Origin: Acidobacteriaceae bacterium
Lineage (GTDB): Bacteria > Acidobacteriota > Terriglobia > Terriglobales > Acidobacteriaceae
Assembly (NCBI GenBank): GCA_035944135.1
Contig: DASZBM010000006.1
Coordinates: 87,510-151,509, forward strand
Length of the DNA: 64,000 bases
Direction of reading: 5' to 3'
Positions 1-64,000 of the stretch are shown piece after piece. How positions within the stretch are numbered: the stretch's first letter is position 1; every line of letters starts with the position of its first letter. The notes beneath the pieces were generated by a model. The model had not been told where the DNA came from and made no database searches. It saw only the letters and a list, made by a program, of their open reading frames with translations. A program made the translations under genes and the position numbers.

Positions 1-1377
1 CGCCGGATCGAACCGATCCGAAAAGGCGTCGTCATCCTGCAAATTGTCCAATTGCACCGCACCATAGCGATGCTCTCGCAACGCGTCCAGCATCACGCTG
101 TCATCCAACTTATGGAATTTGATCAACCGCGTCGCGTTGAACGGATCGTAGTCATACGGTTTGCCGGCAAAGTAACACCTCAGCAGACTCTCGCACAGCG
201 CAGGGCCGTTCTGCGCCGACAAAAGCGCAACATCCGCATCGAAGTACCGCTGGTCTGCAATGGTCTCGCGCAACCTTCCCACCGGATTCCACGTATTCCC
301 CACGATCAGCGGAATCACCATCCACGCCAGAACAGCCACAGGAGCAAACCGCCGTACCCTCGGTCCCGCCCATCCCCAATCGCCCCGCCAGATGCGCAGC
401 AGCGCAATCCCCGTCAGCATCGCCGTAGCCAGAATCGCCGTGAACTGAGCGTTCACCGACACTCCCGTTCCTCCGCCGAAGACCATCCCTAACACTAGAC
501 CCGCCGCGAGCAGGAACGCGAGCACCCGAACCCGCACATCCGCTCTCTCCCGTACCGCCGCATAGACAGCCAGCGCCAAAGGCAGCAGCAGCGGGCCAAA
601 GACAGATCCCATCTGCTCCAGCCCCTTCACCGCTGAAAAGGTACGCGGCGCGGCGAGCTGCAAGAAGAACCCTGGCCCGCCGTACTGGACATTCAGCCAG
701 ACCGCCGGCGCCACAAACGCAGCTCCCCAGGCGCAAAACCACACCGCCTTGCGCCACGAAAGCAGCAGAAGATCCAGCACGACCGCAACCGGAAAGCCCA
801 GAGGATCGTGCTTGATATTGCCGGCAATCACAAAAATCGCGGCCACGCCAGCCAGAGCTACAAGGTTCTTACGCCCGGCCACATAAAGCAGCAACCCCGC
901 CATGAACACAGCAAGCGCCAGCATCTCCGGGTCGGCCTGCCCAACATAAAAGTCCGCCAAGCCGCAGAAGATCGCAATCGTGTAAGCGCCGGTGATCCAT
1001 CCCGCACGTCCGGATCCCGCAATCCTTCGCACGATCAACCCGGCCAGAACACCGCACGCCAGCGTCGCCAGTAAACTCAGCACTCTCGCCGTGAACAGGT
1101 AATCGTGCGTCAGCCGGTGAAGCCACGCGACAATCGCGAACGACAGCATCGGATAGTTCACCGTCGTCCATCCATAAGCCGCTGGATAGAGCATCTGGTG
1201 GTGCGCCACCGCGCTCGCGTTATAGACGTTCCAGCCTTCGTTGTACGTAATTTCTACGCGATAGAACGCCCGCACCATCGGCAGCATCGCTGCGAATGCG
1301 GCGACTGCAAGGTAGCCCCACACAGTCCACCGCGCCAGAGCCTCATCACTGTGGGCATCGGCAAGCTGTCGGTTCAA
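1..1377 (-). CDS. GT-C-fold integral membrane glycosyltransferase (ArnT/PMT/DUF2029-like); C-terminus runs off the window
   Basis: Absent from the ORF track because it has no stop in the window. Hand translation of the minus frame (codons aligned to plus 1-3, 4-6...) is open from 1392 down to 1. Product reads ..LNRQLADAHSDEALARWTVWGYLAVAAFAAMLPMVRAFYRVEITYNEGWNVYNASAVAHHQMLYPAAYGWTTVNYPMLSFAIVAWL.. and is multi-TM. The YNEG...NYP(M)L loop resembles lipid-linked-sugar transferases. Start uncertain: TTG 1377 (TTGA overlap with the upstream stop) or GTG 1323. Confidence 0.6.
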   Translation of the reverse strand, partial: MNRQLADAHSDEALARWTVWGYLAVAAFAAMLPMVRAFYRVEITYNEGWNVYNASAVAHHQMLYPAAYGWTTVNYPMLSFAIVAWLHRLTHDYLFTARVLSLLATLACGVLAGLIVRRIAGSGRAGWITGAYTIAIFCGLADFYVGQADPEMLALAVFMAGLLLYVAGRKNLVALAGVAAIFVIAGNIKHDPLGFPVAVVLDLLLLSWRKAVWFCAWGAAFVAPAVWLNVQYGGPGFFLQLAAPRTFSAVKGLEQMGSVFGPLLLPLALAVYAAVRERADVRVRVLAFLLAAGLVLGMVFGGGTGVSVNAQFTAILATAMLTGIALLRIWRGDWGWAGPRVRRFAPVAVLAWMVIPLIVGNTWNPVGRLRETIADQRYFDADVALLSAQNGPALCESLLRCYFAGKPYDYDPFNATRLIKFHKLDDSVMLDALREHRYGAVQLDNLQDDDAFSDRFDPA

Positions 1378-2576
1378 CGATAGGGCTCCAAATCAGCCGC
1401 CAATGGCTCAACAGCGGCTTGCATCACCGCAGTCCGGCGTGGCGTCTGCCACGTAAACAGGCTCGTCACCGAATAGTTCCAGACCGCGCTGAGCAGCGTC
1501 CCCAGCATTCCCGCCGCATACCACGGCAATCCACCGGCATACAGCGATCGCGCGACAATCACATTGGCCCACGCACCAAACGAGCAGGCCACGCAAAACG
1601 ATGCCAGGCCCGTCAGCCATCGCAACCCGCGCAGGCTGCGATCGCGATAGGTAATCAGGTTATTCAGGAAGAAGTTCTCAATCATCGCGACGGTCGCCGC
1701 GATCGCCTGCGCCGCAATGAAGTGCAGGTGGAAGCCGTACAGCATTATTGCCAAAACAGCCAGATGGGTCGCCAGCCCGATCGCTCCCACCAGAGCAAAC
1801 GCCGCAAACCGCACCGGCAGCAGCCCGCCCATCAGCTTGCTGATAACGAGCAGCAGATACTCCACGCCGGTGTGGACGCACAGCTTGCTCTCCCCGCGCG
1901 TCCGCCTGCGAAACTCATACCCCATCTCCGCCAGCCGTACCGGCCGCGGGCTCGACGCCAGCATGTCGACCAGTATCTTGAACCCGTTGCCCTGGAGATG
2001 TCGCACAACCTTGAGAAAGAAACCCCGCCGCACCAGGAAGAATCCGCTCATCGGATCGCTCAGCTCGCAGCGGCAAACCGCCCGGCTCACCCACTGCCCC
2101 ACCTTGCTCAGGAGAACCCGATGCGCGGGAAACTCGCCCATGCTGCCGCCATCCGAGTTCCGGGTCCCTATAACGACATCCAGCGAGTCCTCTCGGAGTT
2201 GCTCCAGCATGCGCGGCAGCAGCGCCTCGTCATGCTGCATGTCCGCGTCCATCACGGCAACGCATTCCGCCGAGGTCGCCATGATGCCCTCAATGCACGC
2301 CGAAGACAACCCTCGCCGGCCTATCCGGTGCAGCAGTCGCACCCGCCGGTCTCGCGACGTCCACTGCCGCACCACCTCCGCCGTCTCGTCCGGGGAGTCG
2401 TCATCCACGAAGATCAGCTCCCAGGAGAGCCCCGCGAGCGCAATCCCCAATCTCCGGATGAACTCAGCAATGTTTTCCCGCTCCTGATAGGTCGGCACCA
2501 CCACAGCCAGATCGAGCGCGTTTCCGGTTTCTTCGATAGATTCTTCCGCTGGGCCTACACCCACAGCTGTCTTCAA
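1374..2576 (-). CDS. Polyprenol-phosphate sugar synthase: GT2 glycosyltransferase (Dpm1/ArnC-like) with C-terminal GtrA-like membrane domain
   Basis: 400 aa ORF. N-terminal GT-A signature VVVPTYQERENI...ELIFVDDDSPDETAEVV. C-terminal hydrophobic GtrA-like helices (FALVGAIGLATHLAVL...IENFFLNNLITYRDR). Directly upstream of the GT-C membrane transferase. Confidence 0.85.
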   Translation of the reverse strand: MKTAVGVGPAEESIEETGNALDLAVVVPTYQERENIAEFIRRLGIALAGLSWELIFVDDDSPDETAEVVRQWTSRDRRVRLLHRIGRRGLSSACIEGIMATSAECVAVMDADMQHDEALLPRMLEQLREDSLDVVIGTRNSDGGSMGEFPAHRVLLSKVGQWVSRAVCRCELSDPMSGFFLVRRGFFLKVVRHLQGNGFKILVDMLASSPRPVRLAEMGYEFRRRTRGESKLCVHTGVEYLLLVISKLMGGLLPVRFAAFALVGAIGLATHLAVLAIMLYGFHLHFIAAQAIAATVAMIENFFLNNLITYRDRSLRGLRWLTGLASFCVACSFGAWANVIVARSLYAGGLPWYAAGMLGTLLSAVWNYSVTSLFTWQTPRRTAVMQAAVEPLAADLEPYR

Positions 2577-2769
2577 CTGGTCGCCTCACTGGCCGAAATC
2601 GAGAAGCAGTTATTCGCATAGACGTGATTCTTCGGGCCGAGTTCCGGCCTGCGACCAAATTATGTCGGCAGGAGTACACACTCCTGCTCCGCCCAGCGTC
2701 CGCCAGGTCAGCAAGCTTCCTCCGCGTGAGTTCGCGGATCGATTAGGAATGTGAGGGATGACAAAGAAG

Positions 2770-2845
2770 TGGAGCCGACGAACGGACTTGAACCGTTGAC
2801 CTGCTGATTACGAATCAGCTGCTCTACCAACTGAGCTACGTCGGC
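2770..2845 (-). tRNA. tRNA-Thr (anticodon CGU), CCA encoded
   Basis: Reverse complement reads GCCGACGTAGCTCAGTTGGTAGAGCAGCTGATTCGTAATCAGCAGGTCAACGGTTCAAGTCCGTTCGTCGGCTCCA. It has a 7-bp acceptor stem, anticodon stem GCTGA/TCAGC, loop TT-CGT-AA and a GGTTCAAGTCC T-arm. Confidence 0.93.
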
Positions 2846-2856
2846 TTACTCTCCTC

Positions 2857-2885
2857 ATTCTAACGGCAAAGCGAGGAGACGCCAA
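2857..2885 (-). promoter_or_regulatory. Candidate sigma70-type promoter for tRNA-Thr
   Basis: Minus strand reads TTGGCG (2885-2880), a 17-nt spacer, then TAGAAT (2862-2857). The -10 element ends 11 nt before the mature tRNA 5' end (2845). Confidence 0.35.
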
Positions 2886-2923
2886 ACGTCGCAGCTCTCT
2901 TGCATTCTCGAAACTCTCGCGCG

Positions 2924-3022
2924 TTACTCCAGCTCGTCGCGCTCCATGCGACCGGCCAGCGCGACCAGTGCAAGCACAGCAATCATCACTACCGTGGTCA
3001 TCCAAACCGCGATCGTAGGCAT
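2924..3022 (-). CDS. Candidate 32-aa single-TM small protein (speculative)
   Basis: Below the ORF-track size cutoff. ATG at 3022 is preceded by GAAGGGATAAAGCCC. Product MPTIAVWMTTVVMIAVLALVALAGRMERDELE has one hydrophobic helix and a charged tail. Stop TAA at 2926-2924. No homology evidence available. Confidence 0.25.
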   Translation of the reverse strand: MPTIAVWMTTVVMIAVLALVALAGRMERDELE

Positions 3023-3233
3023 GGGCTTTATCCCTTCAGACTCTTCATGTTCTGAGCCAGCGTTGCCTTCTCACTATCGCGTCTGTCTTTGTCTGGACAA
3101 ATCCCCCGCTGCAAGTTCCGGAGAATCTGCGCTGTTACGTCCTCTGCAACGAAAGGGGTACGACCTCAGGTCTCGCCAGTCTCACGAACCCACCTTGTTC
3201 GCAAACGCGGCTGAGTGAAACATCCTTAACGGC

Positions 3234-3267
3234 AAAAGGGCCGCCCGGCAACAGGGCGACCCTTTTT
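3234..3267. terminator. Bidirectional intrinsic terminator-like hairpin
   Basis: AAAA-GGGCCGCCC (3238-3246), loop GGCAACA, GGGCGACCC (3254-3262), then TTTTT. Eight of 9 positions pair. It is flanked by an A-tract and a T-tract, so it has a U-run on either strand. Confidence 0.5.
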
Positions 3268-3356
3268 CTATGGGAGGCAGCTCCAACGGAGGCAAAGCCA
3301 TCGGAACGCTCTGGTGCAAGAGTATGTTCGCCTCCGGGTGGTGTCAAGACACAATT

Positions 3357-3396
3357 CCCATAAATCGTAAACATAAGTTAACAAACGATTTATGGG
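3357..3396. repeat. Perfect 12-bp inverted repeat in an AT-rich patch
   Basis: CCCATAAATCGT (3357-3368), 16-nt AT-rich loop AAACATAAGTTAACAA, ACGATTTATGGG (3385-3396). Lies about 70 nt downstream of the stop of the 3466..4605 gene, and stands out in a GC-rich region. Confidence 0.6.
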
Positions 3397-3465
3397 CAAT
3401 AATGGGTTTTTGCCGCTGTTTTACCCTGTGATTCCCTCAAAGCTCCTGCAATCGGCTTAGTTCGG

Positions 3466-4605
3466 TCAGGAATGGGCGTTGGGCCCTGGTGTCTCCCAAT
3501 GAGGCACCGGGTTCTGCGTCGACAGATGCAGACTCAGAAACTCCGGTTCACTCGCTGCCGGCTTGCCCTGCATCACCCGAATCAACGCCCGCCCGCCACC
3601 AAGGAACAGCCCCAGTAGCACCGCGCTTGCCATCAGCACGCCCGATAAAATCGCAATGCTGGTCAGCAGGCTAAACGTCTTTTGCACCTCGGTTTGAAAG
3701 ACAGGCGGCATGTACTGATCCACGGCAACGATCTGCTTCATGTGCACGTTCTCAAGCATCGCGCCCGCTTCATTGCCAGGGAGCGCGCCGGAGGCCACCA
3801 TCACCAGCTCCTGGTCACGCCGCACTCTCGCGTTTGCAAAACTCGGCCCTAACCCCTTCACACCCGTTGAAAACTTCTTCTCAAACGCCTGCGCGATCTG
3901 CGGCGTTGGATAGATCACCATGGTGACCGTCTCGCGCCCATGCTTCTCGTCGTAGTTGGCCGTCACGGCCTCGGCGCTCTTGTCCCATCCCAACGCGTTC
4001 GCCGGCAGCACGCCGCCCTCGGCTGCATAGCTCTCCGGTCCCAGCGCATACCGTAACCCTGAAGGCACCAGATGCTCCGCCGGCACAAAGCTCGGCAACA
4101 ACGGCGCCACGCCCGTACTTCCCGTCGCCTTGGGCAACACCTTCGCCAGCTGGCTCAGAGCCGACGCATCGGCCGCGCTCGCCGGCGACGCAAGCACCAG
4201 CGTATCGCCGATCGTAAACAGCACGACGCCGTCGCCCACCGCATCGGACGAACCGACCTCTTTCCCTACGCGCATCTCCGGCCGCTCCGCGAGCGTAAAC
4301 GCGCTATAGGCGCCCGTGCGGTCGCCAAATTCAACCGCCTCCACACGCATCGTGCGCCCGGCACGTGTATAGGTGTTCACCTGCGACCGCAGCGGTCCCG
4401 CCTCCTGCAGCGCAGCCTTGTTGACCGTCGTGAGGGAAACCGTCCCCGGTTCTGAACTTCCGCCCTGCTGCCACCCGCCGAAGTTTTGCGGAAGCAACTG
4501 CACCGGCGGCTCTGTCAGCGTGACACCCTGCGCGCGAGCCTGCACCGCGCCCGCCGCAAGCGCACACGCCACCGCTCCAATTGCAATTCGTGTACCCGCG
4601 CCCAT
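3466..4605 (-). CDS. Hypothetical exported protein with C-terminal membrane anchor
   Basis: 379 aa ORF. Signal-like N-terminus MGAGTRIAIGAVACALAAGAVQARAQG. One C-terminal TM helix (FSLLTSIAILSGVLMASAVLLGLFLGG). No family recognised. Confidence 0.7.
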   Translation of the reverse strand: MGAGTRIAIGAVACALAAGAVQARAQGVTLTEPPVQLLPQNFGGWQQGGSSEPGTVSLTTVNKAALQEAGPLRSQVNTYTRAGRTMRVEAVEFGDRTGAYSAFTLAERPEMRVGKEVGSSDAVGDGVVLFTIGDTLVLASPASAADASALSQLAKVLPKATGSTGVAPLLPSFVPAEHLVPSGLRYALGPESYAAEGGVLPANALGWDKSAEAVTANYDEKHGRETVTMVIYPTPQIAQAFEKKFSTGVKGLGPSFANARVRRDQELVMVASGALPGNEAGAMLENVHMKQIVAVDQYMPPVFQTEVQKTFSLLTSIAILSGVLMASAVLLGLFLGGGRALIRVMQGKPAASEPEFLSLHLSTQNPVPHWETPGPNAHS

Positions 4606-4655
4606 ACAGGTTCAGACTACACCCGCAGGCGAAGTGTTAGCGAATCCAGTGACCA

Positions 4656-6941
4656 TCAACGGCCTATCGCCGCCCGCTCCGTTGCGACCGGCTTCTTCAC
4701 GCCGTTGATGGTCTTCGCATATCGCGCCACACCCGCGTAGAGGCTCTCCGCCACGCGCTCGCGATACTCCGGCCGGCGCAGCTCATCCGCGTCCGTCGGG
4801 TTCGTGACGAAGCTGATCTCCGCTAGGATCGACGGCATATTCGCGCCGATCAACACGACAAACGGCGCCTTCTTCACCCCGCGATTCTTCAGCCCCTCAT
4901 TGACCTTGGCCAGCCCGCCGTACAGTGACGTGTCCACGTCCTCCGCCAACTCGCGCGACTCATCAATCTTGTCCTTGAGTGCGATCTTCTTCACCAGGTC
5001 GCTCAGCTCATGCACGCTCTGCGTCGACACTGCGTTCTCGCGGCTCGCCACCTGCATCGCCTCCGGATCGCTCGTGAAGTTCAGGTAGTAGACCTCCACC
5101 CCGCGCGCGCTCGCATCCTGCGAGCTGTTCGCATGCACGCTGATGAATAGATCCGCCTGCGCCTTGTTCGCAATCGCCGTCCGCGTTTCCAGCGGAATAA
5201 ACGTGTCGTCCGCGCGCGTGTAAACAATCTCCGCGCCCAGGCGGTCGTGCAGCAGCTTGCCCAACCGCAACGCCACATCGAGCACTACATCTTTCTCCTC
5301 AATACCGCCCGCGCCCAGCGTGCCCGAGTCATGTCCGCCGTGCCCCGCATCAATCACAATCCGGCCGATCTTCAGCCCCAGCGCGCGCATCAGCGTCGCC
5401 TCGCCATCGGCCGTCGGAGGCGGCGGCTCAGCCGGTTCTCCGGTCACATGCGACTTGCTCCGTGAGCCTCTCGCCTTGGCACTCGTTCCTGCCGACCGCT
5501 CCGCAATCGGCTGCGACGTCGGCCTTCTCGTCGCCTCAATCTTCCCCGGCTGGTCGCTGACCGCCGCAACCTCTACGCCGTCGTCAGACGTCTTCGTTGC
5601 CACCGAATTCGGTACCGGCTTGGACGTCGTCGGCTTCGACGGGATGATCACCCGCGGCCGCGCCACCGCCTGCTTCGCCTCGCCAGCCGTCTCCCGCGAA
5701 GGCAAACCAAACCCCGCACTGCCATCCGTCACCGGCATCGGCGGCAGGCTCGACACCTCCGACCCACTGCCAGGAGCGGCATCACTCTTCGGCACCTCCG
5801 CAGTTGTTGGAGCTGCATCCGGCACCTTAGCAGCCGCGATCTCCTGATCTCTGATCTCTGATCCCTGATCTCTCGTCTTCCCGTGGATATCGATAATCAG
5901 CCGGTACGGATTCGGCAGCAGAAACGCCGAGTACTCGCCCACCTGGTGCACATCCAGCACCACCCGCGTCACATCACCCGAGAACTGCGCCGCCCGGATC
6001 CTCGTCAGAAATCCATCGTCCGTCACCGCAAAGCTCTTGCCTACCAACTGCTGCGCCAGCCGCGCATGATGCAGATCGAAGAAGATGCGGTCCGGATTCT
6101 CCACCCGCGCCGCCTGATACTCCACCGCATCTCCAAGATCAATCGCCACGCGCGTATAGCTCGGCGTCGACCAGTGCCGAATCCCGGTCACCGTCGCCAT
6201 CCGCCCCGGCTTCACAACTGCCGCGTCAACCTTCGCACTCGCCGGATGCTCCGCATCAACCTCAACACCCGCGTCCGGCGTCTCACTCGCCTTCTCTACC
6301 GCATCCTCTTCGCTCTTCGCAGCCGCCGGCTTCCGATAGTGCTCAGCCGCCCCTGGCAAACTCGGAACTCCTGGCTCAACCGACGCCTCGTCCGATCTCT
6401 GATCTCTAATCTCTAATCTCTTCTTCGCCTCCCGCGCCTCCGCACTCCGCGGATACTCCCCCTCCAGCAGCCCGCGAACCTTCTTCGCCTCCGCCGCATC
6501 GTCCGCCGCATCAGGCCCGAGCAGATCCAGCGCATGGCCCAGCGCGCGCGGAGCCATCGATCCCACCGGATACGCCTTCGCCAAAAACTCGTACTGCCCT
6601 GCCGCATCGCGCAGAGCTTTCCGGTCGTTTAGTTCCTGCCCCTCTTCGGCCAGCAGCTCCGCGACCTGCTCCACCGCCCGAGCCGCATGCGCATCGCCCG
6701 GATTGCCGTGATAGATCGCGCGAAACGCATCCATCACATGCGCGTACTCAATCTTGGTGTGCGTTCCCTGCGGCTTCGCCTCGAACACCTGCCGCGCCAG
6801 CACCGCGCTATCCCACGCACTCGCTTCTGTCCGCGCCGCAAGCCCCGCATGCGCACTCAGCAATACACACGCGCTCGCGGCTGCGCACCTCCAGCCGCGG
6901 CCGCATCCCATCCCGCTCTGCCGAGACACACGCATAGCCAC
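4656..6941 (-). CDS. N-acetylmuramoyl-L-alanine amidase (Amidase_3, AmiC-like) with long low-complexity linkers
   Basis: 761 aa. C-terminal catalytic domain IVIDAGHGGHDSG...DLFISVHANS...GANMPSILAEISFVTN. A central AMIN-like beta domain (VTGIRHWSTPSYTRVAIDL...YRLIIDIHG). Signal-like N-terminus. Confidence 0.85.
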   Translation of the reverse strand: MAMRVSRQSGMGCGRGWRCAAASACVLLSAHAGLAARTEASAWDSAVLARQVFEAKPQGTHTKIEYAHVMDAFRAIYHGNPGDAHAARAVEQVAELLAEEGQELNDRKALRDAAGQYEFLAKAYPVGSMAPRALGHALDLLGPDAADDAAEAKKVRGLLEGEYPRSAEAREAKKRLEIRDQRSDEASVEPGVPSLPGAAEHYRKPAAAKSEEDAVEKASETPDAGVEVDAEHPASAKVDAAVVKPGRMATVTGIRHWSTPSYTRVAIDLGDAVEYQAARVENPDRIFFDLHHARLAQQLVGKSFAVTDDGFLTRIRAAQFSGDVTRVVLDVHQVGEYSAFLLPNPYRLIIDIHGKTRDQGSEIRDQEIAAAKVPDAAPTTAEVPKSDAAPGSGSEVSSLPPMPVTDGSAGFGLPSRETAGEAKQAVARPRVIIPSKPTTSKPVPNSVATKTSDDGVEVAAVSDQPGKIEATRRPTSQPIAERSAGTSAKARGSRSKSHVTGEPAEPPPPTADGEATLMRALGLKIGRIVIDAGHGGHDSGTLGAGGIEEKDVVLDVALRLGKLLHDRLGAEIVYTRADDTFIPLETRTAIANKAQADLFISVHANSSQDASARGVEVYYLNFTSDPEAMQVASRENAVSTQSVHELSDLVKKIALKDKIDESRELAEDVDTSLYGGLAKVNEGLKNRGVKKAPFVVLIGANMPSILAEISFVTNPTDADELRRPEYRERVAESLYAGVARYAKTINGVKKPVATERAAIGR
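5838..5873 (-). repeat. Heptanucleotide tandem repeat inside the amidase CDS
   Basis: Plus strand reads gatctcct gatctct gatctct gatccct gatctct (mRNA sense AGAGATC-type units). Encodes ..TRDQGSEIRDQEIAAA... Confidence 0.8.
6394..6421 (-). repeat. Second heptanucleotide tandem repeat inside the amidase CDS
   Basis: Plus strand reads gatctct gatctct aatctct aatctct (mRNA AGAGATT x2, AGAGATC x2). Encodes ..KKRLEIRDQRSDE... Confidence 0.8.
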
Positions 6942-7060
6942 CCTCAGTTTAGGTTCGCAACGCCCACCTCACCTCGCGAATCAGCCGCAGGTATTCGCCC
7001 ATGTACCTGTTACCAAGGTGCCGTGGAAAACTCCTTGCACCGGTCGCAACAGCCGCCCCT

Positions 7061-7100
7061 GACTCGCTGACTTGCTGACTCGCTGACTCGCTGACTCGCT
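7061..7100 (-). repeat. Octanucleotide tandem repeat (5 units) abutting the alaS stop
   Basis: gactcgct gacttgct gactcgct gactcgct gactcgct. It ends 1 nt before the alaS stop codon (7101-7103) and lies about 120 nt upstream of the amidase start. Confidence 0.85.
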
Positions 7101-9800
7101 CTACGCGATCATCTCCCCAACAACCGACGCCGCCTGCGCCAGCACACCATCCAGCGCCGCCACATCGCTTCCACCAGCCTCCGCAAGATCCGGCCGCCCA
7201 CCGCCTCTGCCGCCGACCTTCGCCGCCAGCGCGCCCACAACCTTCCCTGCCTGCACGCGCGATGTCAGGTCCTTCGTGACACCAGTAATCAGCGACACCT
7301 TGCCATCACTCGTCGCCGCTCCCAGCACTACCACACCCGAGCCCAGCTTCCCGCGCAGCTCATCCACCAGGTTCCTCATCTGCGACTTATCGAGCGCATC
7401 TACACGCCGAGCCAGCACCTTCACACCTTTAACTTCCACAGCCGAAGCCGCCGCATCCGCTGTCGCCGCACTCGCAGACTTCATCCGCATCTGCTCAAGC
7501 TCCCGCCGCAGCTTCTTCATCTCTTCGTCACTCTGCGCCAGCCTCGCCTGCAGCGCCGCAGCGTTCACATCGCCGCCAACAATCTGCCCCGCAACCTTTG
7601 TGACCTCCGCATCGCGCCGGAACAGCTCCAGCGACCCCGTCCCAGTCACCGCCTCTACGCGCCTCACTCCGCTCGACACCGAACTCTCACCCACCAACTT
7701 CAGCAGCCCGATCTCTCCCGTCGCCGCCGTGTGCGTTCCGCCGCACAGCTCCGTCGAGAAATCCCCAATCTTCACCACTCGCACGCGCTCGCCATACTTC
7801 TCGCCGAACAGCGCCATCGCGCCCAGCTCATGCACCGCCACATCGATCGGCACATCCACCAGCGTCTCCACCTTGCTGTTCGCGAGCACTTGCGTATTCA
7901 CAATGTCCTCAATCTCCTGCAGCTCCTCGTCCGCCACACCCGCAAAGTGCGAAAAATCAAACCGCAGCCGCGTCGCATCATTCAACGACCCAGCCTGCTT
8001 CACGTGCGTGCCCAGCACCTGCCTTAGCGCCGCATGCAGCAGATGCGTCCCCGTGTGATTGCGCATCGTCGCATGCCGCACGCCCGCATTCACCACCGTG
8101 TCGACCACGTCCCCCACCCCAATCGCATGCAACGCCTTCACCTGGTGCGCAAACACACCCTGTACCGGCTTCCTGCATCCGCTCACCTCGGCCACAGCCG
8201 TGATGTGATCGCTCGCATACAGCCAGCCCACATCACCAACCTGCCCACCCGAGTCCGCATAGAAGCTCGTCGCATCCAGCACCGCCTCGCCCGTCTCACC
8301 CGGCTGCAAACTCGCCACACCAACTCCGTCCTTCACCAGCGCCAGCACCCGCGCTCCATCCAGCCGCGTCGCCCCATATCCCTGAAACTCCGTCTGCGGC
8401 AGCTCGCGATACACCGGCGCGGCGCTCTTCTGCGACCCACCCTTCCAACTCGCCCGCGCTCTCTGCTGCTCCTCCAGCTTCGCCCGCTCAAACCCCTCGT
8501 AATCGAACTCAATGCCCGCATCTCGCGCCGCGTCCACCATGAAGTCCAGCGGCATACCGAACGTCTCATACAAGCTGAACGCCTTCGCTCCATCGCGCAG
8601 CGTCTCGTCGGTCATGTTCCGCAGGCCGAGTTCCAGCGTGCGCGCAAACTGCTCCTCTTCCGCGAGCACCACCTTGCTCACGCGCTCCGCCGACTCCTTC
8701 AGCTCGGGATACGCCGCCTGCATCTCATCGCGCACAGCAAACACCATCTCGTGCAGAAACGGCTTCTCCTGACCCAACAACCGTCCATGCCGAATCCCGC
8801 GCCGCATGATCTTGCGCAGCACATACCCGCGCCCCTCATTCGACGGCAGCACACCATCCGAAATCAAAAACGTCGACGCCCTTGCATGGTCCGCAATAAT
8901 CCGCAGCGACGCCGCTCCCTTCACATCGCTCACCGCCAGCTCATCGATCGACAGCTCGCTCTTGAACCACGTCAACTCCTTCGCGCGCTTCAGCAGCGGC
9001 GTAAACAGATCATTCTCATAGTTCGAAATCTTCCCCTGTATCGCGCACGACACACGATCCAATCCCATGCCCGTATCGATCGACGGCTTCGGCAGCGGCG
9101 TCAGCGTTCCATCCGCTGCCCGATCGAACTGCATGAACACCAGGTTCCAGATCTCGACATACCGCTGCTCATCCTGCGGAAACGGCAGATCAACCGGCTG
9201 CCCATTTGCGTCGAACTTCTCGCTCGCCCGCACACCCAGGTCATAAAAAATCTCCGAGCAGGGACCACACGGCCCCGTATCGCCCATCTGCCAGAAGTTG
9301 TCCTTCATCCCCATCTCGAAGATGCGTTCCTTCGGCACTCCCGTCTCGATCCAGTACTGCTCCGCCTCGTCATCCCGGGGCACCGTCTCCGAGCCCTCGA
9401 AGATCGTCACGTACATCTTCTTGGGATCCATCCCAAACCACTCCGGACTCGTCAGCAGTTCCCACGCATACGCAATCGCGTCTTTCTTGAAGTAGTCGCC
9501 AAAGCTGAAGTTCCCCAGCATCTCGAAGAACGTATGGTGCCGCCGCGTAAACCCGACGTTTTCCAAATCGTTATGCTTTCCACCCGCACGCACGCACTTC
9601 TGGGACGATGCGGCGCGTGTGTACTCGCGCTTCTCCGCGCCCAGAAATACATCCTTAAACTGGTTCATCCCCGCGTTCGTAAACAGCAGCGTGGGATCAT
9701 TCGCCGGCACCAGCGAAGACGAGTGCACCCGACGGTGCCCCTTACCCTCAAAAAACCGCAGAAAATCTTCACGAATCTGATTGCCGGACAAGTTGCGCAT
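7101..9800 (-). CDS. alaS: Alanine--tRNA ligase
   Basis: 899 aa. N-terminus [48 protein letters not shown], an editing domain with [12 protein letters not shown], and a C-terminal DHHA1-like region. Confidence 0.97.
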
Positions 9801-9819
9801 AACCCTCAGTTTATCAGCG

Positions 9820-10749
9820 CTACAGGCTCACTCCCGGCCGCCACGTCAGCCCTTCGCGCCGCAGCTCCGGATCACGCGTCGCCTTCAGCTTCGCAAACTC
9901 ATCCGCATATCTCGCCATCTCCATCACGCTCACCAGTGCATCGAACGCATCCTCACTGCCCTTCGCCTTCGTCATCACCGCACGCCCAACAGGCTTGTAC
10001 ACCGCATCCGTCTTACACTTCGCCGCAAGATACTTACTCCTCGCCTCCGCATTCGACTTCGCCACCGCTCCTGTCATCAGCCGCGTATACATCTCCACCA
10101 GCAACGGCTTCGGCCTCCCCGCATCGAGCGCCGCAGCCTCCAGCGGCCACACGCGAAAACCCGCATCGTGCAGCCGCTCCAGCATCTGCATCGCTCGCAG
10201 CGATCCTGTCCCCACGCTCCCACTTCCGCCAATCTGAAACGGCGACTTCGGCGTGATACCGCGCATCTTCGCCGCGCGCTCCGGATCGCCGCCCTCCATC
10301 CCCTGCGCGATCTTGTTGTCATAGTCCGCAAACCGAAACATCCGCCGATATCCCGCCCCGCAGAACTGCGCCGGCCTCTTATGCGGCTTGCCCCAGAACC
10401 GCTCATCGCGCGCAATCTCGTCGCACTCGCGCGCCAGCCACTGCTCGGCCAGCCCCGCATTCGCCTTCCGCCAGAACGCGAACATGTCCTCGCAGCCGTG
10501 CTCCTCCAGAAACCATCCCGGAAAGCTGAAGCAACAGTCGATGCTCACCACCAGCCGCGGCGCCTCGCGCGCAAGCTCGATCAGCCACTCGGTGATCTCA
10601 TCGCGCGTGCGGCCTGCCTCAAGCTGGACCTTGATCCCACTCTCGCTGCGCGTCCAGATCGCGGACCAGATGTGCCGCCGCTGGCCGGCCGCGTCGATGC
10701 GGCCCGACCAGTCGATCGCGATCAGCCGCAGCGTCTTTGCCTTATTCAC
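9820..10749 (-). CDS. Hypothetical protein, possibly DUF429 / RNase-H-fold family
   Basis: 309 aa, GTG start. LIAIDWSG near the N-terminus, LVEMYTRL, and [11 protein letters not shown] near the C-terminus resemble the DUF429 pattern as I remember it. Not verifiable here. Confidence 0.6.
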
Positions 10750-10771
10750 TATTCACTACTCACTATTCACT
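10744..10771 (-). repeat. Heptanucleotide tandem repeat (4 units) in the recX / DUF429-like junction
   Basis: attcact attcact actcact attcact (mRNA sense AGTGAAT-type). Overlaps the recX stop (10763-10765) and the GTG start of the downstream gene (10749). Confidence 0.8.
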
Positions 10772-11230
10772 GCTTTCCTCAACATCAACCTCTTCGATGT
10801 CGCTTCCAGCCCAATCGCGCAACACCACCCAGACGGCTCGCGAGGAGAATCCCGCGGCGACCAGCCGGCGCATGATCTTCGCCGTCTCCTTCTGGCGCTG
10901 CTCGCGGTCGCCGCCGGGCGGCTTCAGGCGCTTGCGCTCTATGTATTGTCGGGCGAGCGCGACCTCATCCACATCCTCATACTGCTTTGTTACCGCTTCA
11001 TTCACCAGCGACGACGCGATTCCCTTCTGCATCAGGCCCTGTTGAACGCGGCGTTTCCCGAACTTCTCGTTCTCCTGGCGAAGGCGCGCGAAGTCGGCGG
11101 CGAATCGCTGATCGGATAAGTAGCCGAGTTCCTTCAGCTTTGCGATCACCTTCTCGACGGCTTCGCGGCCGGTTTCGTCGGGAGAGACACGATCCGACAA
11201 CCGGCGGCGAAGGTCGCGCTCGCTCTTCAT
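10763..11230 (-). CDS. recX: Recombination regulator RecX (true start probably upstream and non-canonical)
   Basis: 155 aa from the ATG at 11230. Three-repeat helical pattern (SERDLRRRL, VIAKLKELGYLSDQRFAADFAR, IMRRLVAAGFSSRAVWVVL). The in-frame upstream sequence encodes ..EPELLDYAVKSLGAK, which matches the first RecX helix. There is no ATG/GTG/TTG before the upstream stop at 11326-11324. Confidence 0.85.
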   Translation of the reverse strand: MKSERDLRRRLSDRVSPDETGREAVEKVIAKLKELGYLSDQRFAADFARLRQENEKFGKRRVQQGLMQKGIASSLVNEAVTKQYEDVDEVALARQYIERKRLKPPGGDREQRQKETAKIMRRLVAAGFSSRAVWVVLRDWAGSDIEEVDVEESSE

Positions 11231-11320
11231 CTTTGCGCCGAGGGACTTTACGGCGTAATCGAGCAGCTCAGGTTCCGTGAGCGGAGACTTTGTTCTGGCG
11301 GATTTTTTGTGGAATGGTAT

Positions 11321-11450
11321 GGGCTACCCCCCTCCCCCGTGTTTTTTGCGCAAAATCTTCAGGAGAAAAGACTTAGGTCCGGACCTAAGTGCGAAAATCC
11401 AGTATTTTGAGGCGCTTTGGCTGCAAAATATTCAAAACAAAGGAGTAAGG
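11321..11450 (+). repeat. Dispersed intergenic repeat, copy A, with 18-bp perfect palindrome
   Basis: The core cccccctcccccgtgttttttgcgcaaaatcttcaggagaaaagacttaggtccggac closely matches the reverse complement of 36610-36670. It contains the palindrome CTTAGGTCCGGACCTAAG (11372-11389) and iterated words tgcgcaaaatcttca / gtgcgaaaatcca / ctgcaaaatattca. Confidence 0.7.
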
Positions 11451-11491
11451 ATCATAGGGAGCTGCACTCGCGGCGCACAAAGCACGGTGTT

Positions 11492-13840
11492 TCATGGCTT
11501 TGCGGCGGCGGGGTTTTTCTCGGGACCGGCGCCGGCGTACTTGTTCATGCCGAGCCACTGGTCGCACCAGTCGTCGACGGTCTGGTACCAGAGCTGGGAG
11601 TTCTGGGGTTTGAGGACCCAGTGGCCTTCGTCGGGGAAGTAGAGCATTTTGCTCGGGACGCCGAGGAGCTGGAGCGCGGTGAAGAGTTCCATTCCCTGCG
11701 AGACGTCGAGCCGGTAGTCACGCTGCGAATGGATGATGAGCGTGGGCGTGTGGGCGTCCTTGATGTAGCGCATCGGCGACCACTTGATGAAGGGATTTTC
11801 CGAGTCGGGCTTGCCGTAGAAGTCCCACGGGTGCGAGGGGCGGTTTTGTTCGACGACGGCGTCGGAAGCATTGGAGGCGAGCGGGCGAAATTCCCATTCG
11901 TTGAACCAGAGCTCTTCGGTGTCGCCGAAGGCTGCCGTGGCATCGCTCATGCCGTCATGGGTGACGATGCACTTGAAGCGGTTGGTGTGGGTGAGGACCC
12001 AGTCGGCCATGTAGCCGCCGTAGGAGGCGCCCAGGGCGCACTCGCGGTTCTTATCGATAAACGGGTATTTCGCCTCGGCGAAATCCAGACCTTTCATGAG
12101 GTCGACGTAGGCGCGGCCGCCCCAGTCACCGGAGACCTCTTCGACGAACTTCTGGCCGTAGCCTGTCGAGCCGCGGCGGTTGATGCCGATGACGACGTAG
12201 CCGTTCGCGGCGAAGAGCTCCCAGTTCCAGCGGTAGGACCAGGCGTCGCCCCAGGCAGTCTGCGGGCCGCCGTGCATGAGGAATTTGACGGGGTATTTTT
12301 TGGAGGGATCGAAGTTGGGTGGCTTGACGAGGAAGCCCTGGACCTTGGTGCCGTTCGCGCCCGCGAACCAGAAGGATTCGAGTGGGGCAAGCGAAATCTG
12401 GGATTCGACGTCCTGATTTAAGTGAGTCAACAATTTCGGCTCGAACGATGGCTGTGTCACGTCCCGACTCGGGCCCTTTCCAACGAGATCGAGCTTGATC
12501 GTACGCGTGCCGTCATCCATACCAAGCCAATCGAACCTTGCAATTTCCGTCGGCCGATCCACACGCATAAGACTGCCGACCATTTCGAAGTTGCTGTTAA
12601 CGCGCCGCAGGGACAGCTCGCTCCATTCACCTGTCGCTTTGCCAAAGCGGCGGAGTTCGCGTCCGTCTATGTTGACCGAATAGATCGGCGCCTCGCCTCT
12701 GTCTTCGGAGACAAAGAAAATTTCTTTTGAAGTGTCTGACCAAACGAATTCATCAATCCACATGTCCAGGTTGGCAGCCTTGCCACCGCCGGTCTCCGAA
12801 TAGTCGAAGCGAACGTGATCAAGCGGCCCGAGGTTGCCGGTAGCGCGATCCATCAGTGCGAGTTTGAATTGGTCCGACTCATACCCATTCCTCGCTTGTG
12901 ACCGCCAGGCAAGGTATTTGCCGTCGGGCGAGTACTGCGGGCCGTCGTCGCTGCCGGGTGAGGTGGAGACCTTGACGGCCTTTGCGTTGGGGTCGTCGAG
13001 CTTGAGGGTGAAGATGTCGTTGTTGGTGGACTCGCCGGGTTGCGGGAAGACGCCGGGCTTCGCGAAGCCGACCTCGAGGTTGGTGACGTAGGCGATCTCG
13101 TGCGAGTCGGGAGCCCAGGCGTAGCCTAGCGGGCCGCCGAGGGAGAACGTTGGGGTTTCGGCGTCGCCGACGGCGGAGCGCGGCGTGAGGTCGCGGAGGT
13201 TGTGGCCGTCGGCGTCGACGACGGCGATGTGGCTGCGACGTTTGCCGGTGAAGTGGTCCCAGTGGCGATAGAGGAGTGAGTCCCAGATCTGCGCTTTGAC
13301 GGGCGAGGCGTCGGCGGCCTTCTGCTTGTCGGCGTCGCAGGCGTCCTCTTTCTGCCAGTCACCGAGGTCGGAACACTCGGGGTAGACGGAGACAGTAAAG
13401 AGGAGGCGTTTGGAATCGGGCGACCAGATCGCGCCGTCAGCTCCTCCATTAACATTCGTCACCTGTGTGGGCGAGCCGACCGTGCCCGCGGCTTCGTCCC
13501 AGGGCATGGTGTAGATCTGGTCCTTCATCGTCAGCGCGATGGAGTGGCCGTCGGGGGCGAAGCGGCCGTTGGATTCGCCGTCGCCAAACGTGACCTGGTG
13601 TTCTTTGGCACTGCCGTCGAGCGGCACGGCCCACAGATGATTCGTCTTCGTGTTCTTCTCGAGCGAGACGTCGGTGACCGAAAAGAGGACCCATTTGCCG
13701 GAGGGCGAGATTTGCGGGTCGGAGACGCGCTTCATGGCCATGAGGTCGGCGAAGGTCATGGGGCGCTTTTGCTGGGTGGGCCGTTGCGCGGCAATGGGGA
13801 GGGCGAGGGCGGCGAGCAGGACGGAGGTGGCGAGGCGCAT
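11492..13840 (-). CDS. S9 family serine peptidase (prolyl oligopeptidase / dipeptidyl peptidase-like) with N-terminal beta-propeller
   Basis: 782 aa. Signal peptide MRLATSVLLAALALPIAAQ. TolB/propeller-like repeats. C-terminal alpha/beta hydrolase domain with GASYGGYM (GxSxGG), HSQRDYRLD and DEGHW. Confidence 0.9.
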   Translation of the reverse strand: MRLATSVLLAALALPIAAQRPTQQKRPMTFADLMAMKRVSDPQISPSGKWVLFSVTDVSLEKNTKTNHLWAVPLDGSAKEHQVTFGDGESNGRFAPDGHSIALTMKDQIYTMPWDEAAGTVGSPTQVTNVNGGADGAIWSPDSKRLLFTVSVYPECSDLGDWQKEDACDADKQKAADASPVKAQIWDSLLYRHWDHFTGKRRSHIAVVDADGHNLRDLTPRSAVGDAETPTFSLGGPLGYAWAPDSHEIAYVTNLEVGFAKPGVFPQPGESTNNDIFTLKLDDPNAKAVKVSTSPGSDDGPQYSPDGKYLAWRSQARNGYESDQFKLALMDRATGNLGPLDHVRFDYSETGGGKAANLDMWIDEFVWSDTSKEIFFVSEDRGEAPIYSVNIDGRELRRFGKATGEWSELSLRRVNSNFEMVGSLMRVDRPTEIARFDWLGMDDGTRTIKLDLVGKGPSRDVTQPSFEPKLLTHLNQDVESQISLAPLESFWFAGANGTKVQGFLVKPPNFDPSKKYPVKFLMHGGPQTAWGDAWSYRWNWELFAANGYVVIGINRRGSTGYGQKFVEEVSGDWGGRAYVDLMKGLDFAEAKYPFIDKNRECALGASYGGYMADWVLTHTNRFKCIVTHDGMSDATAAFGDTEELWFNEWEFRPLASNASDAVVEQNRPSHPWDFYGKPDSENPFIKWSPMRYIKDAHTPTLIIHSQRDYRLDVSQGMELFTALQLLGVPSKMLYFPDEGHWVLKPQNSQLWYQTVDDWCDQWLGMNKYAGAGPEKNPAAAKP

Positions 13841-14019
13841 CGGGGGTAAGTGTAAGGCAATCCCAACATTTGTGGCGGGCGAGCGAAAAGCAAATACAGA
13901 GGTCCTTCGCCTACGGCTCAGGATGACGGCGATTTGAGGTCAGCGGTATGGCCGGAACTGCGGCGCTTGCAGAACCTTTTTGGTCGGCCTACCGTCTAGT
14001 TCAGTAGGGATTTCAGGAC

Positions 14020-14910
14020 ATGGTTCGCAGATTGCTCGCTCTCGCTCTTGCTGTTGGTGTCTCCTCCATTGCTGCGCCCGGCTTCGCGCAGTCGAACGCA
14101 ACCCAGGGATTTGGGCCGCTGGACTCGTCGCAGCCGACCGGAATCACGATTGAACAGATTGTCCAGAAGATGGGTCAGCAGGAGGCGGCGTACGAGCAGG
14201 CGCGGAACCAGTACGAGTTTCGTCAGACGGTGAAGATCCAGACGATCAACGACGACACCGGGCGGCCGGACGGCGAGTATCAGCAGGTCACGGACATCAC
14301 CTTCGATCCGACGGGCAAACGGATGGAGCACGTCGTCTTCGCTCCGCAGAACACGATTGAGCGCGTGATCCTGACCGAGAACGACATGAAGGATATTGCG
14401 GAGCGCATTCCGTTCATCCTGACGACGGCGCAGCTTCCCGACTACAACCTGACCTACCTGGGCAAACAGCACGTGGATGAGCTGAATACGTACGTGTTCG
14501 ACTGCGCGCCGAAGGTGCTGGTGAAAGGACATCGCTACTTCCAGGGAAAGATCTGGGTGGACCAGCAGGACAATGAGATTGTCCTGGTGAACGGGCTGAA
14601 CGTTCCGCAGGACACGCGCAAGGGACACGAAGACCTGAGCCCGCCGTTCACGACCTACTACGAGCAGATCGACGGCGTGTACTGGTTCCCGGTGTACACC
14701 AAGGCGGAGGGCATTCTGCACTTTGCGGCGCAGAACGGTGCGCTCAGCCAGGATGATCACATTCGCGCGACGGTGCACTTTACGAACTACAAGAAGTTCA
14801 ACTTCCACACGAACATCAAGATCACGTACGGCAATGACACGATCGCTCCAGGCGCGAAGCAGCCGGCCGGCGGTGAGCAGCCTGCGCAGGATTCGCAGCA
14901 GCCGAAGTAG
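14020..14910 (+). CDS. Hypothetical secreted protein, LolA-like / outer-membrane lipoprotein-sorting-like fold (tentative)
   Basis: 296 aa. Signal peptide MVRRLLALALAVGVSSIAAPGFAQ. Beta-rich, with a C-terminal low-complexity tail. The family call is weak. Confidence 0.65.
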   Translation: MVRRLLALALAVGVSSIAAPGFAQSNATQGFGPLDSSQPTGITIEQIVQKMGQQEAAYEQARNQYEFRQTVKIQTINDDTGRPDGEYQQVTDITFDPTGKRMEHVVFAPQNTIERVILTENDMKDIAERIPFILTTAQLPDYNLTYLGKQHVDELNTYVFDCAPKVLVKGHRYFQGKIWVDQQDNEIVLVNGLNVPQDTRKGHEDLSPPFTTYYEQIDGVYWFPVYTKAEGILHFAAQNGALSQDDHIRATVHFTNYKKFNFHTNIKITYGNDTIAPGAKQPAGGEQPAQDSQQPK

Positions 14911-14913
14911 CGG

Positions 14914-17340
14914 CTAGTCGCTCAGCACATCCTCGTTGTAGTTGATGAGCAGCTTCTTGCCGGGCGAAGGCAGCTTGCCGAGCTTCACTGTCTGGTCAAA
15001 GGCGGTCACGCCGCGCATCCTGACCGTGGCGAGACGGATGGTGTTGCCGTTGGCCATCTGCATATATATCGGCACGAGCATGAGGAAGTTATCGGAGACA
15101 CCGCTCTGCGCGATCTTGACGTGGACGGAGGTGACGCCGTCTTCGCCCGTGCTGAAATCGGAGCTGACGTCGTAGTGCGGGACCTCGGTACCGTAGACGT
15201 ACTCGTTGAAGAACCAGTCGAGCTTGCGGTCGCCCGCGGCGTCGACCCATTTGGGCATGGTTTTCTCGAGTGAGTGCTTGAAGTCTTCGGTGGACGCTGA
15301 CTTGCCGGCGTACTCCTGGACGAAGGCCTGCATGGATTTCTTGAACGGCTCGTCACCATTCTGCGGCGTCCAGTACATCATCTGGATCATGTGCAGGATG
15401 TAGGCGCCCTTGGCATAGATGACGGCGCGCGCAACGTCGTCGCCGGTTTTGTTGCTGTTGACGCGATAGCCCATGGTGACGGGCCCGACGTCGATGGGCC
15501 GCTTGCCGTAAGCGTTCTTCTCGAAGAGCAGACGATGCTGATCGTTCCAGTACTTGTGATACTCGTCCATCTTGGCGGAGGTCTGCATGAGGAAGAGGCT
15601 GGCGGAAAAGGTGGCGAAGCCTTCGCCCATCCACTGGTCGCGATAGCTGGACCATCCGATGAGATCGCCCCACCACTGATGCGCGACCTCGTGCGGCGTG
15701 ACGGACTCCCAGAAGGACGGCATGTCGAAGTCGCGAAGACCGAAGGCGTGCTGCTCGGTGGTGTCCCAGAAGGCGCAGATGGGAAGGTAGACCATGGTGG
15801 GCCAGCCCTGGCCGTCGAGGCAGGTCGTCTGCTCGGTGAGTGAGACATGGTCGTAGGGCAGCTTGCCGAAATAGTTGGTGTAGATCTGGATGGCGGCGTT
15901 GCCCTGCGAGACCTGGTTCTTCAGACCGGGCGGCGTGGCGAGACTGCCGATGCCGTTGTTTGCGAAGTTGACGACAGAGTCAGGCAGATTGACGTTTGCG
16001 AAGCCGTCGACGGCGAAGCCTTGCGGCGTTTTGATCTCCTCCTGCCTGAAGTCGCCGATGTTGAAACCGGCGACGGGAATCGGCGCGCGCGTCTGCCAGA
16101 CGTAGCGCTCGAGCGAGCCGTCGCGGTCGTGCGCGACGAGGTCGCCGGTGGCAACGGCCTGCAGGCCCCTGAGCAGATGGAAGGTGAGACGGTAGTTCGC
16201 GAAGTCGCCGAAGACGCCGTTTGGAGCGGGATACCAGGAGTCGCGCGCGGAGTGCAGGAGCTCGTAAACACCCTCGCCTTCATGCTGAACGGCGTCGGGG
16301 CCGGAGTACTTGATAAGCAGGCGGAGCGGATGATCGGTCGGCGCGTCGTGCGGGAGCTCGACCGCGAAGCCAGGGTCAGCCTTCTTGTCCTCCTGGATGA
16401 AGTCGAGCGGAGCGCCAGTCTCGGAGTAGACGCCGCTGACGCGAAGCGTGGGAAAGAGATTGAAGCCGACGACGCGCAGACCGGGACGATTCGCGGTGAG
16501 CGTCACGGTCGCGGCGCAGGTGAGCTTGCCGGACTTTTCCATCGCGATGTCGATGGCTTCGTCGGTGACATGCGTGGGAAGCGCAGCGGAGTCTGCGCGC
16601 TGCATCCGGTAGGCGGTCCAGCCGTGAAACTCGTCGGTGCCCCAGGTTGCGAGCTCAACCTGGTCGCCGTCGGCGAGCGGTGCGCCTTCGGGGTCGACGA
16701 CAAAGAGCAGGTTCTTGCCGGCGAAGAATCCGCCGGCTCGGAAGGATGCGAGGAAGAAGCTGCCGTGCGCGTCAGCGGGATGATCGGAGAGAACGTCTTC
16801 GAGAATGCGCTCGTCGAGATTCCAGTGGAGCGTCAGGCGGAGGTTCTTCGCGAGCTCGGCGGCGGCCCTGGAGGCCTCGGTTGCGTCGGCGCTCGCGGAG
16901 CCTGTGGAGGCCTTGCGGATATCATCGGCGGTCGCGTCCGTGAAACGCAGAACAACGGTGGCGAAATCCTGCGACATCTCCGGCGTCTTCGTCAGCAGCG
17001 CGAGCGACCGGCGCTCGTTGGGATCGGTGGGCGAGAGTGTGAAGCGGCCTTTGCCCTCGAACACTGCGCCGGTAATGTGCCCGTTCACGGGGCCATAGAG
17101 AAAGAAGCTGCCATCGTCGAAGTGGAACGTGCCGCCCTCGCGCTCGATCGAGAGACCCTTCACTGCAATGCCGGGACCCGCGGGAAGGTTGGAGCGCATC
17201 GCCGCGTAGGTCGCTTCGGAGTTTGGCGGACGGGCAGTGCCGTTAGCTTCAATGACAGGAGCCGAGAGCTGCGCGAGGCACACGGCGGGCGCAAATGCCA
17301 TCGCCAGGATGAGTGAAAGAGGCCGGACTGCGGGGAACAT
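14914..17340 (-). CDS. M1 family zinc metallopeptidase (aminopeptidase N-like), secreted
   Basis: HEVAHQWWG...WMGEGFATF (HExxH plus E). Start moved to the ATG at 17340 (MFPAVRPLSLILAMAFAPAVCLAQ, signal peptide). The track's longer ORF, reaching 17571, overlaps the thiolase 3' end. Confidence 0.9.
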   Translation of the reverse strand: MFPAVRPLSLILAMAFAPAVCLAQLSAPVIEANGTARPPNSEATYAAMRSNLPAGPGIAVKGLSIEREGGTFHFDDGSFFLYGPVNGHITGAVFEGKGRFTLSPTDPNERRSLALLTKTPEMSQDFATVVLRFTDATADDIRKASTGSASADATEASRAAAELAKNLRLTLHWNLDERILEDVLSDHPADAHGSFFLASFRAGGFFAGKNLLFVVDPEGAPLADGDQVELATWGTDEFHGWTAYRMQRADSAALPTHVTDEAIDIAMEKSGKLTCAATVTLTANRPGLRVVGFNLFPTLRVSGVYSETGAPLDFIQEDKKADPGFAVELPHDAPTDHPLRLLIKYSGPDAVQHEGEGVYELLHSARDSWYPAPNGVFGDFANYRLTFHLLRGLQAVATGDLVAHDRDGSLERYVWQTRAPIPVAGFNIGDFRQEEIKTPQGFAVDGFANVNLPDSVVNFANNGIGSLATPPGLKNQVSQGNAAIQIYTNYFGKLPYDHVSLTEQTTCLDGQGWPTMVYLPICAFWDTTEQHAFGLRDFDMPSFWESVTPHEVAHQWWGDLIGWSSYRDQWMGEGFATFSASLFLMQTSAKMDEYHKYWNDQHRLLFEKNAYGKRPIDVGPVTMGYRVNSNKTGDDVARAVIYAKGAYILHMIQMMYWTPQNGDEPFKKSMQAFVQEYAGKSASTEDFKHSLEKTMPKWVDAAGDRKLDWFFNEYVYGTEVPHYDVSSDFSTGEDGVTSVHVKIAQSGVSDNFLMLVPIYMQMANGNTIRLATVRMRGVTAFDQTVKLGKLPSPGKKLLINYNEDVLSD

Positions 17341-17410
17341 GGCAGCCAATATATAGCGTGTGCGCAGACTTCCGCCGCAAAATTTTGTGCACTTCCGTAC
17401 TGCGCCACAG

Positions 17411-18589
17411 CTAGCTGCGTTCGAGCGCCATCGCAACCGAGTTGCCGCCGCCGAGGCAAAGCGCAGCGACTCCCTTGTGCACATCGCGCCGCTGCATCTC
17501 ATGCAGCAATGTGACGAGCACGCGCGCTCCGCTGGCGCCGATGGGATGACCGATGGCGACGGAGCCCCCATTGACGTTCACGCGTTCGAGCGAAAGGCCA
17601 AGCTCCTTCGTAACGCCGAGCGCCTGCACGGCAAACGCCTCGTTCAGCTCAAAGAGATCCACATCGGACATCGCCCAGCCGGCGCGCTCGAGAACGCGGC
17701 GCACGCCCGTGACGGGAGCAAGCATCACCCAGCGCGGCGCAACCCCGCTGGTGGCCTGCGCGCGAATGGTCGCAAGCGGAGTGAGTTTGAGCTCGCGCGC
17801 TTTCTCAGCCGACATGACAACCACCGCAGCAGCGGCGTCGTTCACGCCGGGAGCATTGCCGGCGGTCACAGTCCCCTGCTTGCGAAACGCCGGCTTGAGC
17901 GCGGCGAGCGCCTCAAGTGTCGCATCGTCACGCACGCTCTCGTCGCGCGTAACGGTGGTGCTTCCCTTCTTGCCCGGGACTTCGACGGGGACAATCTCCG
18001 CATTGAAGCGGCCCTCCTTCCACGCGGCCGCAGCTTTGCGATGCGATTCAAGCGCGTACTGGTCCTGCTGCTCGCGCGTGAAGCCGTGCTTGTCGGCGAC
18101 GAGCTCGGCGGTCTCGCCCATGTGGAAGTCCTCGCACGCGCACCACAAGCCATCACGAACCATCGAGTCGACGGCAGCGCTGTCGCCCATACGCATGCCC
18201 TTGCGCGCGGCGGGCAGAAGGTACGGCGCGTTCGACATCGATTCCATGCCGCCGGCGACGGCGATTTCGCTGTCTCCCTGCGCGATGGATTGCGCGGCGA
18301 GACCGACGGCGCGAAGCCCGGAGCCGCACACCATGTTGATCGTGAGCGCGCTTACCGAATCGGGAATACCGCCGCGCAATGCCGCCTGGCGTGCAGGATT
18401 TTGACCAAGCCCAGCGGGAAGAACACAGCCCATGACGCACTCGTCCACACTCGCAGAATCAATGCCGGCGCGGTCAATCGCTGCGCGCACCGCGATTGCG
18501 CCGAGCTCGATTGCGCTCAATGATGACAGTGCGCCGAGAAATTTTCCGACCGGTGTGCGAACGGCGCTGACGATGACGACTTCCCGCAT
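17411..18589 (-). CDS. Acetyl-CoA C-acetyltransferase (thiolase II)
   Basis: [17 protein letters not shown]..., active-site regions [11 protein letters not shown] and [14 protein letters not shown] at 18589 is preceded by GAGGAGAAGCAAGCA. The track's upstream extension to 18883 is not thiolase-like. Confidence 0.93.
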
Positions 18590-18764
18590 TGCTTGCTTCT
18601 CCTCAACGTAACTTCGCGACGAAGTATACGTGTGCTTTGGATGCGCTGGCACTCGTGCGCGGTGCGCGAGTGAAGGAGCGTGAGAGCAAGTTGGAGGCCG
18701 ACGAAGAGACGCGGAGGCTGTGCAAAGCAGGGTAGAAATTTCGCTCTTAATCTTCTTTTTTCTC

Positions 18765-18793
18765 TTGACTCTAACGCGCAAGAAATCTATACC
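18765..18793 (+). promoter_or_regulatory. Candidate sigma70-type promoter
   Basis: TTGACT (18765-18770), 17-nt spacer, TATACC (18788-18793). Preceded by a T/A-rich tract (tcttaatcttcttttttctc). Confidence 0.4.
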
Positions 18794-18799
18794 TTCGTT

Positions 18800-18925
18800 A
18801 GCTGCATTGCAGCGTCGATGGTCTTCATCGATTGGGAGCGCAGGCAAACGCAACCAAGGCAAAGCATCAAACCAAGGCAACACACTCGGGGGACGCTAAT
18901 AAAGAGCGTCCCCCGAGGTGTTTTC
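18800..18925 (+). ncRNA. Candidate small RNA or cis-acting leader (about 125 nt), uncharacterised
   Basis: Bounded by the promoter above and a strong intrinsic terminator. Contains hairpins GCTGC-att-GCAGC and TCGATG-gtctt-CATCGA. A C/A-rich single-stranded stretch carries the duplicated word AACCAAGGCAA (18852-18862, 18870-18880). No credible ORF. Confidence 0.35.
18885..18925 (+). terminator. Intrinsic terminator (13-bp perfect stem plus U-tract)
   Basis: CTCGGGGGACGCT (18885-18897), loop AATAAAG, AGCGTCCCCCGAG (18905-18917), followed by GTGTTTTCC. Ends 68 nt upstream of the rsmE ATG. Confidence 0.7.
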
Positions 18926-18992
18926 CGCCCTTTATTCATGCGCCTTTTCGCGTGCTCTCACAAATTCCCGCTTCGCAGTATTCTGAGAGGCG

Positions 18993-19700
18993 ATGACACG
19001 CCGACGCTGGATCGCAGACAAATTCACCGACACAACCGCATCCCTCACCGGAGACCAGGCGCTGCACCTCGCACGCGTTCTGAGGGCGCAACCGGGACAA
19101 ATTTTCGACGTCGTGGCGAATGGATTCCTCCGGCGTGCCACAGTGGTCAATGTCGCCGAGCAGGAGGTGACGTTCGCGTTGGGCGAGGAGTTGGAATCTG
19201 AAGCCGCGCTTCCGGTGCACCTTCTGCTCGCAATCATCAAGTTCGATCACTACGAGTGGGGAATGGAAAAACTGACAGAGCTCGGCGCCGCGCGAATCAC
19301 GCCGGTGATTGCGCGCAGGACAGAGAAACATCTCGCGCACGCCGCGGCAAAGCGTGTAGAGCGGTGGCGCAGGATCGCGCTCGAAGCGGCGAAGCAGTCG
19401 CGCAGAAGCGATCTGCCGCAGGTGGATGATCCGCTGCCGCTGAAGCAGGCGCTGGCGCAGGTGAGCGCGCCGGTGAAGTTGCTGCTCGCCGAGACGGAGC
19501 AGGAGAATTCGTTAGCCGCTGCGCTGAAGGATGGGATGGGAGAAGTTGCGCTGGCGATCGGGCCGGAGGGTGGATGGACGCCGGAAGAGATGGCACTGTT
19601 CAGCGAGAACGGGTGGCGGCACGTGACGCTGGGGCCGAGGATCCTGCGCGCCGAAACGGCGGCGATTGCGGCGCTCAGTGTTTGTTCGGCGCTGCTTTGA
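18993..19700 (+). CDS. rsmE: 16S rRNA (uracil1498-N3)-methyltransferase
   Basis: 235 aa. MTRRRWIA..., PUA-like N-terminus. C-terminal SPOUT domain with KFDHYEWGMEKLTELGAARITPV and IGPEGGWTPEE...LGPRILRAETAAIAAL. Confidence 0.9.
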   Translation: MTRRRWIADKFTDTTASLTGDQALHLARVLRAQPGQIFDVVANGFLRRATVVNVAEQEVTFALGEELESEAALPVHLLLAIIKFDHYEWGMEKLTELGAARITPVIARRTEKHLAHAAAKRVERWRRIALEAAKQSRRSDLPQVDDPLPLKQALAQVSAPVKLLLAETEQENSLAAALKDGMGEVALAIGPEGGWTPEEMALFSENGWRHVTLGPRILRAETAAIAALSVCSALL

Positions 19701-19742
19701 AAAAGCAAATCCCCTGCGGGGATGACAGAAAGAAAGCAAAAA

Positions 19743-19762
19743 CGGCCGGAGTTCTCCGGCCG
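19743..19762. terminator. Bidirectional terminator between rsmE and dnaJ
   Basis: CGGCCGGAG-tt-CTCCGGCCG (9-bp stem). On the minus strand it is followed by TTTTTGCTTTCTTTC. Confidence 0.65.
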
Positions 19763-19790
19763 CTCTACTGTCTATTCTCTACTGTCTTCC
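19763..19790 (-). repeat. Tandem 14-mer (2 units) sharing an 11-mer with locus 23601-23635
   Basis: ctctactgtct-att ctctactgtct-tcc (mRNA sense AGACAGTAGAG x2). Lies between the dnaJ stop (19791-19793) and the terminator hairpin. Confidence 0.8.
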
Positions 19791-20930
19791 CTACGAGAAC
19801 ATCTCCTTGACCTTGTCGAAGATCCCGCGCGACTGCGGGATGTTGTCGACCTTCATCGACTCGTTCAGCTGCCGCATAAGCTCCTTCTGCTGCTTCGTGA
19901 GCTTTGCGGGGGTCTGCACGCGGACCTCGACGATGAGGTCGCCGCGGCCGTGCGCGTTCAGGTGCGGAACACCCTTGCCGCGCAGACGGAACTCCTTGCC
20001 GCTCTGCGTTCCTTCCGGAACCTTGAGCGTCTCGGGTCCGTGCAGCGTTTCAATCTCAAGTTCGGTGCCGAGCGCGGCCTGCGGAAAACTGATCGGCATC
20101 ACGCAGTGCAGATCGTCGCCGTCGCGCTCGAAGAACTTGTGCGCGCGGACTTCCAGCACGACATATAAATCGCCTGAGGGGCCGCCCCACTTGCCGGCGT
20201 CGCCTTCGCCGCCGTAGCGAATTCGCGTCTCGTTCTCAACACCCGCGGGGACCTTGACGAGAATCTTGTGCTCGCGCGGAACACGCCCATCGCCGCGGCA
20301 GGTCTTGCATGGGTGACGAACGATCGAGCCTGTGCCCGAGCAGACCGGGCAGGTGCGCGCGACAGAGAAGAAGCCCTGCTGCGTGCGAATCTGCCCGCGG
20401 CCGCCGCACTGCTGGCATGTCTCGGGCTGGCGTCCGCCTTCGCTTCCGGTGCCGCTGCAATCGGTACACGCCTCGGCACGGCGGATGTTGATCTCGCGCT
20501 CGATGCCGAAGACGGCCTCTTCGAATTCGAGCCGCAGGTCGAACTTGATGTCGCGTCCGCGCTGCGCGCGCGAGGCACGGCCCCCGCGGCTGCCCATGTT
20601 GAACATCTCGCCGAACAGATCGCCGAAGATGTCCCCGATGTCTCCCTGCGCGAAAGGACCGCCGGCGAACGGGTTGCCCGCCGCACCCGCGGCGCCCACG
20701 CCCGCGTGGCCGTACCGGTCGTAGGCGGCGCGCTTATCCGGGTCGCTCAGCACCTGGTAGGCTTCGCTGCACGCCTTGAACTTCTCCTCCGCGTCCGGAT
20801 TATTCGGATTGCGGTCGGGGTGGTGCTGCATCGCGAGCTTACGGTATGCGGCTTTCAGTTCCGCGTCCGTCGCCGTGCGCTCTACCTGTAAAACCTCGTA
20901 GTAGTCCATCTTCATCGTTGCGGTCGCCAT
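19791..20930 (-). CDS. dnaJ: Molecular chaperone DnaJ
   Basis: 379 aa. J domain [34 protein letters not shown], a G/F region, four CxxCxGxG zinc motifs, and a C-terminal substrate-binding domain. Confidence 0.95.
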
Positions 20931-20990
20931 CTACACACTTCCCATCATCGCTCGCGGGCCGTTTCGGCACGCGGCTGAACAGAACTTCAA

Positions 20991-21554
20991 CTATTCACTA
21001 ACCTGCTTCGCATTCGTTGCGATCTTCACCAGTGCGGGACGCAGGAGCTTGTCGCGCAGCTTGTACCCCCGACGGATCTCCTCAACGACCTGGTGGTCAG
21101 GCACGTCTTCGCGCTCTTCGCTCCCCAGCGCCTCATGCACGCGCGGATCAAACTGCGCCCCAACGGCGTCGACGGGCTGCACGTTCAGTCCGCGCAGCGC
21201 CTCCTCCATCTGCTTCAGGATGAGCTCCACTCCGGCGCGAAGCTGCTCGACGGAACCCTGCGCCTTAAGCGCCAGACCGAAGTTGTCCATCACGCCGAGG
21301 AAGGGTTCGACCGCAGATTGCACCGCATAGTCGCGCGCATCCTGGCGCTCCTTGATCTCGCGCTTGCGTGCGTTGTCGAACTCCGCCTGCAGGCGCGCGA
21401 GACGGTCCTTGGCCGCGTCGCGTTCCTCGCGCAGTGCGGCGATCTCGGCTGCCTGCGGGTCGGGCTGCGCTTGCTCGGCCGCCGCCTCAACCTGTCCATC
21501 CGGCGCGCCCTCCGGCGCCTCTTCAACCCGCTGCATCTCTTCTGTTTCCGCCAT
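20991..21554 (-). CDS. grpE: Nucleotide exchange factor GrpE
   Basis: Coiled-coil N-terminus and C-terminal ..FDPRVHEALGSEE..VVEEIRRGYKL.DKLLRPALVKI. Start set to the ATG at 21554 (MAETEEMQ), preceded by GGAAAGGATAGACGT. The track ORF extends to 21620. Confidence 0.88.
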   Translation of the reverse strand: MAETEEMQRVEEAPEGAPDGQVEAAAEQAQPDPQAAEIAALREERDAAKDRLARLQAEFDNARKREIKERQDARDYAVQSAVEPFLGVMDNFGLALKAQGSVEQLRAGVELILKQMEEALRGLNVQPVDAVGAQFDPRVHEALGSEEREDVPDHQVVEEIRRGYKLRDKLLRPALVKIATNAKQVSE

Positions 21555-21653
21555 ACGTCTATCCTTTCCAAAAACTCCGGGCCGGCCCCACCGCGCAGCT
21601 CGATCTCGAATATTGCTCATCGCTAACCTCTATCTCTCTATGTACAGATGCCG

Positions 21654-22721
21654 CTAGGAGCTTCGCGGCATCAGGGCGCGCTCCAGCATCTGCGCCACGT
21701 AAGCCACGGCGCTCATGTTGCTCGGATAGTTCATGCGCTTGGGCCCGATCACGCCAACCGAACCGAGATTTTCGCCGGCGACGCGTGCAGGCGCGGCAAT
21801 GAGCACCAGGCCGGCCATTTCCGGCGCCTGCTGCTCGAGGTCGAATACGACGCGCACGGACTCCTGCCGCGTATCCACATAGGCGTTCAGCAGCTCGATG
21901 AGCCGCTCCTTGGTTTCGAGCGCGGTGAGCATCTCGCGCAGCCGCTCGCGATCTTCAGGCAGCCCGAGCAGGTTCGCGACGCCATCCACGAAGACCGCCT
22001 GGCTGCCCGCCGCAATGCCAACCGTCTGGTTCCAGAGCTGCTGCGCGGCCTCCATCATCTGCTGGTAGGCGCTGCGCTCCGTCTCGATCAACCGCGCCAG
22101 CTCCACGCGAATGCGCTCCATGCTCCATCCGCGGAAGTGCTCATTCAGGAACCTCGCCGCGGTCTCTAACTCCAGCATCGTGAGGTCGCGATCGAGCGCC
22201 AGCACGCGGTCGCGCACCATGCCGCTGCGCGTGACTACGACGGCCAGCACACGCCGCTCCACGAGACGACTGAAATGCACATGCTCCAGTGTGTCGTGCG
22301 AACTCGCGGTCGACATCGCAATCCCAACGCCGCTCGACAGCACCGCCAGCACATGCGACGTCCGCTCCAGCAGCGCCTCAGCTCCGGCAATGCCCGCAAG
22401 GCTGTTATCGATGCGCGACTGCACCTCAGCGGCCGAAGGTCCGGTCAGTCGCGCGATATTGTCCTTGCTGAGCTGCTCAACGTACAGGCGAAACGCGCGC
22501 GCCGACGGAACGCGCCCCGCCGAGGTGTGCGGCTGCTCGAGAAATCCCTGCTCAGAGAGCTCCACCATCTCATTGCGGATCGTTGCCGAGCTCGCCGGAC
22601 CCGACGCAAGGTTCTCCAGGCGCGCAATCGCACCCGAGCTCACCGGCTCGCCCGTAGCAATATATTGCTCGACGACCGCCGTGAGAATCTCGCGCTGCCG
22701 GTTTGTGATTTCGTTCCGCAT
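21654..22721 (-). CDS. hrcA: Heat-inducible transcription repressor HrcA
   Basis: 355 aa. N-terminal winged helix: TNRQREILTAVVEQYIATGEPVSSGAIA. ...LEQPHTSAGRVPS. C-terminal GSVGVIGPKRMNY. Confidence 0.93.
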   Translation of the reverse strand: MRNEITNRQREILTAVVEQYIATGEPVSSGAIARLENLASGPASSATIRNEMVELSEQGFLEQPHTSAGRVPSARAFRLYVEQLSKDNIARLTGPSAAEVQSRIDNSLAGIAGAEALLERTSHVLAVLSSGVGIAMSTASSHDTLEHVHFSRLVERRVLAVVVTRSGMVRDRVLALDRDLTMLELETAARFLNEHFRGWSMERIRVELARLIETERSAYQQMMEAAQQLWNQTVGIAAGSQAVFVDGVANLLGLPEDRERLREMLTALETKERLIELLNAYVDTRQESVRVVFDLEQQAPEMAGLVLIAAPARVAGENLGSVGVIGPKRMNYPSNMSAVAYVAQMLERALMPRSS

Positions 22722-22730
22722 GCTTGCGTC

Positions 22731-22752
22731 CCTAACTTCCTAACTCCTAATT
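22731..22752 (-). repeat. Heptamer/octamer tandem repeat forming iterated SD-like GGA motifs upstream of hrcA
   Basis: Plus strand reads cctaactt cctaact cctaatt. On the mRNA: AATTAGGAGTTAGGAAGTTAGGGACGCAAGC-ATG(hrcA). It fills most of the 36-nt spacer between the apbC stop and the hrcA start. Confidence 0.8.
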
Positions 22753-22757
22753 CGTTT

Positions 22758-23591
22758 CTACGAAATCTCCAGCACATTCTCGCTCTGCGCGGCGACCTGC
22801 TCGGCGCGTTCCTTGATCTTTTGCGCAATCGCGGCGAACTCACGCCCGCGCGCCGACTGATCACCGGCCAGCGATGCGGGCAGCCCGCGGTCGCCGCCCT
22901 CACGCACCTGCGGGTCGAGATCCACTGACCCGAGAAACGTGATGCTGAACTGCTTCGCCGTCTGCTCGGTCGCACCCGCGCCGAATACGTCGATCACGGT
23001 TCCGTCGGGCAACGTCATCTGGCTCATGTTCTCAATCATGCCCAGCACCTCGACGTTCACCTGGTGGAACATCTCGAGCGCCTTGCGCGCATCCTGCAGC
23101 GCCACACTCGATCCCGTCGAGACAACGACAGCGCCGGTCAGCGGCACGGTCTGCACCAGCGAAATCACCACATCGCCCGTGCCCGGCGGCAGGTCGACGA
23201 TCAAAAAGTCCAGTTCGCCCCACGCCACCTGCTGCAGGAACTGCTTGATGATCCCGTGCAGCATCGGCCCGCGCATAACCATCGGCTTGTCGCCCGGCGA
23301 GATCAGCCCAACCGACATGAACTTCACGCCATGCGCCGTCAGCGGCTCAATCATGTTGCCCGGCAGCACTGAAGGCTGACGCGTAACGCCAAGCATCGTC
23401 GGCACATTCGGGCCGTAGATGTCTGCATCCAGCAAGCCCACCTTGTAGCCCTGCTTCGCCAACGTCACCGCGAGATTCACCGCAACCGTGGTTTTGCCGA
23501 CGCCGCCCTTGCCCGAGCCCACCGCCACCACATACTGCACGCCCGGAAGCGCCTGCGGTCCCATCGGCTGTCCTGATCCTGTATGTCCCAT
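22758..23591 (-). CDS. apbC: Mrp/NBP35-family iron-sulfur cluster carrier ATPase
   Basis: 277 aa. Deviant Walker A: VAVGSGKGGVGKTTVAVNLA. DADIYGPN. The CxxC-type region is not obvious. Confidence 0.88.
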   Translation of the reverse strand: MGHTGSGQPMGPQALPGVQYVVAVGSGKGGVGKTTVAVNLAVTLAKQGYKVGLLDADIYGPNVPTMLGVTRQPSVLPGNMIEPLTAHGVKFMSVGLISPGDKPMVMRGPMLHGIIKQFLQQVAWGELDFLIVDLPPGTGDVVISLVQTVPLTGAVVVSTGSSVALQDARKALEMFHQVNVEVLGMIENMSQMTLPDGTVIDVFGAGATEQTAKQFSITFLGSVDLDPQVREGGDRGLPASLAGDQSARGREFAAIAQKIKERAEQVAAQSENVLEIS

Positions 23592-23600
23592 CAGTCTTCT

Positions 23601-23635
23601 CTCTACTCTCTACTGTCTACCCTCTACTGTCTGTC
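23601..23635 (-). repeat. Tandem 7/14-mer repeat sharing an 11-mer with locus 19763-19790
   Basis: ctctact ctctactgtctacc ctctactgtctgtc. On the mRNA: ACAGACAGTAGAG-G-GTAGACAGTAGAG-AGTAGAG. Lies between the thioesterase stop (23636) and the apbC start (23591). Confidence 0.8.
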
Positions 23636-24181
23636 TCAAACATGCCACTCGGGAGGAAGCGTCGCGCGCAGTTCCCTGCGCCGTGCCACCTCACCGCTGC
23701 GCATCTCGCGCCTGCGGCCCGCATCCTCGAACCGTCGCTTCTGATGCTCGGTCTCCGCGATCACCTGCGGCACCTCGATGCGGTTGCCGCTCGCGTCGAC
23801 CGCAACGAACGTCAGATACGCCGAAGCCACCTGCCGGAAGCCGCCTCTACGAACGTCCTCCACCATCGCTTTGACGCCGACCTCCATGGAGGTGCGAAAG
23901 GCACGGTTCACACTCGATTTGAGGATGAGCAGGTCGCCAACCTTCACCGGCGCCACAAAATCCAGGTGGTCCATCGAAGCTGTGACCGTGTACGCCCGCG
24001 CGTGCCGGCTCGCGGCCATCGCGCCAACCAGGTCGATGAACTGCATCAGCCGCCCGCCGAAGAGGTTCCCGATTGCGTTCGCGTCATTCGGAAAGATAAT
24101 CTCGCTGCGTTCGGACTGGGACTCGGAGACCGGCCGCGCGGCCACACCTTCGCTCATCCTGCTTGCCATACCTCCGCTCAA
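23636..24181 (-). CDS. Acyl-CoA thioesterase (hotdog fold, YciA-like)
   Basis: 181 aa. IFPNDANAIGNLFGGRLMQFIDLVGAMAA...VTASMDHLDFVAPVKVGDLL. Exact start ambiguous (TTG 24181, or the internal ATGs in MASRMSEG). Confidence 0.85.
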   Translation of the reverse strand: MSGGMASRMSEGVAARPVSESQSERSEIIFPNDANAIGNLFGGRLMQFIDLVGAMAASRHARAYTVTASMDHLDFVAPVKVGDLLILKSSVNRAFRTSMEVGVKAMVEDVRRGGFRQVASAYLTFVAVDASGNRIEVPQVIAETEHQKRRFEDAGRRREMRSGEVARRRELRATLPPEWHV

Positions 24182-24302
24182 GTTTCGGGATTTGATCCCT
24201 CTCTATATTCTAAATCTCCCGCCAATTCTTCGCGTCCGGCGGCGTCGGCCGCGCATCTCACTCCCGAACACCCACAGTTCCAGCCACTTACAGGAGCCGC
24301 CG

Positions 24303-25262
24303 ATGAACGCCGCCCTGGTCGAATCCTTCCAGTCGCCGCCGCGCTACACGCAATTCGACGATCCGCAGCCGCAACCCAGCGAGTCGTTGGTCGCCGTCCT
24401 CGCCGCCGGCCTGCACCCCATCGTCAAGGCGCTTGCCAAAGGTTCGCACTACGGCAGCACCGGCAAGCTGCCGTTCGTTCCTGGCCTCGACGGCGTCGGC
24501 CGGCTCGACGACGGCCGCCGCGTCTTCTTCGGCGCCTCGCGTCCGCCGTTCGGCTCCATGGCCGAGCGCACCATCGCTCGGCCGCCGTTCCTCATCCCGC
24601 TGCCCGACGCGATCCCTGACGCCGCAGCCGCCGCGCTCGGTAACCCGGCGATGTCTTCCTGGGCCGCTCTCGCGCATCGCGCAAAGTTCACCGCCGGCGA
24701 AAGCATCCTGGTCCTCGGCGCGACGGGCGTGGCCGGCCAGCTCGCCGTGCAGATCGCGAAGCGCCTCGGTGCCGCACGCGTCGTCGCCTGCGGCCGCAAT
24801 CCTGAAGCTCTCGCCAAAACCAAATCGCTCGGCGCGGACGCAACCATTTCGCTCGAGCTTTCGCACGACGAGCTCGTCACCGCACTCCGCCGCGAGATCG
24901 ACAACGGCATCGACATAGTTCTCGATTACCTCTGGGGCGCACCAGCCGAAGCCACGCTCGAAGCCATCGCGAAGAAAGGTCTCAGCCACGCGACCGCGCG
25001 CATCCGCTACATCCAGATCGGCAACAGCGCCGGCGCGAAAATCTGGCTGGAAGCCTCAGTGCTCCGCAGCTCTGGGCTCGAGCTTCTCGGCAGCGGCTTC
25101 GGCAGCGCCTCCATGCAGGATCTCGCCGCGTCCATCGCCGACTTCTTCGCCGAGGCCGCGCGCAAGCCATTCGAGATCAGCGTCCGAACCTTTCCTTTAC
25201 GCGACGTCTCCGCTGCATGGAATGAGCCCGACGGCGACGCCCGCTTCGTCTTCGTGCCATAA
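24303..25262 (+). CDS. Zinc-binding/MDR-family oxidoreductase (quinone oxidoreductase-like)
   Basis: Start ATG at 24303 after ACAGGAGCCGCCG. MNAALVESFQSPP... Rossmann motif VLGATGVAGQLAVQIAKRLGA. The track's ORF from 23778 is an out-of-context N-terminal extension antisense to the thioesterase. Confidence 0.85.
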   Translation: MNAALVESFQSPPRYTQFDDPQPQPSESLVAVLAAGLHPIVKALAKGSHYGSTGKLPFVPGLDGVGRLDDGRRVFFGASRPPFGSMAERTIARPPFLIPLPDAIPDAAAAALGNPAMSSWAALAHRAKFTAGESILVLGATGVAGQLAVQIAKRLGAARVVACGRNPEALAKTKSLGADATISLELSHDELVTALRREIDNGIDIVLDYLWGAPAEATLEAIAKKGLSHATARIRYIQIGNSAGAKIWLEASVLRSSGLELLGSGFGSASMQDLAASIADFFAEAARKPFEISVRTFPLRDVSAAWNEPDGDARFVFVP

Positions 25263-25348
25263 CCCACCACTGGGTGCTCCATTCATCGTGCGTCGTACGC
25301 GCGCTGGGTGGGGTTGCGATCACTCCCATCCCACCGCATCCTAAGAAC

Positions 25349-25657
25349 ATGGACAAGATCGCCATGCTCACCGACATCCTCGCGCAGCACCCCACCGACG
25401 CCTTCGCGCGCTACGGCCTCGCCATGGCCTACGCCGCGGACGGCAAGACCGACGACGCCCTGCGCGAGTTCGCAACGACCATCCAGCACAACCCGGACTA
25501 CGTGCCCGCCTTCCAGATGTCCGCGCAGACGCTGCTCAAGCTCGGACGCACCGACGAAGCCCGCCAGCAGCTCAATCAAGGTCTTGCCGCCGCCGCACGC
25601 AGCGGCAACGCCCACGCCGCAAGCGAGATGCAGGCCATGCTCGACGACATCAGCTGA
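25349..25657 (+). CDS. Small tetratricopeptide-repeat protein
   Basis: MDKIAMLTDILAQHPTDAFARYGLAMAYAADGKTDDALREFATTIQHNPDYVPAFQMSAQTLLKLGRTDEA, TPR-like helices. Start chosen at the ATG at 25349. Confidence 0.75.
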   Translation: MDKIAMLTDILAQHPTDAFARYGLAMAYAADGKTDDALREFATTIQHNPDYVPAFQMSAQTLLKLGRTDEARQQLNQGLAAAARSGNAHAASEMQAMLDDIS

Positions 25658-25974
25658 TGAATCACCAATATCAACTCGTTTTTCAGTTTGCGTCCGACGG
25701 GATGGACCTTGACGCCTATCTAGAACTGGAGGACGAAGTAACCAACGGCTTGTCTTCTCACCAAGAGGCAGTCGTCGATGGACATGACTTCGGACTCGGC
25801 GAATTCAACATTTTCATTCACACCAACACACCGCTAGAGACCTTCGAGATTACCGGTGACCTTCTCGGAAACCTGCGGCCCGAACTGCCATTCGCGGCTG
25901 GATATCGTCATTTCGATGAAGACGAGTACAAACCTCTCTGGCCCAAGGGTGCAACATCGTTCCATGTAGCTTGA
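25657..25974 (+). CDS. Hypothetical small acidic protein, lower GC than its neighbours
   Basis: 105 aa. Its ATG overlaps the upstream TGA (TGATG). Hand count: 29/60 G+C in its first 60 nt, against 44/60 in 25561-25620 of the upstream gene. No family recognised. Confidence 0.6.
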   Translation: MNHQYQLVFQFASDGMDLDAYLELEDEVTNGLSSHQEAVVDGHDFGLGEFNIFIHTNTPLETFEITGDLLGNLRPELPFAAGYRHFDEDEYKPLWPKGATSFHVA

Positions 25975-26020
25975 TGCACGGCGAATCCCCGCTCCCGGCG
26001 CCACATCTATACTTGTATCT

Positions 26021-27592
26021 ATGCCGCAAACCGCGCTTCCGACCACACTGGGCCAGCTTCGCAACTCTCCTGACTTCACCCCCGACCGCGTCTCGCGCTC
26101 GGTCAAGGACGAGCTCCGCGACAATCTCATCGCGCGTCTCCGCCAGATCTCCGGAAGTGCCCGCGGCAATGGAGAAGAAGCAGAATCACTCTTCCCCGGC
26201 ATCGTCGGCTACGACGACACGGTCATCCCGCAGGTCGTCAACGCCATCCTCTCGCGCCACAACTTCATCCTGCTTGGCCTGCGCGGCCAGGCAAAGTCCC
26301 GCATCCTCCGCGCGCTCACCACGCTGCTCGACCCCTACGCGCCCTACGTCGCCGGCTCCGAGATGCGTGACAATCCCTACGCTCCACTCAGCAAGTTCTC
26401 GAAGGACCTCATCGCCTCGCTCGGCGATGACACACCCATCGCCTGGATGACGCCCATCGAGCGCTACGTCGAAAAGCTCGCCACGCCCGACGTCACAGTC
26501 GCCGACCTCATCGGCGACGTCGACCCCATCAAAGCGGCCCGCTCCGGCCACGAGCTCGGCTCCGAGCTCACCATGCACTACGGCCTGCTCCCGCGCGCCA
26601 ACCGCGGCATCTTCGCCATCAACGAACTCCCCGACCTCGCCGGCAAGATTCAGGTCGCGCTCTTCAACATCATGCAGGAGGGCGACGTCCAGATTAAGGG
26701 CTACCCCATCCGCCTCGAGCTCGACGTCGCCATCGTCTTCTCCGCCAATCCCGAGGACTACACGGCGCGCGGCAAGATCGTCACCCCGCTCAAGGACCGC
26801 ATCGGCAGCGAAATCCGCACGCACTACCCGGAGTCGCTCGACGAGGCCATCACCATCACCGAGCAGGAAGCCTGGACCGCCCGCAGCTACGCCGCAGACA
26901 ACGACCAGATTCAGCGCATCCACATCCCGCACTACATCCGCCAGATCGTCGAGCAGATTGCCTTCGTCGCGCGCGAGGAGAAAAAGGTCGACAAGCGCTC
27001 CGGCGTCTCGCAGCGCCTGCCCATCAGCACCATGGAGCTTGTCGTCTCGAACGCCGAACGCCGCGCCCTGCTGCACGGCGAATCGCTCGTCGTTCCTCGC
27101 GTCGGCGACATCTTCTCCGCACTCCCTGGCATCACCGGCAAGATCGAACTCGAGTACGAAGGCGAGCTCAAGGGCTCCGACGTCGTCATGCGCGAGATCA
27201 TCCGCCAGTCCGTCGCCACCATCTACGACACCTACTTCGCCGGCGCCGACACCCAGCAGATCGAGCAGTGGTTCAACCTCGGCGGCACCGTCGAGCTCAA
27301 CGACAAGCAGCCCTCGACGGCCGTGCTCAAGTCGCTCAAAGAAATCCAGGGCCTCTTCGACAAGCTCACACCGCTGAAGCTCCCGAAGAACGCCGAACCC
27401 GAGCTCGCCGTCTCCGCAGCCGAGTTCCTCCTCGAAGGCATGACCGCCCACAAGCGCATCTCGCGCTCCGAGGCCCGCACCTTCTCGGCCGGCGAAAAGC
27501 GCAAGCGCGTCGAAGACGCCGCCAACCTCGGCGAGCGCATGCGCGAACGCGAGCGCGAGGCATTCAACCGCACCCGCCGCGGCTTCAACTAA
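26021..27592 (+). CDS. ChlI/Mg-chelatase-like AAA+ ATPase (COG1239-type)
   Basis: 523 aa. FPGIVGYDDTVIPQVVNAILSRHNFILLGLRGQAKSRILRAL (Walker A variant). GIFAINELPDL (Walker B). IVFSANPEDY. This family is usually encoded next to a vWA protein. Confidence 0.85.
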   Translation: MPQTALPTTLGQLRNSPDFTPDRVSRSVKDELRDNLIARLRQISGSARGNGEEAESLFPGIVGYDDTVIPQVVNAILSRHNFILLGLRGQAKSRILRALTTLLDPYAPYVAGSEMRDNPYAPLSKFSKDLIASLGDDTPIAWMTPIERYVEKLATPDVTVADLIGDVDPIKAARSGHELGSELTMHYGLLPRANRGIFAINELPDLAGKIQVALFNIMQEGDVQIKGYPIRLELDVAIVFSANPEDYTARGKIVTPLKDRIGSEIRTHYPESLDEAITITEQEAWTARSYAADNDQIQRIHIPHYIRQIVEQIAFVAREEKKVDKRSGVSQRLPISTMELVVSNAERRALLHGESLVVPRVGDIFSALPGITGKIELEYEGELKGSDVVMREIIRQSVATIYDTYFAGADTQQIEQWFNLGGTVELNDKQPSTAVLKSLKEIQGLFDKLTPLKLPKNAEPELAVSAAEFLLEGMTAHKRISRSEARTFSAGEKRKRVEDAANLGERMREREREAFNRTRRGFN

Positions 27593-27652
27593 AGCGGTAG
27601 CAAGATTGCTGAGCCGGTCGCCCTGCGCGCAGGGTAAGATTTTCTCGTCACC

Positions 27653-28750
27653 ATGACGACGAAAATCCCCGCGCTCTCGGCCCTCGTCCTCGTCCTCACC
27701 GCTCCCCTCTCAGCCCAAAAGATCTCCAACCCTGCCGCCTCCGTACTCGACGCCTCCGCGCGCCAGGCGTTTCTCAAGTCCACCGATAACAGCCTCATCC
27801 GCGATGCCGTCGCGCACCTCGGCTCGTGCACGGCGACGCCGCTCGTCGCCGCGCCCATCGGCCCCATGCAGATTCCGCACCACTACATGCATGGGTCGAA
27901 CGGCCCCATTAATCCAGCCGAAGCCGAAGCCACCCACACCTACGGCGAGTTCGAGCACCGCATCACCTCCGGCATGAACCGCTGGGTCGCCACCGGCAAC
28001 GAAGCCGAGGCCCAGTGCGCGCTCTCGCAGCTTGACGCCTGGGCACAAGCCGGCGCGCTCACCAAGTACGACCCGAAGGAATATTCGCAGTCTTGGTTCC
28101 AGGCCGAGTGGACACTCTGCTCCGCCGGCATCACCGCCTCCGTGCTCAGGCAGGATCCGGACCTCGACGGCGCAATGCAGCAGCGCGTCGCCAACTGGCT
28201 GAATCACGCCGCGCACCAGCTCATCTCCTACGAGAAGCCCGGCGAGCTCGGCAACAATCACCACTACTGGCGTGCGCTCGCCGCTACTTCCATCGGCGTG
28301 CTCTCCAACGACGACGACCTCTTCCGCTTCGGCGTCGACACTTTTAAACAAGCCGTCAGCCAGGAGGACAACAACGGCGCCTTCCCGCTCGAAATGGCTC
28401 GCCACGAAAACGCCATCCACTACCAGGCCTTCGCTCTGCAGCCGCTCATCATGATTGCCGAATTCGCCGAGCGCCAGAACGTCGATCTCTACACCGTTAC
28501 TGACCACGGCCGAACCATCCGCAACGCCGTCGTCTTCCTTGGCCAGGCCATCGCCGATCCCGCAACCGTCAAGCAGTACACAACCGACGAGCAGAAGACG
28601 AACTTCAGTGCCGGCGACATCGCGGAGCTCGACTTCTACGTCGCGCGCTTCGGGCCGGCCGGCATCCCGTCGTCGCTCACCGCGCTCCTCAGCCATCCCG
28701 CTGCCGCAACGCGCATCGGCGGCAGCGCCACCGTGCTCGCGGCCAAATAA
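27653..28750 (+). CDS. Alginate lyase family protein (AlgL / PL5-like), secreted
   Basis: 365 aa. Signal peptide MTTKIPALSALVLVLTAPLSAQ. NNHHYWRALA matches the AlgL NNHSYW motif. All-alpha composition. Confidence 0.7.
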   Translation: MTTKIPALSALVLVLTAPLSAQKISNPAASVLDASARQAFLKSTDNSLIRDAVAHLGSCTATPLVAAPIGPMQIPHHYMHGSNGPINPAEAEATHTYGEFEHRITSGMNRWVATGNEAEAQCALSQLDAWAQAGALTKYDPKEYSQSWFQAEWTLCSAGITASVLRQDPDLDGAMQQRVANWLNHAAHQLISYEKPGELGNNHHYWRALAATSIGVLSNDDDLFRFGVDTFKQAVSQEDNNGAFPLEMARHENAIHYQAFALQPLIMIAEFAERQNVDLYTVTDHGRTIRNAVVFLGQAIADPATVKQYTTDEQKTNFSAGDIAELDFYVARFGPAGIPSSLTALLSHPAAATRIGGSATVLAAK

Positions 28751-28778
28751 TCGCGCGAATAAATCCACGCAATAGAAA

Positions 28779-28820
28779 GCGGCGCAGAAGATAGGACATC
28801 ATCTTCTGCGCCGCTCTTTG
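28779..28820. terminator. Bidirectional intrinsic terminator (14-bp perfect stem)
   Basis: GCGGCGCAGAAGAT (28779-28792), loop AGGACATC, ATCTTCTGCGCCGC (28801-28814). Followed by TCTTTG on the plus strand and TTTCTATTG on the minus strand. Sits between convergent genes. Confidence 0.7.
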
Positions 28821-28921
28821 AGCCCGCGTTGCTGCTGCGGGCCGGCTTGCACAGCCGCGGTCTCAGCACCGCGCGCCGGCGATATCGTCAAAACCTGTTA
28901 CGCGTTACTTCTGAATCTCAC

Positions 28922-29128
28922 CTATCTCTTATCGCTGCCGCCGGAGCTCCTCGAGCCGCTGCCGCTCTGCGATCCCTGTGATCCTTGCGAGCCCTGTGAG
29001 CCCTGTGAGCCCGTTGATTTACCCGACTGTTGAGAGGTTGAGCTACCCATACCTGACTGGGTGCGGTTCGGATCCTGGTTGCTGCCTTTGTTCTTCTGCT
29101 GCTCCATGTTCCGATCGTTTGTCGCCAT
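28922..29128 (-). CDS. Small Gly/Ser/Gln-rich hydrophilic (probably disordered) protein
   Basis: 68 aa: MATNDRNMEQQKNKGSNQDPNRTQSGMGSSTSQQSGKSTGSQGSQGSQGSQGSQSGSGSRSSGGSDKR. Good SD (GAGGAGTAGAAACT-ATG). Has its own terminator. A 9-bp DNA tandem repeat at 28975-29019 encodes (GSQ)n. Confidence 0.55.
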   Translation of the reverse strand: MATNDRNMEQQKNKGSNQDPNRTQSGMGSSTSQQSGKSTGSQGSQGSQGSQGSQSGSGSRSSGGSDKR

Positions 29129-29369
29129 AGTTTCTACTCCTCTTCAGTTGCGAGCGGCCTCATCGCCGCCACTAGTAGGACATCACCTCCCATAGCAGCG
29201 TTGCCCGCATTTTTATTGGGTTTTTCGCCAGGATTCACATCCAGATTTCAACCTTATAAACTCCATCTCAGCACCATTCAGCGCAGATTCTTCCAGCAAT
29301 GTCTCCGCACTGAATCGGTGATGTTGCAGCTAAAAAGCTTAGCGCGAGTATCCTTCTTTCACCGGTCGC

Positions 29370-30320
29370 ATGCCTGAGCTTCCCGACATCACGGCGTATC
29401 TCACTGCGCTCACGCCACGCGTCGTCGGGCAGCGCCTTGAAGAGCTTCGCATCGCCAGCCCGCTTCTTCTCCGCACAGCCGTGCCACCAATCCAATCCAT
29501 TGAAGGGAAAGTAGTTCAAAGCCTTCGCCGCGTCGGCAAGCGCATCGTCTTTGTGTTCAATCCCGAGGCCAGCGCCGAAGCGAACATTGATGAGATCAAA
29601 GATCCTTTGTTTCTGGTTCTGCACCTCATGATCGCCGGCCGTCTGCACTGGCGCGATGTCATATCCGGAGCACGACCCAAACTCGGCGGCCGCAACAATC
29701 TCGCATCCTTCGACTTCCCCAACGGCTCGCTCGTCCTCACCGAAGCCGGAGCCAAACGCCGCGCCTCGCTGCATCTCGTTCACGGCGAAGCGGCCCTCGC
29801 CGCGCTCGACCCAGGTGGCCTCGACATCTTCTCGCTCTCACCCGAAGCCTTCCGCGCCGCGCTGTCTGCCGAGAATCACACGCTGAAGCGCGCCCTCACT
29901 GACCCGCGTGTGCTCTCCGGCATCGGCAACGCCTACTCCGACGAGATCCTTTGGGCCGCGCAGCTCTCTCCGCTTGCACAAACGCAAAAGCTCAACGCAG
30001 ACGAGTGGCAGCGTCTCTACACCGCGACACGCGACACACTGCAAATCTGGATCGGCCGCTTCAACGCCGAAGCCGCAAAGAAATTTCCTGAGAAGGTCAC
30101 AGCCTTTCGCCCAGAGATGGCCGTGCACGGCCGCTACAACCTTCCGTGCCCGCGCTGCGGCACGCCCGTCCAGCGAATCCGCTACGCCGACAACGAAACC
30201 AACTACTGCCCCACCTGCCAGACCAGCGGCCGCGTCCTCGCCGACCGCTCGCTCTCACGCCTCCTCGGCTCCGACTGGCCTCGCACGCTCGACGAGCTCG
30301 AAGCCCTGAAGCGCAAATAG
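29370..30320 (+). CDS. Fpg/Nei-family DNA glycosylase / AP lyase
   Basis: 316 aa. N-terminal MPELPDI (catalytic Pro2/Glu3). H2TH region. C-terminal zinc finger CPRCGTPVQRIRYADNETNYCPTCQ. Confidence 0.9.
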   Translation: MPELPDITAYLTALTPRVVGQRLEELRIASPLLLRTAVPPIQSIEGKVVQSLRRVGKRIVFVFNPEASAEANIDEIKDPLFLVLHLMIAGRLHWRDVISGARPKLGGRNNLASFDFPNGSLVLTEAGAKRRASLHLVHGEAALAALDPGGLDIFSLSPEAFRAALSAENHTLKRALTDPRVLSGIGNAYSDEILWAAQLSPLAQTQKLNADEWQRLYTATRDTLQIWIGRFNAEAAKKFPEKVTAFRPEMAVHGRYNLPCPRCGTPVQRIRYADNETNYCPTCQTSGRVLADRSLSRLLGSDWPRTLDELEALKRK

Positions 30321-30380
30321 CCGCATTCGAATCTCTTATCAAAATCGCCGAAACCATCAATACACCTTATCCTTCTAATC

Positions 30381-31058
30381 ATGCGAGCGAACAACAGCCG
30401 CGCCGTCTTCGATGCCACCGCCGCCACCTACGACCGCGACCGCATGAAGCTTATCCCGGGCCATGAAGCCTTTTACGCTGCCGCGCTCGAGCTCATTCCA
30501 ACGGACGCGCTTCGCATCGTCGAACTCGGCGCGGGCTCCGGTCTCTTCTCCGCCATGCTGCGCGCCGCCTTCCCCGAAGCGCACCTTACGCTCATCGACT
30601 TCTCCGAAAACATGCTCGCGCTCGCACGCAATCGTCTCGGTGAAGATCCCCACATCATCTACAGCCTTGCTGACTACACCACCGAACCGCTGCCCGCGAA
30701 CTCCGACGCCATCGTCTCCTCGCTCTCCATCCATCACCTTGAAGACGACCGCAAGCGCGCTCTGCTGCCGCACATCTTCACCGCGCTCCGTCCCGGCGGG
30801 CTCTTCATCAACGCCGACCACATCGCCGGCCCCACCGCCGAGCTCGAAGAGATGTACCAGCTGCGCTGGCTCGCAGACGTCCGCGCGCTCGGCGCCACCG
30901 AGCAGCAAATCGCCGACTCACTCTTCCGCCAGCAGGAAGACCGCCGCACTCCGGTTGCCGCGCAGCTCGCGTGGCTGCGCGACGCCGGCTTCACCAACGT
31001 CGACTGCTGGTACAAGCACTCCAGCTTCGCCGTCATGAGCGGTACCCGTCCGCGTTGA
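30381..31058 (+). CDS. Class I SAM-dependent methyltransferase
   Basis: 225 aa. Motif I IVELGAGSGLFS, followed by LIDFSENML. Confidence 0.85.
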   Translation: MRANNSRAVFDATAATYDRDRMKLIPGHEAFYAAALELIPTDALRIVELGAGSGLFSAMLRAAFPEAHLTLIDFSENMLALARNRLGEDPHIIYSLADYTTEPLPANSDAIVSSLSIHHLEDDRKRALLPHIFTALRPGGLFINADHIAGPTAELEEMYQLRWLADVRALGATEQQIADSLFRQQEDRRTPVAAQLAWLRDAGFTNVDCWYKHSSFAVMSGTRPR

Positions 31059-31126
31059 TTCCGTCAGATTCCGGAATCCTCGCCCGCGCGCCGTCGTCTA
31101 ATCTGTAGAGACCAGACGGCGCGCGT

Positions 31127-32362
31127 ATGAAGCTGACCCGCTACACCAAGTTCACCGGCGACCTCTCCACAAGCTTCGACCTCGAAGACCTGATGGAAGC
31201 CCTGTCCGATTTTTTCCTCGACTCCGGCTTCGAAGATCCCTGGTCGCAGTTCCCCAACGCTTCCGACTCCATGGAAGACCTCCGCGACGCCATCCGCCAG
31301 GCGCTCGACTCCGGCGAGCTCCTCGACGAAGATGCGCAGGAAAAGTACGAAGCCCTCCCCGAAGAAGGCAAGCAGGAGCTCGTCGAAAAAATCATTCAGC
31401 GCATGAAGGACGAGTCCTTCCTCGACGCCGAATCGCCCGAAGATCAGCCCCAGAGCCCCGGCCAGCAAGCCCAGGGCAACGCCGAAGACGCCCGCTTCGA
31501 AGTCACCGACAAGGCCATGGACTTCCTCGGCTTCAAGGCCCTGCGCGACCTCCTCGGCCCTCTCGGCAAATCATCCCTCGGCCGCCACGACACACTCTAC
31601 GAGGCCGCCGGCGTCGAGACCAACGGCTCCTCCAAGCCCTACGAATTCGGCGACTCCCTCAACCTCGACATCGCCCAGACACTCAACAGCGTCTTCGCGC
31701 GCGAAGGTCCGCCGAACTCCTCCGGCACACTCAACCTCGAATACTCCGACCTCTACGTCCAGCAGGCCGACTACCAATCTTCCTGCGCCACCGTCGTCCT
31801 GCTCGACTGTTCGCACTCGATGATCCTCTACGGCGAGGACCGCTTCACGCCCGCCAAGCGCGTCGCCATGGCGCTCTCGCATCTCATCCGCACCCAGTAC
31901 CCCGGCGACCAGCTCTCCCTCGTCCTCTTCCACGACTCCGCCGAAGAGATCGCCATCTCGCAGCTCCCGCGCGTCAAGGTCGGCCCGCACTACACCAACA
32001 CCCGCGAAGGCCTCCGCGTCGCCCAGCGAATTCTCCGCAGCTCCGGCAAAGACATGAAGCAGATCGTGATGATCACCGACGGCAAGCCCTCCGCGCTCAC
32101 GCTCGACGACGGCCGCATCTACAAAAACGCCTTCGGCCTCGACCCCATCGTCATCTCCGAAACCCTCGAAGAGGTCGGCCGCTGCAAGCGCTCCAACATC
32201 ATGATCAACACCTTCATGCTCGCGAACGACTTCCAGCTCGTCCAGTTCGTGCAGACCATGTCCGCCATGTGCCGCGGCAAGGCCTACTTCACTACGCCGC
32301 AAACACTCGGCAACTATCTCCTCATGGACTTCATGTCCCGCCGCTCCAAACACATCAACTAA
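31127..32362 (+). CDS. von Willebrand factor type A domain protein (COG4867-type; usual partner of the ChlI-like ATPase)
   Basis: 411 aa. Acidic N-terminal region. vWA/MIDAS motif [10 protein letters not shown]...MITDGKPSA. Confidence 0.85.
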
Positions 32363-32378
32363 CTCGCGCTACCATCGT

Positions 32379-34574
32379 GTGGACAAAACACACGAGGTCA
32401 CAAGCGTGTTCAAAATCCTCCCCGCGTTCACCCTCGCGCTCGCCCTCGCCGCATCCGCACAACAGCCGCAATATCCCTTCCGCGATCCATCCCTCCCGAC
32501 CGCCAAACGCATCGACAATCTTCTCTCCCTCATGACCCTCGACGAGAAGATCGACTGCCTCGGCACCAACACCGCCGTGCCCCGTCTCGGGGTCCCCAAC
32601 TTCGGCAGTTCCGAAGGCATCCACGGCGTCGTGCAGCGCGGCGGCCGCGGCCGCGACGCCATACCAACTACGCAGTTCCCACAGCCTCCCGGCCTCGGCG
32701 CAACCTGGGACCCGGCGCTCATCCAACAGGCGGCCGGCGTCGAAGGCTACGAAGCGCGCTACATCACGCAGACGCCGAAGTACAACCGCCAGATCCTTAT
32801 GCTCTGGGGACCGCAGGCCGACCTCGCGCGCGATCCACGCTGGGGCCGCAGCGAAGAGGTCTACGGCGAGGACCCCTTCTTCAACGGCACCATGGTCACC
32901 GCCTTCATCCACGGCCTGCAGGGCAACGACCCACACTACTGGCTCTCCGCCTCGCTCATGAAGCACTTCCTCGCCAACTCCAACGAGGACCACCGCGACA
33001 GCTCATCCTCCAACTTCGACGACCGCCTCTTCTGGGAGTACTACTCCGTCCCCTTCCGCATGGGCTTCGTCGACGGCGGCGGCCGCGGCGTCATGGCCAG
33101 CTACAACGCATGGAACGGCACGCCCATGGCCGTCAACCCCATCCTCAAATCCATCGTGATCGACCAGTGGCACGCGCTCGTCATCTCCTCCGACGGCGGC
33201 GCCGTCCGCCAGCTCTGGTCCGCGCATCACGCCTTCCCCGACCAGAAGGCCGCCGTTATCGCCTGCCTCCACGCCGGCATCAATCAGTTCCTCGACACGT
33301 ACAAAGACGAAACTCACGCCGCCATCAAAGAAGGCTCCGTCACTGAAGCTGAGCTCGACACACTCCTCCGCCGCAAGTTCGAGGTCACACTCAAACTCGG
33401 CCTCCTCGACCCACCTGACTCCAACCCCTACGCACGCATCAACGCTGAACACGAACCTGAGCCGTGGAACTCCGCGCACTCCCACGAAATCTCCCTCCGC
33501 ACCGCGCTCGAATCCATCGTCCTCCTCAAAAATTCCAACAACACTCTCCCGCTCGACAAGACAAAACTCCACTCCATCGCCGTCATCGGCCTGCTCGCCG
33601 ACTCCGTCCACTGGGACTGGTACGGCGGCACTCCTCCCTACGCCGTCACACCACTCGCCGGCATCAAGGCCGCGGCCGGACCTAACATCAAAATCAACTA
33701 CGCCTCCACCGAAACAGGCCAACAAGCCCTCACCGCAGCGAAGGACTCCGACGTCGCCATCGTCTTCGTCGGCAACGACCCCACCTGCGGCCCCGACATG
33801 GCGCACGACTGGCACGCCACCGTCGACGGTGGCGGCACGCTTCCCTGCACCGTTCCCTCCGACGGTCGCGAAGGCCGCGATCGCGAATCCCTCACGCTCG
33901 AGCAGGAACAGCTCGTCAAGCAGGTCTTCGCCGTCCAGCTGCACACCATCCTCGTCCTCATCTCCAGCTTCCCCTACACCATCAATTGGTCGCAGCAATA
34001 CGTCCCCGCCATCCTGCACATGGCTCACAGCTCACAGGATGAAGGCACAGCCATCGCTCGCGTCCTCTTCGGCGATTACAACCCCGGCGGCCATCTCGTC
34101 GTCACCTGGCCCAAGTCCATTGACCAGCTCCCGCCCATGATGGACTACGACATCCGCCACGGCCGCACCTACATGTATTTCAAAGGTGAGCCGCTCTATC
34201 CCTTCGGCTTCGGCCTTAGTTACACCACCTTCAAGTACTCCAACCTCCACACGAGCGTGCCCGCAGATGGCTCATTGGACGTCGCCGTGGATGTCACCAA
34301 TACCGGCTCGCGCGCTGGCGATGAAGTCGTCCAGATTTACGCGCATTGCCTGCACTCCTCTGTGTCCCGTCCGACACAGCAGCTCATTGGCTTTCAGCGC
34401 GTTACGCTTGCGCCGGGAGAAACTCGCTCCGTCGACATCCCGATCAAGACCTCGAATCTCGCCTATTGGAACGAAAAGCTCAACCGCTTCGTCCTGGAAA
34501 AAGAGCCCATTGAGCTCCGCGTCGGAGACTCCTCGCACAACATCCTGCTCCGCGCGCGAATCCAACCTAAGTAG
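32379..34574 (+). CDS. Glycoside hydrolase family 3 (beta-glucosidase/xylosidase-like), secreted
   Basis: 731 aa in the track. GH3 N- and C-terminal domains plus an Fn3-like tail (YPFGFGLSYTTF). A likelier start is the GTG at 32406 (VFKILPAFTLALALAASAQQ signal peptide), preceded by GAGG. Confidence 0.9.
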   Translation: MDKTHEVTSVFKILPAFTLALALAASAQQPQYPFRDPSLPTAKRIDNLLSLMTLDEKIDCLGTNTAVPRLGVPNFGSSEGIHGVVQRGGRGRDAIPTTQFPQPPGLGATWDPALIQQAAGVEGYEARYITQTPKYNRQILMLWGPQADLARDPRWGRSEEVYGEDPFFNGTMVTAFIHGLQGNDPHYWLSASLMKHFLANSNEDHRDSSSSNFDDRLFWEYYSVPFRMGFVDGGGRGVMASYNAWNGTPMAVNPILKSIVIDQWHALVISSDGGAVRQLWSAHHAFPDQKAAVIACLHAGINQFLDTYKDETHAAIKEGSVTEAELDTLLRRKFEVTLKLGLLDPPDSNPYARINAEHEPEPWNSAHSHEISLRTALESIVLLKNSNNTLPLDKTKLHSIAVIGLLADSVHWDWYGGTPPYAVTPLAGIKAAAGPNIKINYASTETGQQALTAAKDSDVAIVFVGNDPTCGPDMAHDWHATVDGGGTLPCTVPSDGREGRDRESLTLEQEQLVKQVFAVQLHTILVLISSFPYTINWSQQYVPAILHMAHSSQDEGTAIARVLFGDYNPGGHLVVTWPKSIDQLPPMMDYDIRHGRTYMYFKGEPLYPFGFGLSYTTFKYSNLHTSVPADGSLDVAVDVTNTGSRAGDEVVQIYAHCLHSSVSRPTQQLIGFQRVTLAPGETRSVDIPIKTSNLAYWNEKLNRFVLEKEPIELRVGDSSHNILLRARIQPK

Positions 34575-34681
34575 ACTCCTCCTTGAGCCTTGCTGCGCCC
34601 GGCTTGGCAGTATGCTTCAAAACGAAAGGGCCCGATGCTCATCCACCCACATCCCGCGCACGACGATCTCTGCGGGGCAGT

Positions 34682-36367
34682 ATGGCTTTGACCTTTAACG
34701 GCCCCGATTCTTTGCACCAGAAGCTCGAGCTCGTGGCGCACACCGGCCTGCTGCTCGCTCGCAACGCCCAACTTGAAGCGATTACGCAGCGCGCAACGGA
34801 CGCCGCGCTGCAACTCACAGGCGCGGAGTTTGGTTCATTCGTCTGTAATCAGTCCACGCCGCACGCCGGCAGTTACGTCTTCTACACCGTCTCCGGCACT
34901 GGCACAAACCGTTCGTCCACCTTCCCGGCTCATGCCGCGCTGGCCGCTCCGCTCAAAGATCGCACCATCATCCGCTCGCGGGACATCGGCCGCGACACCC
35001 GTTTCCGCGGTCCGATTCCCGGTGACGGCCTCCCGCACGAAACCCGCACCATCCGCAGCTATCTCGTCGTTCCAGTCCGGAACCTCACCGGCGAGATCCT
35101 CGGCGCGTTCGTCCTCGGCCACGAAGAACCCGACGTCTTCGACGAAACCGCCGAGCTCCTCATATGTACTCTCGCCTCGCAGACCGCCGTTGCGATCGAA
35201 AACGCCCGCGCCCGCACACTGCTCTCCCGCCAGATCGGCGATCTGGACCGCGTTCACGCCCAGATGAACGTCGACGCCAAGCGCCTCGGCGAGCTCGCCG
35301 CCATCGTCGAGGGCTCCGACGACGCGATCATCAGCAAGGACCTCGACGGCGTCATCACCAGCTGGAACAAAGCCGCGCAACGCATCCTCGGTTACACGGC
35401 CGACGAGATCATCGGCAAGTCCGTCCTCACGCTCATCCCCGAGCATCTCCAGGGCGACGAGCCGGTCATCATCTCCAAAATCAGCGCCGGTGAGCGCATC
35501 GAGCACTTCGAGACCGTTCGCCGCACCAAGTCCGGCGAGCTCCTCGACGTCTCTCTCACCATCTCTCCCATCCGCGACGCGAGCGGCCAGATCGTCGGCG
35601 CCTCCAAGATCCTCCGCGATTTCTCCCACCGCAAGCGGATCGAAAACTCGCTCATTCAGGCGGAAAAGATCGCCGCAACCGGACGCATGGCCGCCACCAT
35701 TGCGCACGAGATCAACAATCCGCTCGAGGCCGTCCTCAATCTCCTCTACCTTATGCGCCCGCTCGTCGAGGGTGACGGTAAAACCTATCTCTCGACGGCC
35801 GAGATCGAGCTCAATCGCGTCGCGCACATCGCCAAGCAGACGCTCGGCTACTACCGCGAGCACAGCTCCGCAGTCTGCATCTCTCTCGCGCAGCTGGTCG
35901 ATCACGCACTCGCCGTCTACAGTCCGCGCTGCTCCGCCTACAACATCGAGGTCGAACGCTGCGTCGATAGCTCCGCGAAGATCGTTGTTCGCCGCGGCGA
36001 GATGATGCAGGTCATCTCCAACCTTCTCGCGAACGCCATCTACGCCATGGGCGAGGGCGGCCGTCTGTCCGTTTGTCTCACCGACGTTCAGACGCCAGCT
36101 CCGGGCGTCCTGCTGACCATCGCAGACAACGGCGTCGGCATTCCCCAGGAGAATTTGAGCAAAGTTTTCGAGGCCTTCTTCACTACCCGCCTGATGATTG
36201 GAACCGGCATAGGCCTCTTCGTGGCAAAGCAGTTCGTCGAGGGCCACGGAGGCCAGATCGGGATCGAAAGTAGCACCGATCCCGAAAAACACGGCACAAA
36301 GGTCTCCGTCTTCCTTCCCCTGCACACCATCTACGAAAAGACCCTCGATCCCGCCCCCATCGCCTGA
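34682..36367 (+). CDS. Sensor histidine kinase with GAF and PAS domains
   Basis: Start ATG at 34682. GAF domain, then PAS (IISKDLDGVITSWNKAAQRILGY), H-box MAATIAHEINNPL, and HATPase N/G boxes (NLLANAIYA, DNGVGIP, GTGIGL). No adjacent response regulator. Confidence 0.9.
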   Translation: MALTFNGPDSLHQKLELVAHTGLLLARNAQLEAITQRATDAALQLTGAEFGSFVCNQSTPHAGSYVFYTVSGTGTNRSSTFPAHAALAAPLKDRTIIRSRDIGRDTRFRGPIPGDGLPHETRTIRSYLVVPVRNLTGEILGAFVLGHEEPDVFDETAELLICTLASQTAVAIENARARTLLSRQIGDLDRVHAQMNVDAKRLGELAAIVEGSDDAIISKDLDGVITSWNKAAQRILGYTADEIIGKSVLTLIPEHLQGDEPVIISKISAGERIEHFETVRRTKSGELLDVSLTISPIRDASGQIVGASKILRDFSHRKRIENSLIQAEKIAATGRMAATIAHEINNPLEAVLNLLYLMRPLVEGDGKTYLSTAEIELNRVAHIAKQTLGYYREHSSAVCISLAQLVDHALAVYSPRCSAYNIEVERCVDSSAKIVVRRGEMMQVISNLLANAIYAMGEGGRLSVCLTDVQTPAPGVLLTIADNGVGIPQENLSKVFEAFFTTRLMIGTGIGLFVAKQFVEGHGGQIGIESSTDPEKHGTKVSVFLPLHTIYEKTLDPAPIA

Positions 36368-36479
36368 CCTCGGACCCGCCAAAAATCCTGTCAAGCCCCG
36401 AATCCCGTGTAAACCCTCGCATCCTCAACAAAACGCACGCGTTCTGCCGTGTACAGATCCGCGGAAATAATTACGCTCA

Positions 36480-36677
36480 ACTCGATAAAATAGAACAATA
36501 AGACTTCACAGCTACGGGTGGGCGGCCAGCCTGTGTCGCTTCCCCCTAAGTCTCTGATTCCAGATACTTTGATTTTTAAGCCTATTAGAATCAAGACTTT
36601 GCACACAAAGTCCAGACCTAAGTCCAATCTTCTGAAGACTTTGCGCAAATTCACCGGGGGAGGGGGCACCTACCCCC
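36480..36677 (-). repeat. Dispersed intergenic repeat, copy B (inverted relative to copy A)
   Basis: Reverse complement reads gccccctcccccggtgaatttgcgcaaagtcttcagaagattggacttaggtctggactttgtgtgcaaagtcttg..., matching 11326-11385. Iterated words aagactttgc / cctaagtc. Overlaps the NUDIX stop codon by a few nt. Confidence 0.7.
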
Positions 36678-37248
36678 GATCCCTCCACACCCGATAAACG
36701 CCCCAGGCTGCGGCCGAGCAGTTATCCATCACCCGCCCGTCCAGCAGCATCGCCTCAAATTCGCTCACGCGGACGCGATGCACCGTCATGTCATGCTCCT
36801 CCGGCTCGCGCTCATGCTGTCCCTCGGTCAGCCCTTCGGCCAGGAACACATGGTGTAGCTGCCGCATAACGCCATAGCCGATCCAGAGCTTCGCCAGCTC
36901 GGTCATCCGCTCGGCGCGCAGGCCGGTCTCCTCGCGCAGCTCCCCGCGCGCCATCTCCTCCGGATCAACCTCTGCCTGCTCCCACCCACCCTGCGGCAGT
37001 TCGAAGTAAGTTCCCCCCACCGTGTACCGGAACTGCCGCACCAGCCACAAAAAATCTCCATCAGCAGTACGCTCGATCGGAATCACGATGCAAGCAGGAT
37101 CCTTATCCACGACACCGTAGATTCCGCGCTGGCCGTTTGACCGCTCGATGACATCCTCGCGGACACTCGTCCACGCATTCCGATAGACCTCTCGACTGCT
37201 GATGGTCCTGATGACCTCGTCCGCCACGTCAGATAGCTCCTGCCTCAA
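36670..37248 (-). CDS. NUDIX hydrolase (ADP-ribose pyrophosphatase-like)
   Basis: 192 aa. Nudix box GGWEQAEVDPEEMARGELREETGL. Confidence 0.88.
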   Translation of the reverse strand: MRQELSDVADEVIRTISSREVYRNAWTSVREDVIERSNGQRGIYGVVDKDPACIVIPIERTADGDFLWLVRQFRYTVGGTYFELPQGGWEQAEVDPEEMARGELREETGLRAERMTELAKLWIGYGVMRQLHHVFLAEGLTEGQHEREPEEHDMTVHRVRVSEFEAMLLDGRVMDNCSAAAWGVYRVWRDRG

Positions 37249-37263
37249 TGCTACCTGCGCGAC

Positions 37264-39015
37264 TCACGATTCCTCGGTCCGTTCGAGGATCGCGAGGCTC
37301 ATCTTCGGCAGCGCTATCTGTCCGGCCGAGAGCACGGTCCCCTCGCTCGAGCTCAATCGCACCTTCTCGCCGCCGAGCATATCCGTCTTCACAGGTGTGT
37401 CGCCAAGGTTCGCCAGGATGCGCACCTTCCCGCGCTGCATCACCAGCGACTTGTCCTGCTCCCGGCACGCCACCTTGAGGTGGCCGAGATCACCGTCGTT
37501 CAGGCTGACGGTAGTCCGGCGCAATCGGATCAGCTGCTTCACCCAGTCGAGCATCTTCTGGTGATTGCCCTCGTGGATTTCACTCCAGATCAGCTTCGAG
37601 CGTTCGAAGGTCTCTTCAGCTTCGGGATCGGGAATCGATGACTCGTCCCACCCGAAGGCCGCGAAGTCACGCTTGCGCCCCTCGGAAACCAGCCGGCGCA
37701 TCTCCTCCTCCTCGTGATCCGCGAAGTAGAGGAACGGCGACGAGGCGGCGAACTCCTCACCCATGAACAGCATGGGAACGAACGGAGCCGTGAGCACGAT
37801 GCCCAACGCAACCTTTGCCGCGTCCATGCCGACAAGATGCTCCAGCCGCTCTCCGATAGCGCGATTGCCGACCTGATCGTGATTCTGGATGTAGCCAAGG
37901 AAGTGATGCGCGGAGAGCCCGTCCACGGGACGCCCGTGCCGGTGGTCGCGATAACGCGAGTGGATTCCGTCGTAGACAAACACGTGCTTGAGGCTCTTGA
38001 CGAGATCGTCCATCGTGCCGAAGTCGTCGTAGTAGCCGCGACCCGGGTCGCTCCACAGCAACGTGAAGAGCGAGTGGTGGAAGTCATCGCTCCACTGCGC
38101 GTCCATGCCATAACCGTGCGCCTCGCGCGGGCGCACAAACTTCGGATCGTTCAGGTCGCTTTCCGCGATAAGAACGAACCTGCGACCGATCGTCGCGCCG
38201 ATGCGCTCGACCTCCGCCGAGAGCTGCTCCATGAAGTGCACCGCGGAGCGGTCGATGAACTCGTGCGTGGCGTCGAGGCGGAGACCATCGACGTGATAGT
38301 CCTTCAGCCACATCAGCGCGTTGTCGCAGAAGAACCTGCGGACCTCATCGCTTCCGCTCTCGTTGAAGTTTACTGCTGCGCCCCACGGCGTGTGGTACCG
38401 CTCCGTAAGATACGGTGCGAACTTGTTGGTGTAATTCCCTACCGGGCCGAAGTGGTTATACACGACGTCCAGAATGACCGCGAGGTTCTTCGCGTGGCAG
38501 GCGTCGATGAAGCGCTTGAATCCGTCAGGACCGCCGTAGGGTTCGAACGGCGCGAAGAGGAAGACGCCGTCGTAGCCCCAGCCGCGCTGGCCGGCGAACT
38601 CATTGATCGGCATCAGTTCCACGTGGGTGATGCCGAGATCGACGAGGTAATCCAGGTGTTCGATCGCGCTGTCGAAGGTTCCCTCTTTGCTGAAGGTTCC
38701 GATGTGCAGCTCGTAGAGGATCGCGGCTGAGAGCGGAGGCGAGTGCCAGTTTTTGTCCGTCCATTGGAAAGCGTTTTGGTCATATGTGCGCGAGAAGGAA
38801 TGCACACCGCGGGGCTGCCACGCACTGCGCGGATCGGGATACGGTGTAGGGTCGTCATCCACCAGAAAGGCATAGTCGGTACCGGGCCCGACGTCCTGCA
38901 CGGAGACGCACCACCAACCCGTCTGGTCCGGTCCTTCCATAGCGAGCGGCTCGCGATTCACTAATTGCAGCTTCAGCTTCTCGGCGCGGGGCGCCCATAT
39001 CCGGAACTCTTGCAT
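37264..39015 (-). CDS. treZ: Malto-oligosyltrehalose trehalohydrolase (GH13)
   Basis: 583 aa. N-terminal CBM48-like domain. GH13 regions VILDVVYNH, GLRLDATH, AESDLND and QNHDQVGNR. Confidence 0.93.
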   Translation of the reverse strand: MQEFRIWAPRAEKLKLQLVNREPLAMEGPDQTGWWCVSVQDVGPGTDYAFLVDDDPTPYPDPRSAWQPRGVHSFSRTYDQNAFQWTDKNWHSPPLSAAILYELHIGTFSKEGTFDSAIEHLDYLVDLGITHVELMPINEFAGQRGWGYDGVFLFAPFEPYGGPDGFKRFIDACHAKNLAVILDVVYNHFGPVGNYTNKFAPYLTERYHTPWGAAVNFNESGSDEVRRFFCDNALMWLKDYHVDGLRLDATHEFIDRSAVHFMEQLSAEVERIGATIGRRFVLIAESDLNDPKFVRPREAHGYGMDAQWSDDFHHSLFTLLWSDPGRGYYDDFGTMDDLVKSLKHVFVYDGIHSRYRDHRHGRPVDGLSAHHFLGYIQNHDQVGNRAIGERLEHLVGMDAAKVALGIVLTAPFVPMLFMGEEFAASSPFLYFADHEEEEMRRLVSEGRKRDFAAFGWDESSIPDPEAEETFERSKLIWSEIHEGNHQKMLDWVKQLIRLRRTTVSLNDGDLGHLKVACREQDKSLVMQRGKVRILANLGDTPVKTDMLGGEKVRLSSSEGTVLSAGQIALPKMSLAILERTEES

Positions 39016-39052
39016 CGACGTTTCCTCGGTCTCCTCAGGCTGTTCAGATGCG

Positions 39053-41755
39053 TCAGCGCCCGTGCTGGCTGCGCCGCTCGCGGGTTAGCAGTGACACAGG
39101 AAAAACCGCGAATAAATTTTCAATTTGTTGAAGACCTTCAAAGTTCTGACCGGTGAGGCAGTTCGTCCAGCGGCCTTCCGGCAACTCGAGCGTCGTTTCA
39201 TCCCACGAAGTTCGGGACTGCGTCCAGCGAGGAACGACGGTCAGGATGTCGCCAGCGCGGGTGTAGGCAATGACGCGGTCCGCGTGCGGGCCCTGCGCCT
39301 TGCAGGGTCTATACGGTGCCTCCGGACCGAAGCTGTGCGCGCGCTCGCGGCGGAGCCAAAGGGCGTGGTGAATCACCCAGAGCTTCGGCAGTCCCTCGTC
39401 CATACGCTGCATCACCTGCTCGGCGGTCATGGAACGCATCTCCTTGAGCAGTTTGCGGCGAAGATCGTAATCGACGGGTCTGCGATTGTCAGGGTCGACA
39501 AGCGAGTGATCCCAGAGCTCGGCGCCCTGATAGAGATCGGGCACGCCAGGTGAGGTGTACTTCAGGAGCGTTTGCGCGAGCGAGTTAACGCGGCCTGCGT
39601 AGTTGATCTTGTTTACGAACTCCTCGAGCTCCGAGATGAATTTCACGTCGCCGAGAAGTGAATCAACAAATTTGCGCAGCGCCTCTTCATACTCGTTGTT
39701 CTGCGAGACCCAGCTGGTCCTCAGCTTCGCCTCGCGCATGGCCTTTTCCATGTAATTCCGCAGACGCTCGGCGTTTATGGGCCACGCACCGATGATCGTC
39801 TGATACAGGAACCATTCGGTGCCGCGATCGATGACGCCGCCGGAGGTGTAGCGCGCGTTGTGGCGGCTCCAATGCTCGGCGAGCTGATGGAACTCGTCGG
39901 GAACTTCCGAGAGCACCGCAAGACGCGCGCGCACATCGTCGCTGCGTTTTGTGTCATGCGTGCTGAGCGTGGTCATCGTCTGCGGAAAGGTCCGCTGCGT
40001 CGCTTCGTTGTAGGTGTGGAAGTAGTCGAGCGAGAATCCGTCGCAGTCAGGATCTCCGCCAACTTCGTTCATCGCCGTGAGGCGATTGGAGCAGTAGAAC
40101 GCAGTGTCTTCGACGCCTTTGGCCATTACCGGACTGGTGAATTGCTGGAAGCGGTAGACAAACTCGCGCTCCTTTTCGCCGCGGACCCTGAGCGTGAGTA
40201 CATCGCGCATGAAACTGAACAGCAAGCCATCGATGTCCTGGCGATTGTCGTTCGCGCAATGAGTTGCACGCGCGATGATGTTGATGTCTTCGTCGGTGAT
40301 CTCGTCGCGATCAGGAACGACGTAGGTGCGATAGATCGCGAAACATGCCGCAACCTCACGGATGGCCCGGCGGATCTCGGCGCGCGTGAAGTCGCGATAT
40401 TCACGGCTGGATTCGCAGATCTCGACGAAGAGGCTGGCGAGACGATTGACGTCACTGCCGAGAGCCTCCTGCGCGACGTTCATCTTCTTGTCGTGCGCCA
40501 CGACGGGGTATGGCGTCGTGTCGCCGGTGTATTCCGCGTAGTACTCGCCGAGCTGGTTGAGGCCATCAGGCTTTACGAGCACGCCCAGCGCGACGTTCAG
40601 GAAGTCGTAGCCGGTGGTTCCTTCGATGGGCCAGCTCGCGCGCAGCCACTCGCCGGGCTCGAGGATCTTCTCGCCGATGATCCATGCATCAGGGGCACGC
40701 TGGCGCAGACGTTGGAAGTACTGGAGCGGGTCGCGAAGCCCGTCGGGGTGGTCAACGCGTATGCCATCGAGCACCCCATGGTGTAGCCACTTGAGGATGA
40801 GCGCGTGTGTCTCTTCAAAGACATACTCGCGTTCGACGCGGAGACCGATGAGCGTGTTCACATCGAAAAAGCGGCGATAGCCGAGCTGCTGATCGGCAGT
40901 CTTCCAGTAGGCAATGCGGAAGTGCTGCTGCTCAAGGAATGCATGCAGGGTATCGACGTTTTCGTTCAGCTCGCGCACAGCGCGATCCACACCGTCGCGC
41001 ACACGGTCTTCTTTGAGGAGCCGCCCCAGCAGGCTGTGCAGCACGACCTTATCGCGATGGCGCGCAAGAACAGTGCGGCGATCCGAGAACTCTGCGACAG
41101 GAAGCCGGCCGTAGCTTGCCGCGAGGAAGTTCAGTGTGTCGCTCTTGGCATACTCGGCGGCGAGATTGAGCAGACCGGAGAGGCTTTCGGGCGCGACAGG
41201 GAGCGTCTGGCCGGAGGCTTTGACGACGAAGGTGGCGCCCTGGCGTGCGAGGACGATGCCTCCCCTGCTCAGCACACTGCCGTACTGGTCTTCGAGGATG
41301 GGGACGAGCACCTTGTCGCGCAGGCGTTCTTCGTTGGGGTTCCAGTCGATGTCGAAGAAGCTGTCGTAGCGGCTGTTGTGTCCGTTCTCGAGGACATCGT
41401 GCCAGTAGCGGTTCTGCTCGCCAAGGCTCATGTGATTCGGCACAATGTCGAGCACCTGGCCGAGACCGACCTCGCCGAGACGCTTGCAGAAACGGGCGTG
41501 GCCTTCTGCGCCGCCGAGCTCTTCATTGACGCGGCGATGATCGACGACGTCATAACCGTGCATGCTGTTGGGTGCAGCCTGCAGATAGGGCGAGCTGTAC
41601 ACGTGGCTGACACCGAGCTCGCGAATGTAGTCGGCGACGGCCGAGGCGTCGTCAAAGGTGAAGCCTTTGTGCAACTGCAGCCTGTAGGTCGCGCTGGGCA
41701 CTCGCTTCACGGGTGTGGAATCTCCTTTACAGATCTGCAACAGCGTGCAGGCCAC
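39053..41755 (-). CDS. treY: Malto-oligosyltrehalose synthase (GH13)
   Basis: ATYRLQLHKGFTFDDASAVADYIRELGVSHVYSSPYLQA...HGYDVVDH. About 885-900 aa. A likelier start is the GTG at 41710 (after AAGGAG) rather than the GTG at 41755. Confidence 0.93.
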   Translation of the reverse strand: MACTLLQICKGDSTPVKRVPSATYRLQLHKGFTFDDASAVADYIRELGVSHVYSSPYLQAAPNSMHGYDVVDHRRVNEELGGAEGHARFCKRLGEVGLGQVLDIVPNHMSLGEQNRYWHDVLENGHNSRYDSFFDIDWNPNEERLRDKVLVPILEDQYGSVLSRGGIVLARQGATFVVKASGQTLPVAPESLSGLLNLAAEYAKSDTLNFLAASYGRLPVAEFSDRRTVLARHRDKVVLHSLLGRLLKEDRVRDGVDRAVRELNENVDTLHAFLEQQHFRIAYWKTADQQLGYRRFFDVNTLIGLRVEREYVFEETHALILKWLHHGVLDGIRVDHPDGLRDPLQYFQRLRQRAPDAWIIGEKILEPGEWLRASWPIEGTTGYDFLNVALGVLVKPDGLNQLGEYYAEYTGDTTPYPVVAHDKKMNVAQEALGSDVNRLASLFVEICESSREYRDFTRAEIRRAIREVAACFAIYRTYVVPDRDEITDEDINIIARATHCANDNRQDIDGLLFSFMRDVLTLRVRGEKEREFVYRFQQFTSPVMAKGVEDTAFYCSNRLTAMNEVGGDPDCDGFSLDYFHTYNEATQRTFPQTMTTLSTHDTKRSDDVRARLAVLSEVPDEFHQLAEHWSRHNARYTSGGVIDRGTEWFLYQTIIGAWPINAERLRNYMEKAMREAKLRTSWVSQNNEYEEALRKFVDSLLGDVKFISELEEFVNKINYAGRVNSLAQTLLKYTSPGVPDLYQGAELWDHSLVDPDNRRPVDYDLRRKLLKEMRSMTAEQVMQRMDEGLPKLWVIHHALWLRRERAHSFGPEAPYRPCKAQGPHADRVIAYTRAGDILTVVPRWTQSRTSWDETTLELPEGRWTNCLTGQNFEGLQQIENLFAVFPVSLLTRERRSQHGR

Positions 41756-41841
41756 AGTTTTGGTGTCAGGGTTGGAGATCTAATTGCAGTCTCTCTCCCG
41801 ATAGAGTCGCTGGGATGCGGACGAGGTTGCATCCGCGAGTG

Positions 41842-43689
41842 CTAGAGGCTGGGCGAGTACGGTTCAGGTTGCCATTGGCCGGACACTGTAAACGCCGCGT
41901 GCGCCAGTGCGATATGCGAGAGGGCCTGCGGGAAGTTACCCAGCATGCGGCCGTTCTTCGCATCGTACTCCTCGCTGAGCAAACCGACATCATTGGTGAG
42001 TGAAAGGAGACGCTCGAAGAGGCGCGTTGATTCGTCCTTGCGGTTGATGAGCCAGAGGCAGACGACGAGCCAGAAGCTGCAGGCGAGGAAGGCGCCTTCA
42101 CAGCCGCTGAGGCCATCCTTGGTCTTTGCGGCGTTGTAACGCTGGACCAAGCCATCCCTCATGAGGTGCTTCTGGATGGCGTCGATGGTGCCGATGATGC
42201 GGGGATCGTCGGGCGGAAGGAAGCCGACGAGCGCAAGGCGCAGGCAGGAGGCGTCGACGTTGCTGGAACCGTAGCTTTGCGTGAAGGAGTTGAGGCGTTT
42301 GTTGAAGCCTTTTTTGCAGATTTCAGCGTGAAGCTTGTCGCGATTCTTGCGCCAGCGTTTTACATCGCCGGCGCCGTCGTAGTGTTCGTGATGCTTGATG
42401 GCGCGGTCGAGCGCGACCCAGGCCATGACCTTGCTGTGCACGAAGTGCTTGCGTCCGCCCCGAACCTCCCAGATGCCTTCGTCGGGAAGGTGCCAGATGT
42501 CGCAGAGGTGATCCATGAGGTAGCCCTGCAGATCGGCTGCGGGCACGCGGATGTCGTCTGTAGCCTCAGGAGTGCGGGCGAGCGCGGCGCTGACTTCGCC
42601 GTAGACGTCGAGCTGAAACTGTTCGGAGGCGGCGTTGCCGATGCGGACGGGCTGCGAACACTCATAGCCGGGCAGTCAGGCAGCCTCCCACTCGATGAGC
42701 TTGCGCTCGCCGCCGATGCCGTAGAGGGTTTGGAGCTGATCGGGGTTGCCGGCGATGGCGCGGAGAAGCCAGAGCCGCCAGCCCACGGCTTCGTCCGTGT
42801 AGCCGGCGCGCATGAGGACCATCAAGGTGAAGGCGGTGTCACGCAGCCAGCAGTAGCGGTAGTCCCAGTTGCGCTCGCCGCCGATTTCCTCGGGAAGGCC
42901 TGCCGTGACGGCGGCGACGATGCCGCCGGTGGGGTGGTAGGTCATCGCTTTGAGCGTGAGGAGCGAGCGCTCGACGATGTCTTTGTAAGGACCGTCGTAT
43001 TTGGAGCGGCCGATCCACTCGCGCCAGAAACTTTCAGTGTCATTGAACGCGTCGTCGACGGGGACGGGTTCCGGGACCTTCTCGATCGAACTGGCATAGG
43101 TTAGGACGAAGCATTGTTGATGGCCGGCGCGGAGGGTGAACTCGCTGACGGTGGTGAGGCGTTCGCCGTGGAGCTCGGCGGCCTTGGAGCCGGCGCAACT
43201 GCTGCGAAGCACGACCATGTTCGGGCCGGCGACGGCGCGGATTTCGTGGTCGGCGCTGGTGACCCAGGGAACGGTGAGGCCGTAGTCGAAGCGCAGCGCG
43301 AGCTCCATGCGGATGGCGACTTTCCCGCGTGTGCAGCGAAGGATGCGCACGACGTCAGAGTGTTTGCCGCGGGGCGGCATGAAATCGGTGAGCAGAAGCT
43401 CGCCGGACGCGGTGGTGAAGGTGGTCTCGAGGATGAGGGTGCCGGGGCGGTAGCGGCGCTGAATGGCGGTAATCTTGTCGCGCGGGCGAAGGCTCCAGTA
43501 GCCGTTGTCCCGCGTGCCGAGCAGCGCTGCGAAGCAGGCTCCAGAGGCGAAGGTAGGCCAGCAGAGCCAGTCGATAGAGCCCTCGCGACTGACGAGCGCG
43601 GCGGTTTCGAGGTCGCCGATGACGGCGTAGTCCTCAATGCGCGCACCGTGGAGAGGTTTGCGGTCGTGCTTTCGAAACCACTCTGGCAA
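41842..43689 (-). pseudogene. Glycoside hydrolase family 15 (glucoamylase/trehalase-like) gene interrupted by a single in-frame TGA
   Basis: Track ORFs 42676..43689 and 41842..42546 are in the same frame. Reading through gives ..GERKLIEWEAA*LPGYECSQPVRIGNAASEQFQLDVYGEV... The stop (42678-42676) sits where I recall GH15 homologs having W (WLPGYE). Confidence 0.7.
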
Positions 43690-43848
43690 AGAAGTCTCCG
43701 TTTCGCGACCTCATGCAGGTTTTTCGGGCTTGCGCTCACGAGTCTGCAGTTTCTGCTTCTAATGAGGTTGGATGCAGGCCGGCCCGAGGGCAACCGCGGG
43801 CGAGTTAGACTGCAACGGCAGATTGATTTTTTTGACGGAGGCCGCAGC

Positions 43849-45882
43849 ATGAAGCCAACCGAGGGACGCCGGCGCGTTGTGATCGAAGAGGTGCAGCCAG
43901 TGGTGGATGGCGGCAGATATCCGGCGAAACGCGTGATCGGCGATGTCGTGGGGGTGACGGCGGCGATCTTTGGAGATGGACACGACCATGTCGCCGGGCG
44001 CGTGCTGTACAGGCACGAGAGCGAAAAGGAGTGGTGCGAGGCCCGTTTCGAGCCCTTGACCAATGATCTCTGGCAGGCACGGTTTCCAGTGGACCGGATT
44101 GGCGCGTGGAGCTTCACGATAGAGGGATGGGTGGATCACTTCGACACGTGGTCGCACGATCTGGTGAAGCGGTTGGATGCGCAGCCGGACCCGAAGGAGC
44201 CGACCGCGCAGGTGACGCCGCAGGATATTCCGCTGGCGCTGCGGATTGGAGCGAACCTGTTGGAGGCGGCGGCGGATCGGGCGGAGAAGACAGATGCGGC
44301 TGATGGAAAGAGGCTTACGGAGGCTGCGGCGCAGTTGCGCCATCTGGCGGATGCAAATCTGCCTTACTATGACTCGCCCATAACGCCGGAGCTGGAAGCG
44401 CTGGTGAGAAAGTATCCGGATCTGAGCTTTGCGACGAAGCTCGACCGCGAGCTGCCGCTGTGGGTCGACCGCGAACGAGCACGATTCTCCGCGTGGTATG
44501 AGCTGTTTCCGCGGTCCTGCTCGCCTGTGCCGGGGCAGCATGGAACGTTTCGCGACATGGAAGCGCGGCTGCCGGAGATTGCGGCGATGGGCTTTGACAT
44601 CTTGTACATGCCGCCGATTCATCCTGTCGGCGTGCAGTATCGCAAGGGCAAGAACAATTCGGTGAAGTCGGACCCGGAGGATGTGGGCAGCCCGTGGGCA
44701 ATTGGCGGCGCGGAGGGTGGACACACGGCGCTGCATCCGCAGCTTGGCACGATGCAGGATTTCGAGCACCTGGTAAAGGCGACACAGGCGCATGGGATGG
44801 AGATTGCGCTGGACATTGCGTTCCAATGCTCGCCCGATCACCCGTGGGTGAAGAACCATCCGGATTGGTTTACGATCCGGCCGGATGGAACAATCCAGTA
44901 TGCGGAGAATCCGCCGAAGAAATACCAGGATATTTATCCGCTGAACTTCGAGACGAAGGACTGGCGCGGGCTGTGGGATGCGCTGTATGGCGTGTTCAAG
45001 TACTGGGTGGATCACGGTGTGCGCGTGTTTCGCGTCGACAATCCGCATACGAAAGCGCTGCCGTTCTGGGAGTGGTGCATCGCGGAGATACGGAAGACGC
45101 ATCCCGAGGTGATCTTCCTGGCGGAGGCGTTTACGCGCCCGCATGTGATGTATTCGCTGGCGAAGGGTGGCTACACGCAGGGGTATACGTATTTCACGTG
45201 GAGGACGACGAAGGGCGAGTTGCAGGACTACTTTGAAGAGATTTCGAATCCGCCGGTGTCGGATTTTTTCCGCCCGAACGTGTGGCCGAATACGCCGGAC
45301 ATTCTGCATGCGCAGTTGCAGGAGCCCGATCCGGTCAAGCGGAGCGCGGTATTCCAGTTGCGCGCAGTGCTTGCGTCCACGTTGAGTGCGAACTGGGGAA
45401 TTTATGGGCCAGCGTTCGAGCTGTGCGAGTGGCGGCCGGCGAAACCTGCTCCGGGCAAAACTGGAAGCGAGGAGTACCTGGACAGCGAGAAATATCAGAT
45501 TCGAGAGTGGAACCGAAGTGCGCCAGAGTCGATTGCTCCGCTGATTACGAAGTTGAACCGCATCCGGAAAGAGAATCGTGCGCTGGAGAGGAATGAGCAC
45601 CTGGTGTTTCACGACGCACCAAATCCTCAGCTTCTTTGCTACTCGAAAGCGACGGCGGATAAGAGCAATGTGATTCTGGTGGTGGTCAACCTTGACCCTG
45701 CGACTGAGCAGACGGCGTGGCTGGATTTGAAGTTGGATGCGCTGGGGCTGCCGTGGAAGGGCAGCTTTATGGTTGAAGAGCTGTTGACGGGCGCGACGTA
45801 TACGTGGAACAACCAGTGGAACTACGTGGCGCTGCGGCCGTGGGAGATGCCGGCGCATGTGTTCCGCATTGTGAGGCCCTGA
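43849..45882 (+). CDS. glgE: Alpha-1,4-glucan:maltose-1-phosphate maltosyltransferase
   Basis: Start ATG at 43849 after GACGGAGGCCGCAGC. MKPTEGRRRVVIEEVQPVVDGGRYPAKRVIGD... and GFDILYMPPIHP, VRVFRVDNPHTK. The track ORF from 43114 is an N-terminal shadow extension. Confidence 0.92.
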   Translation: MKPTEGRRRVVIEEVQPVVDGGRYPAKRVIGDVVGVTAAIFGDGHDHVAGRVLYRHESEKEWCEARFEPLTNDLWQARFPVDRIGAWSFTIEGWVDHFDTWSHDLVKRLDAQPDPKEPTAQVTPQDIPLALRIGANLLEAAADRAEKTDAADGKRLTEAAAQLRHLADANLPYYDSPITPELEALVRKYPDLSFATKLDRELPLWVDRERARFSAWYELFPRSCSPVPGQHGTFRDMEARLPEIAAMGFDILYMPPIHPVGVQYRKGKNNSVKSDPEDVGSPWAIGGAEGGHTALHPQLGTMQDFEHLVKATQAHGMEIALDIAFQCSPDHPWVKNHPDWFTIRPDGTIQYAENPPKKYQDIYPLNFETKDWRGLWDALYGVFKYWVDHGVRVFRVDNPHTKALPFWEWCIAEIRKTHPEVIFLAEAFTRPHVMYSLAKGGYTQGYTYFTWRTTKGELQDYFEEISNPPVSDFFRPNVWPNTPDILHAQLQEPDPVKRSAVFQLRAVLASTLSANWGIYGPAFELCEWRPAKPAPGKTGSEEYLDSEKYQIREWNRSAPESIAPLITKLNRIRKENRALERNEHLVFHDAPNPQLLCYSKATADKSNVILVVVNLDPATEQTAWLDLKLDALGLPWKGSFMVEELLTGATYTWNNQWNYVALRPWEMPAHVFRIVRP

Positions 45883-45945
45883 ACACACGATTCGGCAAGC
45901 GCTGCATCCAAACGCAGAAGATGAACTGTTGAAAGGCACGAGCAA

Positions 45946-48900
45946 GTGAAGAAGCCCTGCAGCGCTACTGATCCTCTCTGGTACAAGGACGCGGTTATTT
46001 ACGAACTGCACGTGCGCGCGTTCATGGACTCGAATGACGACGGCATTGGCGATTTCCAGGGGCTGCTGTCAAAGCTGGATTATCTGCAGGACCTTGGCGT
46101 CACGTGCCTTTGGGTACTGCCGTTCTTCCCCTCCCCGCTGCGGGATGATGGGTACGACATTGCGAACTACACGGATGTGAACCCGTCGTATGGGACGATT
46201 GACGACTTCAAGCAGTTTCTAAACGCAGCGCATGCGCGCAACATGCAGGTGATGATCGAGCTGGTCATCAACCACACGAGTGATCAGCATCCGTGGTTTC
46301 AGCGCGCGCGAAGAGCGCCGAAGGGATCGCCGGAGCGGGAATTTTATGTGTGGAGCGATACGGATCAGCTCTACAGAGACGCGCGGATCATCTTCACGGA
46401 CACGGAGAAGTCCAACTGGACGTGGGACGATGTGGCGCAGCAGTACTACTGGCACCGCTTCTTTTCGCATCAGCCGGACTTGAATTTCGATAATCCCGCC
46501 GTGATGGAAGAGGTGTTGAAGGCGATGCGTTTCTGGCTCGACATGGGTGTGGACGCGATGCGCATGGACGCAATTCCGTACCTTGTGGAACGCGATGGAA
46601 CCAACTGCGAAAATCTGCCCCCGACGCACGAGAAGATCAAGCAGATTCGTGCGGCGATTGATGAGGGATATGCAAACCGCCTGATTCTGGCCGAGGCGAA
46701 TCAGTGGCCTGCGGATGTGCGGCCTTACTTCGGCGAGGGCGACGAGTGCCACATGGCGTTTCACTTTCCGCTGATGCCACGTATTTATATGGCGATTCGG
46801 CAGGAGGACCGCCTGCCGATTACGGACATCATGGCGCAGACGCCCGATATTCCGCACAACTGCCAGTGGGGAATTTTTCTCCGCAACCACGACGAGCTCA
46901 CGCTCGAAATGGTGACGGATGACGAGCGCGACTATATGTATCTCGCGTACTCGGCCGATCCGCGTATGCGGATCAATGTGGGGATTCGGCGGAGGCTCGC
47001 GCCGCTGGTCGATAACAATCGCAGGCGCATTGAGCTGCTGAATTCGCTGCTGTTCAGCTTTCCGGGAACGCCGATTATGTACTACGGCGATGAGATTGGG
47101 ATGGGTGACAACATCTATCTCGGCGACCGTAATGGTGTGCGCACTCCCATGCAGTGGAACTCGGATCGCAATGCCGGGTTCAGCAAGGCGGTGCCGGCGA
47201 AATTGTATTTTCCGGTAATCATGGATCCGATCTGGGGCTACCAGGCGATCAATGTGGAGGCGCAGCAGGCGGATCCGTCGTCGCTGCTGCACTGGACGCG
47301 CAACATGATTGCGTTGCGGAAGCTCTTCCAGGTGTTTGGACGCGGGACGCTGGAGTTTCTGCACCCGGAGAATCGCAAGATCCTGGCGTATATTCGCGAC
47401 TATCAGAGCCCGGATGGAATGCAGTCGGAGACGGTGCTTTGTGTGGCGAACCTGTCGCGGTTTGCGCAGCCGGTTGCATTGGATCTCGCGCGGTTTGTGG
47501 GACGGCAGCCGGTGGAGATGTTGGGGTATGTGTCATTTCCGGAGATCGGAACTCAGCCGTATCCGCTGACGCTCGCTCCGTACAGTTTCTTGTGGCTGGA
47601 GATTCAGCCGGCGGTGCGCGAGCCGGAGCCTGCGGTGGTGGAAAGCAAGTCGGCGGCAGTGGACTTGAAGCTTGTCACGGCAGCGGCGTTCACAACTGAG
47701 GGAATCCTGACGCCAGAGGCGCAGGCGTTTCTGCAGCAAGTGCTGCCGGGGTATATCGCGCAACAGCGGTGGTTCGGCGGCAAGTCGCGGACGATTGCCT
47801 CCGTGCGCGTGACTTCATCCACGCGTTTGCCAGCAAGCCAGGCTGCGCTGACGACAGTTGAAGTCTGCTACAAGAATGAACCCAGCACGGCGACGGAGGT
47901 GTACCAGATTCCACTTGCTGTGGCGTCTGGAGCGCAGGCAGAGGAACTGCGCGTGAACTCACCGCGGGCGGTAATTGCGTCACTGGATAACAGCCAAAAA
48001 GGGCCGGTGCTTTACGACGCGACAGCGGACGAGGGATTCCGGAAGGCGTTGCTGCGCATGATCGCCGAGAAGGATGCCGCGAGTCTGGCGGGAGAGGAGC
48101 CGGCTTTGTTGAACACGCGCTCGCGTGCATTGGATGCGGAGCCGTTGCTTGCGGCGAGTTCGCGAGTGGGATCAGCGGAACAGTCGAACACCAGCATGAT
48201 TTATGGCGATCTGGCGATTCTGAAGCTGTTTCGGAAGATCAGCGCGGGCGAGAATCCCGAGGTGGAGATGACGCGGTTTCTCACGGAGATTGCGCATTTC
48301 GCGCATATTCCGGCGTATCTTGGGGACCTGCATCGCGCCAGTGATTATGCGACAGTCGCGTTCCTCCAAACGTTTGCGCGTAACCAGGGCGATGGATGGT
48401 CATGGACGCTGGAAGAGCTCGGTCAGTATTACGAATCGGTTGTCGGATGCCCGGCGCCGTCGTCTGTGGGTTCTCCGGTGGGATTCGATCAGGCCGATGA
48501 TCTTCCTCCGGAGGCGCGAGAGCATGCCGGGCTGTATCTGGAGGCGGCGCATCTGCTGGGGCGACGAACGGCGGAGTTGCACCTGGCGCTGGCGACGCCG
48601 ACAAACGATATGGCGTTCGAGGCTGAGGCGTTTAGCCGTGAGGAACTTGCGACGGAGCGCGAAAGAATTGAGCAGCAGATAACGACTGGTCTGGCGCTGC
48701 TGGAGCGTACGTTGACAAGCTCGGAACACGAGCTCGCGCCGGAGACCTTGCAACAGGCGCAGGAGATTCTGGCACGGCGGGGTAGCGTGAAAGAGCGGCT
48801 TGCGGAGCTGAGCGGCGATCCGGCCCAGTTTGGGCAGCGGATCCGGATTCACGGCGATCTTCACCTGGGGCAGCTTCTTCGTGCGCGCACGGATTTCCTG

Positions 48901-49287
48901 TTCGTGGATTTCGAGGGAGAGCCGGCTCGATCGCTGGAGGAGCGGCGAAAGAAGCAGTCTCCGTTGCGCGATGTCGCGGGTATGCTGCGGAGCTTCAGCT
49001 ATGCGGCGCACGCGGCGCTGGGAAAGCACAGTGCGCGACGGCCGGAACACAGTTCAACGCTGGAACCCTGGGCCACGCTGTGGGAGCGCTCGGTTTCGAG
49101 TGAATTTCTGCGGGGTTATCGGGAGACAATTGATGGCAGCCCGCTGATGCCCGCACCAGAGAAGGCACAACTGTTTTTGCGAGCGCTGCTGCTGGAGAAG
49201 GCGTGTTATGAACTGGCCTACGAATTGAATAACAGGCCGACGTGGCTGCATATACCCCTGGCGGGTGTGCGTGAACTCCTCGGGTGA
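45946..49287 (+). CDS. treS: Trehalose synthase fused to maltokinase (TreS-Mak/Pep2)
   Basis: 1113 aa. N-terminal GH13 TreS ([41 protein letters not shown]). The C-terminal ~450 aa is kinase-like (..[11 protein letters not shown]....FVDFEGEP). Confidence 0.93.
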
Positions 49288-49345
49288 ACGGCATAGACTG
49301 TCTGTAAGCGCATCCAAGCTGCAGAAGGGCATTTGACTGATCGGT

Positions 49346-50575
49346 ATGGCATCTCCCTCCAGCATCGAAGGGTTCGGCGCTTCACCACAAGCAGCTGCTG
49401 AGCAGCGTCCACCGGCGGGCGATTCGCCACGCCTGCTGTTGTGTGTGCCCTCGCTGCCGGACGATGTGTTATCGGGACTGCTGGCGGATCTTGCGACGGT
49501 ATTCAGGCCGGATGAGGTGTTGATCGCTTCTCCAGATATTGAGGAGCCCGAGTTCGGACAGGCACTTCCGCTAACAGTGTTTGATGGAACCCGCGTGCGG
49601 AGTGACTGGGTGCTGACCGCAGGCGACTACATGGCTGCGAACGAGTTGGTGCAGCGGCACGACGCGGCGCAGGTGCTTCTGCTGGGTGGCGATGTTGCCG
49701 CGTTGCCGGTCAGGACGATCCGCGAGATGGCGGACAGGCTTGCAGCAGGCAGTGACCTGGCTGTGCCGTCGTATTCACTGGGAGCCCATGATGGGCTGGT
49801 AACCTCAGCACTGCTTTACCCGCTGACACGAGCACTGTTCGCGGCGAACATTCGATTCCCGCTGCCGATGGATGCGGCTATGTCGCGCCGCATGGTGGAA
49901 CGTATGGCGGCAGTGGCTCAGCGCCAAGCTGCGGCTCAGGTTGACGCCCTGCTGTGGCCCGTCGCGGAGAGCGCAGCGGCAGGATTCAACGTCCGCCAGG
50001 TCGATTCCGGCGCGCCAGCACCATCGGCGCCGGCTACGTCGGATTTCAACACGCTCTTCGTGACGGTTGCGGGAGGCATCTTCGCGGATATAGAAGCGAA
50101 GGCCCAGTTTTGGCAACGGTCGCGTGGGCCCGCCCCACCAATGCGTGAGCCATCTGTTCTGCAGAAGAATGGCAGCAATGGTGATCTTGCGGAGGAGTTG
50201 CCGGGCATGGTGGAGGCGTTCCGACTGGCCCACCGGAATCTGCAGGAGATATGGGCGCTCGCTTTGCCGCCGCAATCGCTGCTTGCGCTAAAGAAGCTTT
50301 CGATTGCAGAGCCGGAGGCGTTTGCGATGGCGCCGGCGCTCTGGGCCCGGCTGGTCTATGATTTTGCACTTGCATTTCACCTGCGGTCTCTTAATCGCGG
50401 GCACTTGCTGGGAGCGTTCACACCGGTTTACCTCGCCTGGGTCGCCTCCACGTTGAGGGCGGTGACGGACGATGCGACGGCGGCGACTCATCGCGAGGAG
50501 ACGGCGGCGGCGTTCGAACGCGAGAAGCCTTACCTTGTGGCCCGCTGGCGCTGGCCGGATCGGTTTAATCCATGA
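49346..50575 (+). CDS. Hypothetical protein; the N-terminal half may be a degenerate GT-A / nucleotide-sugar-binding-like fold
   Basis: 409 aa. beta-alpha-beta-like pattern LLLCVPSLPDDVL...VLIASPD...VLLLGGDVAALP, with no clear DxD. Helical C-terminal half. Directly downstream of treS-mak. Confidence 0.65.
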   Translation: MASPSSIEGFGASPQAAAEQRPPAGDSPRLLLCVPSLPDDVLSGLLADLATVFRPDEVLIASPDIEEPEFGQALPLTVFDGTRVRSDWVLTAGDYMAANELVQRHDAAQVLLLGGDVAALPVRTIREMADRLAAGSDLAVPSYSLGAHDGLVTSALLYPLTRALFAANIRFPLPMDAAMSRRMVERMAAVAQRQAAAQVDALLWPVAESAAAGFNVRQVDSGAPAPSAPATSDFNTLFVTVAGGIFADIEAKAQFWQRSRGPAPPMREPSVLQKNGSNGDLAEELPGMVEAFRLAHRNLQEIWALALPPQSLLALKKLSIAEPEAFAMAPALWARLVYDFALAFHLRSLNRGHLLGAFTPVYLAWVASTLRAVTDDATAATHREETAAAFEREKPYLVARWRWPDRFNP

Positions 50576-51393
50576 CAATCCTGCTTCAATTCGAGCGCGG
50601 TATTGCCGCATATACGCAGTCCGGAAAGGAATGGATGATGGGTCAGCAGATTGAATTTGCACTTCGTCAGTCCATGCACCGTGTGCTGGTCGTGCTGGTC
50701 AGTTTTCTTCCCGGCCTGCTTGCGTTCCTTGTGGCAGTGATCTTATTTGCGATCGTGGGAGCGATTGTTGGCGGGGTCGTTCGGCGGATTCTTACGATGA
50801 CGCGTTTTGATGAACGGCTGAGCAGAGGACCGGCCAGCGGCACGCCGGCGAGTTTGTTCGAGTGGACGTCGAATCAGCCGCCCTCACGACTGGCCGCACG
50901 CGCGCTGTTCTGGCTTTGCACGCTCGTCGGTGTAGCCGTTGGGATCTCGGCGTTTGCGGCTTCCTACTCTGCCGACAACCAGATGCCGATCTTTCTGCTG
51001 CCGTATCTCACGCATGTGATTGGAGCGGTCCTGATTCTGTTTGCGGGGACGGTGATCGCGCGCTTTCTGGCGCGGTCGGTTCTCATTAGCGCAGTCAACG
51101 CGCAACTGCAGTATGCACGGATCCTTTCTGTCGGAGTGAAGTGGCTGGTGATGGTGCTCGCGGCGGCGATGGCGCTGGACCATCTGCATATCGGCGGCGC
51201 CATCGTAAGTCTTGCGTTTGGCATTCTGTTCGGCGGGATTGTTCTGACGTTGTCGCTCGCTGTGGGGCTTGGCTCACGTGATCTGGTCAGCCGCTCGATT
51301 GAGCGGACGATGGAGCGTCCGAGCGGGTCTTCTGAAGCTACAAATCAGCGGGCGGCGGATGCGCAACCGCGATCTCGGCTTCGCCACTTCTGA
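50572..51393 (+). CDS. Integral membrane protein with conserved-TM-helix repeats (as found N-terminal to MscS-like channels)
   Basis: 273 aa. Its ATG overlaps the upstream stop (ATGA). Repeated segments such as VSFLPGLLAFLVAVILFAIVGAIVGGVVRRIL and HVIGAVLILFAGTVIARFLARSV. Confidence 0.7.
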   Translation: MTILLQFERGIAAYTQSGKEWMMGQQIEFALRQSMHRVLVVLVSFLPGLLAFLVAVILFAIVGAIVGGVVRRILTMTRFDERLSRGPASGTPASLFEWTSNQPPSRLAARALFWLCTLVGVAVGISAFAASYSADNQMPIFLLPYLTHVIGAVLILFAGTVIARFLARSVLISAVNAQLQYARILSVGVKWLVMVLAAAMALDHLHIGGAIVSLAFGILFGGIVLTLSLAVGLGSRDLVSRSIERTMERPSGSSEATNQRAADAQPRSRLRHF

Positions 51394-51466
51394 AGCATAG
51401 GCGTGACGCAGACACGGCTTTCGTACTATCCTTTTCGGAATCTACAGCCGTTGAACCGCGTGAACT

Positions 51467-53842
51467 ATGCCGGAACGTGATGACATTGTGGGCACGTCGC
51501 CTCTCCGAAAAGAGGGGCGGGCGAAGGTGCTCGGTCAAGCGAAGTACGTTGACGACCTGAGCCTTCCGGGAATGTGGCACGGCGCGACGGTGCGCTCGTC
51601 TATTGCTCGCGGCCGGATTCGGGCGATTCACTTCGCGCCGGAGGTTGACTGGTCGCAGTTCGCGATTGTGCGGGCGAGTGACATTCCCGGCGAAAACACG
51701 ATCGTACATCTGACGAAAGATCATCCGTGTCTGGCTGCAAACAAGGTGAACCATCCTGAGGAGCCGATCCTGTTGCTTGCGCACCCTCAGAAGGCGTCGC
51801 TGCTTGCGGGCATGGCGGGGGTGCGCATCGAGTATGACGAATTGCCGGGTGTGTTCACGATCGAGGAGTCAGAGACTGCTGTAGCGACCAACGACGTTGA
51901 TCGGATTATCTGGGAAGGCAGCGACTACGGCGGGACAGCGAATTGCTTCAAGCAATATGTACTTCACTCGGGCGAAGCAAAGGAGACGGAGGACGGACTT
52001 GCCCGGGCCTTTGAAGCTGCTGATTACATCGTGGAGGGCGAGTATCACACGGGCGCGCAGGAGCAGCTCTACATTGAGCCAAATGGCGTGATGGCCGAGT
52101 GCGAGAAGGATGAGAGAGGGGATGTTGTCAGCGTTTGCGTGCGCGGATCGATGCAATGTCCGTATTACCTGGTGCACGCACTAACTCTGGTCTTCGGTCT
52201 GCCGGAAGAAAAGTGCAGAGTGATTCAGACAGAGACGGGTGGGGCATTTGGCGGCAAGGAAGATTTTCCGTCTGTAATCGGCTCGCACGCGGCGTTGCTC
52301 GCGATGAAGTGCGGGCATCCGGTGAAGATGATCTATGACCGCGCGGAAGATATGGCGGCGACGACCAAGCGGCACCCGTCGCGCACGCGTCACCGCACGG
52401 CAGTGTCGAAAGAAGGCAAGCTGCTCGCGTGCGAGATTGATATTGCTCTCGACGGAGGAGCATATGCGACGCTTTCGCCCGTCGTTCTATCGCGAGCGAC
52501 GATTCACGCTCCAGGACCTTACAAGTGGCCGTATGTGCGCGTGCGGGCCAAAGCAATGGCGACGAACCTACCGCCGCGCGGAGCGTTCCGAGGATTCGGT
52601 GCGCCGCAGTCTCTATTCGCGCTGGAGCGCCACATGGACAAGGTAGCGCGCGCTGTCGGGATCTCGCCGGAAGAACTGCGGCGTCGCAACTTCCTCACGA
52701 CGGGCGATCAGACGGCAACGGGGCAGGTGTTAGGGGAACCCGTCGACATGCAACGCCTGCTCAATCGAGCGCTGGAAGAGAGCGACTATCACGCAAAGCT
52801 CGCGCGATTTGCCGAGCAGAACCGCGGATCCGCGATTAAGCGCGGAATAGGGATTGCAGCGTTCATGCATGGGTCGGGGTTTACCGGTTCAGGCGAACGC
52901 CGATTGAACTCAGTGGTTGCAGTTGAACTGCTGCCGGATGGGCGGCCGCAGATTCTTGTTTCGTCTACGGAGTTCGGCCAAGGCACGAATACGATTCTGT
53001 GCCAAGTTGCCGCGCAGACGCTGCAGATTCCGTATGAGCAGGTGATGATTGCGCAACCCGATACGTTCCTTGTTCCCAACTCGGGTCCCACGGTTGCAAG
53101 CCGCACGGCGATGGTGGTCGGGAAGCTCGTTGAGCGTGCGAGTAAGCAATTGCTGGACAAACTGCGGATCGAATCCGGCCTGCCGGCAGACCATACGCCG
53201 GAGCAATTTACGAAAGCTGCTTTGGCTTACCTGAACGCTCATGGCGAGTTGCGATGCTCTGTTCGGTATGAGCCCGTACGGCCGGTGGAATGGGACGATG
53301 GGCTGTTTCACGGAGATGCGTATCCTGCCTATGCCTGGGCGGTTTACGTCGCAGAAGTCGCTGTCGATCTGAATACGTATAGCGCGTCGGTAGCGCGCTT
53401 TGATGCTCTGCAGGAAGTCGGAAAGATCATGCACCCTGTGCTTGCGAAGGGCCAAATCGAAGGTGGCGTGGCGCAGGCAATTGGATATGCACTGTACGAG
53501 AAGTGCGTCTGGAAGCACGGCCGCATGATGAACAACCAGATGACAAACTACATCATGCCGACAAGTGCGGATCTTCCGGAGATTCATGTGCACTTTGAAG
53601 AGGTTCCGTGCGTGCATGGACCGTGCGGAGCAAAGGGCATTGGTGAGTTGCCGATGGACGGGCCTGCCCCTGCAATTCTGAACGCAATTGAAAATGCGAC
53701 TGGCCTCAGCTTCGATTCGATTCCTCTTCTGCCGGAGGACATCTTCGAGAAGGCGCACAGCTTTACTGATCCTGGACATGGTGGGAGCGAGGATCTTGAT
53801 CCTGAAAGGCTGGGTGAGTTTCTGCCTGAGGTGAACGCATGA
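51467..53842 (+). CDS. Xanthine dehydrogenase / aldehyde oxidase family, molybdopterin-binding large subunit
   Basis: 791 aa. Typical motifs GGAFGGKE, RGFGAPQ, AKGIGELP. Confidence 0.92.
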   Translation: MPERDDIVGTSPLRKEGRAKVLGQAKYVDDLSLPGMWHGATVRSSIARGRIRAIHFAPEVDWSQFAIVRASDIPGENTIVHLTKDHPCLAANKVNHPEEPILLLAHPQKASLLAGMAGVRIEYDELPGVFTIEESETAVATNDVDRIIWEGSDYGGTANCFKQYVLHSGEAKETEDGLARAFEAADYIVEGEYHTGAQEQLYIEPNGVMAECEKDERGDVVSVCVRGSMQCPYYLVHALTLVFGLPEEKCRVIQTETGGAFGGKEDFPSVIGSHAALLAMKCGHPVKMIYDRAEDMAATTKRHPSRTRHRTAVSKEGKLLACEIDIALDGGAYATLSPVVLSRATIHAPGPYKWPYVRVRAKAMATNLPPRGAFRGFGAPQSLFALERHMDKVARAVGISPEELRRRNFLTTGDQTATGQVLGEPVDMQRLLNRALEESDYHAKLARFAEQNRGSAIKRGIGIAAFMHGSGFTGSGERRLNSVVAVELLPDGRPQILVSSTEFGQGTNTILCQVAAQTLQIPYEQVMIAQPDTFLVPNSGPTVASRTAMVVGKLVERASKQLLDKLRIESGLPADHTPEQFTKAALAYLNAHGELRCSVRYEPVRPVEWDDGLFHGDAYPAYAWAVYVAEVAVDLNTYSASVARFDALQEVGKIMHPVLAKGQIEGGVAQAIGYALYEKCVWKHGRMMNNQMTNYIMPTSADLPEIHVHFEEVPCVHGPCGAKGIGELPMDGPAPAILNAIENATGLSFDSIPLLPEDIFEKAHSFTDPGHGGSEDLDPERLGEFLPEVNA

Positions 53843-54312
53843 CGGTTCAGATTCAAATGATGGTGAATGGTGATCAGCACCGAATCGACGTCCCTCCGAT
53901 GAAACGATTGCTGGACGTGTTGCGTGAGGACCTTCACCTGACTGGAACCAAGGAAGGCTGTGGCGAAGGCGAGTGTGGGGCTTGCGCTGTGCTGATGAAC
54001 GGGGAACTCGTGAACTCGTGTCTTGTTCCGGCGCTGCAGGCGAATGGTACGCATTTATGCACGATTGAAGGCGTTTCGACGGAGGGACGGCTGCATCCGA
54101 TCCAACAGTGTTTCCTTGAAAACGGTGGAGCGCAGTGTGGTATTTGCACACCGGGCATGATTCTGGCGACGCAACATCTGCTGGATCAACGTCCGAACCC
54201 CACGCTTGAGGAGATTCAGGAAGGGCTTGCGGGAAATCTGTGTCGCTGCACGGGATATATGAGGATTTTTCAAGCCGTGCAAAGGGCTGCCGAGGCACAG
54301 AATGCGCTCTGA
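53839..54312 (+). CDS. (2Fe-2S)-binding small subunit of the molybdenum hydroxylase
   Basis: 157 aa. GCGEGECGACAV...CGICTPGM...LCRCTGY. Overlaps the upstream stop by 4 nt. Confidence 0.93.
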   Translation: MTVQIQMMVNGDQHRIDVPPMKRLLDVLREDLHLTGTKEGCGEGECGACAVLMNGELVNSCLVPALQANGTHLCTIEGVSTEGRLHPIQQCFLENGGAQCGICTPGMILATQHLLDQRPNPTLEEIQEGLAGNLCRCTGYMRIFQAVQRAAEAQNAL

Positions 54313-55177
54313 TGTTGCCGGGTACGACCTGAGCGCGCCGCCAACTCTTGAAGCTGCGCTCGCGCAGATTGCCTTCGAGCGCGGACGTCACGCGTTGATC
54401 GCAGGTGGGACCGAGCTGATGGTCGCCTTGAATACGGGCAGGCTTGAATCGCGGTCTCTTATTTCAATTCAGCATCTGCATGAGCTGCGCTTCATCCGGG
54501 TGAGCGATGGCGCATTACAGATAGGCGCTGGAACTACGTTCACGGATATACGCAGGAATGAGACGATCGCGTGGGAGCTTCCACTGCTGGTTCAGGCGGC
54601 ATCCTGGACGGGCTCGATTGCGAACCAGAACCGCGGGACGATCGGCGGCAACATCTGTAATGCATCACCCGCCGCCGACACTCCGCCAGCATTGCTTGCC
54701 TATGATGCGACGGTGACTTTGCTGAGTGTTCGTGGTGAGAGAATAATCCCCTACAGCGCGTTTCATCTTGGCTACAAGAAAATGCAGCTTGAGCCGGATG
54801 AGATTCTGTACTCGGTAAGCGTGCCGCGCCGTTACAGCGAATGGCGACAATACATCCGCAAAGTCGGAACTCGCAACGCACAGGCGATTTCGAAGACCGC
54901 GCTGGCGTGTATCGCTCTGGTTCAGCAACAGAAGATCGAAGAGATTCGCATTGGGGCCGCTTCACTGGCCGACCGTCCTCTTCGCTGCACTGAGGTGGAA
55001 GATGCGCTGCGAGGTCGCTCTCTGGCAGCGAAAGACCTCGAGGAGACAGTTAGAGCTGGACGCGCGGCGCTGACTCGCGAGTCGAAGCCGATCGATGATA
55101 TTCGTTCGACGGCAATGTATCGCAACGTGGTCGCGGCAAATTTGCTGGAAGAATTTCTTCGGCAGCTCTCGTTTTAG
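54302..55177 (+). CDS. FAD-binding medium subunit of the molybdenum hydroxylase (CoxM/XdhB-like)
   Basis: 291 aa. AGGTELM, GTIGGNI, and a CO-dehydrogenase flavoprotein C-terminal-like region. Confidence 0.9.
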   Translation: MRSDVAGYDLSAPPTLEAALAQIAFERGRHALIAGGTELMVALNTGRLESRSLISIQHLHELRFIRVSDGALQIGAGTTFTDIRRNETIAWELPLLVQAASWTGSIANQNRGTIGGNICNASPAADTPPALLAYDATVTLLSVRGERIIPYSAFHLGYKKMQLEPDEILYSVSVPRRYSEWRQYIRKVGTRNAQAISKTALACIALVQQQKIEEIRIGAASLADRPLRCTEVEDALRGRSLAAKDLEETVRAGRAALTRESKPIDDIRSTAMYRNVVAANLLEEFLRQLSF

Positions 55178-55749
55178 CGATCGCCTGGCGTCTCGAACAG
55201 AGCGCGCGCAATGCCCAGGTCGTCTTCTGTATCAATATCCAGGCTGAGCTCTTCTGCTTCGATCGCATGCGCGTTCTTCAGCAGACTGCGTGCGCCGGTA
55301 TCACCGTGTAGCTGCAGCAGGGATGAGAAGAGACTGACAGGAAAGTACGCGGGAACGCCAAGGGAACCGGCATAGGCAGAAGCCGATAAGCGTTGCTGAT
55401 CTTCAGCGAGGGCGCGCAGGTGGGTCGCGCGAAGCGCTGGCTGATCGCATGCGAGCATCACCGTACCCGCCAGATCGTACCGTGCGGCGGCTGCGATTCC
55501 AGAACGAATTGAAGACGCGATGCCTTCTTCGGCCTCGTGGTTAACGACCACGATCAGGTTCGGCGAGGGTGCGATTTCGGCGTATTCGGTTTCTTTGCGC
55601 ACGACGACGAAGACTGGAGAGAGCCCAGCCTCGCGTGACAGCCTGACGGTTCTCTGAAGCAGCGTCTCTCGGTCGAGTACGATGTTTTGCTTTGGACGCC
55701 CTAGCCTGCGTGATGCCCCGGCTGCCAGGACAACAGCTGCGATGCTCAC
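55174..55749 (-). CDS. mocA: MobA-like NTP transferase / molybdenum cofactor cytidylyltransferase
   Basis: AAVVLAAGASRRLGRPKQ. Start set to the GTG at 55749, which overlaps the xdhC stop (GTGA). The track ORF extends to 55857. Confidence 0.8.
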   Translation of the reverse strand: MSIAAVVLAAGASRRLGRPKQNIVLDRETLLQRTVRLSREAGLSPVFVVVRKETEYAEIAPSPNLIVVVNHEAEEGIASSIRSGIAAAARYDLAGTVMLACDQPALRATHLRALAEDQQRLSASAYAGSLGVPAYFPVSLFSSLLQLHGDTGARSLLKNAHAIEAEELSLDIDTEDDLGIARALFETPGDR

Positions 55750-56798
55750 AGCGCACACTGCGCCTGAAGATATCGTGCGGCCCCGCCTCTGGCTATCTGA
55801 TCGGCAACGATCTCCGGCGTCATGCGTCGCGAATGACCAAGCTTTCCCTGGCAACATGCCTGAATTTCAGCGATGGTCGCCAACGCGATTGCTTCAGCGC
55901 CGTCACCGCCGAGATCAAGTCCTACTGGCGCGAAGACGTTTTGGCATGCCTGATCCACGGTCCAACCAAGTGTCGAAGCAGCTTCGCTCAGAAGCAGCGA
56001 ACTCCTGTGTCGCGAGCCAAGCAGGCCGATGTAACGCGGCTGATATGGCAGAATACTGCTCAACCACGCACGATCCTGTTCGTAGCTGTGAGCCATGATG
56101 ACCACAGCATCGTCAGATTGCGGCAAAACCCTCGTGAAGTCGCTGGAGGCGAAGATGGCTTCGGCGGCCGGGAAACGTTCGCGGCGCGCGAGTTGCGGCC
56201 GGCCATCGAAGATGAAGGTTCGCCAGCCCATGAGTGAAGCAAGCTGGGAGATCGGTTGCGCATCATCACCGGCGCCGAAGAGCAGGAGCCGCTGAGGAGG
56301 CTCGAGCCATTCGTCGAACAGCGGACGGTCTGATGAACTGCCCGAGCTTTCGAAGACAACCGTTCCGGATTCGTCATAAATGGCGCGACGGAGAGACTGG
56401 CCGTTCGCAGGGAGCCACGTCACAACGTTGCGGCGGAGTCCGGTGAGGGATTCGCTCATCGCGTTCAGAAGAGCCGCGGCTTCCGGAGTGTCAACCGGTT
56501 CGATGAGCAGATCGAGCGTGCCGCCGCAGCCCAAGCCATATGGCATGTCTTCGGTATCGTCGAACACTGTCGAAAAGCGCTCTACGACAGCGCCGTTGCG
56601 TGCAGCCCATGCGGCTTTGCGGGCGACCTCAGCCTCCAGACAGCCACCGGAGATCGAGCCTGTGCTGCTGCCGTCCGCGCGCACCAGCAGGCGTGCGCCG
56701 CGACGCCGATAGCTTGAGCCTTCAACGCGGACGAGCGTGACAAGAGCAGCGGCTGGTCCTTGCTGCCACTGTTCCACGATGGATCGCCGTTCGCGCAT
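55746..56798 (-). CDS. xdhC: XdhC/CoxI-family molybdenum hydroxylase maturation factor
   Basis: 350 aa. N-terminal XdhC_CoxI region (ALVTLVRVEGSSYRRRGARLLV..GSISGGCLE) and a C-terminal Rossmann domain (LLLFGAGDDAQP). Confidence 0.88.
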   Translation of the reverse strand: MRERRSIVEQWQQGPAAALVTLVRVEGSSYRRRGARLLVRADGSSTGSISGGCLEAEVARKAAWAARNGAVVERFSTVFDDTEDMPYGLGCGGTLDLLIEPVDTPEAAALLNAMSESLTGLRRNVVTWLPANGQSLRRAIYDESGTVVFESSGSSSDRPLFDEWLEPPQRLLLFGAGDDAQPISQLASLMGWRTFIFDGRPQLARRERFPAAEAIFASSDFTRVLPQSDDAVVIMAHSYEQDRAWLSSILPYQPRYIGLLGSRHRSSLLLSEAASTLGWTVDQACQNVFAPVGLDLGGDGAEAIALATIAEIQACCQGKLGHSRRMTPEIVADQIARGGAARYLQAQCAL

Positions 56799-56813
56799 TG
56801 TTGACTCCGTCGT

Positions 56814-57515
56814 TTAAGCCCGCTCGCTGAAGGTATGGATGCCGCACTCAAGCTTTCTGCCGCCCCATCGACCACTGCGAGGATCCGCTCCAGCAGCAGG
56901 CCGCGCGGTGCATGGCTCGCATCCGATGCTCGAATAACCTTCATCGTAGAGCGAGAGCCGCGGAATGTCATGCTCTCTTGCGTAGGCCTCGACGCGATCC
57001 CAGGTCCAGTCGGCAAGGATACTGATTTTCTTCATCTGTTTTCCACTGGGCAGGCGATGATCCTCAGTTTTCTTCAGGTTGGCACGGGTTGGTGATTGTT
57101 CGCGACGTAGACCCGTAAACCACCACGCGTATGGTTCGAGTGAGCGCATCAGGGGCTCTACTTTCCGGATCTGGCAGCAATGCGTGGGATTGATTACGTG
57201 CAGCAAACCGAACTGCGCTTCGTGCTGCGCGATTGTGTTGGACGGGACGGCGTTGATGAGGTTCAGTTTCCAGTCATGAACGAGGCGATCACGATATTCG
57301 AGGAGAGCGGCAAAGTGATAGCCGGTTTCGAGAAAGATCACGGGAACGTCGGGCAGATGCTGACGAAGTAGATGGAGAACCACCATGTCCTCAGTCTGAA
57401 AGCTGCTTGTAAGGCAGACGTCGCGGCCGCCGGACGCTCGAACGGCTTCATCAGCGAGTTGAGCCGCAGTTAATTGTTCCGTGTCCACAGCTGGATTCAA
57501 TACCAGGTTGCTCAT
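56814..57515 (-). CDS. cysH: Assimilatory adenylyl-sulfate / phosphoadenylyl-sulfate reductase; its Cys pattern suggests the APS-reductase type
   Basis: 233 aa. PAPS_reduct fold with ETGYHF. CC pair (THCCQIRKVEPL) plus SIGCEPCT and C-terminal ECGIH. CC...CxxC is the Fe-S signature of APS reductases. Confidence 0.9.
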   Translation of the reverse strand: MSNLVLNPAVDTEQLTAAQLADEAVRASGGRDVCLTSSFQTEDMVVLHLLRQHLPDVPVIFLETGYHFAALLEYRDRLVHDWKLNLINAVPSNTIAQHEAQFGLLHVINPTHCCQIRKVEPLMRSLEPYAWWFTGLRREQSPTRANLKKTEDHRLPSGKQMKKISILADWTWDRVEAYAREHDIPRLSLYDEGYSSIGCEPCTARPAAGADPRSGRWGGRKLECGIHTFSERA

Positions 57516-59173
57516 GGCCGCTCCGTAAGCCAGTTTTCAAGATGCTGTTCATTGTCGATCAACGCATCGCCGACAATATCTCTGATGGCCTCAAGGGTGT
57601 CCGGTTTCAGGTCTTCGCGCGCAGTGAGCGCGGCGACTTGCGCGAGTTGGAGCGCTCGCGCTACGGCTGGAAGCGATGACTCTGGAATGAGAGGATCGTC
57701 GATATCGACTGCGAGTTTGTGCGTTTCCGAAAATCCATTCAAGACGCGCTCCAGCAACTCGTGGTCATTACGCAACCAGATGAATGCGGGGTTCGCTGTC
57801 GAGGGTTTCTCCGGTGTGGCAATGTCGACAGAGGCGGAGATCATGCCTGCCGCGACCGTCGCGTTCGCCAGAGGATCCATCAGGATGAACGAACCGGTCG
57901 AGCGGCTGTCTTCGTAGTTGTCGAAGAAGAGAGGCAAATTCGTCTCGATTTCGACTTCCGCAATGTCGTTCATCTGTAGCTTCGAGGCAGAACGATGCTC
58001 GGCAGTCACAACATCGACCCGATACATGATCGAGCGTACCGTCGCACGCACAACACGCGTCGTGTGCTTGAGCAGATAACTCTGACCGGCGATGATGGGC
58101 TGTTCATGCATCCAGACGAGGCTTGCGCGGAATACATTGCTTTTCGCCGGAGGCTCGGCATCTCCATCGGCGAGCATCTCTCCACGGCTGAGATCGATCT
58201 CGTCTTCCAGCGTCAAGGTGACGCTCTGCCCTGCTCGCGCCTGCTTGAGTTCGCCATCGTACGTCACGATGCTGCTGACGCGAGTTGTTCGGCCGCTCGG
58301 TAGCGCGCGAACTATTTGGCCGACGCGAAGCTCGCCGCGTTCTACGCGGCCGGCGAAGCCGCGAAATTCGGCGTCGGGCCGCACCACGAGTTGCACCGGG
58401 AAGCGAAGCGGCTCAGCGGCTGCCGGGACGATCTGGAGCGGTACAGTTTCGAGGTACTCGAGTAGCGTAGGCCCGCTATACCAACTCATTGCGGTCGAGG
58501 GTTCGACAACGTTATCGCCGGCCAGCGCGCTAACTGGAATCAATTCGACGCTGCCCAGCTGCAACTTGCTGGCCAGATCGAGATATTCGGTTCGGATCTG
58601 TTCGAACACTCTCTCGTCATAACCGACCAGATCCATCTTGTTGACAGCAGCTACGACGTGCGGGATGCGCAAAAGACTGGCGATGTAGGTGTGCCGACGC
58701 GTTTGCGGAAGCAGCGACCCAGCCTTGGCGAAGGCCTTTGCATCGATGAGCACAATCGCGACGTCGGCCGTCGATGCTCCCGTGGCCATGTTGCGCGTGT
58801 ACTGCTCGTGACCGGGCGTGTCGGCGATGATGAACTTTCGCTTTGCTGTCGAAAAGTAGCGGTAAGCAACGTCGATCGTAATTCCCTGCTCGCGCTCAGC
58901 GCGCAGACCGTCGGTCAACAGCGAAAGATCGAGCTCACCGCCGGAACGGTTTACGCGACTCGCGCGGATCGAGGCGAGCTGATCCTCGTAGACGCTTCTG
59001 GTGTCATGCAGCAGCCGGCCGATCAGCGTGCTCTTTCCATCGTCGACGCTGCCAGCCGTTGTGAAGCGAAGCATCTCCTGATCGAGATGGCGGTCGAGGA
59101 AGGAGCGAAACGCCTGTTCACGCGCAAGCTCTGATCGGGAGGCATGCATCTGCGTATTGTCACTCGTGATCAT
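57512..59173 (-). CDS. cysN: Sulfate adenylyltransferase subunit 1 (GTPase) with extended C-terminal tail
   Basis: 553 aa. LRFTTAGSVDDGKSTLIGRLL, DTPGHEQY, NKMD. A 108-aa tail follows the conserved ..TVAAGMI. ATGA overlap with cysH. Confidence 0.93.
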   Translation of the reverse strand: MITSDNTQMHASRSELAREQAFRSFLDRHLDQEMLRFTTAGSVDDGKSTLIGRLLHDTRSVYEDQLASIRASRVNRSGGELDLSLLTDGLRAEREQGITIDVAYRYFSTAKRKFIIADTPGHEQYTRNMATGASTADVAIVLIDAKAFAKAGSLLPQTRRHTYIASLLRIPHVVAAVNKMDLVGYDERVFEQIRTEYLDLASKLQLGSVELIPVSALAGDNVVEPSTAMSWYSGPTLLEYLETVPLQIVPAAAEPLRFPVQLVVRPDAEFRGFAGRVERGELRVGQIVRALPSGRTTRVSSIVTYDGELKQARAGQSVTLTLEDEIDLSRGEMLADGDAEPPAKSNVFRASLVWMHEQPIIAGQSYLLKHTTRVVRATVRSIMYRVDVVTAEHRSASKLQMNDIAEVEIETNLPLFFDNYEDSRSTGSFILMDPLANATVAAGMISASVDIATPEKPSTANPAFIWLRNDHELLERVLNGFSETHKLAVDIDDPLIPESSLPAVARALQLAQVAALTAREDLKPDTLEAIRDIVGDALIDNEQHLENWLTERP

Positions 59174-60120
59174 CAGAAGTATCCCTCTCTCTTCTTCAAC
59201 TCCATGGACCCTTCTTCGTCGTGGTCGATCGCGCGATTTTCGCGCTCGCTGCGACGGAATCCGATAAGTTCCTCGATGATCTTGGGCAGCGTGTCGGCTT
59301 CACTGCGGATTGCTCCGGTGCAAGGCGAGCAGCCCAGCGATCGCATCCGGACCTTCATCTTTTCCGGACGTTCATGTGGCAGCAGGCGTGTCGTTTCATC
59401 GACGAGCGTCAGTGTTCCTGCGCGATTCACAACCAACCGCTCCTCGGCGAAGTACAGCGGCACGATCGGGATTTGCTCGGCATAGAGATAGAGCCAGATG
59501 TCGAGTTCCGTCCAGTTCGACAGCGGAAACACGCGGATCGATTCGCCTTTACGAAGCCGCGAGTTGTAAAGGCTCCAGAGTTCCGGACGCTGGTTTTTGG
59601 GATCCCATTGGCCATGCGCATCGCGAAAGCTGTAGACGCGCTCCTTGGCGCGACTCTTTTCCTCGTCTCGACGCGCTCCGCCGAACGCCGCGTCGAACCC
59701 GCCCGCTTCGAGCGCATCAAGCAGCGATCGTGTCTTTAGCGCGCCGCAGCAGTTCTGCGTGCCCAGGGTCCACGGACTTGCTCCGGCAGCGAGGGCGTGT
59801 TCATTGCGGTGGACGATGAGTTCAGCGCCAATCTCGCGCACATAGGAATCTCGGAACGCGATCATCTCGGAAAACTTGTAGCTGGTGTCCACATGCAGAA
59901 GTGGAAACGGAATCCTGCCCGGGTAGAAGGCCTTCTGCGCCAGCCGCAGCATCACGCTGGAATCTTTGCCAATGGAATAGAGCATCACCGGGCGGGCGAA
60001 CTCCGCGACTGCCTCACGCATGATGTAGAGGCTTTCGGCTTCCAACGTCTGCAGATGGTTCAATCTGCTGCGGTGAAGTTGGTCAATCGCAGACGCGGTT
60101 TCGTTGACAGTGGCAGGCAT
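59173..60120 (-). CDS. cysD: Sulfate adenylyltransferase subunit 2
   Basis: Start ATG at 60120, preceded by GGAGG (60130-60126). [32 protein letters not shown].. A 1-nt stop/start overlap with cysN. Confidence 0.93.
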
Positions 60121-60257
60121 TGAGGCCTCCGGAAAAGAGATGGATGTGAAGCAACTGGAAGAAATCTCCAGCACGCACGTCCAGTTTTCTTGGTGGTTTC
60201 AGTGAAGGAGGGGCAGGAGACGCGCGAAGCATCGATCCGACCCGCACGGGGGCGTTA

Positions 60258-60308
60258 TCAGCAACAACAACAGCTGAAGCACTGGCAGCAGCAGTACACG
60301 CCCTTCAT
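60258..60308 (-). CDS. Candidate Cys-rich leader peptide (16 codons, 8 Cys) of the cysDNH operon
   Basis: ATG AAG GGC GTG TAC TGC TGC TGC CAG TGC TTC AGC TGT TGT TGT TGC TGA TAA, giving MKGVYCCCQCFSCCCC. Lies 137 nt upstream of the cysD ATG on the same strand. Too short for the supplied ORF track. Confidence 0.6.
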   Translation of the reverse strand: MKGVYCCCQCFSCCCC

Positions 60309-60485
60309 GGTGCTAGTGTACGGTCCGCTCGGGTGATACTGCAACTACACCCCCGTTGCACAACTGTCTACATCGACAGAGGTTTGTGGAACTTGTCGTG
60401 CAAAGCCAGAATGGCTGCAGTACATTGCCCGGAGAGTTCCTGCCGTGCTTTGCCGCTCGTGTCTCGAGCATCAAGGAGTCGCCGC

Positions 60486-62549
60486 ATGTTCGCATTCCGC
60501 CAAAGGCTGATTGCGCATCTCGCAATCGCCGCCAGCCTTCTCGGCGCGAGCGCGAACATGAGCGCGCAGGCCAGCAAGAGCGCCACGGAATATCCGGACT
60601 CGCGCGTCGACGTCTACGGCGGCTACGGGTTTTTCCATCCGATCAACAGCGGCGTCGGATCCAAACAGTATTTCGACGTGAACAACGCCAACGGCACGGT
60701 AAGCGTCACGGGCTACTTCAATCGTTACATTGGCGTCGCGACAGAAGCTGGATATTTCTCTGGCGTTCGCGAACATGCGGTCTACAACCCCAACTGCGTG
60801 GGCGAGGGCTGCTCGCAACTCGTTTACACCGCAGAAGCTGGTCCGGTGTTTCGTGTGCCCTTGGGTCCATGGATCCCGTTTGTCCATGCTCTGGGCGGCG
60901 GCGAGCGTTACAACGGGCCGGTCAATCAACCATTGACCTGGGGATGGGGAGTATCAGGCGGTGGCGGGCTCGACTATACGGCTCCGTTCTTCCATGACCA
61001 TCTCGCGGTTCGGATTATTCAGGCGGACTGGCAATACTCCCAGGTTGTCTACGGTCCGCTGGTCTTACCCGAGGCCGTCAAAGGCGGCTTCGGAGAAATC
61101 GATGCACTGAAGCTCTCGGGCGGTCTGGTCGTGAAACTGGGCGAGGTCACTGCGGCGAAGGCGCTCGACGTAGGTTGCAAGGCTGAGCCGGCAGTTGGTT
61201 ATCCCGGAGATGTGATTACTGTCACTGCAGCGTCCATCAACTTCGATGCGAAGCGGCCCGCGGCTTACACGTGGAAGACCAACGGCGGCAAGCTGAAACC
61301 CGACCAAGCGCAGGCGACGATCGATACAACCGGACTTGCGCCGGGCGAGTACGAGGTCAGCGCGCACGTCGTTCAGGGCATGAAGGCGCGGCAGCAGGCC
61401 TCATGCACCACGCCGTTCACCATCAAGCCGTTCGAACCGCCGACACTGACCTGCTCCGCGACTCCATCAAGCGCGACGGCAGGAACGACTATCGACATCA
61501 GCACGACTGGAACCAGTCCACAGAATCGTCCGCTCACCTATTCGTACAGCGCGAGTGCCGGCCAGATCACTGCGACCGGCCCGACAGCGAAGCTCTCGAC
61601 CGCCGGACTTCAGGCAACAACAATTACGGTCACGTGTAACGTCGTGGACGATCTTGGCCAGACCGCGCAGTCGAACACGCAGGTAACTCTCACCACGCCG
61701 CCGACGCCGACAGTTGCGGAGACGCAGGATCTCTGCCACATCACCTTCGAACGCGATCACCGCCGTCCGGAACGCGTCGATAATGAGGCGAAGGGCTGTC
61801 TCGATGACATCGCGCTGACGATGCAGCAGCAATCGGGTGCGAAGCTCGTGATGGTCGGCAACTCTTCCGCCAACGAGCATCCGGAAGCAGGCGCAGAACG
61901 TGCACTGAACGCGCGACAGTATCTGGTGCAGGAGAAAGGGATCGACAGCTCGCGCATTGAGCTTCGCACGGGCTCGATGCCGGGACGGTTCGTCACCAAC
62001 ACGCTCGTGCCCCCCGGAGCACACTTCGACGGCTCGAACTCGCAGACTTTCGACGAAAGTTCGATCGTTCGTCATGGACAGGCGTATGGTGTACCGGGCG
62101 CAAACAGACACTCGAATTCGCACTACCAGCCACGGCGAACCGCGCCTAGAAGATTTTCCGCACCACTGAAGGAGGCTCCGCGTGTGAATCCGCCTGCTGC
62201 TGGAAGGTCAGGGCCTTCGAGTTCCGCACCTTCGGGAACAGGCGCAAAACCGGGCACCCGCAAGAAGCCTTCGCCGGCGACTCCGATGCCTGCGCAACCC
62301 ACAGCCGGACAACGGACGACGGCGAAGCCTTCCCCTTCCACGCCGATGCAGACCAAAGCTGTCAAGCCGTCGCCTGCGACTCCGGTGCAAAGCAAGGCGG
62401 TGGAACCGAGCTCGGCGCAAACTAAGCCAAAAGCAACCACTACAGCTTTACAGATGAAGGGCAAACCATCACCTGCAACTTCGATACAGGCCAAGGGAAT
62501 TAAGCCTTCACCTGCAACTCCAATGCCGCAATCCTCGAAAAAGAGTTAG
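60486..62549 (+). CDS. Outer-membrane protein: N-terminal beta-barrel-like region, Ig-like repeats, OmpA-like domain, and a C-terminal Lys/Pro/Ser/Thr tandem-repeat tail
   Basis: Start ATG at 60486 after AAGGAGTCGCCGC. Signal peptide MFAFRQRLIAHLAIAASLLGASANMSAQA. OmpA-like segment ..LVMVGNSS...AERALNARQYLVQEKGIDSSRIELRTG (degenerate). Five KPSP(A/S)T(P/S) repeats at the C-terminus. Confidence 0.8.
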   Translation: MFAFRQRLIAHLAIAASLLGASANMSAQASKSATEYPDSRVDVYGGYGFFHPINSGVGSKQYFDVNNANGTVSVTGYFNRYIGVATEAGYFSGVREHAVYNPNCVGEGCSQLVYTAEAGPVFRVPLGPWIPFVHALGGGERYNGPVNQPLTWGWGVSGGGGLDYTAPFFHDHLAVRIIQADWQYSQVVYGPLVLPEAVKGGFGEIDALKLSGGLVVKLGEVTAAKALDVGCKAEPAVGYPGDVITVTAASINFDAKRPAAYTWKTNGGKLKPDQAQATIDTTGLAPGEYEVSAHVVQGMKARQQASCTTPFTIKPFEPPTLTCSATPSSATAGTTIDISTTGTSPQNRPLTYSYSASAGQITATGPTAKLSTAGLQATTITVTCNVVDDLGQTAQSNTQVTLTTPPTPTVAETQDLCHITFERDHRRPERVDNEAKGCLDDIALTMQQQSGAKLVMVGNSSANEHPEAGAERALNARQYLVQEKGIDSSRIELRTGSMPGRFVTNTLVPPGAHFDGSNSQTFDESSIVRHGQAYGVPGANRHSNSHYQPRRTAPRRFSAPLKEAPRVNPPAAGRSGPSSSAPSGTGAKPGTRKKPSPATPMPAQPTAGQRTTAKPSPSTPMQTKAVKPSPATPVQSKAVEPSSAQTKPKATTTALQMKGKPSPATSIQAKGIKPSPATPMPQSSKKS

Positions 62550-62669
62550 CGAACTGCCCAACAACTCGGACCTTCGGGTTTCTGTTAGACTGATTGAGTC
62601 GGACGCGGGCTTCTTAGCCGGCGAGCGCTGATCCTCTTTCGCGCATCTCTCCGGCAAGATCAACAGGTT

Positions 62670-62746
62670 CGGGGCGTAGCGCAGTCTGGTAGCGCACCTG
62701 CTTCGGGAGCAGGGGGTCGTTGGTTCGAATCCAATCGCCCCGACCA
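62670..62746 (+). tRNA. tRNA-Pro (anticodon CGG), CCA encoded
   Basis: CGGGGCGTAGCGCAGTCTGGTAGCGCACCTGCTTCGGGAGCAGGGGGTCGTTGGTTCGAATCCAATCGCCCCGACCA. Anticodon stem CCTGC/GCAGG with loop TT-CGG-GA. Confidence 0.93.
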
Positions 62747-62953
62747 TTTCTAAAATCAGCGATTACGCGGGTTCCCTCGCTGCCGGAAATTCTAAGGCGG
62801 GGTCGGTTCTCGCAACGAGTCGCTGAGTTTCGAATCTGATGGGACGGGCGTACGAAGTCAAGTAATGTGCCTGCGGCCTGGCCGGAATTTGTCTCCCGAG
62901 CTCATTGGGGAAACCGCAGTGTGATGCGGTTCTTCAATACCATCGCGATGTGA

Positions 62954-64000
62954 TTAGAAGTTGAAGGTGGCCTCGATCTGTCCCTGACGGTTGGCGGGCG
63001 AAAACTTCGAGGTGACCTGGCCGAAGTTAGAAGAACCGAGCGTCGTAGTTGGGAAGGGAGCCTGGACGCGGTTGAGCGCGTTGAAGTAGTCCATCCGCAC
63101 GGTGAACGAAGTCCCTTCCGTGATACGGAACAGCTTCTTCGCGCTCAGATTCTCCACTGGGTACCACGGACCGCGAACCGCGTTATAAACACGATTGGCG
63201 TTGCCCAACACATACTGGCTATTAGTGGGCGCAGTAAGGCTCCACGCGCCGGTGCTGAACAATAACGGCGCCGGCCCTTTGCCCTCGAAGAACTGCGTAA
63301 TCTGACCGTAGTTCCCTGACCAGAGCGGAACACCGGGATTGAAGTTAGGCCGGTTGCTGCCGTTCAAGGGACTTCCTCCGCTCTGCGTGATCGCCAGTGG
63401 CTGGGAGTTGTTGTAGGTAAGAATGCCCGATACTTGCCATCCGCCCAGCAACCGGCCCGTCTCGCCCCGGTTCAGCCAGCGCTGGCCCGGACCGAAGGGA
63501 AGCTGATAGAGAAGGGCTAGCTTCGATTCGAACGAGCCGGTCGAGTCCTCACCCCACTCCGGCGCCTGGTTGTACTTGTTCACAGTTGTGATGAGGTTGT
63601 CGTAGAGCCTCGGCAGTTCGATATTGGCCAGGAAGTTAATGTTGTTCGACAGATGCTTATCGGCTTGAATCTGGAAGGCGCTGAAGTAAGTAGTACCTGC
63701 CTGATCCCACACGCGCGCCACGTTGGAGTACTGCGGGAAGGGTTTCAATGACTGAAGGACGGTGGCACCGCCGCCGAACTGCGCCGCGAAGTTCGCGTAC
63801 GGAGGGGTGAAGCCGGCCGCCTTGGCTGCGGCCGAGTTGATGTTTTGTGTCAGCAGTGTTCCGTACTGCAGCACCGAAGGATTGGGTTGGCTTATAGGAT
63901 TGCGGTTATAGCCCGACAGATGCGTGACCCGGTTCGCGGTGTAGTCGACGGTCAGCATCGTGTGCCAGGGGATCTGACGCTGAACGCTCAAGCTCCACAT
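62954..64000 (-). CDS. TonB-dependent receptor / Oar-like outer-membrane beta-barrel, C-terminal part (N-terminus off the window)
   Basis: 348 aa in the window. Beta-strand-rich, aromatic-rich sequence ending ..NRQGQIEATFNF with a terminal Phe, typical of OM barrel C-termini. Confidence 0.8.
   Translation of the reverse strand: MWSLSVQRQIPWHTMLTVDYTANRVTHLSGYNRNPISQPNPSVLQYGTLLTQNINSAAAKAAGFTPPYANFAAQFGGGATVLQSLKPFPQYSNVARVWDQAGTTYFSAFQIQADKHLSNNINFLANIELPRLYDNLITTVNKYNQAPEWGEDSTGSFESKLALLYQLPFGPGQRWLNRGETGRLLGGWQVSGILTYNNSQPLAITQSGGSPLNGSNRPNFNPGVPLWSGNYGQITQFFEGKGPAPLLFSTGAWSLTAPTNSQYVLGNANRVYNAVRGPWYPVENLSAKKLFRITEGTSFTVRMDYFNALNRVQAPFPTTTLGSSNFGQVTSKFSPANRQGQIEATFNF

Follow-up and report, generated by a model that had tools for sequence, protein, structure and literature searches.

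Does the very short, cysteine-codon-packed open reading frame upstream of cysD-cysN-cysH in an Acidobacteriaceae genome gauge the cysteine supply, and by what means might it act on the genes that follow? Acidobacteriota rank among the most abundant bacteria of soil, and to our knowledge almost nothing is known of their gene regulation. We examined the locus within the window (the whole stretch of 64,000 nucleotides that was analyzed) and compared it with related cysD loci. The initial annotation of this DNA had proposed that the upstream ORF (uORF) is a cysteine-sensing leader peptide.

A short cysteine-rich ORF precedes cysD-cysN-cysH

The leader ORF lies on the minus strand at positions 60258 to 60308 and encodes MKGVYCCCQCFSCCCC. 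From 60308 on it reads ATG AAG GGC GTG TAC TGC TGC TGC CAG TGC TTC AGC TGT TGT TGT TGC, and its TGA stop (60260 to 60258) is followed directly by a second stop, TAA (60257 to 60255). The cysteine-packed frame noted initially was confirmed here, with Cys specified by 8 of the 16 codons, in runs of three and four. The internal cluster TGC TGC TGC CAG TGC (codons 6 to 8 and 10; 60279 to 60293, minus strand) is found only in the window and in one relative, L001. The terminal run TGT TGT TGT TGC (60261 to 60272, minus strand) adjoins the stop, is conserved, and holds the putative sensing codons. Among the 667 ATG-started ORFs of 8 to 41 codons within the window, the uORF had the highest Cys fraction (0.50), and the runner-up reached 0.25. 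The terminal run (60272 to 60261) is also the sole run of at least four TGY codons on either strand of the window, where first-order Markov simulations gave an expectation of 0.2 such runs.

The uORF is co-oriented with, and 5′ of, three genes that NCBIfam models identify as cysteine related, all on the minus strand. cysD (59173 to 60120; sulfate adenylyltransferase small subunit; NF009214, 462 bits) starts with an ATG at 60120, 137 nt from the uORF, and carries the Shine-Dalgarno (SD) sequence GGAGG (60126 to 60130, minus strand), which is invariant in the window clade. It is followed by cysN (57512 to 59173; large GTPase subunit without an APS-kinase domain; NF003478, 618 bits; Pfam GTP_EFTU) and cysH (56814 to 57515; APS/PAPS reductase; NF002537, 226 bits; PF01507).

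The leader ORF is conserved across Terriglobia

To determine how broadly the element is conserved, we compared cysD upstream regions from relatives in silico. A short Cys-rich ORF was detected at the equivalent place, 58 to 180 nt upstream of cysD, in about 65 of 80 related Terriglobia loci, a count that overstates independence since the loci are phylogenetically related. Its carriers include the cultured strains Granulicella mallensis (L021), Terriglobus albidus DSM 26559 (L071), and Edaphobacter aggregans DSM 19364 (L065). What the clades have in common is limited to the Cys codons, the ATG, the short length, and the position before cysD; the non-Cys residues vary from clade to clade. Within the window clade, the terminal run comprises three to five Cys in 18 of 18 members and differs by synonymous TGT/TGC swaps and in-frame 3-nt indels, which argues for selection at the codon level. 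The initial annotation had proposed testing for a conserved Cys-rich uORF with synonymous variation, and the comparison found both.

The position of the terminal run is likewise constrained. Among 62 terminator-less loci, 60 place the last Cys at most three residues from the stop (permuted mean, 0.66; maximum, 0.85); in leaders that bear a terminator (see below), it lies 2 to 12 residues away. GCTGTTGTTGT is invariant at the nucleotide level across the window clade. Some Granulicella homologues have a conserved non-Cys core, RIARCPRQ, with only one to three Cys. A further candidate, L083, came from a pattern search of metagenomes and was rejected as a chance match.

Because half of its codons specify Cys, it stands before cysD-cysN-cysH, and it is conserved in soil Acidobacteria, the uORF very probably gauges cysteine supply. 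Judged from its sequence, we consider a role as the Cys-sensing regulatory leader peptide of this operon to be highly likely, and this core of the initial reading is supported by the relatives, the synonymous variation, and the in-frame indels.

Promoter geometry predicts a leaderless uORF

A −10-like hexamer, TACACT (60315 to 60320, minus strand), lies 6 nt before the uORF ATG and is supported by comparison among relatives: TAnnnT is located 6 to 8 nt before the in-frame uORF ATG in 49 of 60 loci, compared with 2.9% of all ATGs. The inferred promoter also includes a −35-like hexamer, TTGCAG (60339 to 60344, minus strand), and in 39 of 49 loci TTGnnn precedes the −10 box by 17 to 18 nt; TTGC is invariant in the window clade. 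An SD-like motif precedes the uORF in only 1 of 49 loci. A 1-nt indel between the −10 box and the ATG in L006 indicates that conservation upstream of the ATG is not coding. Given the −10 geometry and the near-absence of SD sequences, we predict that the uORF is leaderless, with transcription beginning on the A of the ATG or at a neighboring nucleotide. These results favor an alternative raised initially, in which TTGCAG (60344 to 60339)-N18-TACACT (60320 to 60315)-N6-ATG would make the uORF leaderless; this arrangement is present in the window, and the geometry of the 49 loci agrees with it.

A generic sigma-70 scan of positions 59900 to 60700 returned no consensus match and no promoter-like site between the uORF and cysD. 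The scan missed the inferred promoter because TTGCAG and TACACT fall under its threshold, and the comparative test was used instead. When the signature was defined as a short ORF (CC, at least three Cys) whose ATG follows a −10 box, just three other matches were found on both strands of the 80 loci. A stray match in L077 has no downstream gene. Elsewhere in the window, no further leader ORF for Cys or another amino acid with the same promoter geometry was detected.

The leader RNA contains two conserved hairpins and a C-rich zone

Downstream of the uORF, both minimum free energy (MFE) and centroid folds predict a hairpin, P1 (60211 to 60243, minus strand), formed by GGGUCGGAUCGAUGC, the loop UUCGC, and GCGUCUCCUGCCC. 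In the alignment, pairing is retained in 98.9% of cells, compensatory double changes occur at two pairs, and the covariation score was reached by 0 of 500 shuffles; the sequence of the loop varies. P1 keeps a fixed distance of 13 to 14 nt from the stop in the window clade, just beyond the footprint of a terminating ribosome. A second, long interrupted hairpin, P2 (60135 to 60191, minus strand; apical stem, 60172 to 60166 with 60160 to 60154), ends 4 nt before the SD. P2 folds independently in each clade member, with 83% of cells paired versus 33 to 46% for slid controls; covariation support for it is modest, the score being reached by 12 of 500 shuffles.

Of the pairings suggested initially, the helix thought to enclose the uORF, ACGGGGGUGU (60356 to 60347) with ACGCCCCCGU (60255 to 60246), was not upheld. 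It is a perfect 10-bp helix in the window alone; most relatives keep 5 to 7 of 10 pairs and show no compensatory changes. It is also located 5′ of the inferred start, so that a leaderless transcript would not include it. The mutually exclusive helices proposed near cysD fared unevenly: CUGGA/UCCAG proved to be the apical stem of conserved P2, but AACUGG/CCAGUU is lost in L089, L091, and L092. Two further pairings were tried and rejected. A 4-bp helix closing the ORF, predicted by RNAalifold between GGGC (codons 2 and 3) and GCCC after the stop, shows no covariation, and its sole changes break pairs. Pairing of the Cys codons with an AGCAAC motif in the linker was dropped because the motif occurs in about half of the clade but neither in the window nor in L001; the partner of AGCAAC is instead GUYGCU, at the P2 base. 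The MFE of the whole leader was unremarkable (z = −0.6 and −0.2). No Rfam family matched positions 59500 to 61000 at E < 1, the best matches being at chance level (E > 3), and none matched in the relatives that have no uORF.

The leader is also biased in composition. Across 52 terminator-less loci, a C-rich, G-poor zone extends for about 70 nt from the stop codon on, with C at 0.41 to 0.46 and G at 0.21 in the first 20 nt. The C/G ratio averages about 1.6 (median, 1.47) in terminator-less leaders versus 0.95 to 1.33 in five leaders that bear a terminator. The window's own ratio, 1.5 to 1.9 in 78-nt windows, is at roughly the 85th to 93rd percentile of the window and so is not exceptional. Immediately after the stop, the C-rich tract CGCCCCCGUGC (60244 to 60254, minus strand) is a candidate for the 5′ part of a Rho-loading site. 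A longer C-rich, G-poor tract (60181 to 60222, minus strand; 17 C and 6 G in 42 nt) consists of the P1 3′ arm and a single-stranded linker, includes CCUCC (60211 to 60207), and may represent a rut core or an anti-SD; in the window, the rut-like C-rich zone is interrupted by P1. The initial annotation had offered the same two functions for this region. Both CCUCC and GGAGG (60130 to 60126) are present, and the rut-like reading is compatible with the comparative data, but the specific anti-SD role found no support. C/U-rich leader RNA can also be read as anti-SD.

Intrinsic terminators are confined to deep-branching relatives

No canonical terminator was detected in positions 59900 to 60700, which bears out the initial observation that a GC hairpin with a U run is missing. 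Nor was an intrinsic terminator found after the uORF in any Acidobacteriaceae homologue, and across 40 kb of the window canonical terminators occurred at chance level only. P2 is followed by CUCUUUUCC, not by a U run, and no mutually exclusive antiterminator 3′ of the regulatory codons was found in the window clade. Five deep-branching relatives (L076 to L080), in contrast, have a strong terminator after the ORF, in which a U run follows a hairpin of −15 to −25 kcal/mol. In L076, L078, and L079, an antiterminator duplex beats 97 to 99% of shuffles. From their sequences, the deep-branching homologues with both terminator and antiterminator are classical attenuators.

Candidate mechanisms of the leader

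We infer translation of the uORF, ribosome stalling within it, and involvement of Rho. According to this proposal, transcription would initiate on the A of the ATG or immediately beside it, and a 70S ribosome would load on the 5′ end. With Cys-tRNA plentiful, the ribosome would pass the four terminal Cys codons, terminate at UGA, and depart, leaving the 137-nt leader naked. With Cys-tRNA scarce, it would stall on the Cys codons that abut the stop, and its footprint would reach the C-rich RNA that begins there. The putative Rho-loading region, C-rich and G-poor, would comprise the post-stop tract, P1, and the C-rich linker. Its 5′ part would be shielded by the stalled ribosome, and premature Rho-dependent termination before or early in cysD would be relieved. 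Such relief would resemble that of the tna operon, but the signal would be tRNA charging, and the operon would be raised when cysteine is short. We favor a steric effector because neither an intrinsic terminator nor an alternative pairing of the ribosome-covered RNA with the rest of the leader was found in this clade. The Cys run directly precedes the stop, a geometry that fits ribosome arrest at the extreme 3′ end of the uORF. From a stall on the last Cys codons, the ribosome would extend over just the first 10 to 12 nt after the stop; P1 and the linker would remain exposed, and shielding may for this reason be insufficient. We tentatively take Rho, acting on a loading tract that a stalled ribosome would shield, as the leading candidate for the effector, at somewhat less than an even chance. 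The combined reading, a leaderless leader peptide that senses Cys-tRNA and has a steric Rho-shielding effector, we put close to, but short of, even.

Translational attenuation like that of Ms5788A is the mechanism shown experimentally for the closest known system (10.1101/834739). Here, a pyrimidine tract (post-stop CGCCCCC, GUCUCC of the P1 3′ arm, or CCUCC of the linker) would pair with the cysD SD GGAGG in the ribosome-free leader and prevent initiation until a stalled ribosome removes the pairing, and Rho polarity could be secondary. We consider this unlikely. The SD is mostly paired in the window leader (predicted unpaired probability, about 0.05), the linker CCUCC is complementary to it, GUCUCCGG in the P1 3′ arm can form 6 to 8 bp with CCGGAGGC, and in L001, L003, and L007 the duplex of the P1 arm with the ribosome binding site (RBS) reaches −16 to −20 kcal/mol and beats shuffles. 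That arm, however, is locked in a stable, conserved hairpin for whose 5′ arm no competitor was found, and its N7 and the partner of N7 do not covary. Moreover, when 15 clade members were folded with a ribosome imposed as a constraint on the first or last Cys or on the stop, SD accessibility did not change consistently. Complementarity between the ribosome-covered segment and the downstream leader was no greater than in shuffles, and across 51 loci the 20 nt after the stop paired with the RBS at −9.6 kcal/mol versus −10.3 kcal/mol when shuffled, no better than a mid-leader segment.

Two explanations would dispense with control at the SD or by Rho. Erythromycin-stalled ribosomes on the ermC and ermA leaders protect mRNA from 5′-end-dependent decay, and a ribosome parked at the leaderless 5′ end could likewise stabilize the transcript, in which case cysteine limitation would raise the half-life of cysDNH mRNA rather than read-through. 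The location of the sensor at the extreme 5′ end of a transcript predicted to be leaderless is consistent with this, as is the finding of neither a terminator nor a ribosome-dependent structural switch; because stabilization leaves the conserved C-rich composition, P1, P2, and the abutment of the Cys codons on the stop unexplained, we regard it as improbable. Still more remote, and in our judgment very improbable, is that the ORF has no link to cysteine supply and encodes a Cys-rich functional micropeptide (e.g., metal- or redox-active) or is an untranslated TGY motif in RNA or DNA. The Granulicella core, with its few Cys, hints at constraints beyond Cys codons, and GCTGTTGTTGT does not vary in the window clade, but what is kept between clades is restricted to the Cys codons, ATG, length, and position, and both the TGT/TGC exchanges and the in-frame indels speak for selection on codons. 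Furthermore, the element is tied to the sulfur-assimilation operon in about 65 genomes, is nearly absent elsewhere in the loci, and is accompanied by a terminator and antiterminator in the deep lineages.

The steric Rho-shielding reading, together with the attenuators of deep-branching relatives, raises the idea that Terriglobia possess one Cys-sensing leaderless leader peptide with two effectors, the terminator/antiterminator having been replaced in Acidobacteriaceae by shielding of a Rho tract. The Cys codons pushed against the stop would allow a stalled ribosome to shield the C-rich loading tract. We rate such a replacement as rather doubtful. A leader of this type might belong to a wider Cys "ribulon" in Acidobacteriota.

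Relation to known leader peptides

trpL, hisL, leuL, thrL, pheL, and ilvL are the classical leader-peptide transcription attenuators. The uORF resembles these, and the uORFC-8-2 motif found upstream of cysS in Rhodobacterales by Brewer et al. 2021 (PMC8632094), in its enrichment for codons of the pathway's amino acid. L076 to L080 also share the terminator architecture of classical attenuators (with an antiterminator in L076, L078, and L079). The window and its Acidobacteriaceae homologues, unlike classical attenuators, have no GC hairpin with a U run, match no Rfam family, and have an ORF predicted to be leaderless rather than SD led.

In the tnaC-tnaAB operon of Escherichia coli, attenuation is Rho dependent: the ribosome is held at the 3′ end of the leader ORF, the Rho-loading site lies directly next to the leader stop, and a long untranslated spacer without an intrinsic terminator follows, an arrangement that the mechanism proposed here would share. 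TnaC responds to free tryptophan via the nascent peptide and prevents release at the stop, whereas the signal here would be an empty A site at Cys codons. The tna operon is catabolic and induced by excess; cysDNH is biosynthetic and, we propose, induced by shortage.

A 2005 study predicted Cys leader peptides in Actinobacteria (PMC1262725), and Canestrari et al. 2020 showed them experimentally in mycobacteria (bioRxiv 10.1101/834739). The initial annotation knew of no Cys leader described in this lineage. This holds for Acidobacteriota, for which our literature search found no description, but such leaders are known in Actinobacteria and Rhodobacterales, and novelty had been overrated. The actinobacterial leaders of 2005 also have Cys runs near the stop, a pyrimidine-rich spacer, and no conserved terminator hairpin, and Rho-dependent termination was proposed for the terminator-less mycobacterial Cys leaders among them by analogy with tna (PMC1262725). 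That work was purely computational and its poly-Y motifs were unconserved; in contrast, the C-rich bias described here extends across 52 loci and sets them apart from terminator-bearing homologues.

The mycobacterial polycysteine leaderless sORFs comprise Ms5788A and five further loci, as well as Rv2334A-cysK1-cysE (10.1101/834739). Like these, the uORF is very short, is not annotated, and opens a leaderless (here predicted) transcript, with consecutive Cys codons at the 3′ end of the ORF, cysteine-metabolism genes downstream on the same strand, no intrinsic terminator, and a proposed logic of ribosome stalling at low Cys-tRNA. It differs in belonging to another phylum (Acidobacteriota, Terriglobia) without sequence homology, and in the two conserved hairpins and C-rich tract of its leader. 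At the Ms5788A locus, it is the Cys codons that pair with the SD region, which the mycobacterial study showed for one locus only (10.1101/834739); no such pairing above chance was found here. The target is also different, as a term search of that study found no mention of cysD, cysN, cysH, or sulfate (10.1101/834739).

Together, these results provide a specific cis-regulatory element of sulfate assimilation that can be put to the test and is shared by cultured Acidobacteriota strains, and they flag a class of 13- to 30-codon genes overlooked by annotation pipelines. They extend leaderless polycysteine sensing ORFs, as predicted here, from Actinobacteria to a second, unrelated phylum, which supports the idea that leaderless short ORFs may be a general route to attenuation. 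The paired natural variants, with and without a terminator, allow one to ask how the effector step of an attenuator evolves. If the proposed replacement of effectors is true, the locus would represent Rho-dependent attenuation of a biosynthetic operon in response to tRNA charging, as well as a case of natural effector swapping in attenuators.

The Cys ORF and its gene neighborhood

The cysD-cysN-cysH genes are preceded on the minus strand by a 16-codon candidate leader ORF (the Cys ORF; ATG at 60308, TGA at 60260-60258, then TAA) with the codon order ATG AAG GGC GTG TAC TGC TGC TGC CAG TGC TTC AGC TGT TGT TGT TGC TGA TAA and the peptide MKGVYCCCQCFSCCCC. It ends 137 nt before the cysD ATG (60120) and lies within a divergent intergenic region of 365 nt, with the plus-strand neighbor beginning at 60486. 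The minus-strand genes were assigned as cysD (NCBIfam NF009214, 462 bits), cysN (57512-59173; NCBIfam NF003478, 618 bits), and cysH, the third minus-strand gene downstream (NCBIfam NF002537, 226 bits), with Pfam concurring for the latter two; the sequence, genes, and spacing described in the initial annotation were thereby verified. Among 667 ATG-started ORFs of 8 to 41 codons in the whole window, the Cys fraction was 0.50 for the Cys ORF versus 0.25 for the runner-up. The only run of at least four consecutive TGY codons on either strand is at 60272-60261, against an expectation of 0.2 such runs per window in simulated sequences. The Cys ORF is not a chance feature.

The operon has no cysC and CysN has no APS-kinase (CysC) domain, as would be expected if the cysH product reduces APS directly; CysN also carries ~100 surplus C-terminal residues past the end of the CysN model. 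The divergent gene (60486-62546, plus strand) encodes 687 aa with a signal-peptide-like N terminus and a long repetitive C terminus rich in Pro, Ser, Thr, and Lys (KPSPATP-like repeats), and had no match in Pfam or NCBIfam.

Conservation across Terriglobia

A CysD search gave 80 loci (L001 to L080) from Acidobacteriaceae and other Terriglobia (CysD identity, 76 to 96%). An initial screen for short ORFs with CC, CCC, or CCCC was positive in 60 of these, 58 to 180 nt upstream of cysD. A looser screen added ~9 loci and some dubious calls were then removed, for a total of ~65 of 80 loci, which are not mutually independent. The peptides (for example, MKGVYCCQCLSCCCCR in L001, MKGMPHSCWPLGCCCC in L002, MCIAGCCCPRPFGCC in L019, MHSSIQCACCCCRMLPCPCMRCCR in L064, MRRVLTDRCCCLL in L071 [Terriglobus albidus], and MISRTMNPACCQMCCCICCTPSHSGVARCAG in L079) share across all clades only the ATG, shortness, Cys codons, and location before cysD. 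Searching metagenome contigs by pattern identified 11 further members of the clade to which the window itself belongs (the window clade); L083, also from that search, was rejected as a chance match. Across the 18 clade sequences, the middle of the ORF varies freely, the terminal Cys run is 3 to 5 long, TGT and TGC exchange, and length shifts are in-frame 3-nt indels. Aligning cysD upstream regions, as the initial annotation had proposed, thus revealed a retained Cys-run ORF with synonymous variation in the window clade. Apart from the cysD leader, the signature of a −10 box, ATG, and short ORF (CC, at least three Cys) turned up only three times in the 80 loci (both strands) and nowhere else in the window.

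Other cysD leaders were also observed. In a Granulicella subfamily (L009 to L011, L013 to L015, L017, L018, and L020), a leader peptide ~190 to 230 nt upstream of cysD has a shared core, (L/Q)RI(A/T)RC(P/Q)(R/K/G)Q, with only one to three Cys (one each in L011 and L020); retention of this core despite few Cys suggests constraint beyond Cys codon count, on nascent peptide or RNA sequence. In seven loci (L028, L034, L035, L038, L044, L049, and L052), the Cys ORF is absent and a tRNA-Pro(CGG) gene lies divergently upstream of cysD. Their common leader motif, GAGTYTAGCAGAA ... GCGACNGATNGC ... ACATCTCATCCGTAGACTG, 220 to 330 nt upstream of cysD, matches no Rfam family and may be a separate undescribed cysD leader or a decayed Cys ORF. 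L042 aligns with L057 nucleotides ~150 to 230 nt upstream of cysD, with Cys codons mutated and the stop changed from TAG to TGG; it resembles a degenerate remnant of the Granulicella leader ORF.

Predicted promoter and leaderless start

TAnnnT was found 6 to 8 nt before the in-frame Cys-ORF ATG in 49 of 60 loci, compared to 2.9% of ATGs overall in these loci. TTGnnn lay 17 to 18 nt upstream of this −10 box in 39 of the 49, and an SD-like motif preceded the ORF in one. The predicted window promoter, TTGCAG (60344-60339)-N18-TACACT (60320-60315)-N6-ATG on the minus strand, has the same geometry. In L006, a 1-nt insertion separates the −10 box and ATG, which argues that the conserved upstream sequence is promoter rather than coding. 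Together, these comparisons make a strong case for a leaderless start, which the initial annotation had offered as an alternative to a transcribed 10-bp helix (60356-60347/60255-60246) enclosing the ORF. Given a leaderless start, that helix falls outside the transcript; it is perfect in the window alone, and most relatives keep 5 to 7 of 10 pairs without compensation.

A block at 60339-60373 (minus strand; GATGTAGACAGTTGTGCAACGGGGGTGTAGTTGCAG) is near-invariant in 19 of 19 clade sequences, exceeding the conservation of the Cys ORF. It overlaps the −35 element, extends just upstream, and contains TGTAG...TTG twice, ~25 nt apart. The block may be an operator or second promoter, which would add transcription-factor control to attenuation, or an element serving the divergent gene at 60486.

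Leader structure and the effector step

In the five most distant loci (L076 to L080; labeled Ca. Acidoferrum, Acidiferrales, group 2, and others), the leader contains a strong hairpin (−15 to −25 kcal/mol; for example, CCCACCGCCGGAUGGAACCGGCAGGUGGGUUUUUUGUUUUU) followed by a U run. In L076, L078, and L079, ORF sequence immediately after the Cys cluster can pair with this hairpin's 5′ arm (duplex, −16 to −24 kcal/mol, better than 97 to 99% of shuffles). These three leaders are, by predicted pairing, classical attenuators, implying that the Cys-ORF family is regulatory. No intrinsic terminator was found after the Cys ORF in the window or any Acidobacteriaceae homologue, and terminator-like matches were at chance level across 40 kb of the window. 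From the sequences, terminator-based and terminator-less forms of one putative Cys sensor coexist. Hairpin-plus-T-run sites at 24001-64000 numbered 20 versus 17.5 and 13 versus 14 (observed versus shuffles), so canonical intrinsic terminators may be rare in this genome.

Two hairpins are predicted in the window clade. P1 (60243-60211, minus strand) begins 13 to 14 nt past the stop throughout the clade and has a variable loop, 98.9% of cells paired, compensatory double changes at two pairs, and a covariation score matched by 0 of 500 shuffles. A single-stranded C-rich linker follows (17 C versus 6 G at 60222-60181, P1 3′ arm plus linker). P2 (~60191-60135, minus strand), a long interrupted hairpin ending 4 nt before the invariant GGAGG, is foldable in every clade member (83% of cells paired versus 33 to 46% in slid controls), with modest covariation. 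Of two helices initially proposed as mutually exclusive, CUGGA/UCCAG corresponds to the P2 apical stem; AACUGG/CCAGUU is lost in L089, L091, and L092. The cysD start (60118-60120 and the homologous position) is ATG in the window and L001 and TTG in almost every other clade member (L002 to L007, L084 to L092) and many Granulicella loci; a strong GGAGG precedes each.

Occlusion of the cysD SD appears unlikely as the effector step, and the specific anti-SD role initially suggested is not supported. In folds of 15 clade leaders, made without a ribosome and with one placed on the first or the last codon of the terminal Cys run or on the stop, predicted SD accessibility did not change consistently. 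RNA that would lie under a stalled ribosome was no more complementary to the remaining leader than its own shuffles. Across 51 loci, predicted pairing between the 20 nt past the stop and the cysD ribosome-binding site was no stronger than for shuffles (−9.6 versus −10.3 kcal/mol) or a mid-leader segment. The P1 3′ arm (GUCUCCGG) matches CCGGAGGC well in L001, L003, and L007, but it is locked in P1, and the match in the window is weak; a search for a competitor for the P1 5′ arm found none.

Terminator-less leaders are C-rich and G-poor (mean C/G, ~1.6; median rank, top 4% of same-length windows per locus), a bias absent from the five leaders with terminators (C/G, 0.95 to 1.33). In terminator-less leaders, the bias begins at the stop codon and persists for ~70 nt (first 20 nt: C, 0.41 to 0.46; G, 0.21). 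Of 62 terminator-less leaders, 60 have their last Cys at most 3 residues from the stop, and in 33 it is the final codon (permutations: mean fraction near the stop, 0.66; maximum, 0.85); this distance is 2 to 12 residues in terminator-bearing leaders. Composition and Cys position fit a steric mechanism that acts on RNA immediately 3′ of the stop. In the best-known example, a ribosome held at the end of tnaC masks a Rho-loading site. Rho as the effector is plausible, at somewhat below even odds: C/G in 78-nt windows of the window's own leader is just 1.5 to 1.9, and the reach of a stalled ribosome would be limited to the first 10 to 12 nt past the stop. Stabilization of the transcript by the parked ribosome seems improbable.

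Proposed mechanism and significance

The Cys ORF is very probably a Cys-sensing leader peptide, the core reading of the initial annotation, which is backed by conservation, codon-level variation, and the attenuator homologues L076, L078, and L079. From the observed ORF, conservation, promoter geometry, P1, P2, composition, and missing terminator, we infer the following order of events. Transcription would begin at the AUG of the Cys ORF, and a 70S ribosome would read its 16 codons. With ample Cys-tRNA, the ribosome would terminate and leave the C-rich leader naked; Rho could then load, and transcription would stop before cysD or early within it. With scarce Cys-tRNA, the ribosome would stall at codons 13 to 16 (in the window, additionally at codons 6 to 8 and 10) and cover the post-stop tract, and transcription would continue.

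Cys leader peptides as such are not new. They were predicted in Actinobacteria in 2005 by Seliverstov et al. (PMC1262725), who pointed out the lack of terminators and proposed Rho. In Rhodobacterales, cysS is preceded by a uORF with two Cys and a terminator (Brewer et al. 2021; PMC8632094). At six loci in M. smegmatis, leaderless polycysteine short ORFs were shown to confer control that responds to cysteine, with control at Ms5788A via Cys tract pairing with the SD region (Canestrari et al. 2020; 10.1101/834739). Full-text literature searches found no Acidobacteria Cys leader peptide, in line with the initial annotation, and no Rfam family matches the Cys leader. The leader resembles the mycobacterial class in architecture, with a predicted leaderless start, Cys codons grouped at the C-terminal end, and no terminator, but is unrelated in sequence and from a different phylum, and folding and shuffle comparisons gave no Ms5788A-like pairing beyond chance. 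This comparison suggests that the Acidobacteriaceae leader works like that class. Its interest lies in how broadly it is conserved in a little-studied phylum, in comparative evidence that strongly favors a leaderless start, and in the apparent coexistence of terminator-based and terminator-less versions of the sensor.
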